64,000 bases of DNA from an uncultured Alphaproteobacteria bacterium (lineage in GTDB: Bacteria; Pseudomonadota; Alphaproteobacteria; HIMB59; GCA-002718135). The stretch spans positions 560,240-624,239 of the forward strand of contig CACIED010000001.1 of the NCBI GenBank assembly GCA_902585605.1. The letters run 5' to 3'. The notes under the pieces were generated by a model, which saw only the letters and a list, made by a program, of their open reading frames with translations, had not been told where the DNA came from and did no database searches. Below, in pieces: positions 1 to 64,000 of the stretch (the stretch's first letter is position 1; each line of letters starts with the position of its first letter). A program made the position numbers and the translations under genes.

Positions 1-1052
1 TCGCCAATTATTCCCATAACCAAACCAAGTAGTGAGAAAAAATAAAGTGTTGCAAATATAACTGGATAATCTCTAGTCAGCGCAGCTTCGTATCCTAGCA
101 AACCTAAACCATCTAAAGAAAAAATAACCTCAATGAACAGAGAACTTGAAAAAAGAATTCCAATAAATGCTGATGGAAAACCAGCAATTACTATTAACAT
201 TGCATTTCTAAATACATGACCATAAAGAACCTTTCTTTCAGTTAAACCTTTAGACCGTGCAGTAATTACATATTGTTGATTTACTTGATCAAGAAATGAA
301 TTTTTTGTTAAAAAAGTCAATCCAGCAAAACCACTTACAAGCATTGCAGTTAAAGGCAGTGCTAAATGCCAGAAGTAATCTATTATTTTTTGCAATAATG
401 TTAAATCATCAAAATTTTCAGAAAATAAACCTCTTAGAGGAAAAATATCATAAAACCTTCCTCCTGCAAAAAATACGATTAGTATTACGGCGAATAAAAA
501 ATTTGGTATTGCATAACCAATTGTTACAATTGAACTTGATACTATATCAAACTTTGATCCATCCTTTATCGCTTTTCTTATACCGAGAGGAATAGATATT
601 AAATATACTAATAAAGTTGTCCATAAACCAAGTGATATTGAAACTGGCATTTTATCTAGAACGATAGAAGTAACTTTTTGATCTCTAAAAAAACTTTCTC
701 CAAAATCAAAGGTTAAATAATCTTTTAACATTTTGATAAAACGTTGATGTGCTGGTTTGTCCATTCCATACATCTTTTCTATTTCTTTTATAATATCTGG
801 ATCAAGGCCTTGTGCTCCTCTATATTTACTATCATTAACTGATGTAGAATTATCTCGATTAAACTCTAAAGTTTCACCCTCGCCACCACCAGAAAATCGA
901 GCAGTTGATTCAACAGCTGTACCAGTCATTTGTGCAATCATTTGTTCTACTGGGCCACCTGGAACAATTTGAATTATTGCAAAATTTATAACCATAATCC
1001 CAAAAAGAGTTGGGATAATTAAAAGAAGCCTTTTTATTAAGTACGCACCCAT
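1..1052 (-). CDS. yejB: Microcin C / peptide ABC transporter permease YejB (3' end runs off the window)
   Basis: Manual translation of the minus strand from ATG at 1052 gives [36 protein letters not shown], and near position 1 gives [26 protein letters not shown]. It lies directly downstream of yejA. Absent from the ORF track because it is partial. Confidence 0.88.
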
Positions 1053-1091
1053 TTTGTGCTATTTTATATTATTTCTAATAAACTTTAATAA

Positions 1092-2918
1092 TTAGTTTGA
1101 TGTTCTATTTGACTGGATTGTTTCGAATTTATTCTGATTAATCCACCATGTGTCAAAGCCTAAAGAATATTTTGGTTTTATTTTTGGTTGATCAAAAAAA
1201 TCCCAATATAAAACTCTATATGATGAAATATGCCATTGAGGAATAACATAGTAATTCCATAGAAGAACACGATCAAGAGCTTTGGTTATTATAATTAATT
1301 CTTCTCTATCACTAGCATTAATTAGACTTTCAATTAATCCATCTACAGCATAATTTTTAATACCAACAACATTTCTAGAGCCATCAGTGTCTGCAGCATC
1401 AGAACCCCAAAAATTTCTTTGCTCATTACCTGGTGATAATGATTGTCCAAATGTTTGCACAACCATATCAAAATCAAAAGTTTCCATTCTTTTTTGATAT
1501 TGAGCACTATCTATTGTTCTTACCTCAGCAATTATTCCCAATTTTTCAAGATTATCTTTAAATGGAAAAACTATTCTCTCAAAAGCTGGCGATCGTAATA
1601 AGATTTCAAATTCAAAAGGTTCTTTTGTACTAGAATGTAAAAGTTTACCATCAACTAATTCCCATCCAGATTCTTCTAAAAGTTTTGAAGCTTCTTGCAA
1701 TTGCATCCTCATATAACCCGAACCATCTGTAACTGGATTTGTATACTCTTTTGTAAATACTTCTTTTGGTAGTACATCAAAATATGGATTTAAATAATTT
1801 AATTCTTCTTTTGAAGGAAGACCAGAGGAAGCAAGTTCTGAATTTTCAAAAAAGCTATCTGTTCTTTTATATGCATCAAAAAATAAATTTTTATTAGACC
1901 ACTCAAAATCAAAAGCATAAGAAAGAGCTTTTCTTACTCTTCTATCTTTAAATTTATCTTTTCTAATATTAAATGCAAAACCTTGCATACCTTGTGGATT
2001 TTCATGACTTATTAATTCTTTTTTAATTAAGCCTTCATTCACTGCGTTTATATCATACGCAGTTGCCCACTCTTTTGATGAATTTTCAGAGAAGAAATCA
2101 ATCTCACCAGATTTAAAAGCTTCTCTTTCAATACCTCTGTCTTTGTAATAATCATATCTAATTGTGCCAAAGTTATCTTTACCAATTTTAATTGGTATTA
2201 ATGCATCAAAACCCCAATAATTTTGATCTAGTTCGTAGGTAATTGATCTACCACTATCAAATGATTTAATCTTATATGGACCACTTCCAATTGGTATTTC
2301 CAGAGATGTTTCTTCAAAGTTTTTATTTTCCCAATAATGTTTTGGTAGTACAGGTAGTTGACCAACAATTAACACTAATTCTTTATTCGTATTTGTTGTA
2401 AAATTAAATCTAACTTTATTTTCTTGTTCTTTAATTACTTCTTTTACATCTCCATAGTAGTATTTATAAAATGGGTGGCCTTTTTCCATTAAGGTATTAA
2501 ATGTCCAAACAACATCGTCAGCTGTAATTTTTTTCCCATCATGCCAATACGCTTCGTCTCTTAATGTAAATGAAACCCATGATCTATCATCTGGCCATTC
2601 AATCGTTTCTGCCAATAATCCGTATTCCGTAAATGCTTCATCGCTTGATCCCGTTGTTAATGTTTCATACAATCCTCCAATTCCAGCAGCAGACGTACCT
2701 TTTAAAATAAATGGATTGAAACTGTCATAGGTTCCAATGGCACTTCTTACTATTGATCCACCTTTTATTGAATTTGGATTAATATAATCAACATTTTCAA
2801 AATTTTTTGAGTATTTTGGCTCACCATGCATTGCAATTGCATGTGATATATAAGTATTTGCTTGTGCTTTTAATTGAAAAATTAGAGTAAACGTAAAGAT
2901 TAAAGCGAGTATTTTCAT
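1092..2918 (-). CDS. yejA: Peptide ABC transporter substrate-binding protein YejA
   Basis: Signal peptide; HAIAMHGEPKY, GTYDSFNPFILKG and YGLLAE motifs typical of YejA (SBP family 5); followed by yejB. Confidence 0.9.
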   Translation of the reverse strand: MKILALIFTFTLIFQLKAQANTYISHAIAMHGEPKYSKNFENVDYINPNSIKGGSIVRSAIGTYDSFNPFILKGTSAAGIGGLYETLTTGSSDEAFTEYGLLAETIEWPDDRSWVSFTLRDEAYWHDGKKITADDVVWTFNTLMEKGHPFYKYYYGDVKEVIKEQENKVRFNFTTNTNKELVLIVGQLPVLPKHYWENKNFEETSLEIPIGSGPYKIKSFDSGRSITYELDQNYWGFDALIPIKIGKDNFGTIRYDYYKDRGIEREAFKSGEIDFFSENSSKEWATAYDINAVNEGLIKKELISHENPQGMQGFAFNIRKDKFKDRRVRKALSYAFDFEWSNKNLFFDAYKRTDSFFENSELASSGLPSKEELNYLNPYFDVLPKEVFTKEYTNPVTDGSGYMRMQLQEASKLLEESGWELVDGKLLHSSTKEPFEFEILLRSPAFERIVFPFKDNLEKLGIIAEVRTIDSAQYQKRMETFDFDMVVQTFGQSLSPGNEQRNFWGSDAADTDGSRNVVGIKNYAVDGLIESLINASDREELIIITKALDRVLLWNYYVIPQWHISSYRVLYWDFFDQPKIKPKYSLGFDTWWINQNKFETIQSNRTSN

Positions 2919-2959
2919 ATTTGTAATATATGTCGATTTATTAAAAATTAAAATAAATT

Positions 2960-3733
2960 TTAGTTTATTAATTTAATTATTTCATCATGAAGCGAGCTTG
3001 TACTGGAAGCAACTAAACTGCCATCTGAGTCTAAAGATATATCTTGTCCAAACTTATCCGTAATTACTCCACCAGCTCCTTCAATTACATTTACAAGAGC
3101 CATATAATCATGCACTTTTAATGTATCTTCTAAAACAATATCAATTAAACCTGAGGCTAACATCCCATACATATAACAATCACCACCCAGTCTATAATAT
3201 CTTGATTTTTCTTTTAGTAATTCTAATCCCATTCTGATTTGAGGTTCATTAAAATATAATCCAGATGTAAAAAGATAGGCATCTTTAATTTGTTTAATAG
3301 TACTAGTTTGAACATCTTTTCCATTACATTTTGTCTTTTGATTTTTTTCTCCTATCCACCGCTCATTGTGTGCTGGACAATTAATAATCCCTAAAACTGG
3401 TTTTTTGTTATGAAGCAATGCAATTAAATTACCAAAATCTTTATGTCCAGCTATATAACTTCTTGTTCCATCTATGGGATCTAGTACCCATAAAAACTCA
3501 GAGTCTATTTTTTCATTTTCATATTCTTCACCCAAAATTCCATGATCAGGATATTCTTTTCTTATTCTCTCTCTTAAAACTTGTTCTGTTTCTTTATCTG
3601 CTAAAGTTACAGGACTTTCATCAACTTTAATTTCTATTTCAATTTTATTTCTAAAATAATGCATCGAAGTTTTAGATGCATCATCGGCTAAAGAGTTTGC
3701 AAATTTTGAAAACTCTTCTGTATCTATGATCAT
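2960..3733 (-). CDS. hisN: Histidinol-phosphate phosphatase (inositol monophosphatase family)
   Basis: DESPVTLAD, ILGEE, WVLDPIDGT and DYMAL IMPase motifs; alphaproteobacterial HisN-like length and context. Confidence 0.75.
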   Translation of the reverse strand: MIIDTEEFSKFANSLADDASKTSMHYFRNKIEIEIKVDESPVTLADKETEQVLRERIRKEYPDHGILGEEYENEKIDSEFLWVLDPIDGTRSYIAGHKDFGNLIALLHNKKPVLGIINCPAHNERWIGEKNQKTKCNGKDVQTSTIKQIKDAYLFTSGLYFNEPQIRMGLELLKEKSRYYRLGGDCYMYGMLASGLIDIVLEDTLKVHDYMALVNVIEGAGGVITDKFGQDISLDSDGSLVASSTSSLHDEIIKLIN

Positions 3734-3742
3734 TAATTTAGT

Positions 3743-4288
3743 TTATGGAAGAGGTGCTGGATTATCTGAGTGTTCTCTTAGGAAATAAACTAAGTCTGCT
3801 CTATCTTTTACTTTTTTCAAACCTGCAAAGTTCATTTTTGTACCTTTTATATATTTTTTTGGTTTATATAAAAATTCTGCTAATTCTTCATATCCCCATT
3901 CTCCACCATATTCAGCTAAAGCTTTGGAGTATGCAAAACCTTCAACATTTGCTTTTGGTCTATTTATAATATTCCATAAGTGTGGACCTACTTTATTTGC
4001 ACTACCTTTTTCGTAATTATGGCAAGTAGCACATTTTTTGAATAATTTTTCTCCATTATCGAGAGAAGCACTTGCTAATAACATTGAAATTGGCTCAATT
4101 ACTTCTTCTTTTTTTTCTACTACTCCAACGCCAGTCGAATCCTCAGGAACGTCTATTTTATAAGCTGTTTCTTTTTTTTCATCATGATCAATATTAATGA
4201 CTAAATCTCCAAAATGCCCGATAAGGGTAACAATTAAGACTGCTAATATAATAGATGCTAAAATTTTATTAACTTCAAGCCCAGACAT
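3743..4288 (-). CDS. cycM: Membrane-anchored class I cytochrome c (CycM / cytochrome cy type)
   Basis: True start MSGLEVNKIL at 4288; N-terminal TM helix, CATCH heme motif, VGPHL and GTKMNFAGL. The longer track ORF extends antisense into kdsB. Confidence 0.88.
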   Translation of the reverse strand: MSGLEVNKILASIILAVLIVTLIGHFGDLVINIDHDEKKETAYKIDVPEDSTGVGVVEKKEEVIEPISMLLASASLDNGEKLFKKCATCHNYEKGSANKVGPHLWNIINRPKANVEGFAYSKALAEYGGEWGYEELAEFLYKPKKYIKGTKMNFAGLKKVKDRADLVYFLREHSDNPAPLP

Positions 4289-4379
4289 GTATAAGTACAT
4301 ATACAGATTTTTTAGAAGAAAGAATATATTTGTCGTAAGTATGAAATTTAAATTCTCTTGCTTAATTGTCGCATAAATT

Positions 4380-5114
4380 ATGAAAAATGTTGTAATTATA
4401 CCTTCACGAATGGCTTCCAATAGACTGCCGGGCAAACCATTAATGGCTATAGATGGTATTCCAATGATACAACGAGTATGGCAACAAGCAATTGAGTCAA
4501 ATATTGGAGAAGTGTTTGTTGCATGCTCTGAAATTGAAGTGCACGACTTAATTGTAAGTAATGGTGGCAAAGCCATTATGACAGATCCAAATCTTCCCTC
4601 TGGAACTGATAGAGTTCACTCCGCTTATTTAAAGATAAAAAATAACAAAGACATTGATATAATAATCAATCTACAAGGTGATATGCCTCTTATAAATCCA
4701 GAACATATTCTTAAAGTCATTAACCCAATAAAAAGAAATTTTACCATTGGCACACTCGCAACAAACTTACATGATAATGAATTAAATAATCCCAATGTAA
4801 CAAAAGTTGAAGTTGATTTTAAAAAAAATGAAACAGCGCAGGCGTTAAGTTTTTTCAGAGAAGTTACGAATGAAAATAAAAACTTATACCATCATGTTGG
4901 TATCTACAGTTATACTCCAGATTCAATAAATACATTTATCAATCTGCCTAAATCAAAAAATGAAATAGATCTAAGCTTAGAACAAATGAGAGCTATGGAT
5001 TCTAACATACCAATTGGAGTTACGTATGTTTCTGAAGTTCCAATGAGTGTGGATACAAAAGAGGATTTAATAAATATTGAAACTAATATAAGAGAGCACA
5101 ATGATAAAAGTTGA
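4380..5114 (+). CDS. kdsB: 3-deoxy-manno-octulosonate cytidylyltransferase
   Basis: IPSRMASNRLPGKPL, SGTDR, NLQGD, HVGIY and LEQMRA motifs. Confidence 0.92.
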   Translation: MKNVVIIPSRMASNRLPGKPLMAIDGIPMIQRVWQQAIESNIGEVFVACSEIEVHDLIVSNGGKAIMTDPNLPSGTDRVHSAYLKIKNNKDIDIIINLQGDMPLINPEHILKVINPIKRNFTIGTLATNLHDNELNNPNVTKVEVDFKKNETAQALSFFREVTNENKNLYHHVGIYSYTPDSINTFINLPKSKNEIDLSLEQMRAMDSNIPIGVTYVSEVPMSVDTKEDLINIETNIREHNDKS

Positions 5115-5943
5115 TAGTTTTTCATTTCAAGGTGTAAATGGTGCTTATAGTGAACAAGCTGGAAAAAATATTTTTCCAAACGCAACAAGTATACCGTGTG
5201 CAACTTTTGAAGATATGTTTGAACATGTTAGATCTGGAAAATCTGAAGCAGCAATGGTTCCAATAGAAAACTCTCTTGCAGGAAGAGTAGCGGATACTCA
5301 AAGATTGATACCTGACTCTGATTTAAAAATAACTTATGAATATTTTCATGAAGTAAATCATAACTTACTTGGAATTAGAGGTGCAAAAATCTCAGATATT
5401 AAAAGAATAAGAAGTCATGAACAGGGAATTGCCCAATGTCGAAACAAAATTTTAAAACTAGATAAGCAAATGATCGTTGAAGCTGATACAGCCGGATCTG
5501 CTAAATTAATTTCAGAGTTAAATAATATTGAAGATGGAGCTATCGCATCTGAACTTGCTGCTGATATATATGATCTTGATATATTGGAAAAAAATTTCCA
5601 AGATACTCAAAATAACGTAACTCGATTTCTTGTTATGCAAAAAAATTTATCAGATATAAATCTAGAAACAAAGGATATCCTTACAACATTAGTATTTACA
5701 GTTAGAAGTATTCCAGCAGTTTTGTACAAATGTCTTGGTGGATTTGCTAGTAATGGTGTTAACATAACTAAGCTTGAGAGTTACATTCACCCACAGGGTT
5801 TTGATGTTGCACAATTTTATATAGATTTTGAGGGACATCCTGAGAATACATCTGTAAAATTAGCACTAGAAGAGATGAAATTTTTTTGTAAGAAGATAGA
5901 AATCCTTGGAGTATATGAGAAATCTTCATTCAGGAAAAAATAG
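5101..5943 (+). CDS. pheA: Prephenate dehydratase
   Basis: FQGVNGAYSE, VPIENS, NVTRF and a C-terminal ACT domain (TKLESY). Confidence 0.92.
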   Translation: MIKVDSFSFQGVNGAYSEQAGKNIFPNATSIPCATFEDMFEHVRSGKSEAAMVPIENSLAGRVADTQRLIPDSDLKITYEYFHEVNHNLLGIRGAKISDIKRIRSHEQGIAQCRNKILKLDKQMIVEADTAGSAKLISELNNIEDGAIASELAADIYDLDILEKNFQDTQNNVTRFLVMQKNLSDINLETKDILTTLVFTVRSIPAVLYKCLGGFASNGVNITKLESYIHPQGFDVAQFYIDFEGHPENTSVKLALEEMKFFCKKIEILGVYEKSSFRKK

Positions 5944-5982
5944 GTTTTTTTAAAAAGTCTATTTATATTTTATTTACATTAA

Positions 5983-5991
5983 TGTTATATT
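5983..5991 (+). promoter_or_regulatory. Putative extended -10 element (TGnTATATT) of the SRP RNA gene
   Basis: TGTTATATT ends 6-7 nt upstream of the predicted RNA 5' end (GGGAGG at 5998). Confidence 0.35.
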
Positions 5992-5997
5992 ACTACA

Positions 5998-6085
5998 GGG
6001 AGGATTGAGGGCAAATAAATTGCTAATCCAGTCAGATCTGAAAAGAAGCAGCTGTAACAATCTTGTTTGGGTCTCAACTCCTTCC
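5998..6085 (+). ncRNA. ffs: Signal recognition particle RNA (4.5S)
   Basis: Long hairpin closed by GGGAGG...CCTTCC, with the SRP domain IV signature TCAGATCT-GAAA-AGAAGCAGC (canonical TCAGGTCC-GGAA-GGAAGCAGC), in the conserved position upstream of dnaX. Confidence 0.9.
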
Positions 6086-6095
6086 ATTAATTATA

Positions 6096-7784
6096 ATGAC
6101 AGAAGAAAAAAAATACAAAGTTTTAGCTAGAAAATACAGACCGCAAAAATTTGAAGATTTAATTGGTCAAGAATTATTAGTAAGAATTCTATCAAACGCT
6201 ATTAATAATGACCGGATAGCTCACGCATATATTCTAACAGGTGTCAGAGGTGTTGGAAAAACTACCACTGCTAGACTTATAGCTATGAGTATTAATTGTA
6301 AGAATAGAGATAAAAATAATTGTGAACCATGTGGAAATTGTGATTCATGCAAATCAACAACTTCGGACAGTAATCTTGATGTTATTGAGATTGATGCAGC
6401 GTCTAATACTGGCGTTGATGACATTAGAGAAATAATTGACAATGTAAAATATAAACCTGTTATAGGTGATTATAAAATATTTATAATTGATGAAGTTCAT
6501 ATGCTTTCAAAAAGTGCATTCAATGCACTACTTAAAACTTTAGAAGAACCACCAGAACATGTTAAGTTTATTTTTGCCACAACAGAAATTAAAAAAGTAC
6601 CAATAACTGTTTTATCGAGGTGTCAGAGATTTGATTTACATAGAATAGAAAATAAAATTTTATCAGATCATTTATTAAAAATTTCCAAACTAGAAAATAT
6701 TGATATTGATTTAGACGCTATTTCGTTAATTGTTAGATCGGCAGATGGATCTGTAAGAGATGGTCTTAGTCTATTAGATCAAGCAATAACTAGCCCAAAT
6801 GAAAAAATTGACTCGCAAACTGTAATAAGCATGCTGGGATTAGCTGATAGAGAAAAAATATTTAACTTAGTTGAAATTATTTTAGAAGGAGATGCGTTTG
6901 GTGCAATGAACAAGTATAAAGAATTGTATGAATTAGGAGCAGATATAGCAATGATATTTGATGAACTATTAAACGTAGTACATTTCCTTGTTCAAATAAA
7001 AATAGCACCAGATTTAAAAGATGACATTTATATTCCTGAATTTGAAAGAAATAAGGGAGCTGAATTGTCATCAAAAATGACATTAAATAATTTGAATATT
7101 ATATGGCAAATTTTATTCAAAGGTTATCAAGAACTGCAAAATAGTTCTCATTTATATCAACATGGTGAAATGATTATTTTAAGAATTATTTACTTACACG
7201 ATGGCCCAAGTCCTGAAGATCTAATTAAAAAATTGGACAAGGAAGTAGTCGAAAAAGAACCATTAAAAAATAATCTTAAACTGCAAAATGAAACTAATGA
7301 AAGTAGCAAAGTACTAAACTTTAATGAAAATAAAAAAGAAATTTTACCAAAAGAAAATGTAGATATAAAATATGTTCAAGACTTCAGACAATTTGTCGAT
7401 ATGTTTTTTAAAAATAGAGAAGGATTACTTCATACTAAACTATACAATGATGTGAAATTAGTCTCTTTTAAAGAGGGAGAAGTTACCTTAAATACTTCAA
7501 AAATTAATGACACTGCCTTCAATAGAACAGTTGCAAAATTAATCTCTAAATGGACAGGAAGAATATGGCAGATACATTCATCTACAAGTAATCTTGGTAA
7601 AAGTCTACATGATGAGGATATTATTAATCAACAAAAAGAAATTGAAATAATGAAAAATCATCCAGAAGTAAAAAAAATATTAAATGAATTTCCTGAAAGT
7701 AAAATTCACGCTATTACAGAACTAGGTGAAATAAATGATGATGAGACAGATATAAATCAACAAAAGATGAAAAAGGAGAAATAA
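6096..7784 (+). CDS. dnaX: DNA polymerase III subunit gamma/tau
   Basis: LARKYRPQKF, Walker A GVRGVGKTT, DEVHML and SRC motifs. Start moved to the ATG at 6096 because the track's TTG start overlaps ffs. Confidence 0.95.
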   Translation: MTEEKKYKVLARKYRPQKFEDLIGQELLVRILSNAINNDRIAHAYILTGVRGVGKTTTARLIAMSINCKNRDKNNCEPCGNCDSCKSTTSDSNLDVIEIDAASNTGVDDIREIIDNVKYKPVIGDYKIFIIDEVHMLSKSAFNALLKTLEEPPEHVKFIFATTEIKKVPITVLSRCQRFDLHRIENKILSDHLLKISKLENIDIDLDAISLIVRSADGSVRDGLSLLDQAITSPNEKIDSQTVISMLGLADREKIFNLVEIILEGDAFGAMNKYKELYELGADIAMIFDELLNVVHFLVQIKIAPDLKDDIYIPEFERNKGAELSSKMTLNNLNIIWQILFKGYQELQNSSHLYQHGEMIILRIIYLHDGPSPEDLIKKLDKEVVEKEPLKNNLKLQNETNESSKVLNFNENKKEILPKENVDIKYVQDFRQFVDMFFKNREGLLHTKLYNDVKLVSFKEGEVTLNTSKINDTAFNRTVAKLISKWTGRIWQIHSSTSNLGKSLHDEDIINQQKEIEIMKNHPEVKKILNEFPESKIHAITELGEINDDETDINQQKMKKEK

Positions 7785-8107
7785 TGGTTAATTTAGGTAA
7801 TATGATGAAGCAAGCTCAACAGTTGCAAAAAAAAATGGCTGAAGCACAGAATAAACTAAATGATATTGAAGTCGAGGGTACTTCTGGAGGAGGCCTTATT
7901 AAAGTAACAGCTACAGCAAAAGGTATATTTAAAAGAATTTCAATCGACGATAGCTTGATTAAACAAGATGAGAAAGAAATACTTGAAGATCTGATCGTCG
8001 CTGCAATAAATGATGCCAAAGAAAAAGGAGAAGCCGCAGCCCAAGAAGAAATGAAAAATCTTACAGGTGGTTTACCATTACCTCCAGGAATAAAACTTCC
8101 TTTCTAA
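7784..8107 (+). CDS. ybaB: Nucleoid-associated protein YbaB/EbfC
   Basis: MMKQAQQLQKKM and EILEDLIVAAINDA; dnaX-ybaB-recR synteny. Confidence 0.93.
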   Translation: MVNLGNMMKQAQQLQKKMAEAQNKLNDIEVEGTSGGGLIKVTATAKGIFKRISIDDSLIKQDEKEILEDLIVAAINDAKEKGEAAAQEEMKNLTGGLPLPPGIKLPF

Positions 8108-8109
8108 AA

Positions 8110-8709
8110 ATGGAGCAATCCCCAATAGATAAATTAATAAATGATATTTCAAAACTTCCAGGATTAGGAAGAAGATCGGCGCAAAGAATTGCTCTTTTTT
8201 TATTAAAAAATAAAGATAAAAATTTATCTCCTTTAATTGAGAGTTTAAACTTATCTTATAATAAAATTATTGAGTGTTCAGAGTGTGGAAATATAGACAT
8301 GGTAAATCCATGCAATATTTGTGCAAATCCTAAAAGGGACAAAGCAACAATTTGTGTTATTGAGGATGTGTCAGATTTGTGGACATTAGAAAAAGTAGGA
8401 TTTTATCGAGGTCTCTATAATGTTTTAGGCGGTTCATTATCAGCGATTCAAGGTATAGGAACTGATGAATTGAAAATAGAAAATCTACTAAACAGAATTG
8501 AAACTAATAATGTTAAAGAAATTATTCTTGCTTTAAGTACAACTATGGAAGGACAAACAACATCTTTTGTAATTGCAGATAAACTAGAAAAATTTAAAGA
8601 TTTAAATGTAACAAGACTTGCACAAGGAATCCCTATGGGTGGAGAAGTACACTACTTAGATGAAAACACATTAAATACAGCATTCCAATCTAGAAAAAAA
8701 ATTACATAA
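8110..8709 (+). CDS. recR: Recombination mediator RecR
   Basis: KLPGLGRRSAQR HhH, C4 zinc finger (CSEC...CNIC), Toprim domain, TRLAQGIPMG. Confidence 0.95.
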   Translation: MEQSPIDKLINDISKLPGLGRRSAQRIALFLLKNKDKNLSPLIESLNLSYNKIIECSECGNIDMVNPCNICANPKRDKATICVIEDVSDLWTLEKVGFYRGLYNVLGGSLSAIQGIGTDELKIENLLNRIETNNVKEIILALSTTMEGQTTSFVIADKLEKFKDLNVTRLAQGIPMGGEVHYLDENTLNTAFQSRKKIT

Positions 8710-8715
8710 ATAGAA

Positions 8716-9225
8716 ATGGATAAATTACTTTATGTACCAAATCCACTATTACGCCAAAAAGCAGATAAAATTCAGTCTGTTGGAATTAAGGAAAGAGAAA
8801 TTGCCAAAAAAATGATGCAAATAATGATAAAAGCACCAGGTGTAGGTTTAGCAGCAAATCAAATTGGAATTTTAAAACAAATTGTGACTATATTTTTTGT
8901 AGATCAAGAGACTAAAAAAGAAACACAATATACATTATTTAACCCCAATATTATTTCTTACTCTCAAGAAAAAATTATTATTGAAGAGGGTTGTTTATCT
9001 CTTCCTGAACAATTTGCAGAAATTGAGAGACCTCAAAATATAGTAGTCGAGTACTTAGATGAAAATAACAAACAAATAACAAAAGAAGTTAGCGGAGTGG
9101 AATCAAGAATTTTACAACATGAAATTGATCATCTTTCTGGAAAGTTATTTGTAGATTATCTTTCTTCATTAAAAAGGAATATAATGATCAAAAAAGTACA
9201 AAAATTTTTAAAAAACAAAAAATAA
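8716..9225 (+). CDS. def: Peptide deformylase
   Basis: GVGLAANQIG, EGCLS and QHEIDH motifs. Confidence 0.95.
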   Translation: MDKLLYVPNPLLRQKADKIQSVGIKEREIAKKMMQIMIKAPGVGLAANQIGILKQIVTIFFVDQETKKETQYTLFNPNIISYSQEKIIIEEGCLSLPEQFAEIERPQNIVVEYLDENNKQITKEVSGVESRILQHEIDHLSGKLFVDYLSSLKRNIMIKKVQKFLKNKK

Positions 9226-10148
9226 TGAATAATAAAAAAATAATTTTCATGGGCTCACCTAAAATAGCTTCTGACTATCTTGAGGCTTTAATTAAAAGTA
9301 ATTTCATAATTTCCGCAGTATTCTCACAACCTCCAAAAAAGAAATCTAGAGGAATGAAAATAATTGAATCCGAAGTCCATCAACTTGCAAGTAAGAACAA
9401 AATTGAGGTTTTTTGTCCAAATACGTTTGATAAAGATACTATTGAGACAGTGAAAAAATTAAATCCTGATTTAATTATTGTTATGGCATATGGTAAAATA
9501 TTGCCAAAAGATATTTTAGATTTACCACCATTTGGTTGTATCAATATCCATGTATCCTTGTTGCCTAGATGGAGGGGTGCAGCACCAATAGAGCATTCTT
9601 TAATGAGTGGTGATAAAGAGACTGGTATATCAATAATACAGCTAATCGAAAAATTAGATGCTGGACCAATTATTATTCAAAAAAAAGTAGATATAGAAGA
9701 CGGTTGTAATAAAAATGAATTAAGTCAAAAATTAACAGAGGTTGGAATCAAATTATTAGTGGAAACTATTCCCCTTATATTTGATAAAAAAATTACCTAT
9801 TCTGATCAGGATGATAATTATGCAACATATGCAAATAAAATTTCTTCACTAAACAGAAAAATTAATTTTAATAAATCTGTAAATGAAGTTTTAAATCTTA
9901 TAAGAGCGCATTCTCCTAAGCCTGGTGCTTGGTTTACTATACAAAATGAAAGAATTAAGATCATTAAAGCAAGAAAATCAAATTCTAACGGTAATGCATC
10001 GACAATTCTCAATGAAACTTTTGATATTGGGTGCAATGACGGAAGTATTGAGCCACTAATTTTACAAAGAGAAGGCAAAAATGCTATCTCTAAAGATAAT
10101 TTTCTTCGAGGTTATAGCTTTAAGATTAATGATATAATAAATGCCTAA
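9225..10148 (+). CDS. fmt: Methionyl-tRNA formyltransferase
   Basis: IIFMGSP and NIHVSLLPRWRGAAPI; follows def. Confidence 0.95.
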   Translation: MNNKKIIFMGSPKIASDYLEALIKSNFIISAVFSQPPKKKSRGMKIIESEVHQLASKNKIEVFCPNTFDKDTIETVKKLNPDLIIVMAYGKILPKDILDLPPFGCINIHVSLLPRWRGAAPIEHSLMSGDKETGISIIQLIEKLDAGPIIIQKKVDIEDGCNKNELSQKLTEVGIKLLVETIPLIFDKKITYSDQDDNYATYANKISSLNRKINFNKSVNEVLNLIRAHSPKPGAWFTIQNERIKIIKARKSNSNGNASTILNETFDIGCNDGSIEPLILQREGKNAISKDNFLRGYSFKINDIINA

Positions 10149-10875
10149 CTACAAGATAACATTAGAATATGACGGGACTAATTATGTTGGTTGGCAACGT
10201 CAAGAAAATGGTTCTTCTATTCAACAATTGGTTGAAGAGGCAATAGCAAAACTATCAAAACAAAAAATAACACTTTTTGGAGCTGGTCGAACAGATGCAG
10301 GTGTTCATGCAAGAGGGCAGGTAGCTAATTTTGAATTAGAGCAAAATTTTGATACCGATACTATTAGAGATGGCATTAATCATTATCTAAGACCTCAACC
10401 CATATCTATTTTACATGCTGAAGAAGTAGATAAAGATTTTAATTCTAGATTTTCCGCAAAATTGAGATGGTATGAATACAAGATCTTAAATAGAAGATCA
10501 CCAATTACGTTAGAGCAAAACAAAGTTTGGTGTGTGCATAAAAAAATAGATACTGAAAAAATAATAAAACAATCACAACAATTTGTAGGCAAATTTGATT
10601 TATCTGCTTTTAGATCAATAAATTGCCAATCAAAATCAGCAATTAAATCTATTAATTCACTAGATATAAATTTTAATCATGATGAAATAAATTTTTTAAT
10701 ATCAGCTAAATCCTTCTTACATTCTCAAGTTAGAATCATGGTCGGTACACTAGTCGACATAGGATTAAATAAAATAGAAAAATCTATTTCAGAAATTATT
10801 CAATCCAAAAGAAGAGAATTTGCTGGAGTTACTGCGCCACCTGAAGGATTATATTTATTGAAAATAGATTATTAA
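10141..10875 (+). CDS. truA: tRNA pseudouridine(38-40) synthase
   Basis: YDGTNYVGWQRQ, GRTDAGVH, FLHSQVRIMVG and APPEGL. Confidence 0.95.
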   Translation: MPNYKITLEYDGTNYVGWQRQENGSSIQQLVEEAIAKLSKQKITLFGAGRTDAGVHARGQVANFELEQNFDTDTIRDGINHYLRPQPISILHAEEVDKDFNSRFSAKLRWYEYKILNRRSPITLEQNKVWCVHKKIDTEKIIKQSQQFVGKFDLSAFRSINCQSKSAIKSINSLDINFNHDEINFLISAKSFLHSQVRIMVGTLVDIGLNKIEKSISEIIQSKRREFAGVTAPPEGLYLLKIDY

Positions 10876-11435
10876 TAAAAGCCGATTTCTGATAAACAAA
10901 TATCTGCTTGAAAATCTTTAAACCCAGCAACTAGCCCTAATGTCTTGATATTCTGACCAACTAATTTTTTAGGTTGATATGCATTTGATTTTTTAAATTC
11001 ACTAAAGGGTGCTCTAATTATTGTCCATTCAGAATTAGTTTTAAAACTATATTTATAATATTGCCATGGAGCCATCGTCAGAGCAGTTCTTACATGAATT
11101 GAATACTCTTCATTATTACCAAACACCTTAAAATAAACACCCTCAAACTCTTCTGTTGATATTGATGGTTTTAATTGATTTCTTATTTGAATAAAGCCAC
11201 CATTATTTTCAGTGGTTACATTTCCTGTCATATGATAACAATTAACATCATTAACTTTTGATATGATCGCTTTACCTTCGGATAATCCACCCATCACTCC
11301 ATCAGTAAAGAAAGCCCAATTTTGACCTTGAGTAGAAATCCCGGGTGTTTCTAAGTTATCAAGTATCATTTTATTTTGAGATTGAAGATTGAATGAAAAA
11401 AATAAAATAAAAATAAAAATTATTAAACTTTTCAA
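10872..11435 (-). CDS. CIA30 / NDUFAF1-family carbohydrate-binding-like protein with signal peptide
   Basis: FTDGVMGGLS, TENNGGFIQIR and PFSEF motifs typical of the CIA30 family; hydrophobic N-terminus. Confidence 0.78.
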   Translation of the reverse strand: MKSLIIFIFILFFSFNLQSQNKMILDNLETPGISTQGQNWAFFTDGVMGGLSEGKAIISKVNDVNCYHMTGNVTTENNGGFIQIRNQLKPSISTEEFEGVYFKVFGNNEEYSIHVRTALTMAPWQYYKYSFKTNSEWTIIRAPFSEFKKSNAYQPKKLVGQNIKTLGLVAGFKDFQADICLSEIGFY

Positions 11436-11704
11436 TTTTTACGATTTTCTGCCAATTTTTTTTTAATAAGAGATAAACCCGTTTCAACTTTGGATTTATA
11501 CGATTCTTCAAATGCCTTTAACTGCCAATCTGAAAATCTAGATTTTAGTTCAGATAAATTATTTTGTTTCCATTCATTTGAAGTATTTTCATCTTTCCAA
11601 ATATCTTTCTCTTCATTGGTTCTACCGCAACCATAGCAATAACCTGAGATTGGGTCAGTTTTACATACACTAATGCAAGGCGAAGTTACTTTGTTCTGTT
11701 CCAT
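11432..11704 (-). CDS. DUF1289-family small Cys protein
   Basis: SPCISVC...GYCYGCGRTxEE..W signature; likely start MEQNKV at 11704. Confidence 0.75.
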   Translation of the reverse strand: MEQNKVTSPCISVCKTDPISGYCYGCGRTNEEKDIWKDENTSNEWKQNNLSELKSRFSDWQLKAFEESYKSKVETGLSLIKKKLAENRKN

Positions 11705-11765
11705 GATGATATACATATATTTTTTTTTAGTTTATTCCATTAAAACGATGTAAAACTTTAAAATT

Positions 11766-12731
11766 ATGACTGATTTTAGCTATTTAAATGTTGATAATGC
11801 TTATAAATTAATCAATCAAAAGGTCACAAAAACTCCTTTGGTAACTAATGATTACATAAATAATCTTTTAGAAGCAGAAATTTATTTTAAACTTGAAAAT
11901 TTACAAAATACTGGATCATTTAAACTACGTGGAGCTACACATAAAATTACAAAATTAATAGAAAATGTAAAAGACTCAGGTGTAGTGGCATATTCATCGG
12001 GTAATCATGCACAAGCTGTTGCTTATGCATCTATGATAAATAGTATTAGTGCAAAGATAATAATGCCTAAAACTGCACCTCAAATAAAAATTGAAAACAC
12101 AAAAAATTATGGAGCAGAGGTAATATTATATGACACTTACTTTCAAAATAGAGAAGAAATAGGAAATGAAATTCAAAAGAAGGATAATAGAGCTCTTATC
12201 AAACCATATGATGATGAAGATATAATTGCTGGTCAGGGAACTGCAGCTATTGAAATTGTAAATGATTTGGAAGAACTATCAATCGAACCTGATCTTTATT
12301 TATGTTGTTGTGGAGGTGGCGGTCTTATTGCAGGAACATCAACTTACCTAAAACATATTTATCCAAATATAAAATCATATTCTGTAGAGCCCGATGAATT
12401 TGATGACACAAAAAGATCTTTAGAATCTGGAAAAATTATTGAAAATAAACAAAATGCTGAATCTTTTTGTGACGCACTATTAGCACCTCAACCTGGAAAT
12501 ATAACCTTTAAAATTAATTCAAATAATCTTGAAGGAGGATTAAGTGTTTCTGATGAAGAAGTAACAAAGACCATAATTTTACTAGCCGAACAACTTAAAA
12601 TAGTAGTGGAACCAGGTGGAGCAGTTGCAGCAGCTGCAGTATTAAATAATAAAATTGATGTCAAAAATAAAAAAATTATAGTGATGATTTCTGGCGGCAA
12701 TATCGATTTAAGTTTATTTAATAAGTTATAA
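11766..12731 (+). CDS. PLP-dependent threonine/serine dehydratase (no ACT regulatory domain)
   Basis: FKLENLQNTGSFKLRGA, SSGNHAQ, GGGGL, VEPGGA and SGGN. Confidence 0.85.
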   Translation: MTDFSYLNVDNAYKLINQKVTKTPLVTNDYINNLLEAEIYFKLENLQNTGSFKLRGATHKITKLIENVKDSGVVAYSSGNHAQAVAYASMINSISAKIIMPKTAPQIKIENTKNYGAEVILYDTYFQNREEIGNEIQKKDNRALIKPYDDEDIIAGQGTAAIEIVNDLEELSIEPDLYLCCCGGGGLIAGTSTYLKHIYPNIKSYSVEPDEFDDTKRSLESGKIIENKQNAESFCDALLAPQPGNITFKINSNNLEGGLSVSDEEVTKTIILLAEQLKIVVEPGGAVAAAAVLNNKIDVKNKKIIVMISGGNIDLSLFNKL

Positions 12732-14494
12732 TGAATCAATCAAATTTAAAAAAATTACAAAATCTATTAAAAGAAAAAGATAGCGATATATTTATCATTA
12801 ATAGAAGTGATGAATATTTAAATGAGTATATTTCTCCATATGCAGAAAGATTAAATTTTATAACAAACTTTTCTGGTTCAGCAGGAAGAGCAATTATAAC
12901 ACCAACAGATGCATTCTTGTATGTTGATGGACGATATACTTTTCAAGCAAATACTCAAATTAATGCCAAAGAGATTCAAGCTAAACACTTAAATAGCTTT
13001 TGGACAGATTTAGAAAAAATTTTATTAGAAAAAGAATGTAAAATTGCTTTAGATCCAACTCTTCATTCAGTTATAGAAATTGAAAAAGTGGAAAAAATGT
13101 TAAAGAATTCAACATCTCAACTCCAACTAATAGATAAAAATTTTGTTGATTTAATATGGGAAAATCAACCAAAAACTCAGTATACAGATATATTTGATCA
13201 TCCAACAAGTTTTGCTGGTAAGGGCAGAAGTGAAAAATTAGATATTTTAAAAAAATTTTTCGATCAAAATGAAATTGATCATTACTTTGTTTCTGGGCTT
13301 GATAATATTGCTTGGCTATTAAATTTAAGAGCAGATGATATTAAATATACACCACTGCTTTATTCTTATCTTCTAATTTCAAAAAATAATAAACACTCTT
13401 TGTATATTAAAGAGTCTTCAATGCCAAAAATACTAAAAAAGGAATTCCAAACACTAATTAATATTAATAATATTGAAAACATCGGATCAATTTTTAATAA
13501 AATTAAATCATCTGAATCAATTGGTTTAGATTTTAATTCTACCACATATTATTTTTTCGATCTTTTAAGAAAACAAAAAATAAATACTAAAAATTTAGCA
13601 AATCCATGTATTTTGTTAAAAGCTATCAAAAATGAAACTGAAATAGATGGAGCCAAAAAAGCACATATAAGAGATGGTGTTAGTATTACTAAATATATTT
13701 ATTGGTTGAAAAATATCATGGATCCTAATTCAAATGATGAAATAAGTGTTGCAAAACATTTAGAAAGTCTTCGAAGAAAAAATGAATTATTTCATTCACT
13801 ATCTTTTGATACAATATCAGCAATTGATAAAAATGCAGCCCTTCCTCATTACCGGGTTACTGAAGAAGGTAAATCATCTTTCTCAGATAATAATATTTAC
13901 CTTGTTGACTCAGGAGGGCAATATTTTGATGGAACAACCGATATAACAAGAACTATAATTATAGGTGAAGCAACAAAAGAACAAAAAGATAGATTTACGA
14001 GAGTTCTTAAGGGTCATATTGCTCTATCAAATCATATTTTTGACAAAGGAACAAAAGGTACAGATATTGATTATCTTGCAAGAAAAAGTTTGCAAGAAAT
14101 TAATTTAGATTATGATCATGGTACCGGTCACGGTATCGGAAGTTTTTTGAGTGTTCATGAAGCCCCACAACGTATTGCAAAAAAATCAATGTTTGATAGC
14201 GTTGAGTTGCTTCCAGGAATGATTTTATCCAATGAACCTGGATACTATAAAGAAAATGAATATGGGATAAGAATTGAAAACTTAATTGTTATTAATGAAA
14301 ATGCTAATAAAAAATTATACTTTGAAACTATTTCTTGGTGTCCAATTGATTTAGATCTTATTGATAGCACTCAATTAAATGAAATTGAGAAAGAGTGGCT
14401 AAATAAATATCACTCACAGGTGTATGAAAAATTAAAGTCTTTCCTTGTAGATGAAGAGAGAAATTGGCTTAAGAGAGTAACTGTGAAAATTTAA
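12731..14494 (+). CDS. Aminopeptidase P family (M24B) Xaa-Pro aminopeptidase
   Basis: DSGGQYFDGTTDITRT, HGTGHGIG, VHE, SNEPGYY and GIRIEN. Confidence 0.9.
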   Translation: MNQSNLKKLQNLLKEKDSDIFIINRSDEYLNEYISPYAERLNFITNFSGSAGRAIITPTDAFLYVDGRYTFQANTQINAKEIQAKHLNSFWTDLEKILLEKECKIALDPTLHSVIEIEKVEKMLKNSTSQLQLIDKNFVDLIWENQPKTQYTDIFDHPTSFAGKGRSEKLDILKKFFDQNEIDHYFVSGLDNIAWLLNLRADDIKYTPLLYSYLLISKNNKHSLYIKESSMPKILKKEFQTLININNIENIGSIFNKIKSSESIGLDFNSTTYYFFDLLRKQKINTKNLANPCILLKAIKNETEIDGAKKAHIRDGVSITKYIYWLKNIMDPNSNDEISVAKHLESLRRKNELFHSLSFDTISAIDKNAALPHYRVTEEGKSSFSDNNIYLVDSGGQYFDGTTDITRTIIIGEATKEQKDRFTRVLKGHIALSNHIFDKGTKGTDIDYLARKSLQEINLDYDHGTGHGIGSFLSVHEAPQRIAKKSMFDSVELLPGMILSNEPGYYKENEYGIRIENLIVINENANKKLYFETISWCPIDLDLIDSTQLNEIEKEWLNKYHSQVYEKLKSFLVDEERNWLKRVTVKI

Positions 14495-14507
14495 GTTAAG
14501 CCACCGA

Positions 14508-14684
14508 TTATGCGGCTTTCTTATTTATATCAAATTCAGTTTTTAAAAGATGCTTATCTAATTCTATTTTCCATTCCTTTCCATATTCAGATTTAAAGTA
14601 TTTTATTAAATCCTCATCACTATTGTAGTTTTTGTCACTTAAATCTTCGTATATTTTGTTAAAAAAATTAAAAACATTAATCAT
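14508..14684 (-). CDS. Small hypothetical protein (58 aa), absent from the ORF track
   Basis: Manual translation MINVFNFFNKIYEDLSDKNYNSDEDLIKYFKSEYGKEWKIELDKHLLKTEFDINKKAA*. AAGGA RBS about 7 nt upstream of the ATG. It fills the gap after the aminopeptidase. Confidence 0.65.
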   Translation of the reverse strand: MINVFNFFNKIYEDLSDKNYNSDEDLIKYFKSEYGKEWKIELDKHLLKTEFDINKKAA

Positions 14685-14752
14685 ATAAAATTCCTTTAAT
14701 ACTTTATGTAATAACTTTTATATGCAATAACAGTATAAATTTCTGAATTTTG

Positions 14753-14771
14753 ATATGCATTAAATGCATAT
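14753..14771. promoter_or_regulatory. Perfect inverted repeat ATATGCAT-TAA-ATGCATAT, candidate operator
   Basis: 19-bp palindrome in the intergenic region between the divergent 58-aa ORF and the ABC operon; related half-sites at about 14703-14731. Confidence 0.45.
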
Positions 14772-14939
14772 AACAAATATATATATAATTTTATAGAATA
14801 TCAAAAATAACGATTTTTAATCAATTTTTACTATTAAAGTTTAAGTTTAAATAAATTAGAGAAATTCAATTCGTTCATTATTGACTTTATATTTTAAATA
14901 CGGTTCAATCTTATTATAATCATTTTAATGGAGGGTAAA

Positions 14940-16235
14940 ATGAAAAAAAAGATCTCTAGGAGAAAGTTTATTAACCATACAGGTTCTGCTGCTCTTGCAG
15001 GTACTCTATTATCGCAAGTTGGTATGAAGTATGCATTTGCTGCTAACACTAAACCAGTTAGTCTTTTGCTTGGTTCACACATGGATTATTTGCAAGCTTT
15101 AGCTCCTGCTTATGCAGAAAAATATGGTGTTACACCAAGTATAGAAACAGTAACAACACCAGATCTATCTGTTAAATTAAATTCCGCGTATATTGCACGA
15201 AAAAGTGTAGGTGATGCAATATTTGTGACTGCTTCAGAAATTGCTGGTTTAGCTGATAAGGGTTGGTTGATGGATATGAGTGATTTTGTCAATGATACAT
15301 TAAAACCAAATGGTGTTATGGAAAACAGTCTAACTGCTGCAACTTACAAAGGCAAAGTCTATGCTGCCCCAATTACGATTGGTTGCCCAGTACTGCACTG
15401 GAATAAAAATTTACTTAAAAATGCAGGATTGGATACAGAAGCGCCTAATAATTGGCATCGTACAAAAAATTCTTGGAACGAACTTATTCGTTTTGCTAAA
15501 GAAATTAACGATCCTGATAATGATATATATGGTATTGTTGATGCTTGGGCAGGTACGCATAGTTTTTGGACTTTTGGAGCTTTACTTCAAGCGAATGGAG
15601 GAAGTTTCTTAGACGGAAATCTAGATCCGATCATGAATAGTGATGCGGGTGTTGAAGCTTTAAATATGATGGTTGATCTTTTACATAAAGATAAAATCAT
15701 TGACCCAGCTACGCCAACTTACACTTGGGTATTTGATGCATCTCCAAGCTATATGGCAGGGAAAAGAGGATTTTTCTTAACATGGCCATTTATTAGTGGA
15801 ATTGCAAATTTCACAGAAGATTCTGCAGTGCAAGGGATGAGTGGTATAGCACCACTTCCTGCATTAGAAACTTCTGCATCTGTGGATGGATCAGAATTTT
15901 TAGCAATACCTAAATATTCAGATAATCCTGAGGCAGGAATGCAATTTATTGAAATGGCTTTAAGTCCTGACAATCAGATATTGCAAGGTTCAACGTCGCC
16001 TTGGGCACCATCTTTAGAACCTGCTCTAGATCATCCAGATGTTCTGAAAAATATATCAATGGCAGGTGTTATTAAAGACTCATATCTATATCCTGTAGAT
16101 GCAGGTTTTTCTGCAGATAGAAATCAATGGGTTGAATTATTATCAAATGAAGTTTCATTAGCATTGACTCAAAAGAAAAGTGCTAAAGATGCTTTAAATG
16201 ATGCTGTTAAGCAAATTAATGCGAGCAGATCATAA
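14940..16235 (+). CDS. Carbohydrate (CUT1) ABC transporter substrate-binding protein with Tat signal
   Basis: GGAGG RBS before the ATG at 14940; SRRKFIN twin-arginine signal ending AFA; family-1 SBP features (LHWNKNLL, ASVDGSEFLAIPK). Confidence 0.85.
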   Translation: MKKKISRRKFINHTGSAALAGTLLSQVGMKYAFAANTKPVSLLLGSHMDYLQALAPAYAEKYGVTPSIETVTTPDLSVKLNSAYIARKSVGDAIFVTASEIAGLADKGWLMDMSDFVNDTLKPNGVMENSLTAATYKGKVYAAPITIGCPVLHWNKNLLKNAGLDTEAPNNWHRTKNSWNELIRFAKEINDPDNDIYGIVDAWAGTHSFWTFGALLQANGGSFLDGNLDPIMNSDAGVEALNMMVDLLHKDKIIDPATPTYTWVFDASPSYMAGKRGFFLTWPFISGIANFTEDSAVQGMSGIAPLPALETSASVDGSEFLAIPKYSDNPEAGMQFIEMALSPDNQILQGSTSPWAPSLEPALDHPDVLKNISMAGVIKDSYLYPVDAGFSADRNQWVELLSNEVSLALTQKKSAKDALNDAVKQINASRS

Positions 16236-16254
16236 TTAATAAAATACGCAAATT

Positions 16255-17049
16255 ATGAAAGTTAATTTGGGTAATTATACATGGGAGGAAGTTAAGGACT
16301 TATCAGATAAAGATCCGGTAGTTCTTCTTCCTCTTGGTGCATTCGAGCAGCATGGAAAACATTTACCGCTCAAAGTAGATGAATTTATGGTTAATAATAT
16401 TGCCAATGAGTCTGTAAAAAAATCTCACCAAAAGAATATTAATGCAGTTGTGGCACCAGTTATTTGGTCAGGTTATTCACCGCATCATATGGATTTTCCT
16501 GGTACGATTTCTATTAAGGATGAAACATTAACAAATGTTATTTTGGATATAGTTGAGAGTTTGGTAAAAAATAAATTAGAAAGAATACTTATTTTGAATG
16601 GGCATGGAGGCAATATTGCTATTCTTAAAAATGTTGGACAAAAGTTAAAATACGATAAAAATATTTATATAGCTACAGCATCATATTGGGATTTTGCTAT
16701 GAAAGAAATTAATGAGTGGAGAGATTCTGATCTTGGTGGAATAAATCATGCATGTGAAATGGAAACAGCACTTATGTTACATATGCAAGAGGAAATAGTT
16801 AAAAAAGATAAAATTGTCGACAACCCATTAAAAAGATCTTCATATACAGGAGTTGACCTTTTATCAGGTGGTTCAGTTGGAGTAAGTGCAAGCTTTAAAG
16901 AGCTTTCAGATCATGGAGTTATTGGCTCACCAAGTCTTGCTTCCAAAAAGAAAGGCACTGAACTTTATGAGATAATAACAGATAAAGTTTCAGACTTTAT
17001 TGAAGATTTTTCAAAATGGGCAAAACCTTTAAATGGTAAAAATGAATAA
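16255..17049 (+). CDS. Creatininase / creatinine amidohydrolase family protein (COG1402)
   Basis: GAFEQHGKHLPLKVD, GYSPHHMDFPGTI, NGHGGN and HACEMET metal-binding motifs. Confidence 0.88.
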   Translation: MKVNLGNYTWEEVKDLSDKDPVVLLPLGAFEQHGKHLPLKVDEFMVNNIANESVKKSHQKNINAVVAPVIWSGYSPHHMDFPGTISIKDETLTNVILDIVESLVKNKLERILILNGHGGNIAILKNVGQKLKYDKNIYIATASYWDFAMKEINEWRDSDLGGINHACEMETALMLHMQEEIVKKDKIVDNPLKRSSYTGVDLLSGGSVGVSASFKELSDHGVIGSPSLASKKKGTELYEIITDKVSDFIEDFSKWAKPLNGKNE

Positions 17050-18253
17050 AAAAGATTTAGCCTTATTTTGTTATCCCTGGGACGTAATTGATGAAGGTTA
17101 TGATGCAATTATTGATGCAGTAAAGAGAAGTGGACTTAATGCAATTTATATTACTGTAAATTATCACTCAGGAATGTTTTTTTTACCTCATAGTAAAAAA
17201 AGAAAAATATATTTTCCTGAACCTGGGGCTTTATACTTCAATCCAAGTAGTTGGCATAATAATCATAGTTTTCAATCCCCTATAAGTAATCTTACTGAGA
17301 ATTGGAGTCAGTTTTGGGAAGAATTATCAAATCAATGTAAAAAAAATAATATCAAATTATGCGCATGGATGCTTGGTACTCATAATTCTGGAATTGGAAA
17401 TAATTATCCCAGTACATCTGTATATAATGCTTGGGGTGATCCAATCACACACTCTCTATGTCCCTTTAATTCGGACGTAGTTGATCATTTTGTCAATTTA
17501 TCAAGAGATGTAGTAAATCTAGGTGTATTTGATAAAATTCTAATTGAATCTCTTGAATATCTTCCATTAAGACACGGGCATCACCATGAAGTAATTGGAG
17601 TAGATTTTTCAGCTGATATCGATTTTATTATGTCACTTAACTTTAGTAATAAATGTTTAGAGACTTTGAAGCAAAAAAATATTGATGGTGAAATGATTAG
17701 AAACTGGGTTAAAAAAACTACAGATGATTATTTTAATCAAAAAATAAAAAAAGAAGTTATGAATTGGTCTGATTTTCAAAGTATTCTTGATGGTGAGTTT
17801 TGGAATTACTATTTGGTAAGAGAAGAAAGTATAACAAACATCAATACTTTGGTAGTCAATGAATTACGAAAAGATAAAAATTTAAAAATTGGTTTAGTTG
17901 ACTTTGGTCCATTATATCCACTTGGTCCTAATAATCAAAGATGGCAAAATGGTGTAAATTTAAATACTCTATTACCCTTGATTGATGAAATTCATCCAAC
18001 TTTTTATTTTGCAGATTTAGATCTTATAAAAGAAAAATATGATGTTTATAAAAAAGTATTAAATAACAAAGTTGAAATGATACCTGCAATGAGAACAATC
18101 CTCCCACAAGTTTCTAATCAATTAGATCTTAAGAACCAACTTCAAGTATTTAATAAAGATGCATCAGGATTTAGCTTCTATAACTACTCATTTATGAATT
18201 ATGAAAACTTAGACTGGATTAATCAAAGTCTTTCTGAAAATGGAGATATTTGA
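17042..18253 (+). CDS. Uncharacterised soluble protein, probable glycoside-hydrolase-like TIM barrel
   Basis: About 400 aa with alternating beta/alpha pattern and motifs YPWD, NYHSG, LGTHN, LCP, DKILIESLEY and HGHHHE. No signal peptide or TM segment. The fold assignment is inference. Confidence 0.45.
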   Translation: MNKKDLALFCYPWDVIDEGYDAIIDAVKRSGLNAIYITVNYHSGMFFLPHSKKRKIYFPEPGALYFNPSSWHNNHSFQSPISNLTENWSQFWEELSNQCKKNNIKLCAWMLGTHNSGIGNNYPSTSVYNAWGDPITHSLCPFNSDVVDHFVNLSRDVVNLGVFDKILIESLEYLPLRHGHHHEVIGVDFSADIDFIMSLNFSNKCLETLKQKNIDGEMIRNWVKKTTDDYFNQKIKKEVMNWSDFQSILDGEFWNYYLVREESITNINTLVVNELRKDKNLKIGLVDFGPLYPLGPNNQRWQNGVNLNTLLPLIDEIHPTFYFADLDLIKEKYDVYKKVLNNKVEMIPAMRTILPQVSNQLDLKNQLQVFNKDASGFSFYNYSFMNYENLDWINQSLSENGDI

Positions 18254-19011
18254 GAATGAATACTACTGTTGATATTTTAATAAATCCCGTAACTTTAAGA
18301 TTTAGTTATCACAATAGCGAATTAATTTATATGTTTGCTTCACATCCAGAACAACAACTTGATGAGATGGAAAAACTTATGGGTGTAACTACTGATGATG
18401 GACCAATTTTTGATACAAATGTTGGTTTTTTACCAGTAGCTTCAACTACACTAATTAGAGGTGAGAAAAATATTTTAGTTGATCCTGGTAATTATCATAT
18501 CGGTTTTTATTCTATATTAAAGAGAGCACTGGCTTCAAAAAATTTAACATATGAAGATATCGATATAGTAGCTACTACTCATACACATTCTGATCATGCA
18601 GCTTCTATTGTTCATTTTAGAAATAAACCATGGATTATTGGAGGCAAAGAATTTGATGATATGGTTGCTATTGAGGGAAAAGAAATTGTAGATGCTAAAA
18701 AATCAATGATGGGAGAAATAATTGAAATCTCAGATGATAATGAGACAAAAATTATGGAAAATGTCTGTGCAATAACCACTCCGGGACATACAAATGGCCA
18801 TATATCTTTTATAGTTAAAAGTAATGATGAAACTATTTTAATTGCTGGTGATCAAACTATGACAAAGGAAGAGTATTGTGAGAGAAAATTTTCTAGATGG
18901 TATCCAGAAGCAAATTTAAAACAATTAAACGAATCACTAGATAAAGCACAAAGCTATAAACCAGATCTTGTAATTCCAGGACATGACAGATCTTTTAAAC
19001 CAACCAAGTAA
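18250..19011 (+). CDS. Metallo-beta-lactamase-fold hydrolase (lactonase-like)
   Basis: LVDPG, THTHSDH (HxHxDH), TPGHTNGH, AGD and IPGH. Confidence 0.85.
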   Translation: MRMNTTVDILINPVTLRFSYHNSELIYMFASHPEQQLDEMEKLMGVTTDDGPIFDTNVGFLPVASTTLIRGEKNILVDPGNYHIGFYSILKRALASKNLTYEDIDIVATTHTHSDHAASIVHFRNKPWIIGGKEFDDMVAIEGKEIVDAKKSMMGEIIEISDDNETKIMENVCAITTPGHTNGHISFIVKSNDETILIAGDQTMTKEEYCERKFSRWYPEANLKQLNESLDKAQSYKPDLVIPGHDRSFKPTK

Positions 19012-19912
19012 TTCTCAATTCAAATTTTCAAGAGAAAAAATTCTTGCTTTCACACTAATACTTCCTTCTTTAATTCTAGTTTTTATAACTTATTTATATC
19101 CAGCTATATTTACTTTTGTAATAAGTTTTGCCGAATATGATATAATTCGCTTAAAAATAAAAAAATTTATTCAATTTAAAAACTTTGAATTTTTAATAAG
19201 TAATTATTTTTTTACAAGTTCTGTCTTAAGAACTATTTACTTCGGGTTTTTGATCTGCGTGTGTACAACAATATTTTCTTTCTTGATCGCACTTCTTTTA
19301 AATGAAAAATTTATTGGAAAAGCATTTTTAAGAGTCATGATTGTATTACCTTGGGCAGTGCCATCTGTTGTTTCTGGTGTACTGTGGGGACAAATGTTTC
19401 ATGCTGATACTGGGTTTTTAAATGCTTTATTATATCAATTAGGGGTCATATCAGGTTACAAAATTTGGTTAGCAGATCCATTAGTAGCCCTTCATGTAAT
19501 AGCTATTGCTGAAATCTGGAAAGCAATTCCTTTCATGACATTATTTTTTTTATCAGGACTACAAAGTTTACCCTCGGAAGTTTTTGAGGCTGCAGCAGTT
19601 GATGGAGCAAATGTATTTCAAAGGTTCTCTAACATTTTATTTCCTTTAATGTTACCAATTGCGATACCACTTTTCTTGATACAATTTGTTTTAGCAATGA
19701 AATCATTTGATACAATTTTTGTTCTTACAAGAGGGGGGCCAGGGGGTGGAACAACAACATTAAATTATTTTATTTATCAAGAAGCATTTGAAACTTTTAA
19801 TCTAGGCCGAGCTTCAGCAGCGGCCTATGTTTTGCTAATAATTACTTTAGCTGTTGTATTAATTCCAACCATTTCAAGATTTTTAATAAAATTTTTTTGG
19901 GGTAATAAATGA
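18983..19912 (+). CDS. Carbohydrate ABC transporter permease (MalF/UgpA-like)
   Basis: Multiple TM helices; EAA loop EAAAVDGANVFQRF; TRGGP. Confidence 0.9.
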   Translation: MTDLLNQPSNSQFKFSREKILAFTLILPSLILVFITYLYPAIFTFVISFAEYDIIRLKIKKFIQFKNFEFLISNYFFTSSVLRTIYFGFLICVCTTIFSFLIALLLNEKFIGKAFLRVMIVLPWAVPSVVSGVLWGQMFHADTGFLNALLYQLGVISGYKIWLADPLVALHVIAIAEIWKAIPFMTLFFLSGLQSLPSEVFEAAAVDGANVFQRFSNILFPLMLPIAIPLFLIQFVLAMKSFDTIFVLTRGGPGGGTTTLNYFIYQEAFETFNLGRASAAAYVLLIITLAVVLIPTISRFLIKFFWGNK

Positions 19913-20742
19913 AAAAAAATTTGATTCTAAAAAATTTTTTTATTTATTTTTCTGCTCTCATAGTATTTTTAATAATGTTTTTTCCACTATACGGTTTGAT
20001 ATTAACAAGCATACAACCTGAAAATATAATTAGATCTAGAAATTTGTCTTTTTTTCCAACAGAAATTATATTTACTCATTTTGCTGAGGTTTTGAAACCT
20101 AATCATATATCTAATATTTATGAGGGTATTAAAAATAGTCTTATTGTTTCATTCCTCACATCTTTTTTATGCATAATTTTAGCTTTTCCGGCAGCATACT
20201 CACTTGCAAGATTAAATTTACCAGCTAAAAATATTATTCTTGGAACTTTAATTTCTATTTATTTTCTTCCAACAATACTTTTTGTAATTCCCTTATTTGT
20301 TATATTAGTTTCATATCAACTAGATGACACTATTTTAAGTCTAGTTGTTCCGTATACTGCCTTTACATTACCTTTTGTGATTTGGATTTTAAAATCATTT
20401 ATTGATAAGCTACCTGTTGAGGTGGAGGAAGCTGCAAAAATTGATGGTTGTTCTACTCTACAACTTTTAATTCACATCATTTTCCCTTTATTGAGACCTG
20501 GTTTAATAGCAGCCTTCATATTTGCATTTATTTTATCTTGGGTTGAATTTTTAACGCCTTTAATATTTACTAATAATTTGAAAATTTCTACAGTAGCACT
20601 TGGATTATTTAGGAGCACTATAGACATTAAAATTGGTCAACAAGCAGCAGCAGCAATAATTACTTTAATTCCAGTAACAATACTAATGATTTTTTTTCAA
20701 CAATATATTACAAAAGTAGTATTATCGGGAAGTGATAAATAA
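19909..20742 (+). CDS. Carbohydrate ABC transporter permease (MalG/UgpE-like)
   Basis: KNSLIVS, AAYSLARL and EAA loop EEAAKIDGC. Confidence 0.9.
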   Translation: MKKNLILKNFFIYFSALIVFLIMFFPLYGLILTSIQPENIIRSRNLSFFPTEIIFTHFAEVLKPNHISNIYEGIKNSLIVSFLTSFLCIILAFPAAYSLARLNLPAKNIILGTLISIYFLPTILFVIPLFVILVSYQLDDTILSLVVPYTAFTLPFVIWILKSFIDKLPVEVEEAAKIDGCSTLQLLIHIIFPLLRPGLIAAFIFAFILSWVEFLTPLIFTNNLKISTVALGLFRSTIDIKIGQQAAAAIITLIPVTILMIFFQQYITKVVLSGSDK

Positions 20743-21749
20743 TGAGTAAATTAAAAATTGCAGTTATTGGAACTGGTTTAGTTGGCACATTTCATGCAGA
20801 AGCTTTTTTTAGAAATCCTAATTCTGATCTTGTTGCTGTTTGCGATGTAGATAAAGAAAAGGTTAATTCTGTTGCACAATCATTTAATTGTAAAGCTTAT
20901 GAAGATTTTACAAAATTAATAAACACTGAAACACTAGATGCTATTAGTATTGCTACACCCGAACAAATAAGAATAGAGCCTGCTGTTATGTCAGTAAAAA
21001 AAGGTTTAAAAATTTTGCTAGAAAAACCTCTCGGTAGAAATTTGGAAAAAATACATGAGTTAGTCGATAAAATAAAAGATCATAACAAAATTATTTCTGT
21101 AAATTTTATTCTTCATGAAGATCCGAGATATAAATTAATGAAAGAAAAAGTTAAAAATGACGAAATTGGCAATATCGTATCTTGTTTTGCACGAAGAAGG
21201 GGTAACAGGTTTGGAATTGAAATTTATGCTCCATGGACTGACCTTTTATCTTCAACTTTAATTCATGATATTCAAATGACCATGTCAATTAATAAATCAA
21301 AGCCAGTTAGAGTTTTTGCTGAGGCAGTTATTAGAGAATGTAAGGAATATGATTCGCATGATGCTGTAATGGCAATCATGAAATTTGATGATGGAAGTTT
21401 GGCTTCCTTTGAAACATCTTGGGTATTGCCTAAAAATCAACCTGAGCCACTTGATCCAGCACTTCATGTTATAGGAGATAAAGGATCAATTATTATAGAA
21501 GGATCATCAATGGGTTTGCAGATGCAAACAGAAAAAAATTACATGAAGCCGGATATTGCTAATTGGCCAACTATAGACTCAAAAGTGGACGGGTGTTTAA
21601 AGAGGGGTTTAGATAAATTTATTGACGACTGCGTTTTTGATCAAAAACCAGCGGTAAATTTACAGGCTGCTTTAGAAGCAGAAAGAGTCGTATTTGCGAT
21701 GAAGGAATCAATTGCTAAAGGTATTCCAATCGATATTAATATATCGTAA
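20742..21749 (+). CDS. Gfo/Idh/MocA-family NAD(P)-dependent oxidoreductase
   Basis: IAVIGTGLVG Rossmann motif, ISIATP, LEKP and IHDI. Confidence 0.9.
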   Translation: MSKLKIAVIGTGLVGTFHAEAFFRNPNSDLVAVCDVDKEKVNSVAQSFNCKAYEDFTKLINTETLDAISIATPEQIRIEPAVMSVKKGLKILLEKPLGRNLEKIHELVDKIKDHNKIISVNFILHEDPRYKLMKEKVKNDEIGNIVSCFARRRGNRFGIEIYAPWTDLLSSTLIHDIQMTMSINKSKPVRVFAEAVIRECKEYDSHDAVMAIMKFDDGSLASFETSWVLPKNQPEPLDPALHVIGDKGSIIIEGSSMGLQMQTEKNYMKPDIANWPTIDSKVDGCLKRGLDKFIDDCVFDQKPAVNLQAALEAERVVFAMKESIAKGIPIDINIS

Positions 21750-21771
21750 ATTTTAAATTCTTTAAATTTTA

Positions 21772-22875
21772 ATGATAATTATATTAACACAATGTTTTCC
21801 ATCAAGAGTTGGAGGGATAGAAACCCTAATGTACAATATAGCATTGCACCTTAGTCGTTCTAAAGATGTAATTGTATTAGCAGATCAACAAAATTTTAAG
21901 GAAGATAATATTTTTGATCAAAATGAAATAAATTTTTCTACAAAAAGATTTCGAGGTATAAAGTTTTTCAGAAATAGAAAAAAATTTAATGAACTTAAAA
22001 AAATACATGGTTTATCAAAAATTGATGCAGTAATTAGTGATAGTTGGAAAAGCCTTGAAGTAACAATAGATTTTCTTAAAAAAAATAAAATACCAGTTAT
22101 CAGCTTAGCTCATGGTAATGAAATAATAATTAAAAATGATAAACATCATAAACGTGTAAAAAAAATATTAGAACATGCAAATGCAATAGTAGTAAATTCA
22201 AACTACACAAAAAATTTACTAAATAAAATAAGTAATAATTTTAAAAATGTTAAAATAATATACCCAGGTATTAATATTAAAAAAAATTATATTGAAGAAT
22301 ATATAAGTTTAAATCAAGGTTCGCCAAAATTACTTACTCTTGCAAGACTTGAAAAGAGAAAAGGTCATGCTTTAATTTTAAAATCTATAATGAACTTAAA
22401 AAAATATTTTCCTGATATTCAATACATAATTGCAGGTGAAGGCAAGGAACTAGATAGTATTAAAAATAAAATTAAAGAATATAATCTTCAAGATAATGTA
22501 AATTTAGTTGGCACCGTTAACGAAAATCAAAAAAATTATATATTCTCTAATACTGATTTAATGATCATGCCAACTCTAGATGAGAGTTCATCGAAATCTA
22601 TTGAAGGGTTTGGTATAGCCTACATAGAAGCAGCAAATTTTAAAATACCCTCAATAGCATCAGATATAGGGGGTACTCCTGAAGCTGTAATACACAATAA
22701 AACAGGTTTAATAATAAAAGATATTGATGAATTAGATGAAGCAATAAAAAACTTGATAGATAATAATGAAGACAGATTAACGCTTGGTCAAAATGCTAAA
22801 ATTAGAGCAGAAAATGAACTTAACTGGGATATTCAAATAAAAAAATACAATGATTTAATTAAAGAAATTCAATGA
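21772..22875 (+). CDS. Glycosyltransferase family 4
   Basis: FPSRVGGIE, ARLEKRKG and EGFGIAYIEA (ExFG...E). Confidence 0.88.
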   Translation: MIIILTQCFPSRVGGIETLMYNIALHLSRSKDVIVLADQQNFKEDNIFDQNEINFSTKRFRGIKFFRNRKKFNELKKIHGLSKIDAVISDSWKSLEVTIDFLKKNKIPVISLAHGNEIIIKNDKHHKRVKKILEHANAIVVNSNYTKNLLNKISNNFKNVKIIYPGINIKKNYIEEYISLNQGSPKLLTLARLEKRKGHALILKSIMNLKKYFPDIQYIIAGEGKELDSIKNKIKEYNLQDNVNLVGTVNENQKNYIFSNTDLMIMPTLDESSSKSIEGFGIAYIEAANFKIPSIASDIGGTPEAVIHNKTGLIIKDIDELDEAIKNLIDNNEDRLTLGQNAKIRAENELNWDIQIKKYNDLIKEIQ

Positions 22876-23804
22876 CAATATTATTTCATAATACAACATT
22901 TGATAAGATAGATGTTTGGAAAAAAACAATAAAAAAATATTTTAAAAACGAAAAAATAATTTCTATAAAAGATTATAAAAAATTTAATGATGTAAACTGT
23001 GCAATAATTTGGAATCTACCAGATGATATTCTTTCAAGACTAAAAAATCTCAAAGTCATTTTTTCTATGGGTGCTGGTGTAGATCACATTTTAAAACTAA
23101 AAAATTATAATAAGAAAATTCCTATAATCAGAATAAAAGATGAAGAAATGGGGGAGAGAATTGCCAATTATTCTCTAGCTCAAATACTAAATTATCAATT
23201 AAATTTTAAAATTTTTCAAAATTCTCAAATTAAACATTACTGGTCTGGCGAAAGAACACCAATTGATAATAAAAATTTAACAGTAGGTATTTTAGGTCTA
23301 GGCTTTCTTGGTAATCATATTGCAAGATTACTAAATAAATTAAATTATAATGTTATTGCATGTAAAAAAAATCAAACAAAAGTAAAAAACATAAAAATAT
23401 ATACTGGTAAAAATATTATAAGTTTTATTAAAAGCTCTGATGTTGTTGTTTCTATTTTACCATCAACACCTCAAACAAATAATATAATAAATAGAAAGTT
23501 TTTAAAGAATATGAAAAAAAATTCTTGCTTAATAAATATAGGTAGAGGCAATGCAATTGAAGAGAAAGACCTTCTAAATCATTTAAAGAAAAACAAAAAT
23601 TTTTATGCTTATTTGGATGTCTTTAAAAATGAACCTTTAAAATCAAGTAGTCAATTTTGGAAATTACCAAATGTAACAATTACACCACATGTAGCAGGTG
23701 TAACAGCTATAGAGCCATCTGTTAAATACATGTATTCCAAATATAAAAAACTAAGAAAAAATAAAAATGTAAAATCAGATGTTAATCCATCTAATGGATA
23801 TTAA
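22872..23804 (+). CDS. ghrA: Glyoxylate/hydroxypyruvate reductase A (D-2-hydroxyacid dehydrogenase)
   Basis: MGAGVDH, GLGFLG, NIGRG, LDVF..EPL and TPHVAG. Confidence 0.8.
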   Translation: MTILFHNTTFDKIDVWKKTIKKYFKNEKIISIKDYKKFNDVNCAIIWNLPDDILSRLKNLKVIFSMGAGVDHILKLKNYNKKIPIIRIKDEEMGERIANYSLAQILNYQLNFKIFQNSQIKHYWSGERTPIDNKNLTVGILGLGFLGNHIARLLNKLNYNVIACKKNQTKVKNIKIYTGKNIISFIKSSDVVVSILPSTPQTNNIINRKFLKNMKKNSCLINIGRGNAIEEKDLLNHLKKNKNFYAYLDVFKNEPLKSSSQFWKLPNVTITPHVAGVTAIEPSVKYMYSKYKKLRKNKNVKSDVNPSNGY

Positions 23805-24979
23805 TTGACATCAAAATAATTTTCTAAAATTCTAAAATAAATATTTTCTAATTTAATAATATCTTCAACAAAAACAAATTCATCTACTTTATGAAGAGTT
23901 TGATTTCTAAGACCTAACTCTACTACTTCACAATAGTTCTTTATATATCTTGCATCAGAAGTGCCACCATCGGTTGCTTGCTCAGGTGGGCTATTTCTGC
24001 CTGTGACATCAGAAATTGATTTTGAAATAATATTATATAAATCACCGGCTTTATTCAAAAATGATTCAGCTGTTGCATCATATGTGTAAGTGCAACTAGC
24101 GTTTTCCAGTTTAGAGAAAATCTTTTCTATTTTATTATCAATCCATTTTATAAGTGAGTCAGATGAGTGCATATCATTAAATCTAATATTAACTGTTGCT
24201 CTAGCTAATTCTGGAATTACGTTTTGAACAGGATTGCCAATATCAATAGTAGCGATTTGAACTGATGTTGGTAAAAAATTTTCATTGCCTTCATCTAGCG
24301 ACTCTTCTAATATACTATTTAATAAATTCACTAAGTGATGTGAAGAATTTTCAGCTAAATGAGAATTCGCCGTATGTCCTTGAATACCTTTTACCTGAAA
24401 AAAGAAACTAACTGATCCTCTTCTTCCAATTTTTACTTTATCGCCGACCTCATTTTTTGAAGTTGGTTCACCAACAAGACAATGATCAAATTTATAATTT
24501 TGTTTACTTGCCCATTCTAGAATTCTTGGTGTGCCGTTTACAGAATCTCTTTCTTCATCTCCTGTAATAATAAATGAAATCTTACCTGGAATATTTTTAT
24601 ATTTATCTACAAATCTTTTAGCGGCACTAATGAAACAAGCAACACTGCTTTTCATATCTTCACTACCTCTTCCATATAGTTTACCTTCGTCTATTTTTGC
24701 TAAAAAAGGTGGGTATTTCCAAGAACTTTCATTTCCTACTGGAACTACATCTGTGTGACCAGCATAAGCAAAATGCTTTCCCTCATTGCCTATCGTTGCA
24801 AATAAATTTTTTACTTCATAAGAATTGTTTCCAGAGAAAGTTAATGGATGACAGTCACATCCTATAGCACTTAGATGATTTTCAACGACTGTTAAAGCGC
24901 CCTCATCTTTTGGAGTTACACTTGCACATTTAACTAAGGATTGTGTAAGAGTAACTGGATCAAAATTAATTTCTGACAT
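23801..24979 (-). CDS. dapE: Succinyl-diaminopimelate desuccinylase
   Basis: GHTDVVP, GRGSEDMK, GDEE, GEPT, GRRGS and GGTSDAR. Confidence 0.95.
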   Translation of the reverse strand: MSEINFDPVTLTQSLVKCASVTPKDEGALTVVENHLSAIGCDCHPLTFSGNNSYEVKNLFATIGNEGKHFAYAGHTDVVPVGNESSWKYPPFLAKIDEGKLYGRGSEDMKSSVACFISAAKRFVDKYKNIPGKISFIITGDEERDSVNGTPRILEWASKQNYKFDHCLVGEPTSKNEVGDKVKIGRRGSVSFFFQVKGIQGHTANSHLAENSSHHLVNLLNSILEESLDEGNENFLPTSVQIATIDIGNPVQNVIPELARATVNIRFNDMHSSDSLIKWIDNKIEKIFSKLENASCTYTYDATAESFLNKAGDLYNIISKSISDVTGRNSPPEQATDGGTSDARYIKNYCEVVELGLRNQTLHKVDEFVFVEDIIKLENIYFRILENYFDVN

Positions 24980-25803
24980 TAATCTCTTAAAAGATCATTG
25001 ATTGATGTTTTGCTTCTAGTTTTTTCATCAACTCTTTTAACAATAACAGCACAGTATAAAGAAGGATTAATATCCCCTTGTTTTTTTCCTGGTAATGTTC
25101 CTGGTACTACAACTGAATACGCTGGAACTTTTCCCATATGAATTTCTCCAGTTGATCGATCGACTATTTTTGTAGACGCTCCAATAAATACACCCATTGA
25201 TAAAACCGCACCTTCACCAATAATAACACCTTCAGCCACTTCACTTCTTGCTCCAATAAAACAATTGTCTTCAATAATTACTGGATTTGCTTGGAGAGGT
25301 TCAAGTACACCGCCAATACCAGCGCCTCCAGAAATATGACAGTTTTTACCTATTTGCGCACACGATCCAACTGTTGCCCAAGTATCAATCATTGTTCCTT
25401 CATCAACATATGCACCAAGATTTACAAAGGAAGGCATTAAAACAACACCTTTAGCAATAAATGCAGATTTTCTTACAACTGCGTCTGGTACATATCGAAA
25501 TCCTGCATTTAGATGATCATCTTTAGTCCAACTTGCAGTTTTACTTTCTACTTTGTCAAACCAAGTGGCATGCGATGCTTTAATTATTTCATTATCATTT
25601 AATCTGAAACTTAAAAGAATTGCCTTTTTAATCCATTGATTAACTTGCCATTCATTATTAATTTTTTCACAAACCCTTAAGCTTCCACTATCAAGTTTGT
25701 TTAAAGTTTCATCTACTGCATTTCTAATATCACCTACAGTATTGACATTAATATTATCTCTATCCTCAAAGGCATCATTTATAATTTTTTCGAGATCACT
25801 CAT
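24979..25803 (-). CDS. dapD: Tetrahydrodipicolinate N-succinyltransferase
   Basis: [15 protein letters not shown], hexapeptide repeats and [12 protein letters not shown]. Confidence 0.96.
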
Positions 25804-26474
25804 ATTTTACCCTCATTTACATCTTTTAAAAATAAACTCAAATCTCTTGTTTGAAAATCTAAATATTCTTTAGATGCTTCAATATCATCGGAAAAATTCT
25901 CATAACCAGCATCAACCCAGACAGGTGTAAAACCAACTTTTTTTGCTGGAACTAAATTTTTTGCAATATCATCAAACATTGCTGATTTATTTGGTTCGAT
26001 ATTAAATAAGTCGATAATTTTTTCATAGGGAGAAATTTCTGGCTTAGGAATATAATCAGCCATTTTAATATCATATATTTCATCAAAAAAATTTGTTAGA
26101 TTTATTTTTTCTAATACATCTAAGACATGTTGCTTATTTGCATTTGTATAAATAATTTTTCTTCCCTCAAGTTTATATAATTCATCATTAAGATTTTGAT
26201 TTGGACCAACAATTGAGTAATCTAACTTATGAACTTCTTCTAAAAAATAATCAGGATCTACGCCATGATTATCCATCATACCTCTTAGAGTTGTGCCATG
26301 TTGCTTGTAATATTTTGCTTGTAGTTTTTTTGCTTCAGCTAATTCCATATTTAAATTTTTAGCTACAAATTCACCCATTAACTTATGTACTTGCTGAAAA
26401 ATTCCACTGTCTGCAGAGTAAAGTGTGTTGTCTAGATCAAATATCCAGGTATTGATGTTATTTTTAAAGCTCAT
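25800..26474 (-). CDS. Pyrimidine 5'-nucleotidase (HAD superfamily)
   Basis: [21 protein letters not shown] and FDD.AKNL. Confidence 0.85.
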
Positions 26475-27386
26475 TTAATTACTTGTTATTTGTGTACCAA
26501 TTCCATGTTCAGTGAATAACTCTAATATTACTGAATGAGGAATTCTTCCATCTAAAATAGTAGATTTTTTAACACCTTTTTTCATTGCATCAATACATGT
26601 ATTAATTTTCGGCTTCATACCTCCAGAAATATATTCTTTATTAGCAATATTTTTAGCTTCTTCTAAAGTTATTGATGATATTAATTTTTCATCTTTGTCT
26701 AAAATTCCAGGTACATCGGTTAGTAATAATAATTTACTTGCCTGTAACTCACCTGCTATAAAACCCGCAACAGTGTCAGCATTAATATTATATGTAAAAT
26801 TATTTTCATCCTTACCTAAAGGAGATATGACAGGTATTTGACCATTTTTTATAAAGCTAGTTAGCATATCTTTGTTTAATTTTTTTGGTTGTCCAACAAA
26901 ACCAATATCAACTATTTTTTCAATATTTGAATCACTATCTTTAATTTCCACGTTCAATTTAGTTGCAGTGACTAAGTTATCATTACCAGATACTCCTATC
27001 GCTTTTCCTCCTGAGGCACTTATAGATTCTACTATTTCTGAATTGATATCCTTAGATAATACTTCTTCAACTACCTTAATTGTTTCTTTATCAGTAACTC
27101 GTAATCCTTCAACAAATTGTGTTGATATATTTTTTGATTTAAGTCTCTCGCCAATTTGAGGTCCTCCACCATGAATAATAATTGGTGACACACCTACTTC
27201 TTTTAATAATCCAATATCTCTTGAAAAACTCTCAGACAGTTTTTTATCTCCCATTGCATGTCCACCGTATTTTATTACAATGGTATCACCACTATGTTCT
27301 CGAATGTATGGAAGAGCTTCAACTAAGGTTGAAGCTTTATGTATAAAATAAGCCTGATCACTCTCTGATAAAAAATCAAATTTCAT
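26475..27386 (-). CDS. argB: Acetylglutamate kinase
   Basis: VIKYGGHAM, HGGGPQI, NINAD and GGMKPK. Confidence 0.95.
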   Translation of the reverse strand: MKFDFLSESDQAYFIHKASTLVEALPYIREHSGDTIVIKYGGHAMGDKKLSESFSRDIGLLKEVGVSPIIIHGGGPQIGERLKSKNISTQFVEGLRVTDKETIKVVEEVLSKDINSEIVESISASGGKAIGVSGNDNLVTATKLNVEIKDSDSNIEKIVDIGFVGQPKKLNKDMLTSFIKNGQIPVISPLGKDENNFTYNINADTVAGFIAGELQASKLLLLTDVPGILDKDEKLISSITLEEAKNIANKEYISGGMKPKINTCIDAMKKGVKKSTILDGRIPHSVILELFTEHGIGTQITSN

Positions 27387-27394
27387 ATTTATTG

Positions 27395-28009
27395 CTATAA
27401 CCCGTATATAGATCTTTGAATCTCTGTAATACCATTATTTTTTTTGGTCTCAGATTGATATATTTTCGTAAATGATTTTTTATAATTTTGCATTAAACTT
27501 AAAATTGATTTTTTTTGATATTCTAAATGGTTATTAGATATTTTATCTATTTTAGTTAAAATTATGGAAAATTTTCTTGAGCAATCGCTCAATAAATCCA
27601 ACATATCAATATCAGAATTTTTGATACCAACTTTTGAGTCAATTAGTAAAAAAACATGATCAAGTGTATCTCTATTTTCTATATATTCTTCAATCAAGAT
27701 CATTAAGTTTTCTCGTGCAACTTTTGATACTTTGGCAAAACCATAACCGGGTAAATCAATCATATTTATTTTTTCACTAATTAAAAAAACATTTATAGCC
27801 TGTGTTCTTCCTGGAGTTTTACTAGTTTTTGCTAGTTTTTTTGTTTTAGTTAATGAATTTATTAAACTAGATTTTCCAACATTAGATCTACCTATAAAAC
27901 AACATTCTTTTTTTATATCTGAATAAGGAATGTCTTTAAATGACTGAAAGGAACCTAAAAACTTATTATTATTAAAAAAGTTATTTAAATTTTTATTTAA
28001 GCTAGCCAT
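27395..28009 (-). CDS. engB: Ribosome biogenesis GTPase YihA/EngB
   Basis: GRSNVGKSS, PGRT, DLPGYG and TKID. Confidence 0.93.
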   Translation of the reverse strand: MASLNKNLNNFFNNNKFLGSFQSFKDIPYSDIKKECCFIGRSNVGKSSLINSLTKTKKLAKTSKTPGRTQAINVFLISEKINMIDLPGYGFAKVSKVARENLMILIEEYIENRDTLDHVFLLIDSKVGIKNSDIDMLDLLSDCSRKFSIILTKIDKISNNHLEYQKKSILSLMQNYKKSFTKIYQSETKKNNGITEIQRSIYGL

Positions 28010-29729
28010 TTTTGGCTAAAATTCTTCTTTGAATATACCATTGCTGCGCAATTGATAAAATATTGTTCACTGACCAATATAAAACTAAACCAGCTGCAAA
28101 ACCAGCTAGTACAAAAGTAAATACAAATGGAAGTAATGCAAAAATTCTAGCCTGTGTTGGATCAGCGGGAGCAGGATTTAGTTTTTGTTGTAACCACATA
28201 GTGAACCCCATAATGATAGGAAGAATACCAATATCAATTATTGAAAGTATAGGTGGCACATCCCAAGGAACTAATCCAAATATTGTCATTAAGCCTAATG
28301 GGTCTGGCGCAGATAGATCATGAATCCATCCATAAAAAGGAGCGTGATACATCTCTATCGTAACAAACAACACTTTATACAAAGAGAAGAAAATTGGTAT
28401 TTGTACTAAAATTGGTAGACAACCCGCAACAGGATTAGCTCCCTCTCTTTTATACAAGGCCATTAGTTCTTGCTGCATTTTTTGTCTGTCATTTGGATAT
28501 GTTTCTTTTAATCTTTGCATATCAGGCTGAAGTTTTTTCATCTTTGCCATAGATTTAAAAGATGCTTGTGCCAGTGGGAATAAAATTAAACGCATTAAAA
28601 TGGTAAAGGCAATTATTGCTAGACCAAAATTACCTGCATAACCAAAAAACCAATTAATGGCATATGAAACAGGTTTAGTTAAAAAACTAAACCAGCCCCA
28701 GTCAATTGCATCAGTAAATCTTGGTATAGAGAGATTTTCATCATAAGCACTTAAGACATTTAATTTTTTTGCACCCACAAATAATTTTCCACCGTAAGAT
28801 ATATTTTCACCCGAGTTAATTTTATATATCTGACCAACATAACCTGCCCTATAGCTATCACGTCCATTATTTCCGTATCTATAATTGACGTTAATGGATT
28901 GGTCAGCATCAGGAATTAAAGCAGACATCCAATATTTGTCTGTAAAACCTAACCAACCTCCTTGTGTTTTATTATCGCAAAACTCTTTTTTTGTTTGCAT
29001 TGATGAATTACAATCATCGGAAATATCATCATAATTTTTTTCCAATAATTCGTCGTTTATTAGACTAATTAAACCCTCGTGAAGTATAAAAAAATTAATT
29101 GTATCTGGTGTGTTTATTCTTTTGATTAATCTGTATGGAAAAACTTCAATATCTTCACCACTGTTATTTTCTATTTCCTGTGTAATTGTAAACATATACT
29201 CATCATCAACTTGATAGTTGATTTTGAAAGTTATATTTTTATTATTCGTCCAACTAAGTGTAACAGGGCTTGAGGGGCTTAGAGTGGTAGAGTTAGTTTT
29301 CCAATTTGTTTCTAAATTAGGTAATTCAATGTTAGAATTTTTTAGCTCTTTCCAACCTGTTTCAATATAATATGGATTAGCAGTCCCATCCGGTAACAAA
29401 AGCTGTATATTATTCGAATCAGGTTCTAAGCTAGTTTTATATTTTGATAATATGAGGTCATCTAAAATTGCTCCTTTTAAATTTATAGAACCTTTAATAG
29501 ATGCATTTTCAAAAATAACTCTGTCGGTTTGAATTAAAGCTTCATCTCTACTTTGTATTTCTGAAACAACTTGGCTGCTTTGTCCGTCAATGGATGTTGC
29601 AGGCTCTAATACTTCATCTTCTTCAAAGGATGTTGTTTGAATTGGTTGAGTTGGAAATAATAATTGAAAAAAAATAATTATCGCAATTGAAATACCAATA
29701 GCCAAATATAAATTTCTTTGCTCGTTCAT
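28002..29729 (-). CDS. yidC: Membrane protein insertase YidC
   Basis: [23 protein letters not shown] and GLVLYW. Confidence 0.96.
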
Positions 29730-29971
29730 TTATTTAACTCAGATTTTTTTGGTACTGGATCAAATCCGTGGGAACCCCAGGGATGACATTTTGAAACTCT
29801 TTTCACCGATAAAATTGATCCTTTAAATAACCCATGTTCCTTTAATGCTTTAATAGAATACTCAGAGCAGGTTGGTAAATACCGACAATTCTGCCCAAGT
29901 ATTGGGGAAATCAATAACTGGTATAATCTAATTATTATGATTAAAGGTAATGAAATATATTTACTAACCAT
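29726..29971 (-). CDS. yidD: Membrane protein insertion efficiency factor YidD
   Basis: [17 protein letters not shown] and KCHPWG. Confidence 0.93.
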
Positions 29972-30293
29972 TTATCTTTCCCTTAAGTTCTAATAAAAGT
30001 TTATCAAATTTCTCTTCGAGCAATGACGTTTTAGCTATTAACACATAATATGAATTAATTTTACCATTAATAATAATTTTTCTAGCTAATTCTCTCATTA
30101 TTCTCTTTGCTCTATTTCTTTTTACTGCGTTGCCAATTTTTTTGGAAGCTGTGTATCCTACACCTATAGAATTTTCTAGATCTTGATTGTGTAAAATTTG
30201 GATATTCATATTTTTACCTTTTATAAATTCTCCCTGGTTTCGTATCATAACGAAAGTCGATCTTTTCTTAATTGTAAATAATGTTTGGGCCAT
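29964..30293 (-). CDS. rnpA: Ribonuclease P protein component
   Basis: [17 protein letters not shown] motif; rpmH-rnpA-yidD-yidC synteny. Confidence 0.92.
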
Positions 30294-30302
30294 TTGGCCT
30301 TT

Positions 30303-30437
30303 TTAAGCGCTTAATTGAGCTCTTCCTTTTGCACGTCTTCTATTAATGATTTGACGACCTGCTTTAGTTGCCATTCTAGCCCTAAAACCGTGTCTTCTTT
30401 TTCTAATTACTCTACTAGGTTGGTAAGTGCGTTTCAT
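30303..30437 (-). CDS. rpmH: 50S ribosomal protein L34 (absent from the ORF track)
   Basis: Manual translation [44 protein letters not shown]. Confidence 0.97.
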
Positions 30438-30500
30438 AATAAATCTCTGGGCCTAATACGAATTCATTATATATAAGTCAAATATTTACTTATGTAATCG

Positions 30501-31331
30501 ATGAAAATTTTCAAAAAAGCTAGTGAATTAGAGCCAAATTTAGTTTCAATCAAAGACAAGGGTCAGTCTATTGGTTTAGTTTTAACAATGGGAAACTTAC
30601 ACGATGGACATTTATCTCTCATTAGAGAAGCACAATTACATAACGAATTTGTGATTTGTTCAATATTTATTAATCCTACTCAATTTAACAATGAAAATGA
30701 TTTCAATTCTTATCCAAAGACAATTGATGAAGATATTTCTAAATTAGAAAATATTGGTTGTAATGCACTCTTCTTACCTGACATTCAAGAGATATACCCT
30801 AAAGGATTGGCAAAGAAAAAAATTGTAAACAATTTTAGAAATATTTTATGTGATAAATTTCGACCTGGCCATTTTGATGGAGTTACTACTGTTGTGGATC
30901 TTTTTTTTAATATGATTAAACCAACGAATAGTTATTTTGGTGAGAAGGATTTTCAGCAAGTAAAAATAATACAAGATTTAGTAAAAATTAATCATCACAA
31001 TATTAAAATAATTCAATGCCCATCTGTACGAGATAAAACAGGTATGAGTTTATCTTCAAGGAACTCTAAATTTTCTAATGATCAATTAAAAATTTTTGAT
31101 GTATTAGGAAATAAAATTAAAGAACATATTAATCTGTTAAAACAAAATGAAATTAATAATTTAGATCAATTAAAAATAGAGTTTCTTCAAAATAATATAA
31201 ATAAAATTGACTATTTAGAGATAAGAAATGAAAATAATTTAGAAATAACAAAAAATTATTCTGAAGCTAGATTATTTATTGCTTTATATATTGGTGAAAT
31301 TAGAATTATTGATAATTTTAAATTATATTAA
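30501..31331 (+). CDS. panC: Pantoate--beta-alanine ligase
   Basis: TMGNLHDGH, SIFINPTQF, RPGHFDGV, FGEKD and LSSRN. Confidence 0.93.
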   Translation: MKIFKKASELEPNLVSIKDKGQSIGLVLTMGNLHDGHLSLIREAQLHNEFVICSIFINPTQFNNENDFNSYPKTIDEDISKLENIGCNALFLPDIQEIYPKGLAKKKIVNNFRNILCDKFRPGHFDGVTTVVDLFFNMIKPTNSYFGEKDFQQVKIIQDLVKINHHNIKIIQCPSVRDKTGMSLSSRNSKFSNDQLKIFDVLGNKIKEHINLLKQNEINNLDQLKIEFLQNNINKIDYLEIRNENNLEITKNYSEARLFIALYIGEIRIIDNFKLY

Positions 31332-31936
31332 GGTATTAACCAATTATATTCTGGTTCATTATTTTTAAATGTTAATTTTAATCTACGATGACCTGAAATT
31401 TCTAAATAAAGCCAATCAATTTCATTAATTTTATTTTCAACTACTGTAAAATTTTTATATCCTTTTTCACTTTCTTCATGACTTGGTTCCTTTCCGGTTA
31501 AGTGTTCAGGGATACCATCTTCTGGAAATTCAGTGATTGAGCTTGGATCTTTCAATGTTAAGTAACATTTTCTACTAAACAATCTTGTTTTGTCCCACAT
31601 TTCTTTAGCTTTATCATTTTGATTATTAACCAAAGACGTTGTTTTGATTCGCATTTGAATTTTTAATTTATGATCATAAAAAACAAATTGAGAACTACTA
31701 TTTTTTTTTAAATTAGGAACCTTCGGAGATCTAAAGTCTGTGTGAAAATTTAGTGTCATGCTACTGGGATCAAATTTTCTTAAGACTACAACTCTAGAAT
31801 CTATTCCACCTTCACTATCAATATTACTAAAGACTGGCGTATGAAATGCGTGTTTTCTATCTTTAACTCCTCTAGTTAAATTTTTCTTTATATCCTCAAA
31901 TATTTCTGCAGCATTTTCTTTTGAAGAAGTCGACAT
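31328..31936 (-). CDS. Pyridoxamine 5'-phosphate oxidase-like FMN-binding protein
   Basis: HAFHTP, RVVVLR, FHTDFRSPK, QMR and LEISGHRR. Confidence 0.78.
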   Translation of the reverse strand: MSTSSKENAAEIFEDIKKNLTRGVKDRKHAFHTPVFSNIDSEGGIDSRVVVLRKFDPSSMTLNFHTDFRSPKVPNLKKNSSSQFVFYDHKLKIQMRIKTTSLVNNQNDKAKEMWDKTRLFSRKCYLTLKDPSSITEFPEDGIPEHLTGKEPSHEESEKGYKNFTVVENKINEIDWLYLEISGHRRLKLTFKNNEPEYNWLIP

Positions 31937-31977
31937 TGTTATTGTAATATAAATTGTTTTGAAGAAATAGCTAGATA

Positions 31978-32772
31978 ATGGAAATAAATAAAATTACGAA
32001 TTTATTGAATCTGGAGCATGTTAAGTTTTTAATATCTATCTTTAAAGAAAATAATATTGAAATTCGATTAGTAGGAGGATGTATACGAGATGCTCTTCTT
32101 GAAAGAGAAATCAAAGATATTGATACAGCAACAACTTTGGAGCCTCAGGATGTTTTGTCATTACTAAAAGAGAACAATATTGAATATGATGATTTTGCTA
32201 TTCAATATGGATCTATAATTGCTTATCCTCATAATCGAAAAATACAAATTACAACTTTACGTGAAGATATTAATCAAATGGGAAGACATACAAATGTAAT
32301 TTACACCAACAGCTGGAAAAAAGATTCAGCCAGAAGAGATTTTACTTTCAATGCTTTATATGTTGGAAACAATAATAAACTACATGATTATTACAATGGC
32401 CAATCAGATTTAAAAGAGAGTAAAATTTGTTTTATTGGTGAAATAGAGGATAGAATAAAAGAAGATTACTTAAGAATCTATCGATACTTTAGATTTAGAG
32501 GTTTATTTAATTTACCTAAAACATCTTTAAGTGATCAAAAAATTGTAGAAAAATATATTCACGAATCTTTAGCAGTGTTGACCAACGATGTAATAAGGCA
32601 AGAAATATTAAAAATGTTTAATATGTCTTTTCCATTAAATTGTTTTTACATATCTCATCAAACGTTACAAAAATTTAAATGGGTTGAAATAGTGCAAGAG
32701 CATTTCATACGAACAAAATATGATCTTGGATTAAATAAATGTCTGAATAAGATTGATAATTTAATAAATTAG
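31978..32772 (+). CDS. Class II tRNA nucleotidyltransferase (CCA-adding type), short form
   Basis: VGGCIRD, DIDTAT, TTLRED, RRDFTFNAL, DYYNGQSDL and EDYLR; only 264 aa. Confidence 0.78.
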   Translation: MEINKITNLLNLEHVKFLISIFKENNIEIRLVGGCIRDALLEREIKDIDTATTLEPQDVLSLLKENNIEYDDFAIQYGSIIAYPHNRKIQITTLREDINQMGRHTNVIYTNSWKKDSARRDFTFNALYVGNNNKLHDYYNGQSDLKESKICFIGEIEDRIKEDYLRIYRYFRFRGLFNLPKTSLSDQKIVEKYIHESLAVLTNDVIRQEILKMFNMSFPLNCFYISHQTLQKFKWVEIVQEHFIRTKYDLGLNKCLNKIDNLIN

Positions 32773-33188
32773 TTTTTTAGTTTACAATTTTCGCACAAAC
32801 CAAATATTTCTAAATTATGTTTTTTATAATTGAAGTTATTTTTTTCTGCTTGTTTTGAAAAATAAGAAAACAAATTATTTCCAGTTAGCTCAGTAACACT
32901 ATCACAGTTTTCACATATCAAAAAAGATGTAGAAGTTTTTGCATTACAGCCTTCATGCTTACAAGCAACATATGAATTTCTACTTTCTATTTTATGTACT
33001 TTACCAATTTCTATAAGCTTATCTAAAGCTCTATAAACTTGAAGAGGAGATTTAATTCCTTTTTTTTGAATATCAAAAAGGATTGTATATGCTTTAAGAG
33101 GTTCTGATGAGTTTTCTAAAATATCAAGAACTGTTTTCTGGTTTTTGGTTAAATTTACTGATGCTAATGCCATAATTTTAATTAACAA
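32769..33188 (-). CDS. zur: Zinc uptake regulator (Fur family)
   Basis: LTKNQ, VYRALDKL and two CxxC pairs; co-transcribed downstream of znuCB. An alternative start at 33173 is possible. Confidence 0.88.
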   Translation of the reverse strand: MLIKIMALASVNLTKNQKTVLDILENSSEPLKAYTILFDIQKKGIKSPLQVYRALDKLIEIGKVHKIESRNSYVACKHEGCNAKTSTSFLICENCDSVTELTGNNLFSYFSKQAEKNNFNYKKHNLEIFGLCENCKLKN

Positions 33189-33195
33189 ATAGTTT

Positions 33196-33999
33196 TCATT
33201 TTTGCAACTGACCCTTTATCTCCAGAGGAATAAGTGAAATAATAAATAATAATAATGCAACTACAATTATAGAAGGCCCTGAAGAAGTATTAATCTCAAG
33301 CGAAACAAACAATCCTGCAATTACAGATACGACACCAGCTAAAGTTGCACTTATAACCATTTGACGAGGACTGCTGCTAATATTTCTTGCAATTGCTGCA
33401 GGTATTAAAAGTAAACCAGTTATCAATAAAGCGCCAATCATTTTAATAGATAAAGCAATTACTCCTGCCAATAAGAGTGTGAATATAAAATTAGAAACTT
33501 CTGGTCGCATTCCTTCTGCTGCTGACAAATCATAATTTACCGTTGCTGAAAATAAAGATTTCCAAATAAAGTACAAAATCAATAATATTGTAGCACCACC
33601 TAAATAAACTATAGTTATATCTTCTACATCAACTGCAAGTATATCTCCAAATAATAAACCCATAAGGTCAAATCTAATTGATGTAAGAAACCCAATTAAT
33701 ACTAAACCTATAGCAAGTGTAGAGTGAGCAAGTAGACCGAGTAATGAGTCTCCTGCGAGTTTTGTTCTTTTTTGTAAATTAATTAATAGTAAAGCAACAA
33801 CAGCTGAAATTATAAAAACTGAAAATGTAATATTAAAGCTAAAAGAATAAGCTAAAGTTACACCCAATAATGCCGAGTGAGACAGCGTATCTCCAAAATA
33901 GGATAACCTTCTCCAAATTACAAGACATCCTAGAGGTCCGGCAATTATTGCAATACCAATGCCAGCTATGAGAGCTCTAGTAAAAAAATCATCAAACAT
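33196..33999 (-). CDS. znuB: Zinc ABC transporter permease
   Basis: GPLGCLVIWRRLSYFGDTLSHSALLG, LFGDIL and GPSI. Confidence 0.93.
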   Translation of the reverse strand: MFDDFFTRALIAGIGIAIIAGPLGCLVIWRRLSYFGDTLSHSALLGVTLAYSFSFNITFSVFIISAVVALLLINLQKRTKLAGDSLLGLLAHSTLAIGLVLIGFLTSIRFDLMGLLFGDILAVDVEDITIVYLGGATILLILYFIWKSLFSATVNYDLSAAEGMRPEVSNFIFTLLLAGVIALSIKMIGALLITGLLLIPAAIARNISSSPRQMVISATLAGVVSVIAGLFVSLEINTSSGPSIIVVALLLFIISLIPLEIKGQLQK

Positions 34000-34741
34000 T
34001 ATTTGTTACTCTCCCATCTGTTTCATGAGAATGATCATGATCATGTTGATAAAGTGATAGAGTTGTGGCGTTATGTTCACCAAATAATTCTATGTATGCC
34101 GAATTCTTTACAATTGATCTTGGCGTTCCAGAGCAACATATATGACCATTTAAGCAAATTACATGATCTGTAGCTGACATAACAAAATGAAGATCATGTG
34201 ATATCAGTAATATTCCACAATTAAGTGTTGAACAAATTTTTTTAATAAGATTATAAAGTGCAATTTCTCCATTAAAATCTACACCTTGAACTGGTTCATC
34301 CAAAACAAGTAAGTCTGGTTTTTTTGCGATTGCTCTGGCGATTAAGACTCTTTGAAATTCTCCGCCAGATAAATTATGAATATCGTTATAGAGAAGGTTA
34401 TCTACTCCAGTTAATTTTAAAGCATCAACAATTTCAAGATTATTTATATGACTTGTTAATTTCATAAAATCAACGACACGAAGAGGCATTGTCCAATCAA
34501 TATTAATTTTTTGTGGTACGTAAGCCATTTTAGAAGCAAAGTTTTTTATTTGCCCTTCATCAGACTTAAGTATCTTAAGTATCATTTTAGCTGAAGTTGT
34601 TTTTCCAGAACCATTAGGCCCTATTAGAGTAACAATTTTCCCCTTGTGAATTTCCAAGCTTATTCCTCGTACAATCCACTTGGATGACTTGTACACACCA
34701 CAGTTATCTAGTTTAACCAATAAATTATTATTTTCTGCCAT
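33992..34741 (-). CDS. znuC: Zinc ABC transporter ATPase
   Basis: GPNGSGKT, LSGGEFQR, LDEP, HVICLNGHICCSG and a His-rich tail. Confidence 0.93.
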   Translation of the reverse strand: MAENNNLLVKLDNCGVYKSSKWIVRGISLEIHKGKIVTLIGPNGSGKTTSAKMILKILKSDEGQIKNFASKMAYVPQKINIDWTMPLRVVDFMKLTSHINNLEIVDALKLTGVDNLLYNDIHNLSGGEFQRVLIARAIAKKPDLLVLDEPVQGVDFNGEIALYNLIKKICSTLNCGILLISHDLHFVMSATDHVICLNGHICCSGTPRSIVKNSAYIELFGEHNATTLSLYQHDHDHSHETDGRVTNNV

Positions 34742-34758
34742 TTTATTATTTACAACTT

Positions 34759-34781
34759 AAAATGTTATATTATAACATTAC
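34759..34781. promoter_or_regulatory. Zur box
   Basis: AAAATGTTATA-T-TATAACATTAC matches the proteobacterial Zur consensus GAAATGTTATA-W-TATAACATTTC at 21 of 23 positions, between divergent znuC and znuA. Confidence 0.88.
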
Positions 34782-34819
34782 AATACTTTAACACACTTAA
34801 ATCTAATAGGAATACTTTT

Positions 34820-35938
34820 ATGAAACAAATGAATATTTTTCTACATGTTTTTAAAATTATCTTGTTTTCAGGAATTCTTGTTGCAACTGCATCTGCTAGA
34901 GCAGAACTAAAAGTTGTAACGACTATTAAACCACTTCATTCATTGATTGCTAATGTTATGAATGGAATTGGTGAACCTGGACTTATAATTGAAGGAAGCA
35001 TATCTCCACATAGTTTTACTATGAAACCATCTCATGCAAAAATGCTTGAAGAAGCAGATATAGTATTTTGGATTGGTGAGAGTATTGAGACATCATTAGA
35101 AGAACCTCTGGAGTCAATAGCAAAAAGTGCTGAAGTCGTAGAGTTTATGGAAGTTGAAACAATTGCTAAATTAAAATTTAGAGAAGAATCTATATTTGGT
35201 GACCACGATGATCATGACGATCACGACGACCATGACGACCATGACGACCATGACGACCATGACGACCATGACGACCATGACGATCACGATGATCATGACG
35301 ATCATGATGACCATGACGATCACGATGATCACGATGATCATGACGATCACGACGATCACGACGACCATGACGACCATGACGATCATGATGATCATGACGA
35401 TCACAGTGGACACGACGACCACGGTCATGCACATGGTGAATTTGATGCTCACATTTGGTTAGATCCAATGAATGCTAAAGAAATGGTTCATGAGATTGCT
35501 CATGAGTTAGGTGATTTAGATCCTGCCAATAAAGAGAAATATGAAGCAAATGCTGATGCAACAATCAAAGCTTTAGACCAATTGATAAATGACGTTAGCA
35601 AGGATATTAATTCCGATGCAAAATTTGTCGTTTTCCATGACGCCTACCAATACTTTGAAGAAAGATTTGGTGTAAGAGCTGCAGGAGCTTTAACATTGAA
35701 TACTGATGTTTTACCTGGTGCAAAGCAAATAGCTGATATTCAGGATGTTATTAAGGATAAGGGAATAAAATGTATTTTCTCTGAACCTCAATTTAATCCA
35801 AAGATTATTTCAACAATAGCTGAGGATATGAATATCAAAACAGGAGTTTTTGATCCTTTAGGTGCTAACATCGATGCTGGTAAGTCACTTTACTTTACGT
35901 TGATTAGTAATCTCGGGGACGAGCTTAAAGGCTGTTAA
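34820..35938 (+). CDS. znuA: Zinc ABC transporter substrate-binding protein with a very long His/Asp loop
   Basis: VVTTIKPLHSL, SPHSF, DAHIWLDP, VFHDAYQYFE and LDPLG-like motifs; the loop carries the HDD repeat. Confidence 0.93.
   Translation: MKQMNIFLHVFKIILFSGILVATASARAELKVVTTIKPLHSLIANVMNGIGEPGLIIEGSISPHSFTMKPSHAKMLEEADIVFWIGESIETSLEEPLESIAKSAEVVEFMEVETIAKLKFREESIFGDHDDHDDHDDHDDHDDHDDHDDHDDHDDHDDHDDHDDHDDHDDHDDHDDHDDHDDHDDHDDHDDHDDHSGHDDHGHAHGEFDAHIWLDPMNAKEMVHEIAHELGDLDPANKEKYEANADATIKALDQLINDVSKDINSDAKFVVFHDAYQYFEERFGVRAAGALTLNTDVLPGAKQIADIQDVIKDKGIKCIFSEPQFNPKIISTIAEDMNIKTGVFDPLGANIDAGKSLYFTLISNLGDELKGC
35201..35404 (+). repeat. Coding 9-bp tandem repeat encoding D-H-(DDH)22
   Basis: His codons every 9 nt from 35204 to 35402 (23 His); synonymous cac/cat and gac/gat variation; five identical CATGACGAC copies from 35231. 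Confidence 0.95.
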
Positions 35939-35954
35939 TTTTTAATATTTAAAT

Positions 35955-35983
35955 AAATTCCACCTTGTATTAAGGTGGAATTT
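35955..35983. terminator. Hairpin AAATTCCACCTT-GTATT-AAGGTGGAATTT downstream of znuA
   Basis: Perfect 12-bp stem 16 nt after the znuA stop; only a short U-tract follows. Confidence 0.65.
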
Positions 35984-36009
35984 GTTGAACTAATTATAAG
36001 GAAATTGAT

Positions 36010-36981
36010 ATGGAAAATACTTCTCAGGTTCCAGTTACGGTTTTAACAGGTTTTCTTGGAGCTGGAAAAACAACACTTTTAAATCGAATTTTAACTGAAC
36101 AGCATGGACGTAAATACGCTGTCATTGTTAATGAATTTGGTGAGCAGGGAATTGATAATGACCTTGTTGTTGATGCTGATGAAGAAGTATTTGAAATGAA
36201 TAACGGTTGCATTTGTTGCACTGTTAGGGGTGATTTAATTAGAATTCTTAGTGGTTTAATGAAACGTGCTGACAAACTAGATGCAATTATAGTTGAAACA
36301 ACTGGTTTAGCTGATCCAGCCCCAGTTGCTCAGACATTTTTTGTTGATCAAGACGTTGCTGATAGAACAAAATTAGATGCAATTGTTACAGTTGCTGATG
36401 CTGTTCATCTAAGTTCTCAACTAGTAGATCATCATGAAGCAGAAGAGCAAATTGCTTTTGCTGATGTAATTTTGTTAAATAAAGTTGAACTTGTTGAAGA
36501 TAATGACATTGTGAAAGTTAATGATCGTATTAGAAAAATAAATCCTTTTGCAAAGATTATTAAAACAACACGTTGTGATGCACCTCTTGATGAAATCGTG
36601 GGCTTAAATGCATTTAGTCTAGATAGAGTATTAGATATTGAACCTGACTTTCTTGAATCAGATCATGATCATGAACATGATGATGATGTTACTAGTCTAT
36701 CCTTTGTATCTGATACACCATTAGATATGGATAAGTTTCAAGATTGGTTTGGAAATTTACTTAGGACTAAGGGCCAGGATATTCTTCGATCAAAAGGCAT
36801 TTTGAACTTTAAAGGTGAAGAAGAGCGATATGTATTTCAAGGAGTGCATATGCTTATGGATGCTTCACCAATGGGACCTTGGCCTAAAGGAAAAGATAGA
36901 AGTTCTCGAGTAGTATTTATTGGTCGTGATCTTGATAATATGAATCTTAAGGAAGGCTTTGAAAATTGTAAATCAGCATGA
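36010..36981 (+). CDS. COG0523 / CobW-family G3E GTPase metallochaperone
   Basis: [22 protein letters not shown] (CxCC), ETTG, a His-rich SDHDHEHDD segment and CobW_C (LRSKG, FQGVH). Confidence 0.92.
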
Positions 36982-38015
36982 ACGCTGATTTAGAAAAACT
37001 TCAAGAATCAAATAAAACTGAACTTGAAAGAAGAGGTTCAATTTTTAATATTGGAGCTCCAGCTACAGAAGCGGTTACAATTCGTGATCAAATAGCGGTA
37101 GGATTTGGAGACGGCACCGTAAGATTTTTTCAATCTGGATCTGATCCTAAAACTGTTAAAGCACATAAGGGTGTAGTGTTGAGTATGACAAATTATGAAG
37201 ATCATGTGTTAACGGGAGGAGACGATGGACGTTTTCTAAAAATATCATCTGATGGAAATATTGATGAAATTTTTAATTTTGGTTCAAAGTGGGTTGACTG
37301 TGTAGCTTCTCACAAAGATACTAAAGTTTGTTCATCAGGAAAGACTGTTTATATTTGGACAAAAAACAAAGATAAACCTCAAACTTTAGAGCATCAAAGT
37401 ACTGTTGCTGGATTAGCATTTGATAATAAAGGTAAGCGTCTTGCGGTCTCAAGATACGGTGGAGTAACAGTGTGGAAACTTAATAATAATAAATGGACAG
37501 CATCAAATTTTACCTGGAAAGGATCGCATGGAACTGTAACGTTTAGCCCAGATACAAAATATATTGTAACTGCAATGCAAGAAAATCAAATTCATGGTTG
37601 GCGCATAAATGACAAAGCGGATTTAGCAATGAGAGGTTATCCATCAAAAATTAAAAGTTTTACTTGGGTTGGTGATACACCGTATTTGGTAACATCTGGA
37701 TCCAGTGATGCAGTTTGCTGGCCATTTGATGGTAAAGAAGGACCAATGGGGAGAAAGCCAATTGTTGTTGCAAACGGTGGTAAAGAACTTGCAACATTTG
37801 TTAAAGCACTTAATGGAGAAAAAGCTGTTTTCACCGGTTTTACAGATGGGTCAGTTTTATTAGCAGAAATTGATGAAAGCAAAAAACCAATTATGATTAG
37901 AAGTTCAACAGGTTCAGAAGTTTCAACAATAGCTATATCTAGTGATAACTCACAAATATTAATTGGCGATATGAAAGGTTCTATTCTTTTATCATCTTTA
38001 TGGGCAGACAATTAA
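36978..38015 (+). CDS. WD40-repeat beta-propeller protein
   Basis: Repeated GH/WD-like units ([24 protein letters not shown]); overlaps the cobW stop. Confidence 0.82.
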
Positions 38016-38025
38016 AGGAGAAAAT

Positions 38026-38280
38026 ATGTTTAATCGTAAAACTCAAAATGTTGAAAAAATAAGAAATCTTAAACATTTAATTTCCAAGAAATATAAATTA
38101 CCAGAAAATACTATAATAAGTATTGCTGAGCTCAGTTGTCATGAACCTGATTGTCCACCAATTGAAACTGTAATTACTGCAAGAAATGAAGACGGATCAA
38201 TGAAAAATTGGCGAGTTGCAAAATCAATAGAAGAAATAGAGGAGTCAGATATTAATAATCTAACAAATCACACTCATTAA
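38026..38280 (+). CDS. Small hypothetical protein with a CHEPDCPP motif
   Basis: AAGGAG RBS; 84 aa; ELSCHEPDCPPIETVIT; ends in NHTH. Confidence 0.7.
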   Translation: MFNRKTQNVEKIRNLKHLISKKYKLPENTIISIAELSCHEPDCPPIETVITARNEDGSMKNWRVAKSIEEIEESDINNLTNHTH

Positions 38281-38303
38281 ATTATTAAATTTAAAATAAT
38301 TTA

Positions 38304-38387
38304 TTAACAGCAATCTCCACCTTCACAAGTACAGCAACAGCTACAACTGCAACCACACTTTGGTGGGTTTGGATTTTGATTTTTCAT
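38304..38387 (-). CDS. Cys-rich micropeptide, putative metallothionein (27 aa; 29 aa if started at 38393)
   Basis: Manual translation (MI)MKNQNPNPPKCGCSCSCCCTCEGGDCC followed by TAA TAA. AGGT RBS-like motif 6 nt before the second ATG. About 45% GC against near-zero GC in the flanks. Confidence 0.7.
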   Translation of the reverse strand: MKNQNPNPPKCGCSCSCCCTCEGGDCC

Positions 38388-38427
38388 AATCATACCTATA
38401 TATTTATTATAATAATTTAAAATACAA

Positions 38428-39285
38428 ATGAGAAAAGCATTAGAAATTAAACAATGTATGAAGACTTTCGAGGGTGACGGGATACCTGTAACGAGAGCTT
38501 TCCCTGTCCCTGGTATGAGAGAAAATGATCCATTTCTTCTTTTTGATCATTTCGGCCCAATTAATTATGAGCCAGGAGGAGCAACTGGCGTACCTGCGCA
38601 TCCTCATTGTGGATTTGAGGCAATTACTTACATGCTTGGTGGTGAGGTAGAACACAGAGACTCATTTGGTGGACAAGCAGAAATTGAAACTGGTGATGTA
38701 CAATGGATGACAACTGGATCAGGTTTAATCCACTCTGAATTAGTAACAGAAAAATTTAAGAAGAGTGGCGGTGTCATGCAAGGATTACAAATCTGGGTTA
38801 ACCTTCCAAAAAAAAATAAAAAAGTTAAACCTTGGTATCAACATATTAAAAGAAACACTATTCCAACAGTATCTGAAAATGCAAATATAGAAATTAAAGT
38901 TCTTGTGGGTGAAATAAATGGAACCAAATCCAAAGTTCAAACATATTCACCTGTATCAATATTTGATATTCAATTTTCAAAACCAGATATGACAAAGTTT
39001 AATGTTGATAAAGAACAAAATCTTATGATCTATATTATCGATGGTCAATTACAATTTAATGAGGAAGATAAAATCGCTAATAAAGGTGATATGATTTACT
39101 TTGATCAGTCAAGTGATGAGATTCAACTTACATCGATATCAGAAAAAGGATCCTACCTAGTTTTAGCAGGTAAGCCGCTTAAAGAACCTGTAGCACGTTA
39201 TGGTCCTTTTGTGGCAAATTCTGAAGGAGAAATCAAGCAAGCAATGATGGACTATCAAGAAGGAAAAATGGGAAGCTTAGCTTAA
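38428..39285 (+). CDS. Pirin family protein
   Basis: DPFLLFDH, HPHCGFE, WMTTGSG, QIWVNLP and YGPFV. Confidence 0.92.
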   Translation: MRKALEIKQCMKTFEGDGIPVTRAFPVPGMRENDPFLLFDHFGPINYEPGGATGVPAHPHCGFEAITYMLGGEVEHRDSFGGQAEIETGDVQWMTTGSGLIHSELVTEKFKKSGGVMQGLQIWVNLPKKNKKVKPWYQHIKRNTIPTVSENANIEIKVLVGEINGTKSKVQTYSPVSIFDIQFSKPDMTKFNVDKEQNLMIYIIDGQLQFNEEDKIANKGDMIYFDQSSDEIQLTSISEKGSYLVLAGKPLKEPVARYGPFVANSEGEIKQAMMDYQEGKMGSLA

Positions 39286-39728
39286 GTTAATTGACGTAAC
39301 ATTTCACCAGCTACAATAGCAACTGAACTACTAAGATTAATCGATCTAGGCCCCTTTATCATTGGTATTGTTAATCTTTCATCGACAGAGCTATGGACAA
39401 AATCAGGTGCTCCTGCACTTTCTCTGCCAAATAAAATAATATCATTTGTTTGAAATTTATAATCGAAATAACTTTTTTTACTTTTTGTTGTTAGAAGAAC
39501 GAGTCGATATGAATTATCTTTTGACCACTCATAAAATTTTTCCCAACTTAAATGTTTTTTTAATTCTAGATAATTATAGTAATCCATTGATGCTCTTTTT
39601 AATCTCTTATCATCAATTACAAAGCCAGCTGGCTCTATTATATCTACTGGTATTCCAAGACAGGCACCTAGTCTAAATATGTTTCCTGCATTCTGTGGTA
39701 TATCGGGTTCAAATAGAGCAATTCTCAT
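39282..39728 (-). CDS. trmL: tRNA (cytidine/uridine-34 2'-O)-methyltransferase
   Basis: EPDIPQNAGN, LKRASMDY, FGRES and RSINLS. Confidence 0.92.
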   Translation of the reverse strand: MRIALFEPDIPQNAGNIFRLGACLGIPVDIIEPAGFVIDDKRLKRASMDYYNYLELKKHLSWEKFYEWSKDNSYRLVLLTTKSKKSYFDYKFQTNDIILFGRESAGAPDFVHSSVDERLTIPMIKGPRSINLSSSVAIVAGEMLRQLT

Positions 39729-39823
39729 GTTTTTTTACTATATTATTTTCTTACTTGCGTCACGCTGGCACATATTTAAAAAGTATTTTTTTGAGTAATT
39801 AAGATATAAGAAATTCACAATAA

Positions 39824-40351
39824 ATGGCTAAAAAACCCAAAAATAAGAGAAGAGATTTCCTACAACTTAGCACTGTAACGCTTGGTGCTGTTGGAACAGC
39901 TGCTTTTATATGGCCTTTTTTAAAAAGTATGAGTCCAGCAGAAGATACATTAGCTGCAGGATCAACTGAAGTAGATATTAGTGCTATTGAAGAAGGTCAA
40001 AGTATAACAATAAAATGGCGTGGAAAACCAGTCTTCATAAAGAAAAGAACAAAAGAAGAGATAGATGCTGCAAAAATGGTTCAAGCTTCTGACTTAAGAG
40101 ATCCACAAGATGATGCAGATAGAGTACAAAAAGAAGAATGGTTAGTTTTAGTTGGAGTATGCACACACTTAGGTTGTGTTCCGCTTGGTCAGAAAGTTTC
40201 TGATATGAAAGGTGAGTACGATGGTTGGTACTGCCCATGTCATGGCTCACATTATGATACTTCAGGTAGAATAAGAAAAGGGCCAGCTCCCAAAAACTTG
40301 GACGTTCCGCCCTATACCTTTTTAAATGATAATACTATAAAGATAGGATAA
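39824..40351 (+). CDS. petA: Ubiquinol-cytochrome c reductase Rieske Fe-S subunit
   Basis: Tat RRDFL, CTHLGC and CPCHGS. Confidence 0.97.
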
Positions 40352-40352
40352 C

Positions 40353-41645
40353 ATGGATAAGAATAGAAAAGTACATCAGTTTAAAAATCCTGTCCTTAAT
40401 TGGATAGAGTTTCGTTTACCAATTGTTTCTTATTTCAAAAAAGAATACGGCGATTATCCAATGCCTAAAAATTGTAATTATTTTTGGAGTTTTGGTGCAT
40501 TGGCAACAATTACACTTGTTACAATGATTGTAAGTGGAATTTTTCTTGCAATGAATTACACACCACATACTGATATGGCATTTGATAGTGTTGAAAGAAT
40601 AATGCGAGATGTCAATTACGGTTGGTTAATGCGATACATCCATTCAAATGGTGCAGCCTTTTTCTTCATCATAGTTTACATTCACATAGTAAGAGCAATG
40701 TATTTTGGTTCTTACAAATATCCAAGAGAACTTAATTGGATTTTAGGTGTATTCATATTTTTATTAATGATGGCTACTTCTTTTCTTGGTTACACATTAC
40801 CGTGGGGACAAATGTCTTATTGGGGAGCAACAGTTATAACAAATTTATTTAGCGCAATTCCATTTATTGGTGAGGGATTAAAAACATGGCTTCTTGGTGA
40901 TTACAATGTTGGTAATGCTACTTTAAACCGTTTCTTTGCTCTTCATTATGTTTTACCTTTTGTTATTTTTGGTGTTGTAGGATTACATGTTGCTGCAGTT
41001 CATGTTCATGGTTCAAATAATCCTGATGGAATTGATATTAAAACTAACAATGACTCAGTAAACTTTTTTCCATATATGTTAATTAAAGATACAGTAGCTA
41101 TGTGTGCTTTTGGTGTTGCTATTTCTGCAGTAATATTCTTTGGACCAAATCTTATGGCTGAAGTTGATAATTATATTCCAGCAGATCCGCTTGTTACTCC
41201 AGCTCACATTGTTCCAAACTGGTATCTTGCACCTTTTTATGCAATTTTAAGAGCAGTACCTGATAAATTAGGAGGAGTTCTCCTAATGTTTGGTGCGATA
41301 GTAATTCTCTTTGTGCTACCTTGGTTAGATAGATCAAAGGTAAGAAGCTGTAATTATAGACCAATATATAAGTGGTTTATGATGGGTTTTTTCGTTAACT
41401 TCTTTGCATTAGGCTACGTTGGTATGCTTCCTGCTGAAGGTTTATATCTTTTAATTGCTAGAGTAGGTTTACTTTACTACTTTGGTTTTTTCTTTATCAT
41501 TACACCTTTTGTTGGTTGGATAGAGAAGCCAAGTAAGCTACCGCTCAGTATTAGTGATGTTTATGCTAAAAATATAGCTCCTAATATTGGTGGAGGAGAA
41601 AAAGGAATTCCTTCACCAGCAATGCAAAAAGATACAAATCTATAA
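40353..41645 (+). CDS. petB: Cytochrome b
   Basis: Heme ligands RYIHSNG...YIH and FALHY...LH; PWGQMSYWG; the Qo motif reads PNWY. Confidence 0.97.
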   Translation: MDKNRKVHQFKNPVLNWIEFRLPIVSYFKKEYGDYPMPKNCNYFWSFGALATITLVTMIVSGIFLAMNYTPHTDMAFDSVERIMRDVNYGWLMRYIHSNGAAFFFIIVYIHIVRAMYFGSYKYPRELNWILGVFIFLLMMATSFLGYTLPWGQMSYWGATVITNLFSAIPFIGEGLKTWLLGDYNVGNATLNRFFALHYVLPFVIFGVVGLHVAAVHVHGSNNPDGIDIKTNNDSVNFFPYMLIKDTVAMCAFGVAISAVIFFGPNLMAEVDNYIPADPLVTPAHIVPNWYLAPFYAILRAVPDKLGGVLLMFGAIVILFVLPWLDRSKVRSCNYRPIYKWFMMGFFVNFFALGYVGMLPAEGLYLLIARVGLLYYFGFFFIITPFVGWIEKPSKLPLSISDVYAKNIAPNIGGGEKGIPSPAMQKDTNL

Positions 41646-42394
41646 TGCGCCTATTACTTATTATTTTTTTATTATTCTCTTCAAATTTATTTGCTGCAGA
41701 AATGAGTACTGAAAAAATGCCAAAACACGATTGGTCTTTTAAAGGTGTAACGGGAACTTTTGATAGAGCTGCAATTCAAAGGGGCTATAAAGTTTATAGA
41801 GAAGTATGTGCAGGATGTCATTCAATGAAACTTCTGTATTACAGAGATCTTATTGATGTTGGTTTTTCCGAGGCTCAAGTGAAAGTAATTGCTTCTGAAT
41901 ATACTGTATTAGACGGTCCAAATGATGATGGTGAAATGTTTGAAAGACCGGCTAGACCAGCAGACAGATTTGTCAATCCATATGCTAATGATAACGAGGC
42001 AAGAGCAAATAATAATGGAGCTTATCCTCCAGATTTGAGTGTAATTACAAAAGCTAGAAAATATGGGGTTGATTATATTTATAACCTTCTTCTAGGTTAT
42101 GTTGAACCTCCAAAGGGAATGGAGGTCGGTAATGGAATGTGGTACAATAAATGGATGGCTGGAAATCAAATAGCTATGCCAGCACCTATAGCCGATGGAA
42201 GTGTAGATTATGATGATGGCACTGATAATAATGCAGAACAGTTATCGGCTGATGTAACACATTTTCTTCACTGGGCTGCTGAACCAGAAATGGAAGAAAG
42301 AAAAAATTTAGGAATCAAAGTAATATTATTCTTTATTATTTTAGGAACAATTGTGTACTTAGCAAAAAACAGACTTTGGCGAGACGTCACTTAG
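41645..42394 (+). CDS. petC: Cytochrome c1
   Basis: Signal peptide, VCAGCH, PPDLS, IAMP and a C-terminal TM helix. Confidence 0.96.
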   Translation: MRLLLIIFLLFSSNLFAAEMSTEKMPKHDWSFKGVTGTFDRAAIQRGYKVYREVCAGCHSMKLLYYRDLIDVGFSEAQVKVIASEYTVLDGPNDDGEMFERPARPADRFVNPYANDNEARANNNGAYPPDLSVITKARKYGVDYIYNLLLGYVEPPKGMEVGNGMWYNKWMAGNQIAMPAPIADGSVDYDDGTDNNAEQLSADVTHFLHWAAEPEMEERKNLGIKVILFFIILGTIVYLAKNRLWRDVT

Positions 42395-43491
42395 ACATTA
42401 AATAAAAAGTTCATTACATCACCATCTTTGACGATATAATCTTTACCTTCTTGTCTTAGCTTTCCCGAATCTCTACTTCCAGCATCACCATTATTTTCTA
42501 TATAGTCGTCATAAGAGACAGTCTCTGCTCTAATAAATCCTTTTTCAAAATCAGTGTGAATTTTTCCAGCAGCTTGTGGTGCAAGTGTTTCTTTTTTTAT
42601 TGTCCATGATCTTGTTTCCTTTGGACCACAAGTAAAATAGTTAATCAAACCTAAAAGTTCATATCCTGATTTTATAACCTTATTCAATGTTGTTTGATCT
42701 AAATTAAGTTCTTTTAGAAATTCAAGTTTTTCTTCCTCATTATCTAATTCCGCTATTTGTGCTTCTATTGATGCAGAGATTAAAACTACAGAATGATTAA
42801 TTTTTTTGGCTAACTCGATGACTTTTTTTGATAACTCGTTTCCAGTGTGAATAGATTCTTCATCTACATTACATATGTACATAGTAGGCTTAAGACTAAT
42901 TAAGTTAAGACTATTTACAAAGTCGATTTCATTACTAGCAAACTCATCAATTTTTAATATGCTATTGGTATCTAACATTTGTAAGATTTTATTTATTATC
43001 TCAAATTGATGTTTAGCATCTTTATCGTTTGCTTTTAATTTTTTTTCTAAACTAGTTTTTTTATTATTTAAGCTTTCAAGATCAGCCAATTGTAATTCTA
43101 AATTTATTGTTTCAATATCATCTAGTGGATCAATTTTTGATGATACATGAGTAATGTTAGTATCTTCAAAGCATCTAACAACATGTGCTATTGCGTCAAC
43201 TTCCCTAACATGTCCCAAAAATTTATTTCCTAAACCTTCTCCTTGTGATGCGCCTTTTACTAATCCTGCAATATCAACAAAATCCATAAAGGAAGGAATT
43301 ATTTTTTCACTTTTTCCAATAACTGCTAGTTTATCTAATCTGTCATCGGGCACTGCAACTCTTCCTATATTTGGCTCTATAGTTGCAAATGGATAATTTG
43401 CAGCTTCCGCTTTATTTGATTGGGTAAGAGCATTGAATAAAGTGGATTTACCAACATTTGGCAATCCAACTATCCCACACTTAAATCCCAT
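42391..43491 (-). CDS. ychF: Redox-regulated ATPase YchF
   Basis: GIVGLPNVGKST, NYPFATIEPN, DIAGLV and HTDFEKGFI. Confidence 0.97.
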   Translation of the reverse strand: MGFKCGIVGLPNVGKSTLFNALTQSNKAEAANYPFATIEPNIGRVAVPDDRLDKLAVIGKSEKIIPSFMDFVDIAGLVKGASQGEGLGNKFLGHVREVDAIAHVVRCFEDTNITHVSSKIDPLDDIETINLELQLADLESLNNKKTSLEKKLKANDKDAKHQFEIINKILQMLDTNSILKIDEFASNEIDFVNSLNLISLKPTMYICNVDEESIHTGNELSKKVIELAKKINHSVVLISASIEAQIAELDNEEEKLEFLKELNLDQTTLNKVIKSGYELLGLINYFTCGPKETRSWTIKKETLAPQAAGKIHTDFEKGFIRAETVSYDDYIENNGDAGSRDSGKLRQEGKDYIVKDGDVMNFLFNV

Positions 43492-43493
43492 AA

Positions 43494-44054
43494 TTAATTT
43501 TGCTCACTTATTTTTGTTAAAAATAGAGGAATATCTGAAAATATTAATTCTATATTTTTAACCATTTTATCAATTTTTTTATTTATTATTTCTTCTTCTG
43601 ATTTTGAAAATTTATTTAAAACATACCTTGAAACTAAATCTTTATGCCCAGGATGATCAATTCCAATACGGATTCTAAAATAATTTTCACCAATGAATTG
43701 GTCAATACTTTCCAATCCATTATGACCTCCGTTTCCACCGCCTTGTTTTATTTTTACTTTCGATAATTCTAAATCAAGGTCATCATGTACAACAAAAGTA
43801 TGGTCTAATTTTATTTTATAAAAATTTATAATTTCTGAAACAGCTTTTCCAGATAAATTCATGAATGTAAGAGGTTTTAACACAAAGATTTTTTGATTAT
43901 TTATTACTCCAGAATATAATTCTTTAATCTTATCTTCTTTGATTTTGTCTAAATTAAAATGCAAGATTATATTATCCGCTAAATGGAAACCTACATTATG
44001 TCTAGTATTTTTATAATTTACGCCTGGGTTCCCAAGTCCACAAATTAAAAACAT
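43494..44054 (-). CDS. pth: Peptidyl-tRNA hydrolase
   Basis: GLGNPG, TRHNVG, KPLTFMNLSG, HDDLD and GHNG. Confidence 0.96.
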   Translation of the reverse strand: MFLICGLGNPGVNYKNTRHNVGFHLADNIILHFNLDKIKEDKIKELYSGVINNQKIFVLKPLTFMNLSGKAVSEIINFYKIKLDHTFVVHDDLDLELSKVKIKQGGGNGGHNGLESIDQFIGENYFRIRIGIDHPGHKDLVSRYVLNKFSKSEEEIINKKIDKMVKNIELIFSDIPLFLTKISEQN

Positions 44055-44075
44055 ATAATGAAATATAAAGTAAAG

Positions 44076-44753
44076 TTACTTAGATTCTTTATTTTCTTCT
44101 TTATTATCAGAAGATTCTTCCTTCTTTTCCTCTGATTTCTCTTCACCACCTTCTGCTGCACCTTCTTCAGTTGCTTCTTCAGTTTTAGTTTCAACTTCTA
44201 CAGTTGGTGGAACTAAAGTAGCTATTACGAAATCTCTATCTGAAATAGTAGGAGCAACTCCCTCAGGTAGTTGAATGTTGCTAATTTTAACTGCATCACC
44301 TATTTCACTTTCAATTAAATCAAATTCTAGTTTGCTAGGTATATTATTTGCATTACATGTTAGTTCAACAAGTCTTCTAACAGTATTTAAAACTCCACCT
44401 TTTTTCAAACCAGGACATTTATCTTGATTTAAAAATTCAACAGGTATTTCAACGTTTACTTTTGTATTTTCTTGTACTCTTAGAAAATCAAAATGTATAA
44501 GCTGATCACTAACAGGGTGATATTGTAATTGTTTAGGAAGTATTTTTTCTTTCTTTCCGTCTACATCAAGATCGATAATTGTTGAATAAAAAGAACCAGT
44601 ACCCATTAATTTTTTGAGTATTTTATCTTCTAGAGCAATTTTCTTAGGCTCAGTTCCCTTCCCATAAATAATACCAGGGACTAAACCCTTCATTAAAAGA
44701 CTATGATTTGAACCAATATCTTTATTTCTTTCTATCGCTTTGAAATCACTCAT
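44076..44753 (-). CDS. rplY: 50S ribosomal protein L25 / general stress protein Ctc
   Basis: VPGIIYG, QYHPV, HFDF, GLKKGG and an acidic tail. Confidence 0.94.
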   Translation of the reverse strand: MSDFKAIERNKDIGSNHSLLMKGLVPGIIYGKGTEPKKIALEDKILKKLMGTGSFYSTIIDLDVDGKKEKILPKQLQYHPVSDQLIHFDFLRVQENTKVNVEIPVEFLNQDKCPGLKKGGVLNTVRRLVELTCNANNIPSKLEFDLIESEIGDAVKISNIQLPEGVAPTISDRDFVIATLVPPTVEVETKTEEATEEGAAEGGEEKSEEKKEESSDNKEENKESK

Positions 44754-44764
44754 AAAATAAAAAA

Positions 44765-45700
44765 TTAATCGAAAAGGGCGGACACTGAAGTATCAGTGTT
44801 AATCCTTTTAATCGCATCCCCCATTAAAGGAGCAATACTAATATGTCTAATGTTTTTTGTGCTTTTTACCTCCTTAGAAGGCTCAATTGTATCTGTTAAC
44901 ACCAATTCTTTTATATTTGAATTTTCAATCTTTTTTAGCGCATTCCCGGATAGTACACCGTGAACAATATAAGAATAAATTTCTTTAGCTCCATTTTTAC
45001 TTAGAGCTTCTGCAGCATTACATAACGTGCCTGCAGAGTCAGCTATATCATCTAGTAAGATACAAGTTTTATCTTTTACATCTCCGATAATATTCATGAC
45101 TTCAGACTCACCAGCCTTTTCTCTTCTTTTATCAGCAATTGCTAGTCCAGCCTCTAACCTCTTAGCAAAAGCTCTAGCTCTAACAACACCGCCAACATCA
45201 GGTGAAGCAACAACTAAATCTTTGTTTCCATCAAATCTTTCTTTAACATCATCGATTATCGGTCTTACAGAAAAAATATTATCTAAAGGAATGTCAAAAA
45301 AACCTTGAATTTGACCAGCATGTAAATCCATCGTTAGTACCCTATCAGCACCCGCGGATGTAATCAAATTTGCAACAAGTTTTGCAGTGATTGGTGTTCT
45401 AGGCCCAGTCTTTCTATCTTGTCTTGCATATCCATAATAAGGGATAACAGCAGTAATCCTTTTTGCTGAACCTCTTCTTGCTGCATCAATTGTAATTAAA
45501 AGTTCCATTAAATGGTCATTTGCTGGATGTGATGTAGATTGAATAACAAAAACATCTTCACCTCTAATATTTTCATTTATTTCGACAAATATTTCTCTAT
45601 CGTTAAAAGTTCTGACAGAGGCATCTGCTAATGGCACATCAATATGTTTAGAAATTTTTTCTGCTAGGGATTTGCTACTATTACAGGCGATTATTTTCAT
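44765..45700 (-). CDS. prs: Ribose-phosphate pyrophosphokinase
   Basis: [28 protein letters not shown] and [10 protein letters not shown]. Confidence 0.97.
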
Positions 45701-45747
45701 ATAATCAAATTAATTTGTATATTAGAATTATAATAGTTCAACCAAAA

Positions 45748-46512
45748 TTAATCATTAAATGCAATGATATTGAGCATTCTTCCAGTGTCTCTAAATTTTT
45801 GTGATTCCCTTCGATGGCTAAAAAAAACTCTCTTATTTGAGAAGGTATCTTTGTTAATATTATATATATTTTTAATACCCAATTCCGTAAATTGATAGTT
45901 AATCAATCGTCTTAAATTAAATAAATCTTTGTCTTTATTTTTGTATTTGAAGAAAATAGAGTATTTCTTATTTTTACTTATAAACTTACTTTTAAAGTCT
46001 TTTGAAACTTCAAAGTTTTTAAAGCTCAAACAAGGACCAATAAGAACCACAATATTTTTTTTCATTATTTTTTGTTTAACAAAATATTCTATACCTTTAG
46101 CAGCTATATTTTTTAATGCCCCTTTCCAACCTGAATGAAGAGCACAAATATATTTTTTATTTTTATCAAAAATAAAAATTGGACAGCAATCTGCAGTTAA
46201 AACTCCTAACGCTATTTTCTTATTGCTTGTTATTAATCCATCTCCAGAATATTTATTACCTATATTTTTTTTATTAATTTCTACAATTTTGTTGGAGTGT
46301 ATTTGACTAATAAATTTAATTTTTTTTTTGATCTTTAAATTTTTAAGACAGATATCAATATTTTTATTTACATTTGCTTTAGTATCTTTAAGGTTTAAGC
46401 TACAGTTTAATGAATAGTTTTCTTTTTTTGATACTCCGCCATTTCTAGTAAAAAAACCAGCTCTAACAAAAGTCTCAATTTTTGCATGTGTAAAATAATT
46501 TTTAGTAATCAT
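45748..46512 (-). CDS. pgeF: Peptidoglycan editing factor / purine nucleoside phosphorylase YfiH
   Basis: FFTRNGG, QIHS, TADCCP, HSGWKG, GPC and FFSHRR. Confidence 0.88.
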   Translation of the reverse strand: MITKNYFTHAKIETFVRAGFFTRNGGVSKKENYSLNCSLNLKDTKANVNKNIDICLKNLKIKKKIKFISQIHSNKIVEINKKNIGNKYSGDGLITSNKKIALGVLTADCCPIFIFDKNKKYICALHSGWKGALKNIAAKGIEYFVKQKIMKKNIVVLIGPCLSFKNFEVSKDFKSKFISKNKKYSIFFKYKNKDKDLFNLRRLINYQFTELGIKNIYNINKDTFSNKRVFFSHRRESQKFRDTGRMLNIIAFND

Positions 46513-47561
46513 AAGTTAGAAACAACAAGACACTTAAATAAGTTTCCCATCCTATCAACATTAATTAATCTATCCACCTCTTCATTTAATAAATTTTTAT
46601 TTAATCTAGAATTGTTAGTTAATAATTTTTTTTTCCGTTCTAATATTCCATATTTTATTAAAAATTCTCTTTGTGAAATAAACTCGTTGATTTGTAATTT
46701 GTTTTGTTTTGCTATTTCAATTAATTCATTGAAATTAACATGACTTGAAATGTCTTGTTGGCCTATATTTTCAAATATACTGGTTTTTTTATGATTATAT
46801 ATTGCCTGTAACGTAAAGTTTTTTATTTTGTTATTATATCCATAATCGATTAAAATACATAAACCTCTATTTTTTTTGAGATATCTACAAATTTGCTCAA
46901 AATATTTATTTCTTGAATAAGAAACTTCATAAATTTTTTGTCTTTTGTTTTTATTTAAATATTCTAATATTTTTTTACTAATTACTCTTTTATTTATAGA
47001 ATAATATTTATTTTCCTTTTCATTGAATTTTACATATCTTTCAAACCAATGATTGTTATCATTTAAAAATTGCCTTACAGGAAAACAGTCAAAAAATTCA
47101 TTTGAATATATTATTGAAGGCAGTTTAGATCTGAAATTTAAAGCTTTTGACCATCTAATTTTTGATTGCTTAAAATATTTTAAATTTTTTTCTTGTATTT
47201 TTCTTAATTCATTATTTATTTCTATTAAATTAACATTAGCGTTTTCAAAAAAGTTAGGAAGTATCTTTGCAGTTCTTTCAATATCTTTAAATAAGGTTCC
47301 ATTTCCTGGTCCTAATTCAATTAAATTAAATTTTGAGTTAATTTTTTCTTTCCAATTATAAACTAAATACACACCAATAATTTCTCCAAACATTTGTGAA
47401 ATTTCTGGAGATGTAACAAAGTCAAATTTTCTTCCAATGGGTTTTTTGTTTAAGTAATAACCATTTCTATCATACAGAGCCAAGTCAATAAATTTATCTA
47501 AACGCAAATTTTTTTTATTGTTAAGTAGTTTTATTTTATTAATTTTTCTTTTGCTTAACAT
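46509..47561 (-). CDS. SAM-dependent methyltransferase, MidA/NDUFAF7 family
   Basis: DFVTSPEISQMFGE, IELGPGNG, NEFFDCFP, IDYG and DISSHVNF. Confidence 0.9.
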   Translation of the reverse strand: MLSKRKINKIKLLNNKKNLRLDKFIDLALYDRNGYYLNKKPIGRKFDFVTSPEISQMFGEIIGVYLVYNWKEKINSKFNLIELGPGNGTLFKDIERTAKILPNFFENANVNLIEINNELRKIQEKNLKYFKQSKIRWSKALNFRSKLPSIIYSNEFFDCFPVRQFLNDNNHWFERYVKFNEKENKYYSINKRVISKKILEYLNKNKRQKIYEVSYSRNKYFEQICRYLKKNRGLCILIDYGYNNKIKNFTLQAIYNHKKTSIFENIGQQDISSHVNFNELIEIAKQNKLQINEFISQREFLIKYGILERKKKLLTNNSRLNKNLLNEEVDRLINVDRMGNLFKCLVVSNL

Positions 47562-48330
47562 TTTGAATTATCAATATTCCAAAAATAAAAAAAGGTATAC
47601 ATAGTATTTGACCCATTGAAATAAAATTAAAAAATAATCCTAGGTGCAAATCTGGCTCTCTGACGTATTCAATTAAAAATCTAAATATGGAATAAAATAT
47701 TAAAAAGAGACCACTAATTGCTCCGTAAATTTTGTATTTTTTTATCTTATAAAAATAAATTAATAATATGAGAAATAAAATAATTCCCTCAAGAAAAGCT
47801 TCATATATTTGAGAAGGATGCCTTGGTATATTATCAATTGATGGATAAATAACTGAAATATAAAAATCAGTTGGTCTACCTATTAGCTCTGTATTAATAA
47901 AGTTTGCAATTCGACCAAAAAATAATCCAATAGGAGCAACGATTGAAACTAAATCAGATAGGTAGAAAAAACTTTTTCCATTAATTTTTGCAAATATTAA
48001 AGTACCTATTATTATACCCATCAACCCACCATGGAAAGACATACCTCCATTCCAAATTTCTAATAGATAAAAAGGATTAGTTAAAAATTCATTAATTTGA
48101 TAAAAAATAACATAACCTGTTCGTCCTCCGATAATTACACCTAATACTGCCCAAATAAGAAAACTATCTATATTTTTATTACTGTATTGATTTCCATAAA
48201 TTTTGTTTAATCTTTTAATAATATAAATTCCTAATAGAAATCCGAAGATATATGCTAAACTATACCATCTTATTTCAATGAAACCGATTGATAAGATGAC
48301 AGGATCTATTGAAGGTTGAATAAAATTCAT
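47539..48330 (-). CDS. lgt: Prolipoprotein diacylglyceryl transferase
   Basis: IRWYSLAY, GGMSFHGG, GRIANFIN, RHPSQIYE and SMGQIL. Confidence 0.96.
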   Translation of the reverse strand: MNFIQPSIDPVILSIGFIEIRWYSLAYIFGFLLGIYIIKRLNKIYGNQYSNKNIDSFLIWAVLGVIIGGRTGYVIFYQINEFLTNPFYLLEIWNGGMSFHGGLMGIIIGTLIFAKINGKSFFYLSDLVSIVAPIGLFFGRIANFINTELIGRPTDFYISVIYPSIDNIPRHPSQIYEAFLEGIILFLILLIYFYKIKKYKIYGAISGLFLIFYSIFRFLIEYVREPDLHLGLFFNFISMGQILCIPFFIFGILIIQNVKQKKN

Positions 48331-48353
48331 TTATCTATATTTAATATTATAAC

Positions 48354-48644
48354 ATGGTTGATAGAAACAAAATACTTTCCGATCTATCAAAATTTGCAGT
48401 TGATGCTATGAGCACTTTTTCGGGTGTTAAGGAGGAGATCGAAACAATTGTATCTTTACGAGTTAACAAAATAATAAAAAAAATGAACCTCGTTAAAAAA
48501 GATGAATTTGATGCATTGAAAAAAATGGTGCAAAAAGTTATGATGGAAAATGAAAAATTAAAGAAAACATCTTCAAGATCAGCAAAATCTAAGAAAAAAA
48601 CACTCAAAAAGAAAAAAACTATTAAAAAGAAATCAAAAAGATAG
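48354..48644 (+). CDS. Accessory factor UbiK (YqiC/BMFP) family protein with a Lys-rich tail
   Basis: MNLVKKDEFDALKKM coiled-coil motif, divergent from lgt as is usual in alphaproteobacteria. Confidence 0.7.
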   Translation: MVDRNKILSDLSKFAVDAMSTFSGVKEEIETIVSLRVNKIIKKMNLVKKDEFDALKKMVQKVMMENEKLKKTSSRSAKSKKKTLKKKKTIKKKSKR

Positions 48645-48707
48645 GAATCCTCAACTAATTCACATTTTTTATAGATTTTACCTTGCAAAATACGAGTCCA
48701 ATCTAGT

Positions 48708-48752
48708 AATCAATATATAGTACTAATTATATGTGCCATGACTATATAGTGT
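48708..48752. promoter_or_regulatory. Two NrdR-box-like sites upstream of the YbjN-domain gene
   Basis: AATCAATATATAGTAC (48708-48723; 12/16 to ACACWATATMTWGTGT) and CATGACTATATAGTGT (48737-48752; 11/16), the second abutting the ATG. Confidence 0.4.
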
Positions 48753-49241
48753 ATGGAAAATGAGAATATATTGCTAAATCCCATAGATATCATTGAAGAT
48801 GTTATTCATCAAAAAAAATGGAATTTTAGTAGAGCTGCCGATCATGAATTAGTTGCTGAAATAGCATCCCATTGGTGCGCTTACAGACTATACTTTACAT
48901 GGTCTGAAAATATTAATGCGTTAAGTTTTTCAATAACTTTTGATATTAAGTTTCCTGAAACTAAACTTAATAAGGCGTATGAACTACTAGGACTTATAAA
49001 TGAGAACTTATGGATTGGGCATTTTGATATAACAAGTAAAAATGGTATCCCAGCTTTTAGACATACTTTATTATCAAATAATTCAACAGAAACATTGCAC
49101 AAAAAATTTGAAGATCTTGTTGATATTGGAATTTATGAATGTGAAAAATTTTATCCAAGTTTTCAGCAAGTTCTCTTTGATGATATTCCTCCTAAAGAAG
49201 CTATAAAATTTTCTAATTTTGAAGTTATTGGCAGAGCTTAA
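48753..49241 (+). CDS. YbjN-domain protein (alphaproteobacterial type)
   Basis: NPIDIIE, LINENLWIGHFD, FRHTL and ECEKFYP.FQ; upstream of proC. Confidence 0.8.
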   Translation: MENENILLNPIDIIEDVIHQKKWNFSRAADHELVAEIASHWCAYRLYFTWSENINALSFSITFDIKFPETKLNKAYELLGLINENLWIGHFDITSKNGIPAFRHTLLSNNSTETLHKKFEDLVDIGIYECEKFYPSFQQVLFDDIPPKEAIKFSNFEVIGRA

Positions 49242-49273
49242 TTTTTATTATAAAACTGCTATATTATAGATAG

Positions 49274-50089
49274 ATGAAAAATATCTTATTAATTGGATGT
49301 GGTCATATGGGAGGATCTTTAATGTCCGGATGGTCTAACTCTAAGAATTACACCATCAGTGTTATAGATAAAAGAAAATATTCAATTCTTAAAAAAAAAA
49401 ATAGAAATAAGAAAATAAATTTTTTTAAATCAATTGATGATATCAATAATCAAAACAATTTTGATTATATAATATTTGCAACTCGACCTCTTGAATTAAA
49501 AAATGTCTTTAAAGAATTAAAAAATGTAAATTTAAATAAAAAATCTATAGTAATAAGTGTAATAGCAGGTAAAAAAACAGAAATTTTTAAAAAAAATTTA
49601 TTAAATATAAGCAAAATTGTAAGAGTAATGCCAAACATGCCTGCTTTAATAGGAGAGGGCGTTCATTGCATTTATACGAATAAATCTATTAATAAAAAAG
49701 AAATTAAAGAGATTGATAAATTGTTCTCTTTGAGTGGCAAAACTCTTTTTTTTAATAGTGAAACTTTTATAGACAAAGCAACAGCAGTATCAGGAAGTGG
49801 TCCGGGTTTTATATTTCAGTTAATTGATATAATGGAAAAATCTGCAATTAATTTAGGTTTTTCCAAAAACACAGCTAAAATTTTAATTAATGAAACTTTT
49901 AGAGGTTCTTTAAATTTATTAAACTCTAATAATATTTCTGCTGAAAAAATGGTTGAAACTGTTGCAACTAGAGGTGGTACAACAGAAGCAGGAATCAAGA
50001 AAATGAAAATAAATAAGGTTGATAATATCTTTAATCAAGTTTTTAAGGCAGCATACAAAAGAGCAAAACAACAAGGTGCAGGTAAGTGA
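49274..50089 (+). CDS. proC: Pyrroline-5-carboxylate reductase
   Basis: IGCGHMG, SVIAG, RVMPNMP, AVSGSGP and VATRGGTT. Confidence 0.94.
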   Translation: MKNILLIGCGHMGGSLMSGWSNSKNYTISVIDKRKYSILKKKNRNKKINFFKSIDDINNQNNFDYIIFATRPLELKNVFKELKNVNLNKKSIVISVIAGKKTEIFKKNLLNISKIVRVMPNMPALIGEGVHCIYTNKSINKKEIKEIDKLFSLSGKTLFFNSETFIDKATAVSGSGPGFIFQLIDIMEKSAINLGFSKNTAKILINETFRGSLNLLNSNNISAEKMVETVATRGGTTEAGIKKMKINKVDNIFNQVFKAAYKRAKQQGAGK

Positions 50090-50622
50090 ATCAAAATAAA
50101 ATATCTCTAGCAAAAAAAACTTTACAACATTTAGAGAAAAAAAAATTAAGAGACATAAATCTTAAAAATTTTTTATCTAATAGTAAAGTACCAAATATGA
50201 ATAATAAAATTGATTTAATCATAAATATTAATGAATTCTTTGATTTTCAATTAAAGAAAAATCTTGTTAATATAGAAAAGTCATCACAAAGAGATATGTT
50301 ATTTGAAATTATGATGGCACGTTACGATATATTGAATGAATATAGAGCTTCTGTAAAAAATATAATTAATCATATTATATCTAGACCACAAGGAGTATTA
50401 AAACTTATTCCTAAATTAATTGAGAGCAAAATTCTAATTGCTACTTTTGCAAATGTTAATCCTAGCGGTATTCAGGGTGTGATAAAAATTAAAATTATTT
50501 TTGTGCTTTATTATATAACCCTATTTACTTGGTTTAATGATGAAAATGAAAGTTTAGAAAAAACAATGAGTGTTTTAGATAAATATTTAAACAATATTGA
50601 AAAATTTATAAAATTTTCATGA
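50086..50622 (+). CDS. Conserved alphaproteobacterial hypothetical protein (TetR-C-like)
   Basis: RDMLFEIMMARYDIL segment and W..D...SLEKTM..LD, in the proC-csaA context; the family assignment is inference. Confidence 0.5.
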   Translation: MNQNKISLAKKTLQHLEKKKLRDINLKNFLSNSKVPNMNNKIDLIININEFFDFQLKKNLVNIEKSSQRDMLFEIMMARYDILNEYRASVKNIINHIISRPQGVLKLIPKLIESKILIATFANVNPSGIQGVIKIKIIFVLYYITLFTWFNDENESLEKTMSVLDKYLNNIEKFIKFS

Positions 50623-50966
50623 GCTCTCACAATTTTATAGATTACAAAGAATTTGAAAATGTAGATATAAGAATTGGAACAGTAATTGAAGCTTATGAAT
50701 ATAATGAACTTAAAAAACCATCTATAATTTTGAAAATAGATTTTGGTGAAAAAATTGGCATAAAAAAAACTTCTGCACAGTTACAAAAATATTATAAAAG
50801 TGATGAATTAATAAATAAGCAAGTTATTGCTGTTGTAAATTTTGAACCTAAACAAATTGGTAAAATTATTTCAGAAGTATTAGTTCTTGGTGTTCCAGAT
50901 TTAGAAAATGAACCAGTTTTATTGTCTCCAGATAAACCGGTAAATAATGGTGGTAAATTATTTTAA
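50619..50966 (+). CDS. csaA: tRNA-binding / export chaperone CsaA
   Basis: VDIRIG, IDFG, SAQL, VVNFEPKQIG and SEVLVLG. Confidence 0.88.
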   Translation: MSSHNFIDYKEFENVDIRIGTVIEAYEYNELKKPSIILKIDFGEKIGIKKTSAQLQKYYKSDELINKQVIAVVNFEPKQIGKIISEVLVLGVPDLENEPVLLSPDKPVNNGGKLF

Positions 50967-50968
50967 AA

Positions 50969-52261
50969 TCAAAGAGGAAGTAAAACTTTAAGCTTAAGAC
51001 CTCCTAGATTTGAGTCAGATAATTTAACATCACCTCCATGTGATCTAATAATATCCCTAGTAATAGTTAACCCTAAACCGCTTTCTCCTTTAAGTTTGTT
51101 CCTTGAGGGATCTAACGTAAAAAATGGTTTAAATACATCTTCATATTTATCTTTTGGAATACCTTCACCATCATCGTTGAATTCAATCACACAATCTTTT
51201 TCATTTGTATAAAGAATTATTTCAATTTTTTTTGCATATCTATGTGAATTATCAATTATGTTATTGAAAGCCCTTTTAAGTTGGATCTGTCTACCAGAAG
51301 TTTGGATAGTGTTTTTCTCTTTTACAGTTAACTCAACACCATTTTTTTCAACAGTTTTAACAATATCGCCAATTAATTCATTTATTATTATTGTTTCTAT
51401 TGGTTCAGGTGATTCTGTTTTTACAAAACTAACATAACTATCTAACATTGAAGTCATTTCATTTATATCTACTTCTAATTCAGATTTTGCCTTCTCATCT
51501 TTCATCAATGAAATTTGCAATTTCATTCTTGTCAAAGGAGTTCTAAGATCATGGCTAACACCAGCTAACATTTCTGTTCTTTGCTTTAAAAATCTTTTAA
51601 TTCTAGTCCTCATCTGATTGAAAGCATTAGCCGTTTGCCTTATTTCATATGCGCCCGAAGTCTTAATATCTGGGGCATCTAAACCTCTTCCAAATGTCTC
51701 AGCAATTATAGCCAGTCTCTTAAGGGGTCTTAATTGTCTACTCATCAAAAAATAAGACATAAAAAAAAGTATAATAGAAGCAAAAATCATCCAAAGTAGG
51801 AAGACAAATGCAGATTCGCTATATAGTCTATCTTTATCAACATTAATTTCTAAAATATCTTCTTCAATTTGAATATATATTAGAACACCTTCTTCAAGAT
51901 TGGACAAATCGTAATCAAACTTTTTTTTCAAATTTCTTAAGGATTGTTTTAATCTATTAGATAATATTCCAGAATTTAAAGTAAATTTAGAAGATAATAA
52001 TTCTTTATTATTTATAATATTGATTTTCATTTTAAAATCCTGATTTGCTATATTAACTGCATTATCAGTAAGATCACTATTAATTAATTTTACTAGAACA
52101 TTAATATCTGCAGCCACTGACTCTGTTAGTCTTTTAGAAATAATACTCCAAGATGTTTGATAGAAAACGAAAGAAGTAAGCAGGACTATAATAATTATAG
52201 GTACAAAAATGATAATTATTGATCTACCAATTAGAGTAGTAGGTATTATTTTTTTAATCAT
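50969..52261 (-). CDS. EnvZ-like sensor histidine kinase
   Basis: Two TM segments, HAMP, VSHDLRTPLTR H-box, NIIDN, DDGEGI and GLGL. Confidence 0.92.
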   Translation of the reverse strand: MIKKIIPTTLIGRSIIIIFVPIIIIVLLTSFVFYQTSWSIISKRLTESVAADINVLVKLINSDLTDNAVNIANQDFKMKINIINNKELLSSKFTLNSGILSNRLKQSLRNLKKKFDYDLSNLEEGVLIYIQIEEDILEINVDKDRLYSESAFVFLLWMIFASIILFFMSYFLMSRQLRPLKRLAIIAETFGRGLDAPDIKTSGAYEIRQTANAFNQMRTRIKRFLKQRTEMLAGVSHDLRTPLTRMKLQISLMKDEKAKSELEVDINEMTSMLDSYVSFVKTESPEPIETIIINELIGDIVKTVEKNGVELTVKEKNTIQTSGRQIQLKRAFNNIIDNSHRYAKKIEIILYTNEKDCVIEFNDDGEGIPKDKYEDVFKPFFTLDPSRNKLKGESGLGLTITRDIIRSHGGDVKLSDSNLGGLKLKVLLPL

Positions 52262-52941
52262 TAAATTTCATTACAAATCAATTTATAACCTTTACCTCTA
52301 ATAGTTTTTATAAATTGAGGTTGTTTTGCATTTGTTTCAATTTTTTGTCTTAAACGGGTAACTTGTACATCAACTTTTCTAAGTTCAGTTTCATCAAATT
52401 CCTGGTCTGCTAGTTCTTCTCTTAAAACAATATCATTTCTTTTATTTATCAATTTTAAAAGTAAATTATTTTCTCCTTCTGTTAAATAAATTAATCTATC
52501 ATTTTTATGTAATTTAAAATTAGATGTATCAAAAGTAAATTCTCCAAACGAAATTTTAATTTTTGTATTTTTAAAGTTTTCAAATAAATCTAATAAATTT
52601 TTAATCCTTAAAAATAATTCCTCTGGCTCAAATGGTTTAGATAAATAATCATCAGCGCCAATTTTTAATCCGTCAATTTTATCTTTGTCCTCGCCCATTG
52701 CGGTAAGCATAATTATGGGCGTATTAGAAAATTGTTTTATATGCTCAACAAGTTCTATACCATCACCGCTCGGCATCATTCTATCAAGAATGATTAAATC
52801 AAATAAAACAAGAGATAAAATTTCTTTCGCTTCATCGTAATCCTCACTTTGATAAACTTTTAAATTTTTTTCTTTCAAATAATCTTTTAGCAGTTCCCGC
52901 AATCTTTTATCATCATCAACAATCAAGATATTTTTATTCAT
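52261..52941 (-). CDS. OmpR-family response regulator (PetR-like)
   Basis: LIVDDD, LDRMMP, GADDYLSKPF and a winged-helix domain (VDVQVTRLR, TIRGKGY). Confidence 0.92.
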   Translation of the reverse strand: MNKNILIVDDDKRLRELLKDYLKEKNLKVYQSEDYDEAKEILSLVLFDLIILDRMMPSGDGIELVEHIKQFSNTPIIMLTAMGEDKDKIDGLKIGADDYLSKPFEPEELFLRIKNLLDLFENFKNTKIKISFGEFTFDTSNFKLHKNDRLIYLTEGENNLLLKLINKRNDIVLREELADQEFDETELRKVDVQVTRLRQKIETNAKQPQFIKTIRGKGYKLICNEI

Positions 52942-52943
52942 TT

Positions 52944-53405
52944 CTATCTATTTATTTCATCAACCATCTCATACATTATTTTTTTAAAACCATTTATGTC
53001 CATCTCATTAAATTTTAATAAAACATTACGTATTCTTTTTATTTGAATTTCAGATAATCTTTTCTCTAATTCTTGTCCTTTTTTTGAAAGTATTAATTTT
53101 TTAGTTCGCTTATCCTCACCAACAGATAATATAATATATTTCTCATTTACGAGTTGGTTCAATACTCTAGACAAACTTTGTTTAGTTATTTTCAATATTG
53201 AAAGGAGTTCCTTAATTGTAAGGTTTTTTTGCTTTCCAACAAAATATATCACTCGGTGATGCGCTCTGCCAAAATTTATTTTTTCCAAAACTTTATCAGG
53301 ACCTTCTGTAAAATCTCTATATGAGAAAAATAATAGCTCTATAATTTTTCTTATTTCTCCCTCATTTAAAAAAAGAGGTGTTAACAACTTATTTAGGTCA
53401 GCCAT
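52944..53405 (-). CDS. MarR-family regulator (PetP-like)
   Basis: LFFSYRDFT, GRAHHRV, ITKQSLSRVL and DKRTK.L. Confidence 0.88.
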   Translation of the reverse strand: MADLNKLLTPLFLNEGEIRKIIELLFFSYRDFTEGPDKVLEKINFGRAHHRVIYFVGKQKNLTIKELLSILKITKQSLSRVLNQLVNEKYIILSVGEDKRTKKLILSKKGQELEKRLSEIQIKRIRNVLLKFNEMDINGFKKIMYEMVDEINR

Positions 53406-53464
53406 ATTGACTTAATTATGCATCACTGATACTCAATTGTCATTAAAAATAATTAAGAAAAAAT

Positions 53465-54349
53465 ATGCTTAAATCATTTGAAAATAGAGATGGATGGATT
53501 TGGATGAATGGTAAAATTATTCCATGGCAGGATGCAAATTCCCATATAATCTCTCAAGGCCTTCACTATGCAAGCGCAGTATTTGAAGGGGAAAGAGCAT
53601 ACAATGGAAAGATTTTTAAATCAGAGGAACATACTAAAAGGTTTTTTAAATCTGCGGAAATAATTGGAATGGAGATTCCTTTCACGCATGATCAAATTAA
53701 TAAAGCAAAATACGCACTTATTAATAAAATGAATTATAAAAATTGCTATGTAAGACCACTTGCTTGGAGAGGTGGTGATCAAATGGGTTTATCAACAGGT
53801 AAATCGAATATCAATGTAGCCATTGCTGTTTGGGATGATTGGGCAACTTATTTTAAAATTGAAGATCAAAAAGCAGGTTTAAGATTAATTACATCTCCGT
53901 GGAAAAGACCTGCGCCAGATACCGCTCCATATGAAGCAAAAGCTTCTGGACCCTACATTATTTGTACTCTGTCAAAAGAATTTGCAGAAAAAAAAGGATA
54001 TCACGATGCCTTAATGTTAGATTATAGAGGTTATGTTGCTGAGGGAACAGGAGCAAACATTTTTTTTATTAAAGATAACAATATCCATACTCCTATTCCA
54101 GATTGTTTTCTTAATGGGATTACACGTCAAACAGTTATTGAAATGGCAACTAATCAAGGTTTTGAAATAACAGAAAAACATTTAATGCCTGACGAAATTG
54201 GAAATTATGATGAAGCTTTTTTAACTGGAACTGCTGCAGAAATTACTCCTATTAAATCCATTGACGATTTTAAATATAATACCGGCGATAATACTACTAC
54301 TTTTAAATTTATGAATGATTTTAGCGATATGGTTAAAAACTCTAGCTAG
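53465..54349 (+). CDS. ilvE: Branched-chain amino acid aminotransferase
   Basis: LHYASAVFEG, AKASGPY, EGTGANIF, LNGITR and GTAAEI. Confidence 0.93.
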   Translation: MLKSFENRDGWIWMNGKIIPWQDANSHIISQGLHYASAVFEGERAYNGKIFKSEEHTKRFFKSAEIIGMEIPFTHDQINKAKYALINKMNYKNCYVRPLAWRGGDQMGLSTGKSNINVAIAVWDDWATYFKIEDQKAGLRLITSPWKRPAPDTAPYEAKASGPYIICTLSKEFAEKKGYHDALMLDYRGYVAEGTGANIFFIKDNNIHTPIPDCFLNGITRQTVIEMATNQGFEITEKHLMPDEIGNYDEAFLTGTAAEITPIKSIDDFKYNTGDNTTTFKFMNDFSDMVKNSS

Positions 54350-54758
54350 AATTTTCTAACCATTCATTATCTTTATAATAAAATTCATTTTTCCAGAATG
54401 GAGCATCTTTTTTTAAATAATTCATAATAAACTCACAAGCTTCAAAACTATTCTTTCTATGGTGTGAAAAACAGCATACTAAAACAATTTTTTCATTAAC
54501 AATTAATTTTCCATATCTATGAATTATCAAAGTATCAATTAAACTCCATTTTTTAGTCGCGTTATTTTCAATTTTTGATAATTCTTTAAATGCCATTTCT
54601 TGATAAACTTCTAAATTTAAATATTTTACATCTTTATTGTTATTTAAATCTCTTACATACCCAACAAAAGAAGTTAGCGCTCCTATGTCTGAATGTTTAT
54701 TTTTAATTTTCTCTATTTCTTCTTCTAAATTAAAATTTTTTTTTTGTATTTTTATCAT
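54342..54758 (-). CDS. moaE: Molybdopterin synthase catalytic subunit
   Basis: FVGYVR, HRYG, SHHRK and LKKDAPFWK. Confidence 0.9.
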   Translation of the reverse strand: MIKIQKKNFNLEEEIEKIKNKHSDIGALTSFVGYVRDLNNNKDVKYLNLEVYQEMAFKELSKIENNATKKWSLIDTLIIHRYGKLIVNEKIVLVCCFSHHRKNSFEACEFIMNYLKKDAPFWKNEFYYKDNEWLENSS

Positions 54759-55003
54759 TATCCACCACTAACTGGCGGAAAGATTGCAATTTCATCAATT
54801 GGTTTTAAATTCAAATTTTCTGAAACATATTCTTGATTAACTGCAAATCTTAAAACATCTTGTAAAAAATGTTTTTTTAGCTCAGGATATAAATTTTCTA
54901 AATATTTTTTTAATTCTTGTATGGATTTAGGATGATTTATATCAATTATTTCGTCTTCTTTTTTTGTTATATCCTTAATCCAGGCAAAATATCGAATTCT
55001 CAT
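54758..55003 (-). CDS. moaD: Molybdopterin synthase sulfur carrier subunit
   Basis: Start MRIRYFAW at 55003; AVNQE; C-terminal FPPVSGG. Confidence 0.92.
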   Translation of the reverse strand: MRIRYFAWIKDITKKEDEIIDINHPKSIQELKKYLENLYPELKKHFLQDVLRFAVNQEYVSENLNLKPIDEIAIFPPVSGG

Positions 55004-55004
55004 T

Positions 55005-55547
55005 TTAAAAATGTTTAATTGATCCTTTAATATAATCATAGGCTGTGTATAGAGTTAGAATTCCGGCAATCCATAGAAAAGTCTTACCTAAATAAATAAT
55101 AAATAACAAATTTAGATTGCTCTCTGATAATATAAGTAATCCAAGTGAAGCTAGTTGAAGGAAGGTTTTTGCTTTTGCAATTCTAGAAACAGGTATACTA
55201 ATTTTTATTCCCGCTAGGTATTCCCTTAAACCTGATACTGTTATTTCTCTTAATAATATTATTAAGGCTGGAATAGTATCCCAGTCTTTTATTACACCCT
55301 TTGAAGTTAAAATAAGAATAACTGCTGCTACTAATAATTTATCTGCAATTGGATCTAAAAATGTACCAAAGTTTGTAACTTCATTTCTTAGTCTTGCTAA
55401 ATAACCATCAAAGTAATCTGTTATTCCAGCTAAACAAAATAAAATAAAGGCAATCCAGCCAAAGTATGGATTCGTAAGATATATACAAAGCACTATAATT
55501 GGGATTATAACTATTCTAATTATTGTCAGAATATTTGATATATTCAT
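55005..55547 (-). CDS. pgsA: CDP-diacylglycerol--glycerol-3-phosphate 3-phosphatidyltransferase
   Basis: TDYFDGYLAR...FGTFLDPIADK and REITVSGLRE. Confidence 0.95.
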   Translation of the reverse strand: MNISNILTIIRIVIIPIIVLCIYLTNPYFGWIAFILFCLAGITDYFDGYLARLRNEVTNFGTFLDPIADKLLVAAVILILTSKGVIKDWDTIPALIILLREITVSGLREYLAGIKISIPVSRIAKAKTFLQLASLGLLILSESNLNLLFIIYLGKTFLWIAGILTLYTAYDYIKGSIKHF

Positions 55548-55574
55548 TTCTATTCTTTGTAGATGAAGAATTTT

Positions 55575-57407
55575 TTAAACGCTATGAAAATATTCATAAA
55601 TTTTTCTTAGAATTGACTCAGGTATAGCCTTTATCTCTTTTAATTCATTTAAACTAGCTAATTTTAATTTCTCCACTGTGCCAAAGTGTTTTTTTAAAAT
55701 TTTCTTTCTTTCAGGACCTACTCCTTCTATTTCATCAAACACAGATCTGACACTCATCTTCGTTCTTTTTGATCGATGTGTTGTTATTGCGAATCTGTGC
55801 ACTTCATCTCTAATATTTTGTAAAAAGTGCAGAAGTGGATTATTTTCATTTAATCTATGTGTAAATTTATCATGTATCAGAATTTCTCTACCTGCATCTC
55901 TTTCTTCACCTTTTGCCATAGAGATAATAGGTATATCTATTTTTAAGTTATCTAATATTTTTTTTGCTGAATTATATTGTCCTTTGCCTCCATCAATAAG
56001 CAATAAACTTGGCAAACCTAATTCGTCTTGAAATTTTGAATTACTAAATCTTCTAGTTAACATTTCTTTCATCATATAATAATCATCAACTTTATTTTTG
56101 TTTTCTTCAAGATCAAATCGAATATTAAATTTTCTATAATTTGATTTTATAAATCCATTCTGATTATACGCAACCATCACACCTATAGGATGTTTTCCAA
56201 ATGTATGACTATTATCGTAAGCTTCTATTTTTATAATTTCATCTTTGAGTTTAAATATTTTTTTAATTTCTGCATTAAAGTTATCAAAAGATTTAAGTTT
56301 ATTTAATTTGATGTCTAAATTTATTTTAGAATTTCTTTCTGCAAATTTAAGTAAATTTTTTTTAGGTCCTTTTAAAGGTTTAATGAATCTTGTTTTATCA
56401 AAATTTTCTCCTAAAATTTGTGAATTATTATTTTTATCAATAACTATGTTAGTAATAATTGTTTCAGGGATATCTTTTTCTGCATAAAATATATTTAAGA
56501 AACCTAATATTATTTCCTCATGATCCAATAAGTTGTCATGATCTGGATAGAAAGCTTTACCGCCATAAGAAGTATTATTTCTAAAAAAACTTCCATAAAT
56601 ACATGTTTTGCCTTCACTTGATGTTATTGCAAAAATGTCAGCATTTTTAATATCCTTAATCTTAATTGAATTATTTTGCTCAATATGTTTTAAAGCTTTA
56701 AGTCTATCTCTTAAAGATGCTGCTAATTCAAAATTATTTTTTTTTGATGCCTTATACATTTGATCTGTAAAATTTTTTTGTATTTTTTGAGAATTGCCAC
56801 TACTTAGGAAATCATCAGCTGCCTCTATTAATTTTGAATAGGCTTCTTTTGTTATCTTTCCTCCACAAGGACCAGAACATCTTTTAAGATAATAATTGAA
56901 GCACAATTTATTTCCTGCTTTTACTTCTTTATCTGTGCATGACCTTAAAAGAAATATTCGTTGTATTGTATTTATAGTTCTGTTTACAGCATCTGGACTT
57001 GCAAATGGTCCATAATATCTACCCTTTTTCTTTTGTGGACCACGATGTTTTTCAATTCTAGGAAAATCATGTTCTGCTGAAATAAATATATAAGGGAATG
57101 ATTTATCGTCTCTTAATAGAACATTAAATCGTGGTTTATGTTTTTTAATTAAATTACATTCAAGTATGATTGCTTCTAATTCTGTATTTGTTACAAAGAA
57201 GTTCATTGATTTAGTTAGACTAACCATTCTTTGAATTCTTCTGGTCAGGTTATTTAAAGATAGATAATTCTTTACTCTATTCGATAATGCTTTTGCTTTT
57301 CCAATATATAGAATGTTACCCTTTTCATCTTGCATTTGGTATACACCAGGTTGGTTAGGCAAAGTTTTAGATGTAGCCTTAATAATCTCTTGTCCAAGAA
57401 GCGTCAT
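55575..57407 (-). CDS. uvrC: Excinuclease ABC subunit C
   Basis: PGVY, YIGKAK, DDKSFPY, YDNSH, LIDGGKGQ, RDEVHRFA and HhH. Confidence 0.96.
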   Translation of the reverse strand: MTLLGQEIIKATSKTLPNQPGVYQMQDEKGNILYIGKAKALSNRVKNYLSLNNLTRRIQRMVSLTKSMNFFVTNTELEAIILECNLIKKHKPRFNVLLRDDKSFPYIFISAEHDFPRIEKHRGPQKKKGRYYGPFASPDAVNRTINTIQRIFLLRSCTDKEVKAGNKLCFNYYLKRCSGPCGGKITKEAYSKLIEAADDFLSSGNSQKIQKNFTDQMYKASKKNNFELAASLRDRLKALKHIEQNNSIKIKDIKNADIFAITSSEGKTCIYGSFFRNNTSYGGKAFYPDHDNLLDHEEIILGFLNIFYAEKDIPETIITNIVIDKNNNSQILGENFDKTRFIKPLKGPKKNLLKFAERNSKINLDIKLNKLKSFDNFNAEIKKIFKLKDEIIKIEAYDNSHTFGKHPIGVMVAYNQNGFIKSNYRKFNIRFDLEENKNKVDDYYMMKEMLTRRFSNSKFQDELGLPSLLLIDGGKGQYNSAKKILDNLKIDIPIISMAKGEERDAGREILIHDKFTHRLNENNPLLHFLQNIRDEVHRFAITTHRSKRTKMSVRSVFDEIEGVGPERKKILKKHFGTVEKLKLASLNELKEIKAIPESILRKIYEYFHSV

Positions 57408-57539
57408 TTTATCAATCGTAAATAATTATTTTTTCATTAAATAGGAATTTTATAAAATTAATAAATAACTAACAAGATTATTGTAGTTCATTTAATAATT
57501 AATTTAATGTAGAGAAGTATAATATATTAAGGATTTATT

Positions 57540-59309
57540 ATGGCTAAAATGACAACTGAAGAGGCTTTCGTAAAAGTTTTACAAAAACACGGTATTCAAC
57601 ACGCTTTTGGAATAATTGGATCTGCATTTATGCCAATATCAGATCTTTTTCCTAAAGCTGGAATAACTTTCTGGGATGTTGCTCATGAGTCAAATGGTGG
57701 AATTATGGCTGATGGCTATACAAGATCAACTGGTAAAATCGCAATGTGTATTGCGCAAAATGGACCTGGCATAACTGGCTTGGTTACACCTATAAAAACT
57801 GCTTTTTGGAATCACACTCCAATGCTTTTAGTCACTCCTCAGGCAGCTAATAAAACCATTGGTCAAGGAGGATTCCAAGAAGTCGAGCAAATGAACTTAT
57901 TTAAAGATATGGTGTGTTATCAAGAAGAAGTAAGAGATCCCTCCAGAGTTGCAGAAGTTTTAAATAGAGTTATTTCAAAAGCTATTAAAGGATCTGCTCC
58001 TGCTCAATTAAATATACCAAGAGATTTTTGGACTCAAGTTGTCGATATTGATCTGCCACCTATAATTAAATTTGAAAGACCTTCTGGTGGAATTGAAGCA
58101 ATTAAGGAAGCCGCAAATCTTTTATCTAATGCAAAATTTCCAGTTATTTTATCTGGCGCTGGAGTGATTTTAGCTGACGCTATTGATGATTGTAAAAAAC
58201 TTGCAGAAAAATTAAGTGCTCCAGTTGCATGCGGATATCAACATAATGATAGTTTTCCAGGCAAACATCCTCTTGCTGTTGGTCCTTTAGGATACAATGG
58301 ATCTAAAGCAGCAATGGAAATAATATCAAAGGCAGATGTAGTTCTTGCACTTGGTACAAGGTTAAATCCTTTCTCAACTTTACCAGGTTATGGAATAGAT
58401 TATTGGCCAAAAAATGCAGATGTCATTCAAGTTGATATCAATTCTGATCGTATTGGTTTAACCAAAAAAATTAGTGTTGGTATTTGTGGAGATGCAAAAC
58501 TGGTAGCAGAACAAATTTTAGAAAATCTTGAAACAAATGCAGGTGATCAAGATCGAAAAGAACGAGAAGAGTTAATTCATAAGACAAAGTCAGCTTGGCT
58601 ACAAACATTAACTGGCCTAGACCATGAAGAAGATGATCCTGGTACATCTTGGAACAAGGACTCACGAGATAGAGAACCTGAGAAAATGTCACCAAGAATG
58701 GCATGGAGAGCTATCCAAGCAGGACTTCCCGAAGACGCAATTATATCAAGTGATATAGGAAATAATTGTGCTATCGGTAACGCCTACCCAACATTTGAGA
58801 ACGGCAGAAAGTATTTAGCACCTGGTTTATTTGGACCATGCGGTTATGGTTTTCCATCAGTAATTGGAGCAAAAATTGGTTGTCCTAATACACCAGTTGT
58901 TGGCTTTGCGGGTGATGGCGCATTTGGAATTAGTATGAGTGAAATGACTTCTTGTAATAGAGATGGATGGCCAAATATTACAATGATAATTTTTAGAAAT
59001 TATCAATGGGGAGCAGAAAAAAGAAACACTACACTTTGGTATAATAATAATTTTGTTGGAACTGAACTTGATCCTAAATTAAGCTATGCAAAGATCGCAG
59101 AAGCATGTGGATTTAAAGGTGTTAAGGTTCATACTCAAGAAGAGCTTACTGAAGCTTTACAACAATCTTGCAAAGATCAAATGGAAGGTTTAACTACTTT
59201 TATAGAAGTAATGTTAAATCAAGAACTAGGAGAACCTTTTAGACGAGATGCTATGAAGGCGCCAGTTGAAGTTGCTGGAATTGATCCAAAAGATACAGTA
59301 GTTCAATAA
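57540..59309 (+). CDS. xsc: Sulfoacetaldehyde acetyltransferase (ThDP-dependent)
   Basis: MTTEEAFVKVLQ.HGI.HAFGIIGSA N-terminus, QNGPG, DIGNNC, GDGAFG...NYQWGAEKRN and EPFRRDAM, all characteristic of Xsc. Confidence 0.92.
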   Translation: MAKMTTEEAFVKVLQKHGIQHAFGIIGSAFMPISDLFPKAGITFWDVAHESNGGIMADGYTRSTGKIAMCIAQNGPGITGLVTPIKTAFWNHTPMLLVTPQAANKTIGQGGFQEVEQMNLFKDMVCYQEEVRDPSRVAEVLNRVISKAIKGSAPAQLNIPRDFWTQVVDIDLPPIIKFERPSGGIEAIKEAANLLSNAKFPVILSGAGVILADAIDDCKKLAEKLSAPVACGYQHNDSFPGKHPLAVGPLGYNGSKAAMEIISKADVVLALGTRLNPFSTLPGYGIDYWPKNADVIQVDINSDRIGLTKKISVGICGDAKLVAEQILENLETNAGDQDRKEREELIHKTKSAWLQTLTGLDHEEDDPGTSWNKDSRDREPEKMSPRMAWRAIQAGLPEDAIISSDIGNNCAIGNAYPTFENGRKYLAPGLFGPCGYGFPSVIGAKIGCPNTPVVGFAGDGAFGISMSEMTSCNRDGWPNITMIIFRNYQWGAEKRNTTLWYNNNFVGTELDPKLSYAKIAEACGFKGVKVHTQEELTEALQQSCKDQMEGLTTFIEVMLNQELGEPFRRDAMKAPVEVAGIDPKDTVVQ

Positions 59310-60914
59310 TTATTTCTGATCGTTAATAATTAAGTCTGATGCTTTTTCAGCAATCATCATAGTAGGGGCATTAGTATTGCCTGAAGTTATAGTTGGCATC
59401 ACAGATGCATCAACAACTCTTAAGTTTTTTATTCCTTTTACTTTAAGTTTATCATTTACAACTGAATTTTCATCATTGCCCATTTTACATGTACTTACTG
59501 GATGAAAAATAGTATTTGCAAATTTACCTGCTTCCCTAGCAAGAGATTCATTATCTTTAAATTGTGTTCCAGGTCTATATTCTTCAGGTGTATAATCTTT
59601 AAATGCCTTTGATTTTAAAACAACTCTTCTTACAATTTTAATAGACTTACCTGCAATTTCCCTATCTTCATCAGTAGATAAGTAGTTCATTTTAATTTTA
59701 GGATAAATTCTTGTATCTGAAGATTTAATTTCTATTGAGCCTCTACTTGTCGGACGAATATTTGTTATTGTAGGAGTGAATGCTGGAAATTTATGTAGGC
59801 CTGCTTTTCCTAACAAATCAGTACTAGCTGGCGAGATATGAAATTGTAGATTAGGGTTTTCTAAATACGAATCACTTTTAACAAACCCACACAAATAACT
59901 TGCTCCCACTGTTAAGGGTCCTTTTTTATAAATTAAATAATTTAAACCAGTTAAAAATTTTTTTGTAAAACTATGATATATGTCATTTAATGTTTCTAAG
60001 TTTTTAATTTTGTACACTGGTCTTAACATTAAATGATCAGTTAAATTTCTCCCAACACCATTAATTTCTTTTACAATACTAATATTATGTTCATTTAATA
60101 GTTTACCCGGACCAATACCCGAAGCTTGTAATATGTGAGGAGATCCAATTGTTCCTGCAGACAATAAAACTTCTTTATTTACAGAATATGAAAATTCTTC
60201 ATTGTGTTTCCATAAATTTACATTTTTTACTTTTAAATTTTCAAAGGTTAAATTTTTAACATGTGCCTCAGTTATAATTTTTAAATTTTTTCTATTTTTG
60301 ATAGGATTTAAGAAAGCAACTGCAGCACTACATCTATATCCTTTATCAATTGTCATAGGAAAATAACCCATTCCTTCGTTATCACCATCATTGAAGTCAT
60401 TATTTTTTTTATAACCAAACTCTTGAGACGCTTCCAAAAATAAATCTAATAATTTAAATTTTGATCTTATTTTTTCAACTTTGATTGGCCCACCACTTCC
60501 ATGAAAGTCACTTTTGGAGATTCTATAATCTTCTGATTTTTTAAAATACGGTAAAACATCTTCCCAAGACCATCCAAAATTACCTAATTGTCTCCAATAA
60601 TTATAATCATTCGCATGACCTCTTATATAAAGCATGCCATTAATCGATGAACTACCACCTAAAGTTTTCCCTCTTGGGATAAGCATTTTTCTGTTGTTGC
60701 AAAATTCCTCTTCTTCGGTTGTAAAACACCAATCAGTTTTTGAATTATGCATAGTTTTAAAATAACCCCCAGGAATATGTATCCAAGGATTAGTATCCTT
60801 GCCCCCAGCTTCAATCAAAAGTACTTTGATATTTTGATTCTCTGAAAGTCTATTTGCTAATATGCAACCTGCTGTACCTGCGCCAATAATAATATAGTCA
60901 AAACTTTCGTTCAT
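59310..60914 (-). CDS. GMC-family FAD oxidoreductase (choline dehydrogenase-like)
   Basis: IIIGAGTAG, RGKTLGGSSSINGM, DHL, FHPVSTC and SGNTNAP. Confidence 0.88.
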   Translation of the reverse strand: MNESFDYIIIGAGTAGCILANRLSENQNIKVLLIEAGGKDTNPWIHIPGGYFKTMHNSKTDWCFTTEEEEFCNNRKMLIPRGKTLGGSSSINGMLYIRGHANDYNYWRQLGNFGWSWEDVLPYFKKSEDYRISKSDFHGSGGPIKVEKIRSKFKLLDLFLEASQEFGYKKNNDFNDGDNEGMGYFPMTIDKGYRCSAAVAFLNPIKNRKNLKIITEAHVKNLTFENLKVKNVNLWKHNEEFSYSVNKEVLLSAGTIGSPHILQASGIGPGKLLNEHNISIVKEINGVGRNLTDHLMLRPVYKIKNLETLNDIYHSFTKKFLTGLNYLIYKKGPLTVGASYLCGFVKSDSYLENPNLQFHISPASTDLLGKAGLHKFPAFTPTITNIRPTSRGSIEIKSSDTRIYPKIKMNYLSTDEDREIAGKSIKIVRRVVLKSKAFKDYTPEEYRPGTQFKDNESLAREAGKFANTIFHPVSTCKMGNDENSVVNDKLKVKGIKNLRVVDASVMPTITSGNTNAPTMMIAEKASDLIINDQK

Positions 60915-60988
60915 AATTTAGAAAAATTTATTTATTATATACTATTTAATTTTAACATATAACTAACTTAAATAATTAAAAATTTTCA

Positions 60989-61900
60989 ATGGATATTTTA
61001 TTTTCGATTATTGGATTAGGGCTTTTAGTTTTAGGTGCTGAAATAATTATTAGAGGTTCAGTTAGTTTTGGAAGAAAAATTAATATCTCGTTGTTTGCAA
61101 TTGGTGTTGTAATTGTAGCTGGGGGAACATCATTACCTGAATTGGCAAGCAGCATTAATGCAGTTCTTAATGATTTTTCGGATCTTGCTTTAGGCGCTGT
61201 AGTTGGAAGTAATATTGCAAACTTGATACTTGTAATGGCCACTACAACATTAATTTTTCCAATTGTAAATATAAATAAAAATCAAATTAACCAAGCTTGG
61301 ATAAATATTATTTTAGGAATTGTATTAATTATTATGACTTTTTTTTATTTTAATTTTATTTTTGGATTAGTTGCAACTACATCATTAATTTTTCTAATGT
61401 ATGTTCAAATAAAAAAAGGAGAAATTGATAATTTAGAAATAGATAAAAACGATTATTCAATAACAATCTCATTAATATTAATTATAATAGGTATAGCATG
61501 TTTAGTGTTTGGTGCAGATTTACTTATTGATTCAGCAATTAACATTGCAAGAACTTATAATGTTCCTGCTTCAGTAATTGGATTATCATTAGTAGCTTTT
61601 GGAACTTCCCTTCCAGAACTTGCAGTTGGTATTGTTTCTGCCTTTAGAAAAAAGATTGATTTTGCTCTAGGAAATATTCTGGGGTCTAATATTTATAATG
61701 TATTAGGTGTTCTAGGTATTAGTTCATTTTTTGGTAATTTTAAAGTTCCTGCAGTTTTAGCAAATCAAGACTTATACTTCATGTTATCAATTACAGCATT
61801 AATTTTAATGTTTATGATTTTTGCAAAAAAAATTGGACGTATTTACGGAATTATCGGATTAACTTTGTATTTTGGATATATGTATTTCATTTACATATAA
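60989..61900 (+). CDS. Calcium/sodium antiporter (YrbG family)
   Basis: Two GTSLPE alpha-repeats and two GSNI motifs; about 10 TM helices. Confidence 0.9.
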   Translation: MDILFSIIGLGLLVLGAEIIIRGSVSFGRKINISLFAIGVVIVAGGTSLPELASSINAVLNDFSDLALGAVVGSNIANLILVMATTTLIFPIVNINKNQINQAWINIILGIVLIIMTFFYFNFIFGLVATTSLIFLMYVQIKKGEIDNLEIDKNDYSITISLILIIIGIACLVFGADLLIDSAINIARTYNVPASVIGLSLVAFGTSLPELAVGIVSAFRKKIDFALGNILGSNIYNVLGVLGISSFFGNFKVPAVLANQDLYFMLSITALILMFMIFAKKIGRIYGIIGLTLYFGYMYFIYI

Positions 61901-61935
61901 TTTTAATTAATAAAAAAAATTCTATTAAAAGAATC

Positions 61936-62727
61936 ATGAACTTAGAATTACATAAATCAAAAAATTTATTAAAAATATTAAATACTGCTATAGATGCAGG
62001 TAAGGAAATTCAAAAAGTATATAAAAAATCTTTTAATGTAAAAATAAAAGATGATAATTCACCTATTACCGAAGCTGATATAAAATCAAATAATTTAATT
62101 TTAAATAGATTAAAATCTTTTAGCCCGAATGTTCCTATATTAAGCGAAGAAAGTCTAATAGAATGGAAAGAAAGAAAAACTTGGAATTCATATTGGTTAA
62201 TAGATCCATTAGATGGAACTAAAGAATTTATAAAAAAAAATGGAGAATTTACAGTTAACATTGCATTAATAAAAAATAATTCACCAATATTTGGTATTAT
62301 ATATGCGCCTGCTAAGTCTTTGCTTTATTATGCTTTAAAAAACAATGGCGCATATAAATTAATTACAGAATCAAATATTGAATCAACTAAAGATTTTATA
62401 AAAATAAATTCTGTTAAAGAAAAAAGTAATTTAACAAAGGTTATTGGTAGTCGATCACATTCTAATAAAGATTTTGATAATTGGATAAATGATAATTGCA
62501 ATAATTTTGAATTAATCAAAATTGGTAGTTCTCTTAAATTTTGTTACTTAGCTGAAAGTAAGGCAAATATCTATCCAAGACTAGGTCCAACTTCAGAATG
62601 GGATATTGCTGCTGGACATATTATTCTTGAAGAGGCAGGAGGTTCAGTTAAAGATTTTAATAAAAATATATTACTATACAACACGAAAGAAAGTGTTATT
62701 AACCCTAATTTTATCGCTAAAATATAA
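61936..62727 (+). CDS. cysQ: 3'(2'),5'-bisphosphate nucleotidase
   Basis: SPITEAD, LSEE, DPLDGTKEF, GSSLK and EWDIAAG. Confidence 0.92.
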   Translation: MNLELHKSKNLLKILNTAIDAGKEIQKVYKKSFNVKIKDDNSPITEADIKSNNLILNRLKSFSPNVPILSEESLIEWKERKTWNSYWLIDPLDGTKEFIKKNGEFTVNIALIKNNSPIFGIIYAPAKSLLYYALKNNGAYKLITESNIESTKDFIKINSVKEKSNLTKVIGSRSHSNKDFDNWINDNCNNFELIKIGSSLKFCYLAESKANIYPRLGPTSEWDIAAGHIILEEAGGSVKDFNKNILLYNTKESVINPNFIAKI

Positions 62728-62738
62728 ATTATAATCAT

Positions 62739-63152
62739 ATGAAAATACTTATTTGTGGTCTCCCTGGTGCTGGTAAAACTTGGTTAGCTGAAAGACTTAT
62801 TAAAGTAATTGATAATTGTGCTTGGTATAACGCAGATGTAGTCAGGAAGTCAGCAAACGATTGGGATTTTACGATGGAAGGTAGAATACGACAAGCCAAT
62901 AGAATGAAAACATTTGCCGATTTCGAAAAACAAAATGGAAGATGGGTAATTTGTGACTTCGTAGCACCAACTGAAAAAGCAAGAGAAGCTTTTGAACCTG
63001 ATTTTGTTATCTGGCTGGATACTATTAAAGAAGGTAGGTTTGAAGATACAAATAAAATGTTTGAACAACCAAATAAAACTGACATTAAAATAACTAAATT
63101 TTTATCAGATGAAGAAATAGAAAATCTAGCAAAGGAGATTAAAAATGTTTGA
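62739..63152 (+). CDS. Short adenylyl-sulfate-kinase-like P-loop kinase
   Basis: GLPGAGKT, NADVVR, WDFTMEGRIRQ and CDFVAP, echoing APS kinase; only 137 aa. Confidence 0.65.
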   Translation: MKILICGLPGAGKTWLAERLIKVIDNCAWYNADVVRKSANDWDFTMEGRIRQANRMKTFADFEKQNGRWVICDFVAPTEKAREAFEPDFVIWLDTIKEGRFEDTNKMFEQPNKTDIKITKFLSDEEIENLAKEIKNV

Positions 63153-63540
63153 TTGGAAAAAACCAACAGTACAAATGTTAGGTAGATGGCAACCATGGCA
63201 TGACGGACATACAGAATTATTTAAAAGAGCACTTCAGAAAACAGGTCAGGTATGTATTATGTATCGTGACGTGGGAGGTGTAGATGCAGGTGTAGAGGGT
63301 CAAGCTGACAATCCATTTCAATTTGAAGAGGTAAAAGCAAAAATTAATGAAGGTTTAGCTCAACATGGTTTTACTGATGGAAAAGAATATGTAGTTGTTA
63401 AGGTTCCAAACATTATTGATATTTCTTATGGAAGAGGAGTTGGCTATTCATTTACAGAACATGATTTAGGAAAAGAAATACATGATATCTCGGCAACAAA
63501 AATTAGAAATGAAATGAGAGTTAAAGGGGAATTAAAATAA
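63145..63540 (+). CDS. HIGH-superfamily nucleotidyltransferase (cytidylyltransferase-like)
   Basis: GRWQPWHDGH (HxGH) and ISATKIR (KMSKS-like) motifs; 131 aa. Confidence 0.72.
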   Translation: MFDWKKPTVQMLGRWQPWHDGHTELFKRALQKTGQVCIMYRDVGGVDAGVEGQADNPFQFEEVKAKINEGLAQHGFTDGKEYVVVKVPNIIDISYGRGVGYSFTEHDLGKEIHDISATKIRNEMRVKGELK

Positions 63541-63541
63541 G

Positions 63542-64000
63542 CTAAATTTTTTCTCCTGCTGGTTTTCCATATCCAACATTTTTTTTCCCATATCGTCTTA
63601 CTCTCACATTACATTGTTCTGCATGACCTATAAAACCTTCTAAATGTGAAAGTCTAGATCCATATTCTCCGATGAGAGTTGCAGCTTCATCTGTCATAAT
63701 CTTTTGATAAGTATGGGTTTTAATAAACTTACCAACCCACAAACCACCAGTATATCTACCAGCTTTTTTAGTAGGAAGAGTATGATTAGTGCCTATGACT
63801 TTATCGCCATTAGCAACATTAGTTCTAGCACCCAAAAATAGAGCTCCATAAGATGTCATATTTTCTAAAAACCAATCATCTTTTTTTGTCATAACCTGAA
63901 CGTGCTCTGATGCTATTTCATTTGCTTTAGATAACATCTCCTCATAAGTATTACATAAAATCATTTCTCCATAATCTCTCCAGCTTGTACTTGCTGTTTC
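63542..64000 (-). CDS. hpsN: Histidinol-dehydrogenase-family protein, probably sulfopropanediol 3-dehydrogenase (5' part outside the window)
   Basis: [30 protein letters not shown] and [19 protein letters not shown] resemble HpsN more than HisD. The frame stays open to position 64000. Confidence 0.7.

What the first reader, a model, noticed from the sequence alone, without database searches (positions are those of the whole stretch)
14940..21749. Orphan catabolic operon: CUT1 ABC importer plus creatininase-fold, TIM-barrel, MBL hydrolase and Gfo/Idh/MocA enzymes
Seven tightly coupled genes are inserted in core synteny between the aminopeptidase P and GT4 genes. The enzyme combination does not match any pathway I can name exactly. 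Established analogies: the Thermotoga inositol pathway pairs a Gfo/Idh/MocA dehydrogenase (IolG) with a creatininase-family ring-opening hydrolase (IolN), and COG1402 members also act as amidohydrolases or deformylases. Inference: uptake and breakdown of a modified sugar, cyclitol or N-substituted glycoside from marine DOM, by oxidation, lactone or ring hydrolysis, and amide cleavage.
Basis: partly seen in the sequence, partly recalled or inferred. Interest (0 to 1): 0.68.

Follow-up and report, generated by a model that had tools for sequence, protein, structure and literature searches.

The report
Uncharacterised sugar-breakdown gene island, ocean bacterium
A seven-gene uptake-and-breakdown cassette sits as an inserted island in an abundant, genome-streamlined ocean bacterium; the same cassette, built around an enzyme family nobody has described, recurs across many bacterial phyla and probably burns a nitrogen-containing (amino) sugar by an oxidative route, but its substrate is still unknown.

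Summary
Seven overlapping or closely spaced + strand genes (14940-21749) encode a Tat-signal CUT1 binding protein, a creatininase-family hydrolase, a 406-aa protein with no Pfam match, an MBL-fold hydrolase, two permeases and a Gfo/Idh/MocA dehydrogenase. There is no ATPase. Same-genus genomes have an empty site, so window 14792-21734 is an insertion; only 2 of 60 relatives carry it.

It is not an orphan. The same seven genes, usually with an M81 (MlrC-like) peptidase and often a class-III aminotransferase, RidA, an RraA-like aldolase and IclR, recur in Alphaproteobacteria, Trueperaceae, Actinomycetota, Bacillota and Chloroflexota. The 406-aa protein models confidently as a glycosidase-like TIM barrel and founds a family of about 1,400 representative clusters.

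Distant paralogues sit in clusters where an SDR replaces Gfo, Amidohydro_2 replaces MBL, and other deacylases, PLP or enolase-type enzymes, RidA, KdgK and Eda appear. This points to sugar to lactone to amino-aldonate to deamination to 2-keto-3-deoxy acid, like the published GlcNAc1A (ong) pathway but with different enzyme families.

My best reading is oxidative, non-phosphorylative catabolism of an N-acyl amino-sugar glycoside. The substrate is inferred, not shown. I found no paper that characterises the cassette.

The parts
14792..21734 (.). Inserted DNA segment (the island). It is absent from same-genus genomes, where about 59 bp stand in its place.
   Evidence: blastn of the empty site of G003 (L016) against window 14300-22000: homology ends at 14791 and resumes at 21735. 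The empty-site gene order is seen in G003, G005, G010 and G015. There is no tRNA, flanking repeat or mobility gene.
14893..14920 (+). Promoter-like site (TTTAAA-16-TATAAT) 20 nt upstream of the first gene, inside the inserted DNA.
   Evidence: Consensus scan, 10 of 12 matches. The number of such sites is not above the shuffle expectation in this AT-rich DNA, so this is only a candidate.
14940..16235 (+). CUT1-type periplasmic solute-binding protein with a Tat-like signal (MKKKISRRKFINHTGSAALA).
   Evidence: PF01547 6.6e-34 and PF13416 6e-26. The best solved relative is the Thermococcus trehalose/maltose-binding protein 1eu8, 1e-28. GGAGG lies before the ATG at 14940.
16255..17049 (+). Creatininase-family (PF02633) metal amidohydrolase. 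It is not a true creatininase. Proposed role: N-deacylase of the amino-sugar or amino-aldonate.
   Evidence: PF02633 5.6e-67. MftE 135.5, creatininase 123.7 and IolN 86.3 bits are all below their cut-offs. E-x-H, D and H ligands and the His178 equivalent are conserved, but the motif is GHGGN instead of GHYEN, so Glu122 is missing.
17033..18253 (+). 406-aa founding member of an undescribed (beta/alpha)8-barrel family ('X406'). Proposed role: glycoside-cleaving or keto-sugar-processing step coupled to the dehydrogenase.
   Evidence: No Pfam, NCBIfam or PDB sequence hit. Only weak GHL10/GHL13 hits in some members. AF2 pLDDT 91.7. Foldseek best matches are the PgaB C-terminal domain (GH153), beta-amylase and GH35/GH42, with TM 0.5-0.59. 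1,409 representative clusters at E<=1e-10. Family-wide invariants: Y14 W16 D17, Y44 H45, H117 N118, C143, E172, H184 H185, R263, Y325, Y383 N384 Y385.
18250..19011 (+). MBL-fold binuclear-metal hydrolase of the lactonase-like branch. Proposed role: sugar-lactone hydrolase.
   Evidence: PF00753 8.9e-18. Best NCBIfam hits are the AiiA, AttM and AidB lactonases and 4-pyridoxolactonase, all far below their cut-offs. The HTHSDH motif, the later His, the Asp and the final His are present, but AiiA Tyr194 is not conserved. Amidohydro_2 lactonase-family genes take this position in the Paenibacillus paralogue cluster.
18983..19912 (+). ABC permease 1 (MalF/UgpA-like).
   Evidence: PF00528 7.4e-17; UgpA 1e-38 and MalF 1.7e-30, below cut-off.
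19909..20742 (+). ABC permease 2 (MalG/UgpE-like).
   Evidence: PF00528 2.6e-19; GlcU, MalG and UgpE hits below cut-off.
20742..21749 (+). Gfo/Idh/MocA NAD(P)-dependent dehydrogenase. Proposed role: sugar 1-dehydrogenase that makes the lactone.
   Evidence: PF01408 1.3e-24 plus the C-terminal domains. IolG 131.7 bits (cut-off 355) and archaeal UDP-GlcNAc 3-dehydrogenase 129.6 bits (cut-off 450). The best solved relatives are inositol dehydrogenases at about 1e-18. An SDR takes this position in paralogue clusters.
21772..22875 (+). GT4 glycosyltransferase next to the island. Its allele co-varies with island presence.
   Evidence: 94-99% identical in island-bearing single-cell genomes L021-L029, but 66-71% in island-free genomes, while other flanking genes are 88-98% identical.

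Best explanation
The segment is a laterally exchanged catabolic island. It is a reduced copy of a widely conserved cassette of seven to eight genes or more.

Shown:
- The seven genes form a tight unit inserted at a conserved chromosomal site.
- The same set recurs across phyla.
- The 406-aa protein is a TIM-barrel enzyme of an undescribed family.

Inferred mechanism:
1. A CUT1 ABC importer takes up a small N-acyl amino-sugar glycoside. Diacetylchitobiose-like or another N-acetylhexosamine disaccharide is the concrete guess. The importer is energised by a MalK-type ATPase encoded elsewhere.
2. In the cytoplasm the TIM-barrel enzyme releases the (N-acyl)amino sugar.
3. The Gfo/Idh/MocA dehydrogenase oxidises C1 to the lactone.
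4. The MBL-fold enzyme opens the lactone to a 2-acylamino-aldonate. This compound is chemically an N-acyl-D-amino acid.
5. The creatininase-family amidohydrolase removes the acyl group, giving a 2-amino-aldonate.
6. In fuller versions of the cassette, an M81 peptidase, a HemL/GntE-like class-III PLP enzyme, RidA and an RraA-like class-II aldolase deaminate the amino-aldonate to a 2-keto(-3-deoxy) acid and split it.
7. In this genome, candidates for those last steps lie in a second island 515 kb away: a fold-type-III PLP deaminase-like enzyme, RidA, an HpcH aldolase, RraA and a NagA-like enzyme.

The route would be non-phosphorylative and would yield carbon and ammonium.
For: Unit and insertion.

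Conservation:
- All seven genes are together in Mesorhizobium, Rubrobacter and Dethiobacter.
- In 25 diverse loci, X406 and MBL occur in 24, SBP/creatininase/permeases/Gfo in 23, MlrC in 21, AT3 in 13, IclR in 11, RidA in 10, MalK in 10 and RraA in 5.
- In Dethiobacter 14 genes lie on one strand: AT3, RraA, creatininase, X406, MBL, SBP, two permeases, Gfo, MlrC, two ATPases, RidA and IclR.

Non-orthologous replacement shows the roles:
- Paenibacillus: MR_MLE, SBP, two permeases, X406-like, two Amidohydro_2, creatininase, SDR, RidA.
- Haloferax and Haloarcula: IclR, then UgpC, creatininase, SBP, two permeases, X406-like, MR_MLE, SDR, RidA; Haloferax adds eda and kdgK next door.
- Rhizobium pRL10, Aminobacter and Aureimonas: sugar ABC, amidohydrolase, fold-III PLP enzyme and X406-like in all three; Rhizobium and Aminobacter add RidA and an AstE/aspartoacylase-like deacylase; Rhizobium also has RraA, an SDR and IclR.
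- Acidobacteriota: X406-like, SDR, Gfo, with an Amidohydro_1/3 gene adjacent.

Precedent: the ong pathway converts GlcNAc1A by a deacylase, a fold-III PLP deaminase, an essential RidA and KdgK (PMC9537276).

The creatininase homologue is nearer to amide hydrolases than to IolN. Its metal ligands and those of the MBL enzyme are intact.

X406's nearest fold is the PgaB C-terminal domain, solved with GlcN and GlcNAc bound.

The genome's best hits to MlrC, AT3, RidA and RraA all fall in C1:41-64 kb. The same region holds NagA-like, ROK, fold-III PLP and HpcH aldolase genes.

The fold-III PLP gene is present in both X406 carriers, and in 5 of the 25 same-genus genomes searched in all.
Against: - No enzyme of the cassette has a characterised close relative, and every NCBIfam hit is far below its cut-off. 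The substrate is therefore inferred from context only.
- The binding protein's nearest solved relatives bind trehalose/maltose and other neutral oligosaccharides, not chitobiose.
- X406 has invariant His, His-His, Cys, Asp and Glu residues. These fit a metal site better than a classical two-carboxylate glycosidase.
- Across the whole X406 family its most constant neighbour is a dehydrogenase (SDR in 73% of distant paralogue loci). It could therefore act on the oxidised sugar rather than on a glycosidic bond.
- In the Rhizobium-type clusters X406 sits with a CUT2 transporter, which normally carries monosaccharides. A glycosidase role is not obviously needed there.
- The nearly universal MlrC has no necessary role in my scheme.
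- The island in this genome lacks every deaminating step, and linkage to the second island is only statistical (2 of 2 carriers against 3 of 23 non-carriers, incomplete MAGs).
- The genome has no KDPG aldolase.
Confidence: 0.4

Rival explanations
1. Sugar-amino-acid conjugate route. The substrate is an Amadori/Heyns- or opine-like compound (a sugar or polyol N-linked to an amino acid) that can exist as a lactone or lactam. The dehydrogenase oxidises the sugar part. The MBL enzyme opens a lactone and the creatininase-fold enzyme opens a lactam or amide. MlrC or other peptidases free the amino acid, which AT3, RidA and RraA then degrade.
For: - Peptidase-type amidohydrolases are constant partners: MlrC in 21 of 25 loci, and M20 or AstE-like enzymes in paralogue clusters.
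- The Rhizobium pRL10 cluster carries a polar-amino-acid ABC transporter as well as a sugar ABC transporter, and lies next to the PxpABC 5-oxoprolinase (lactamase) genes.
- Paralogues are strongly enriched on Rhizobium plasmids, 113 of 158 plasmid records.
- The MBL enzyme is nearest to N-acyl-homoserine-lactone hydrolases.
- Creatininase and MftE both act on cyclic amide or peptide-derived substrates (established knowledge).
Against: - There is no deglycase, kinase or amadoriase-type gene in the cassette.
- The Haloferax cluster sits next to KdgK and Eda and contains an enolase-superfamily enzyme. This fits a sugar-acid end product.
- The cassette is spread through marine oligotrophs, hot-spring and saline lineages. 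This argues for a ubiquitous compound, not plant-tumour opines.
Confidence: 0.2
2. Cyclitol route. The Gfo enzyme is an inositol-type dehydrogenase and the creatininase-fold enzyme is an IolN-like C-C hydrolase that opens an oxidised cyclitol ring. The substrate is a cyclitol or a cyclitol glycoside.
For: - The best NCBIfam and PDB relatives of the Gfo enzyme are inositol 2-dehydrogenases.
- IolN belongs to the creatininase family and gives a hit of 1.9e-24.
- Rubrobacter has a second, 300-aa creatininase-family gene with an aldolase nearby.
Against: - IolG scores 131.7 bits against a cut-off of 355, and IolN 86.3 against 245. The amide hydrolases MftE and creatininase score higher.
- No other iol genes (IolE, IolD, IolB, IolC) are present in any locus inspected.
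- The dehydrogenase is replaceable by an SDR and the MBL enzyme by Amidohydro_2 lactonase-family genes. This fits sugar to lactone to acid.
- RidA and PLP enzymes have no role in inositol cleavage.
Confidence: 0.1
3. Keto-glycoside route. The dehydrogenase oxidises the imported glycoside at C3, as glycoside 3-dehydrogenases, DgpA or LgdA do. X406 is a metal-dependent TIM-barrel lyase or hydrolase that cleaves or rearranges the keto-sugar. The MBL and creatininase enzymes process the released aglycone.
For: - X406's most constant partner across the whole family is a dehydrogenase: SDR next door in 73% of distant paralogue loci, and Gfo in 86% of orthologue loci.
- The invariant His/His-His/Cys/Asp/Glu set suggests a metal centre.
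- The Gfo enzyme gives partial hits to levoglucosan dehydrogenase, disaccharide 3-dehydrogenase and glycoside 3-dehydrogenase models.
Against: - Foldseek places X406 nearest to glycosidase-type barrels. No xylose-isomerase-like barrel, the fold used by known keto-sugar eliminases (from memory), appears among the 50 matches shown.
- The recurring lactonase function, supplied by two unrelated folds, is unexplained.
- The hits to 3-dehydrogenase models cover only the NAD-binding domain.
Confidence: 0.12
4. Plain neutral disaccharide importer (trehalose/maltose type), as KEGG-style annotation of this clade implies, with unrelated enzymes next to it.
For: - The binding protein is nearest to the trehalose/maltose-binding protein 1eu8.
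- A survey of AEGEAN-169 genomes lists a 'trehalose/maltose ABC transporter' in part of the clade (PMC10308909).
Against: - The four enzymes are interleaved with the transporter genes and overlap them.
- They travel with the transporter across phyla.
- Similarity to 1eu8 is remote, and the MalE model scores 21 bits against a cut-off of 291.
- There is no trehalase, phosphorylase or amylase gene in the cassette.
Confidence: 0.04

Closest known systems
ong pathway for oxidised chitin products (GlcNAc1A) in Pseudoalteromonas prydzensis (Jiang et al. 2022, PMC9537276)
   Same: The logic is the same. A glycosidase frees the sugar acid. An N-acyl-D-amino-acid-type deacylase follows. Deamination gives a 2-keto-3-deoxy acid with a RidA protein that is genetically essential, and the product then enters KDG metabolism. 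RidA, PLP or enolase-type deaminating enzymes and deacylases recur around the X406 family.
   Different: None of the ong protein families is in this island. GH20 OngA, amidohydrolase OngB, fold-III PLP OngC, the SSS transporter and the TonB receptors are all missing. Here the sugar acid would be made inside the cell by Gfo plus an MBL lactonase. Uptake is by a CUT1 ABC system. The hydrolases are creatininase-fold and an undescribed TIM barrel.
Oxidative non-phosphorylative sugar pathways (Weimberg/Dahms, L-rhamnose, L-fucose; haloarchaeal Gfo6 xylose dehydrogenase plus lactonase)
   Same: A dehydrogenase (Gfo/Idh/MocA or SDR) is followed by a lactonase (MBL or Amidohydro_2), an enolase-superfamily dehydratase and an aldolase, under an IclR regulator. 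These families and their interchangeability are seen in the paralogue clusters.
   Different: Those pathways need no amidohydrolase, RidA, aminotransferase or X406-type enzyme, and they act on neutral monosaccharides.
Thermotoga maritima inositol pathway (IolG plus the creatininase-family hydrolase IolN)
   Same: It pairs a Gfo/Idh/MocA dehydrogenase with a creatininase-family hydrolase.
   Different: The IolN and IolG models are both missed by wide margins. No other iol genes are present. The partner genes point to amino-acid-like deamination.
PgaB C-terminal domain (GH153) and the Pfam GHL10/GHL13 'glycosyl hydrolase-like' TIM barrels
   Same: These are the nearest fold matches for X406 (E 1e-12, TM 0.56-0.59). 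Some family members give weak sequence hits to them.
   Different: Identity is only 11-13% and no member reaches the Pfam threshold. X406 is cytoplasmic, single-domain and has its own invariant His/Cys/Asp/Glu set. PgaB is a periplasmic biofilm-polysaccharide enzyme.
Archaeal chitobiose route (Thermococcus Dac deacetylase plus GlmA exo-glucosaminidase); recalled from memory
   Same: It pairs a deacetylase with a TIM-barrel exo-glycosidase (GH35-like) acting on an imported amino disaccharide. GH35 enzymes are among X406's fold neighbours.
   Different: The protein families differ (Dac is LmbE-type). That route goes on through phosphorylation, not through C1 oxidation.

Membership tests
CUT1 (carbohydrate uptake 1) ABC importer | A cluster-D/SBP_bac_1 binding protein plus two MalF/MalG-type BPD_transp_1 permeases. 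| tested here: met
   PF01547/PF13416 for the binding protein. PF00528 in both permeases, with UgpA/MalF and GlcU/MalG/UgpE as the best NCBIfam models.
CUT1 (carbohydrate uptake 1) ABC importer | A MalK/MsiK-type ATPase with a C-terminal regulatory domain, in the operon or shared. | tested here: not met
   There is no ATPase gene in 14792-21734. MalK-like genes lie elsewhere in the genome, 43-52% identical to the cassette-linked MalK of Mesorhizobium: C1:202085-203167, C2:24593-25567, C9:33038-34096 and C1:435230-436339. A shared ATPase is assumed.
Creatininase (creatinine amidohydrolase, TIGR04448) | A score above the equivalog cut-off, and the second-metal ligand Glu122 (GHYEN motif). | tested here: not met
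   123.7 bits against a cut-off of 235. The motif reads GHGGN, so Glu122 is absent. Membership of the Pfam family PF02633 is met.
IolN 3-dehydro-scyllo-inosose hydrolase (NF041098) | A score above the equivalog cut-off, and iol gene context. | tested here: not met
   86.3 bits against 245. No iolB, iolC, iolD or iolE is present in any locus inspected.
MftE mycofactocin peptidase (TIGR03964) | A score above the cut-off, and mft gene context. | tested here: not met
   135.5 bits against 172. No mft genes are nearby.
AiiA-type N-acyl-homoserine lactonase (NF045699) | The HxHxDH binuclear zinc site plus the catalytic Tyr194, and a score above the cut-off. | tested here: not met
   HTHSDH and the later His, Asp and His are present, but Tyr194 aligns with Met. 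The score is 56.9 bits against 375. The protein is an MBL-fold hydrolase of the lactonase-like branch only.
IolG inositol 2-dehydrogenase (TIGR04380) | A score above the equivalog cut-off. | tested here: not met
   131.7 bits against 355. The Gfo/Idh/MocA superfamily domains are met.
Glycoside hydrolase (GH153/PgaB-C, GHL10/GHL13-like) | A (beta/alpha)8 barrel with sequence membership, identified catalytic carboxylates and demonstrated glycosidase activity. | tested here: inconclusive
   Fold: met. Sequence: only sub-threshold GHL10 hits (best E 0.0018, 6 of 38 members) and GHL13 hits (3 of 38). Candidate residues D17 and E172 are invariant, but so are H45, H117, C143, H184 and H185. Activity cannot be tested with these tools.
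ong (oxidised N-acetylglucosamine) utilisation cluster | Homologues of OngA (GH20), OngB (D-aminoacylase), OngC (fold-III PLP), OngD (RidA), KdgK and the SSS transporter, clustered together. | tested here: not met
   None of these families is in the island. A RidA gene, a fold-III PLP gene and a NagA-like amidohydrolase gene lie together 515 kb away. The cassette may work like ong, but it is not a member.

The most novel reading that the evidence does not exclude
X406 founds a new enzyme family. It is either a new glycoside-hydrolase family or a metal-dependent sugar-processing TIM barrel. Together with a creatininase-fold deacylase, it defines a widespread and so far unrecognised cytoplasmic pathway that oxidises N-acyl amino sugars, or a related class of nitrogen-bearing glycosides, without phosphorylation. 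The pathway is present from haloarchaea to streamlined ocean Alphaproteobacteria, where it moves between lineages as a flexible island.
Probability: 0.4. Interest if true: 0.75.

Novelty: new variant of a known kind. Interest (0 to 1): 0.6.

Why it matters
Amino sugars and N-acetylated polysaccharide fragments are a large share of marine dissolved organic nitrogen. How genome-streamlined oligotrophs use them is poorly known.

A compact cassette that needs no kinase and turns such a compound into a keto-acid plus ammonium would be a new entry in marine carbon and nitrogen budgets.

It would also give a function to a protein family of roughly 1,400 sequence clusters that has no Pfam model, and to a new branch of the creatininase fold.

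The cassette occurs in culturable bacteria and haloarchaea: Mesorhizobium, Pelagibacterium, Nesterenkonia, Rubrobacter, Haloferax mediterranei and Rhizobium johnstonii 3841. The question is therefore directly testable.

The island also shows clearly how flexible islands are swapped at a fixed chromosomal site in HIMB59/AEGEAN-169-type genomes.

Tried and rejected
- Sequence searches of X406 against Pfam, NCBIfam and PDB gave nothing usable. Scanning all 38 aligned members at E<=1 gave only weak GHL10/GHL13 hits.
- Literature searches found no paper on this cassette. The term sets were: creatininase + MocA + lactamase + MlrC; creatininase + lactonase + oxidoreductase + ABC; creatininase + glucosamine; creatininase alone since 2015; and creatininase/mandelate racemase/RidA/KDG/Haloferax.
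- The AEGEAN-169 survey mentions only generic sugar transporters.
- Earlier scan notes on the same protein added no function.
- I looked for mobility signatures around the island: tRNA, flanking direct repeats, integrase or transposase. None was found.
- The promoter and terminator scan was not above shuffle expectation.
- I considered and rejected the following: true creatinine catabolism (no creatinase or sarcosine oxidase; equivalog test failed); mycofactocin maturation (no mft genes); quorum quenching (the MBL enzyme is embedded in a sugar-transport operon and the Tyr194 equivalent is absent); and a pseudogenised remnant (all ORFs are intact and 97-100% conserved in nine other single-cell genomes).
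- Pyridoxine, pantothenate-glucoside, mycothiol, muropeptide and mycosporine ideas were considered from memory. I dropped them because they have no specific support.

Full report
**What is there.** The nearest public records are marine single-cell genomes and 'MarineAlpha5' MAGs.

Seven + strand ORFs lie between 14940 and 21749. They are separated by a 19-nt gap or overlap by 1-29 nt. Pfam and NCBIfam give the following:
- a CUT1-type binding protein with a Tat-like signal;
- a creatininase-family protein;
- a 406-aa protein with no match at all ('X406');
- an MBL-fold hydrolase;
- two MalF/MalG-type permeases;
- a Gfo/Idh/MocA dehydrogenase.

There is no ATPase in the segment. MalK-like ATPases lie elsewhere in the genome, so a shared ATPase has to be assumed, as is known for many CUT1 systems (established knowledge).

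**The insertion.**
- Only 2 of 60 related genomes encode X406.
- In four same-genus genomes the aminopeptidase P gene, a conserved 58-aa minus-strand ORF, the GT4 gene and the GhrA-like gene are directly adjacent.
- Alignment with one empty site places the inserted DNA at window 14792-21734, where about 59 bp stand in the empty genome.
- There is no tRNA, no flanking repeat and no mobility gene. Acquisition by homologous recombination through the flanks is the likely mode (inference).
- Nine further single-cell genomes carry the island with 97-100% identical proteins.
- In those genomes the GT4 neighbour is 94-99% identical to the window's copy. In island-free genomes it is only 66-71% identical. 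The exchanged tract therefore seems to include the GT4 allele.
- A more distant genome, MarineAlpha5_Bin5 (L030), has the island at the same site. There the flanking proteins are 51-65% identical to the window's but the island proteins are 78-92% identical.
- A close relative of G000 (L031) carries a divergent island allele: X406 is 80% identical while the flanks are 91-98% identical.
- Together this indicates lateral exchange of island alleles at a fixed hot spot. Stronger purifying selection on the island proteins could contribute to the contrast.
- The Bin5 and Bin7 versions also carry RraA-like and MlrC-like genes upstream and a RidA gene downstream. The window's island is therefore a reduced form.

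**Not an orphan.**
- X406 homologues from Mesorhizobium, Rubrobacter taiwanensis and a Dethiobacter MAG lie in clusters with the same six partners.
- A scan of one genome per species found 397 species with a relative.
- In 25 diverse loci with an orthologue, X406 and MBL were present in 24. SBP, creatininase, both permeases and Gfo were in 23, an M81 (MlrC-like) peptidase in 21, a class-III aminotransferase in 13, IclR in 11, RidA in 10, MalK in 10 and an RraA-like protein in 5. Searches are consistent with this.
- The hosts include Alphaproteobacteria, Trueperaceae, Actinomycetota (Rubrobacter, Nesterenkonia, Planktophila, a Bifidobacterium MAG), Bacillota (Limnochordales, Dethiobacter) and Chloroflexota.
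- The order creatininase-X406-MBL is kept in every orthologue locus that has all three genes.
- In Dethiobacter all 14 genes, including AT3, RraA, MlrC, RidA and IclR, are on one strand.

**The unknown protein.**
- An alignment of 38 homologues gave an AlphaFold2 model with mean pLDDT 91.7 and pTM 0.90, with an alternating strand-helix pattern.
- Foldseek against the PDB matches (beta/alpha)8 glycosidase-type barrels. The best is the PgaB C-terminal domain (GH153), solved with GlcN and GlcNAc bound (E 1e-12, TM 0.56-0.59). Beta-amylase, GH35, GH42, GH29, GH156 and GH20 enzymes follow.
- Sequence identity to these is 8-14%. Only some members give sub-threshold hits to Pfam GHL10 and GHL13.
- A profile search of 1.84 billion representative proteins finds 1,951 clusters at E<=0.001 and 1,409 at E<=1e-10.
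- Residues invariant even in paralogues at 23-28% identity lie mostly at strand ends: Y14 W16 D17, Y44 H45, H117 N118, C143, E172, H184 H185, R263, Y325 and Y383 N384 Y385.
- This set could be a glycosidase site. The His-rich, Cys-containing pattern equally suggests a metal centre. The reaction is therefore open.

**What the partners say.** None of the enzymes reaches an NCBIfam equivalog cut-off.
- The creatininase homologue keeps the metal ligands and the catalytic His. It has GHGGN instead of the creatininase-specific Glu122. It scores MftE > creatininase > IolN.
- The MBL enzyme has an intact HxHxDH site. It is nearest to lactonases but lacks the AiiA tyrosine.
- The Gfo enzyme is remotely inositol-dehydrogenase-like.

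The most informative evidence is non-orthologous replacement in clusters around distant X406 paralogues.
- Paenibacillus daejeonensis has an enolase-superfamily enzyme, a CUT1 transporter, X406-like, two Amidohydro_2 proteins (a family that includes sugar lactonases), a creatininase, an SDR and RidA.
- Haloferax mediterranei and Haloarcula hispanica have IclR, then UgpC, creatininase, CUT1 genes, X406-like, an enolase-superfamily enzyme, an SDR and RidA. In Haloferax, eda and kdgK are adjacent.
- Rhizobium johnstonii 3841 pRL10, Aminobacter and Aureimonas have a sugar ABC transporter, an amidohydrolase, a fold-type-III PLP 'alanine racemase' and X406-like. Rhizobium and Aminobacter add RidA and an AstE/aspartoacylase-like deacylase. 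Rhizobium also has an RraA-like aldolase, an SDR and IclR.
- Haladaptatus has Gfo, an aminotransferase, MBL, an M20 peptidase, a dipeptide-epimerase-like enzyme, X406-like and CUT1 genes.
- An Acidobacteriota locus has X406-like, an SDR and Gfo, with an Amidohydro_1/3 gene adjacent.

The constant functions are a dehydrogenase, a lactonase, an N-acyl-amino-acid-type amidohydrolase, a PLP or enolase-type enzyme with RidA, and an aldolase.

**Mechanism proposed.** These functions are what one needs to oxidise an N-acyl amino sugar at C1, open the lactone, deacylate the resulting N-acyl-2-amino-aldonate, and deaminate it to a 2-keto-3-deoxy acid through an enamine/imine. The N-acyl-2-amino-aldonate is chemically an N-acyl-D-amino acid.

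The published ong pathway for GlcNAc1A does the second half in this way. It uses a D-aminoacylase, a fold-III PLP deaminase, a genetically essential RidA and KDG kinase (PMC9537276). Others have predicted a glucosaminate route for chitin-degrading haloarchaea, whose chitinase clusters hold dehydratase, RutC/RidA-family and IclR genes (PMC12343721).

In the Haloferax-type cluster every enzyme then has one role: X406 as glycosidase, SDR as 1-dehydrogenase, creatininase fold as deacylase, enolase-type enzyme plus RidA as deaminating dehydratase, then KdgK and Eda.

For the window's island the same scheme gives import, X406, Gfo, MBL and the creatininase-fold deacylase, ending at a 2-amino-aldonate.

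The genome's best homologues of MlrC, AT3, RidA and RraA all lie in one region, C1:41-64 kb. That region also encodes NagA-like, ROK, fold-III PLP deaminase-like and HpcH-aldolase proteins. The fold-III PLP gene is itself accessory. It is present in both X406 carriers and in 5 of the 25 same-genus genomes searched in all. That is only suggestive, because the MAGs are incomplete. The genome has no KDPG aldolase, so a non-phosphorylative end is implied.

Every step after 'these genes form a conserved unit' is inference.

**Weak points and rivals.**
- The binding protein's nearest solved relatives bind neutral oligosaccharides.
- MlrC, although nearly universal, has no necessary role in the scheme. 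From established knowledge it cleaves an acyl-D-Glu bond in microcystin, so a deacylase role is possible.
- X406 occurs with monosaccharide-type transporters in Rhizobium-type clusters.
- Across the whole X406 family its most constant neighbour is a dehydrogenase. This leaves room for a role on an oxidised sugar.

The rivals are:
- a sugar-amino-acid conjugate (Amadori/opine-like) route;
- a keto-glycoside route;
- a plain disaccharide importer, which is very unlikely because the enzymes are interleaved with the transporter genes and conserved with them.

**Novelty and verdict.** Five literature searches aimed at the cassette and the NCBIfam library of June 2026 gave no characterised counterpart. 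A sixth search, on glucosaminate, yielded only the predicted haloarchaeal route cited above.

The kind of thing, an ABC-linked catabolic operon with an oxidative sugar route, is known. The enzyme set, and above all the X406 family and this branch of the creatininase fold, are not.

I rate it a new variant of a known kind, with interest 0.6. The general reading is a conserved, laterally exchanged cassette for a nitrogen-bearing sugar derivative, worked through oxidation, lactone hydrolysis and amide hydrolysis. I hold that at about 0.8. The specific amino-sugar scheme I hold at about 0.4.

Noticed in passing
window 14516-14692 (minus strand): A 58-aa ORF (MINVFNFFNKIYEDLSDKNYNSDEDL...) lies between the aminopeptidase P gene and the island. 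It is 86-97% identical in most same-genus genomes with or without the island, and 67% identical in the most divergent one tested. It looks like a real small gene of unknown function.
   Followed up: partly
window 14753-14771: A perfect palindrome, ATATGCAT-TAA-ATGCATAT, lies in the shared flank just left of the insertion point. A near-identical palindrome is present in the island-free site of G003, upstream of GT4. It may be an operator for the GT4 or small-ORF region.
   Followed up: partly
window 21772-22875: The GT4 glycosyltransferase exists as two alleles. One is 94-99% identical to the window's copy and occurs in island-bearing genomes. The other is 66-71% identical and occurs in island-free genomes. 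Neighbouring genes stay 88-98% identical. The recombination tract that carries the island seems to include GT4.
   Followed up: partly
own genome G000 C1:38000-68000 (loci L101, L102), about 515 kb from the window's island: A second catabolic island encodes: a ROK kinase; a HemL-like aminotransferase; an MlrC-like M81 peptidase; a DHDPS-family lyase; a class-IV aminotransferase; three PhyH dioxygenases; two PanB-like proteins; two BNR (sialidase-like) proteins; an MFS transporter; a NagA-like deacetylase (200 bits, cut-off 226); SDRs; RidA; a fold-III PLP D-Ser-dehydratase-like protein; an HpcH aldolase; two Gfo/Idh/MocA proteins; and an RraA-like protein. It looks like amino-sugar, sialic-acid or hydroxy-amino-acid catabolism.
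   Followed up: partly
L105 (Rhizobium johnstonii 3841 plasmid pRL10, record 430-451 kb): A paralogue of X406 (26% identity) sits on the symbiosis plasmid of a model rhizobium. Around it are an RraA-like aldolase, an SDR, amino-acid and sugar ABC transporters, an AstE-like deacylase, RidA, a fold-III PLP enzyme, IclR and the PxpABC 5-oxoprolinase genes. 113 of the 158 plasmid records with a hit are from Rhizobium. This offers a genetically tractable entry to the family.
   Followed up: partly
L002 (Rubrobacter taiwanensis) 14234-19418: Directly downstream of the cassette lies a second cluster: LacI, a 300-aa creatininase-family protein (IolN-sized), a class-II aldolase, a UPF0261 protein and a zinc alcohol dehydrogenase. 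It may be a separate cyclitol or sugar route that uses the other branch of the creatininase fold.
   Followed up: no
L103 (Paenibacillus daejeonensis) 15270-20513: Next to the paralogue cluster lies a 1,202-aa GH85 endo-beta-N-acetylglucosaminidase with cohesin, plus SLH and dockerin proteins. This extracellular enzyme releases GlcNAc-containing glycans. The neighbourhood fits an amino-sugar theme but may be coincidental.
   Followed up: no

What the first reader, a model, noticed from the sequence alone, without database searches (positions are those of the whole stretch)
38304..38393. Unannotated 27-29 aa, 9-Cys micropeptide closing a Zur zinc locus: candidate new bacterial metallothionein type
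Seen in sequence: the minus strand encodes (MI)MKNQNPNPPKCGCSCSCCCTCEGGDCC with tandem TAA TAA stops. Nine of the last 17 residues are Cys (CxCxCxCCCxC...CC), with no His or aromatic residues. An AGGT RBS-like motif lies 6 nt before the second ATG. The stretch is about 45% GC between nearly GC-free flanks, and the plus strand has no start codon, which argues for coding selection. It converges on the cobW-WD40 operon at the end of the zur/znu locus. Established: characterised bacterial metallothioneins (SmtA/BmtA, MymT) are about twice this size with different Cys spacing. Tiny size, a CGCS start and CC/CCC clusters are more typical of fungal and ciliate MTs. Inference: a minimal Zn/Cu/Cd-buffering peptide in a streamlined marine bacterium, missed by gene callers because it is under 30 aa. 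A Cys/Ser/Thr-rich RiPP precursor is less likely because no YcaO or radical-SAM enzyme is nearby.
Basis: partly seen in the sequence, partly recalled or inferred. Interest (0 to 1): 0.88.

Follow-up and report, generated by a model that had tools for sequence, protein, structure and literature searches.

The report
Tiny nine-cysteine peptide gene, marine bacteria
An unannotated 27-codon gene for a peptide that is one-third cysteine is real and kept by strong selection in two genera of abundant, genome-streamlined ocean bacteria (HIMB59/AEGEAN-169 type). It is most likely a new, very small metallothionein-like metal-binding peptide, but metal binding is untested and its link to the zinc-uptake genes holds in only one of the two genera.

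Summary
The gene is found in 120 of 185 species genomes of the order, all in two genera. It was absent from the other 305 genera sampled across the class, from viral contigs, and from 1.84 billion representative proteins, apart from over-extended calls of this same gene.

Selection acts on the protein:
- pN/pS is about 0.07-0.08.
- Variable sites by codon position are 5/4/20 and 2/2/19.
- The two core Ser are AGY in one genus and TCN in the other.
- All nine Cys are invariant.

No Pfam, NCBIfam or PDB entry matches.

In the window's genus the gene always lies tail-to-tail with the last gene of the Zur-controlled znuA unit, whichever gene that is. In the other genus it lies between unrelated genes. 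No Zur box precedes it anywhere, and a sister genus has the zinc operon without it. So "closing a Zur locus" is lineage-specific.

The genome lacks HMA-domain proteins, CDF efflux, ArsR/SmtB, YcaO and MbnB-type enzymes.

Best reading (about 0.6): a cytosolic metal-thiolate buffer or store, a new metallothionein-like family. Metal binding and metal specificity are untested. Marine metatranscriptomes hold the gene, but the data are unstranded.

The parts
38304..38387 (-). Coding sequence of the 27-aa peptide MKNQNPNPPKCGCSCSCCCTCEGGDCC plus its TAA stop (38306-38304). A second in-frame TAA follows at 38303-38301.
   Evidence: The start position is conserved as ATG/GTG/TTG in 63 of 64 distinct CDS variants. 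pN/pS is 0.07-0.08, with a third-position excess of variable sites.
38388..38393 (-). It is not conserved and is probably 5' leader.
   Evidence: In relatives this codon is ATA, ATT, ATC, GTG or GAA.
38394..38397 (-). AGGT, a Shine-Dalgarno-like motif 6 nt before the conserved ATG.
   Evidence: It is conserved in most genomes of the window's genus but absent in divergent members and in the second genus.
38406..38434 (-). Sigma-70-like promoter match TTCTCA-17-TATAAT, overlapping the first codons of the divergent pirin gene.
   Evidence: 10 of 12 matches. This is a consensus match only. In relatives a -35/-10 pair also lies just upstream of the ATG.
38281..38303 (.). 23-nt AT-only spacer between the peptide's stop and the stop of the convergent 84-aa gene. 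No G+C-rich terminator.
   Evidence: 0 terminator-like sites in 38000-38700.
38026..38280 (+). 84-aa orphan protein (CHEPDCPP motif), last gene of the znuA unit in this genome, convergent with the peptide.
   Evidence: No Pfam or NCBIfam match. The 112 relatives carry no functional name, at most 'hypothetical protein'.
34820..38015 (+). znuA (34820-35938), COG0523/CobW-ZigA-like GTPase (36010-36981) and WD40 beta-propeller (36978-38015): the Zur-controlled transcription unit that the peptide faces.
34761..34779 (.). Zur box AATGTTATATTATAACATT in the znuC-znuA divergent spacer. It is the only such site in the window.
32769..34741 (-). zur (32769-33188), znuB (33196-33999), znuC (33992-34741).
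38428..39285 (+). Pirin gene, divergent neighbour. It is not a conserved partner: MurJ replaces it in part of the genus.

Best explanation
The gene encodes a 27-residue, cytosolic, cysteine-thiolate metal-binding peptide: a minimal metallothionein-like protein that founds its own sequence family.

Shown: it is a real gene under strong protein-level selection, with nine invariant Cys in the pattern C-x-C-x-C-x-C-C-C-x-C-x(3-4)-C-C, a short Pro-rich hydrophilic N-terminus, no signal peptide, and no His or aromatic residues. It is present in marine metatranscriptomes.

Inferred: the nine thiolates wrap a small metal cluster, either about three Zn(II)/Cd(II) as in the Cys9 beta-domain of animal metallothioneins, or four to six Cu(I) as in the 26-residue fungal Cu-thioneins. 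The peptide thereby buffers or stores metal in a streamlined cell that has no recognisable HMA-domain protein, CDF exporter or ArsR/SmtB sensor.

Also inferred: in the window's genus the gene is always tail-to-tail, 23 to about 70 nt, with the end of the Zur-repressed znuA unit, with no G+C-rich terminator between them in the window. Strong transcription of the uptake operon under zinc scarcity could therefore run into the peptide gene and damp it, and Zur repression at zinc sufficiency would free it. That would give the reciprocal uptake/storage pattern known for znuA and bmtA in marine Synechococcus, without a Zur box at the peptide gene. In the second genus the gene is a stand-alone unit with its own promoter-like elements.
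For: Gene reality:
- The frame is intact in 47 of 60 relatives and in 120 of 185 genomes of the order, and in 70 independent metagenome contigs.
- pN/pS is 0.073 and 0.082. Variable sites by codon position are 5/4/20 and 2/2/19. CDS divergence is 0.08 against 0.3-0.4 in the flanks.
- Core Ser codons are AGY in one genus and TCN in the other, and Cys codons switch TGT/TGC.
- There is no RNA-structure signal (z = -0.8 and -0.7).

Metallothionein-like composition:
- 9 Cys in 27 residues, all invariant.
- This is the densest Cys window in the 64 kb and lies beyond all 100 shuffles.

Zinc context:
- In all 25 loci of the window's genus, and in 57 of 58 metagenome contigs of that type (the 58th is cut off), the peptide faces the last gene of the znuA unit, whether that gene is znuA, the 84-aa gene or DUF1636. 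The other flank varies between pirin and MurJ.

Genome context:
- No HMA, no CDF, no ArsR/SmtB (the controls ring in 13-14 of 14 genomes).
- The single MerR-like protein has no Cys.

Expression:
- Unitigs centred on the gene occur in several marine metatranscriptomes. In X43 the only unitig in 2 kb (3907-4174 of L040) covers the gene while both neighbours have zero depth. In X8 depth over the gene is 25-48 against 0-14 over the zinc-operon side (0 over the WD40 end, about 14 over the 84-aa gene).

Precedent:
- Zur-linked reciprocal znuA/bmtA expression and zinc 'banking' in Synechococcus WH8102 (PMC9337993).
- 26-residue, 7-Cys fungal Cu-thioneins (PMC4755600).
- A Zn3Cys9His cluster in Pseudomonas metallothionein (PMC7387436).
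Against: - No metal-binding datum exists, and the metal is unknown.
- There is no Zur box or other recognisable metal-sensor operator upstream in any locus (6 or more mismatches of 18, against 2 or fewer at the true znuC-znuA boxes).
- Zinc linkage is absent in the second genus, where the 84-aa gene is rare and unlinked.
- A sister genus keeps the whole zinc operon without the peptide.
- The only closed genome sampled in the order lacks the gene.
- Nine Cys within 17 residues, including CCC, is denser than in any characterised Zn3Cys9 domain, so the proposed stoichiometry is speculative.
- The RNA data are unstranded unitigs whose ends coincide with polymorphic sites, so transcript ends and orientation are not shown.
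- The absence of HMA and CDF rests on a 92%-complete genome and does not exclude pumps that lack those domains.
Confidence: 0.6

Rival explanations
1. A small cysteine-rich protein with a non-metallothionein role. Possibilities are a thiol redox buffer or ROS scavenger, a reserve of reduced sulfur or cysteine, or a small regulator that binds a partner protein, perhaps through a shared metal site.
For: The evidence for a real, selected peptide is the same. The gene has no metal-sensor operator, and in the second genus its context is unrelated to metals. The invariant non-Cys residues (P6, P9, G12, S14, G23) could form a partner-binding surface.
Against: Cys9 with CxC/CC/CCC motifs and no aromatic or His residues is the classic metallothionein signature. 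Such dense thiols would bind Zn, Cu or Cd in vivo in any case. The strict placement at the tail of the znuA unit in one genus, across three different operon endings, is hard to explain without a zinc connection.
Confidence: 0.2
2. Precursor of a ribosomally synthesised, post-translationally modified peptide (a Cys/Ser/Thr-rich core modified into thioethers, thiazoles or a chalkophore-like metal chelator).
For: The core is rich in Cys, Ser and Thr behind a short N-terminal stretch. In the second genus a circularly permuted ATP-grasp gene and a methyltransferase lie nearby.
Against: The genome has no YcaO and no MbnB/TglH/DUF692 enzyme. No neighbour is shared between the two genera. The putative leader is only 10 residues. 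No transporter or protease is adjacent. The ATP-grasp belongs to the separate Anbu proteasome-like cluster and is absent from the window's locus. Radical-SAM/SPASM and LanC-type enzymes were not searched genome-wide.
Confidence: 0.06
3. Cysteine-sensing regulatory short ORF. Ribosome stalling at Cys codons would report Cys-tRNA supply and control a downstream gene, as polycysteine leaderless sORFs do in mycobacteria (bioRxiv 10.1101/834739).
For: The ORF is very Cys-dense. In the second genus and in divergent members of the window's genus, a -35/extended -10 pair ends 6-7 nt before the ATG, which would fit a leaderless mRNA.
Against: There is no co-directional downstream gene in either genomic context; the next gene converges on it in both. 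Non-Cys residues and the exact Cys spacing are conserved at the amino-acid level, including Ser through a switch of codon family. A pure stalling element would not need that.
Confidence: 0.05
4. Not a gene: a chance ORF or a structured or regulatory DNA/RNA element in the spacer between the zinc operon and pirin.
For: It is below the size at which gene callers work. It is GC-rich relative to its flanks, as an RNA element could also be.
Against: The codon-position pattern, pN/pS of 0.07-0.08, the Ser AGY/TCN switch, and conserved start and stop codons in 64 distinct variants. No significant fold on either strand. The Cys density is beyond every shuffle.
Confidence: 0.02

Closest known systems
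Bacterial metallothioneins of the SmtA/BmtA type (Pfam PF02069), including Zur-activated BmtA of marine Synechococcus and Pseudomonas PflQ2 MT
   Same: Small cytosolic Cys-rich bacterial proteins with nine Cys ligands (Zn4Cys9His2 in SmtA from my own knowledge; Zn3Cys9His in PflQ2 MT). They are tied to zinc homeostasis. In Synechococcus WH8102, storage (bmtA) is expressed reciprocally to znuABC through Zur.
   Different: They are about twice as long (my own knowledge), contain His ligands and a zinc-finger-like fold, and have a different Cys spacing. There is no profile match and no PDB match. Here there are no Zur boxes and no SmtB-type repressor.
Fungal family-8 Cu-thioneins (Neurospora crassa, Agaricus bisporus)
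   Same: Nearly identical size (26 residues) with CxC motifs. They begin with a G/D-C-G-C-S-like stretch (sequence from my own knowledge) and have no aromatic residues (PMC4755600).
   Different: They have 7 Cys in the pattern X2-CXC-X5-CXC-X3-CXC-X2-C-X3. Here there are 9 Cys as C-x-C-x-C-x-CCC-x-C-x3-4-CC, with no spacers of 3-5 residues inside the core. They are eukaryotic and no homology is detectable.
Beta-domain of vertebrate metallothionein (M(II)3Cys9) and CCC/CC-rich ciliate Cd-metallothioneins
   Same: Nine thiolate ligands in about 30 residues form a three-metal cluster. CCC and CC runs occur in Tetrahymena Cd-MTs. Both statements are from my own knowledge and were not tested here.
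   Different: Those are domains or repeats of larger proteins, whereas this is a free-standing 27-mer with the nine Cys compressed into 17 residues. There is no sequence relationship.
MymT of Mycobacterium tuberculosis
   Same: A small bacterial Cys-rich peptide that was also missed by annotation; a Cu(I)-binding metallothionein (role cited in PMC7387436).
   Different: It is about twice the size (my own knowledge) and copper-inducible. The exhaustive HMMER search returned no relative outside this lineage.
Polycysteine leaderless short ORFs of mycobacteria (Cys-responsive attenuators; bioRxiv 10.1101/834739)
   Same: A very short, Cys-dense, possibly leaderless ORF.
   Different: Those precede and control co-directional operon genes. 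This one has no downstream co-directional gene, and its peptide sequence is itself conserved.

Membership tests
Metallothionein (functional class, Kagi/Binz criteria) | Low molecular mass, very high Cys content, few or no aromatic or His residues | tested here: met
   27 aa, 9 Cys (33%), no His, Phe, Tyr or Trp.
Metallothionein (functional class, Kagi/Binz criteria) | Characteristic conserved CxC / CC / CCC arrangement | tested here: met
   C-x-C-x-C-x-CCC-x-C-x(3-4)-CC is invariant in all 14 distinct peptides of the alignment and in all but one of the 64 distinct coding variants; the exception is the frameshifted G016 copy.
Metallothionein (functional class, Kagi/Binz criteria) | High metal content bound in metal-thiolate clusters | not testable with these tools
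   This needs the peptide plus ESI-MS, ICP-MS or spectroscopy. The peptide is also below the 30-aa limit of the structure predictor.
SmtA/BmtA bacterial metallothionein (Pfam PF02069 Metallothio_Pro) | Match to the family profile | tested here: not met
   No Pfam family matches even at E <= 10. NCBIfam gives none. A profile search of PDB sequences gives none.
SmtA/BmtA bacterial metallothionein (Pfam PF02069 Metallothio_Pro) | His ligands alongside the Cys ligands, and roughly twice this length | tested here: not met
   No His; 27 aa.
SmtA/BmtA bacterial metallothionein (Pfam PF02069 Metallothio_Pro) | Control by SmtB/ArsR or by Zur boxes at the promoter | tested here: not met
   No ArsR/HTH_5 protein in the genome. 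No Zur-like box within 200 nt of the start in 40 loci.
Fungal family-8 Cu-thionein | Cys pattern X2-[CXC]-X5-[CXC]-X3-[CXC]-X2-C-X3 with 7 Cys | tested here: not met
   The pattern was taken from PMC4755600. Here there are 9 Cys with different spacing.
RiPP precursor peptide | Co-located or at least co-occurring maturase (YcaO, MbnB/DUF692, radical SAM/SPASM, LanC and others) | tested here: not met
   No YcaO and no MbnB/TglH family in the own genome. Neighbours in both contexts were identified and none is a known maturase shared by both. Radical-SAM/SPASM and LanC were not searched genome-wide.
Cys-responsive leader sORF / attenuator | Lies upstream of, and is co-transcribed with, the gene it controls | tested here: not met
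   The next gene on the peptide's 3' side is convergent in all 40 fetched loci and in the metagenome contigs where that flank is present.
Zur regulon member | Zur box at its own promoter | tested here: not met
   The canonical box is present only in the znuC-znuA spacer.

The most novel reading that the evidence does not exclude
The HIMB59/AEGEAN-169-type bacterioplankton carry the founding member of a new metallothionein family. It would be the smallest bacterial metallothionein (27 aa, Cys9) and unrelated to SmtA/BmtA and MymT. It would serve as the main cytosolic Zn/Cd/Cu buffer of cells that have dispensed with HMA-type and CDF exporters and with ArsR/MerR-type metal sensors. In one genus its expression would be coupled inversely to the Zur-controlled zinc-uptake operon purely by convergent, terminator-less gene arrangement, a sensor-free way to switch between uptake and storage.
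Probability: 0.3. Interest if true: 0.85.

Novelty: new variant of a known kind. Interest (0 to 1): 0.7.

Why it matters
Only two bacterial metallothioneins have a studied biological function (PMC7387436). A 27-residue, nine-Cys peptide conserved across two genera of globally abundant surface-ocean bacteria would add a third, unrelated type, and the smallest.

It would bear on how streamlined cells handle scarce zinc and toxic copper or cadmium without recognisable HMA-type or CDF exporters. It would also bear on cellular Zn/Cd quotas that matter for ocean trace-metal cycling.

The gene also shows how gene callers miss, or mis-call as over-extended ORFs, a strongly selected gene of fewer than 30 codons. 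The peptide is short enough to synthesise chemically, so the central claim can be tested directly.

Tried and rejected
2. A genome-contig scan for the back-translated CGCxCxCCCxC core returned 120 rows, mostly (TGC)n/(TGT)n simple repeats read as poly-Cys in high-GC genomes.
3. I looked for a divergent homologue in genus g7. The CFCSCPCCCC hit in G134 is an off-frame reading of the Ala-rich linker of ribosomal protein L7/L12, so I rejected it. The tail of the G134 zinc operon holds no Cys-rich ORF.
4. Looser Cys patterns in near-complete genomes without the gene (G036 closed, G040, G043, G061, G029) gave only off-frame noise, so the gene is truly absent or unassembled there.
5. RNA-element reading: folds on both strands are not better than shuffles.
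6. Zur-box search near the peptide in 40 loci found nothing better than 6 mismatches.
7. I tried to read transcript ends from metatranscriptome unitigs. The ends at about 38220 and 38390-38396 recur in several runs but coincide with polymorphic sites (38217 and the variable first ATG codon), so they may be assembly-graph breaks. No raw stranded reads were on offer.
8. The MerR-family hit as a possible CueR/ZntR regulator: the protein has no Cys and sits next to an IHF-like gene, so I rejected it.
9. Viral contigs gave no hit.
10. Literature: no paper holds the motif CGCSCSCCC, and the HIMB59/AEGEAN-169 and SAR11 'unknome' papers I read do not mention it.
11. Structure prediction was not attempted: the peptide is under the 30-aa limit, and a metal-free model of a thiolate cluster peptide would be meaningless.

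Full report
**1. Observation**

The minus strand at 38304-38393 carries a 29-codon ORF, MIMKNQNPNPPKCGCSCSCCCTCEGGDCC, ending in TAA TAA.

- Nine Cys in 17 consecutive codons is the highest Cys density of any stop-free frame in the 64-kb window. In 100 block shuffles the maximum was 4-6.
- GC is 0.48 inside the ORF and 0.12-0.13 in the flanks.
- AGGT sits 6 nt before the second ATG.
- The plus strand has no ATG across the stretch, but it does have one GTG and three TTG.

| Feature | Coordinates | Strand |
|---|---|---|
| zur | 32769-33188 | - |
| znuB | 33196-33999 | - |
| znuC | 33992-34741 | - |
| Zur box AATGTTATATTATAACATT | 34761-34779 | . |
| znuA | 34820-35938 | + |
| COG0523/CobW-type GTPase | 36010-36981 | + |
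| WD40 propeller | 36978-38015 | + |
| peptide | 38304-38393 | - |
| pirin | 38428-39285 | + |

The 84-aa gene's stop is only 23 nt from the peptide's stop.

**2. It is a real protein-coding gene**

A six-frame search found the frame, without internal stops, in 47 of 60 relatives: 27 of 36 genomes of the window's genus (g1) and 20 of 24 of a genus (g2) in another family of the same order. A profile of 14 distinct peptides (A1) found it in 120 of 185 species genomes of the order, all in those two genera. Most of these genomes are 55-90% complete.

The peptides are:
- g1: MKNQNPNPPKCGCSCSCCCTCEGG(D/G)CC
- g2: M(D/E)(N/T/Y)NKPKPDCGCSCSCCCTCG(D/E)GCC(Q/S/N)

M1, P6, P9, G12, S14, G23 and all nine Cys are invariant.

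At the nucleotide level:
- Cys codons switch freely between TGT and TGC.
- The two core Ser are AGY in g1 and TCN in g2. That codon-family change keeps the amino acid and cannot be explained by selection on DNA or RNA.
- Variable sites by codon position are 5/4/20 in g1 and 2/2/19 in g2.
- pN/pS is 0.073 in g1 and 0.082 in g2.
- The CDS diverges by 8% where the 40-nt flanks diverge by 30-43%.

The second ATG is ATG in 61 of 64 distinct variants and TTG, GTG or ATA in the other three. The product is therefore 27 aa (38387-38304).

Neither strand folds better than shuffles (z = -0.8 and -0.7). One genome (G016) has a one-base loss in a G-run that shifts the last codons. That is a sequencing error or a lone pseudogene.

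**3. Distribution and identity of the organisms**

- In 401 genomes drawn evenly from the class (307 genera), only g1 and g2 have the gene.
- A repeat-proof back-translated pattern found 70 true copies in marine metagenome contigs and none in viral contigs.
- HMMER against 1.84 billion representative proteins returned nine hits. Eight are this same gene, called from spurious upstream starts or in the frameshifted form, and one is unrelated.
- Pfam, NCBIfam and PDB sequences give nothing, even at E = 10.

Named records with the gene are low-GC 'uncultured Alphaproteobacteria bacterium' GORG-Tropics SAGs. For example AG-917-M08 has a 498,695-bp contig, the same length as G038:C1. Genome size is 1.3-1.6 Mb and GC is about 30%. 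The order has two main families, and SAG identifiers of this series are used for order HIMB59/AEGEAN-169 (PMC10734472, PMC10308909). From this I infer that the window belongs to that order, probably to family GCA-002718135. This is an inference and not a direct test.

**4. Genomic context: the zinc link is real but lineage-specific**

In all 25 fetched g1 loci the peptide lies tail-to-tail with whatever gene ends the znuA unit:
- znuA itself: 6 loci
- the 84-aa gene: 9 loci, including the window
- a DUF1636 gene inserted after the 84-aa gene: 10 loci

The other flank varies between pirin (22 loci) and MurJ (3 loci).

The independent metagenome set repeats this. Of 58 g1-type contigs, 57 show the arrangement and the last is cut off at that point.

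In all 15 fetched g2 loci and all 12 g2-type metagenome contigs there are no zinc genes. The fetched loci show Anbu | peptide | SAM-methyltransferase, with the methyltransferase further off or missing in four of them; the metagenome contigs show Anbu and/or the methyltransferase beside the gene. A circularly permuted ATP-grasp gene lies beyond Anbu.

The 84-aa gene occurs in only 5 g2 genomes. In the three I cross-checked (G038, G039, G046) it lies on a different contig from the peptide. Genus g7 of the window's own family has the complete zur-znuCB/znuA-cobW-WD40-84aa locus, but that locus ends against a convergent 185-aa gene with no Cys-rich ORF.

No Zur-like box lies within 200 nt of the peptide's start in any of the 40 loci (6 or more mismatches of 18). 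The same scan finds the znuC-znuA boxes with 2 or fewer mismatches.

Earlier notes of this scan said the gene 'always sits at the tail of the zinc operon'. That holds for g1 only.

**5. Expression signals**

A sigma-70-like match (TTCTCA-17-TATAAT, 38434-38406) precedes the gene. In g2 and in divergent g1 loci, a TTGTAA/TTGATT -35 and a TGnTAtt.A extended -10 end a constant 6-7 nt before the ATG, with no Shine-Dalgarno motif. That would fit a leaderless mRNA, but it is an inference. No G+C-rich terminator separates the peptide from the convergent operon.

Many marine metatranscriptome runs hold the stretch:
- In X8, depth over the gene is 25-48, against about 14 over the 84-aa gene, 0 over the WD40 end and 21 over pirin.
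- In X43, the only unitig in 2 kb of the g2 locus (3907-4174, depth 9.5) is centred on the gene, and both neighbours are at zero. Uniform DNA carry-over would not give that.

These are unstranded assembler unitigs. The recurrent ends near 38220 and 38390-38396 coincide with polymorphic sites. I therefore claim only that the gene is present in RNA libraries, probably as its own small transcript.

**6. What the rest of the genome says**

The 92%-complete genome has:
- no HMA domain, the metal-binding domain typical of CopA/ZntA-type pumps and of CopZ;
- no CDF cation-efflux protein;
- no ArsR/SmtB regulator;
- one MerR-family protein, which has no cysteine and sits beside an IHF-like gene, so it is not a CueR/ZntR-type sensor;
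- no YcaO and no MbnB/TglH/DUF692 enzyme.

The control genomes ring for HMA, CDF and ArsR in 13-14 of 14. These absences are soft because the genome is incomplete and was tested by domain. Even so, they point to a cell with little conventional equipment for exporting or sensing excess Zn, Cu or Cd.

**7. Interpretation**

The peptide meets every sequence criterion of a metallothionein: small, one-third Cys, CxC/CC/CCC motifs, and no aromatic or His residues. It belongs to no known metallothionein family.

The best-supported mechanism is a cytosolic thiolate-cluster peptide that buffers or stores metal. The size precedents are the 26-residue, 7-Cys fungal Cu-thioneins and nine-Cys clusters such as Zn3Cys9His in Pseudomonas MT. 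The physiological precedent is zinc 'banking' by BmtA, expressed as a mirror image of znuA in marine Synechococcus.

For g1 I propose, as an inference, that the invariant terminator-less tail-to-tail placement lets transcription of the derepressed znuA unit interfere with the peptide gene. That would give reciprocal control without a Zur box. A simpler alternative is that new Zur-controlled genes insert directly after znuA for their own reasons, which leaves an ancestral neighbour at the tail. The metal (Zn, Cd or Cu(I)) cannot be decided from sequence.

Rivals:
- Another thiol-based role, about 0.2.
- RiPP precursor, about 0.06. There is no maturase, no shared neighbour and only a 10-residue leader.
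- Cys-sensing leader ORF, about 0.05. There is no co-directional downstream gene in any locus examined, and the peptide sequence itself is conserved.
- Non-coding element, about 0.02.

**8. Novelty and verdict**

No paper in the searchable library contains the motif or mentions such a peptide in these bacteria. Earlier agents of this scan reached the same core reading on sibling genomes. That is not independent evidence.

What I add here:
- the second, zinc-free genomic context;
- the sister genus with the operon but no peptide;
- the negative Zur-box test;
- the start-codon assignment;
- the exhaustive negative homology search;
- the genome-wide lack of efflux systems, metal sensors and RiPP enzymes;
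- the metatranscriptome unitig evidence.

I rate it a new variant of a known kind: a new metallothionein-like family. Interest is 0.7, confidence in the gene is about 0.97, and confidence in the metal-binding function is about 0.6.

Noticed in passing
window 38026-38280 (+): An 84-aa orphan protein (MFNRKTQNVEKIRNLKHLISKKYKLPENTIISIAELSCHEPDCPPIETV...) is the last gene of the Zur-controlled znuA-cobW-WD40 unit. It has no Pfam or NCBIfam family. It has 112 relatives in marine data, none with a functional name (at most 'hypothetical protein'). It occurs in 60 of 185 genomes of the order. The conserved C-x-E-P-(D/N)-C-P-P motif suggests a small metal- or redox-related protein of the zinc-limitation response.
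   Followed up: partly
L001-L003, L005, L007, L008, L010, L015, L019, L021 (sibling genomes), between the 84-aa gene and the peptide: A 136-aa DUF1636 gene is present or absent as a cassette at the very end of the znuA unit in different species of the genus. The cobW-WD40-84aa block is likewise present or absent, and some species have znuA alone. The tail of the zinc operon is therefore a hot spot of gene gain and loss.
   Followed up: partly
own genome G000 (whole): No HMA domain, no CDF (Cation_efflux) and no ArsR/SmtB HTH_5 protein were detected in the 92%-complete genome, although each rings in 13-14 of 14 control genomes. This suggests an unusually bare metal-efflux and metal-sensing repertoire.
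   Followed up: partly
G000:C13:5530-5913 (L247 1530-1913, +): The only MerR-family protein in the genome (127 aa) contains no cysteine and directly follows an IHF-like gene. A proteorhodopsin-like 254-aa gene follows at L247 2070-2834.
   Followed up: partly
L023 (G016:C1, about 166349-166426): One genome carries the peptide gene with a one-base loss in a G-run (GGTGGGGGTG). This replaces the terminal CC with a 22-residue read-through tail. The same product appears as P0121 in the protein library. It is either a homopolymer sequencing error or a lone pseudogene.
   Followed up: partly
proteins P0114-P0120: Public gene calls of this locus exist only as over-extended ORFs of 40-75 aa that start at spurious upstream in-frame codons. 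P0114 even fuses the first 20 residues of the 84-aa protein to the peptide's upstream frame, which looks like an assembly chimera or a rearranged contig.
   Followed up: no
L170/L173 (G134:C1:83752-83781): The Ala-rich linker of ribosomal protein L7/L12 (GCTGCNGC... codons) reads as CFCSCPCCCCSC in another frame. This is a ready source of false 'Cys-rich micropeptide' hits in pattern searches.
   Followed up: yes
L026-L040 (second genus), about 1560-3840: The peptide's neighbours in the second genus are a circularly permuted ATP-grasp gene and an Anbu-type proteasome beta-subunit homologue, next to an FG-GAP/ASPIC protein. This is the conserved Anbu peptide-ligase/protease cluster in a streamlined marine genome.
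   Followed up: no
window 40946-41000 (+): The second-densest Cys frame in the window (7 Cys in 17 codons) is an off-frame reading inside the 430-aa ORF 40353-41645. It is noise and not a gene.
   Followed up: yes
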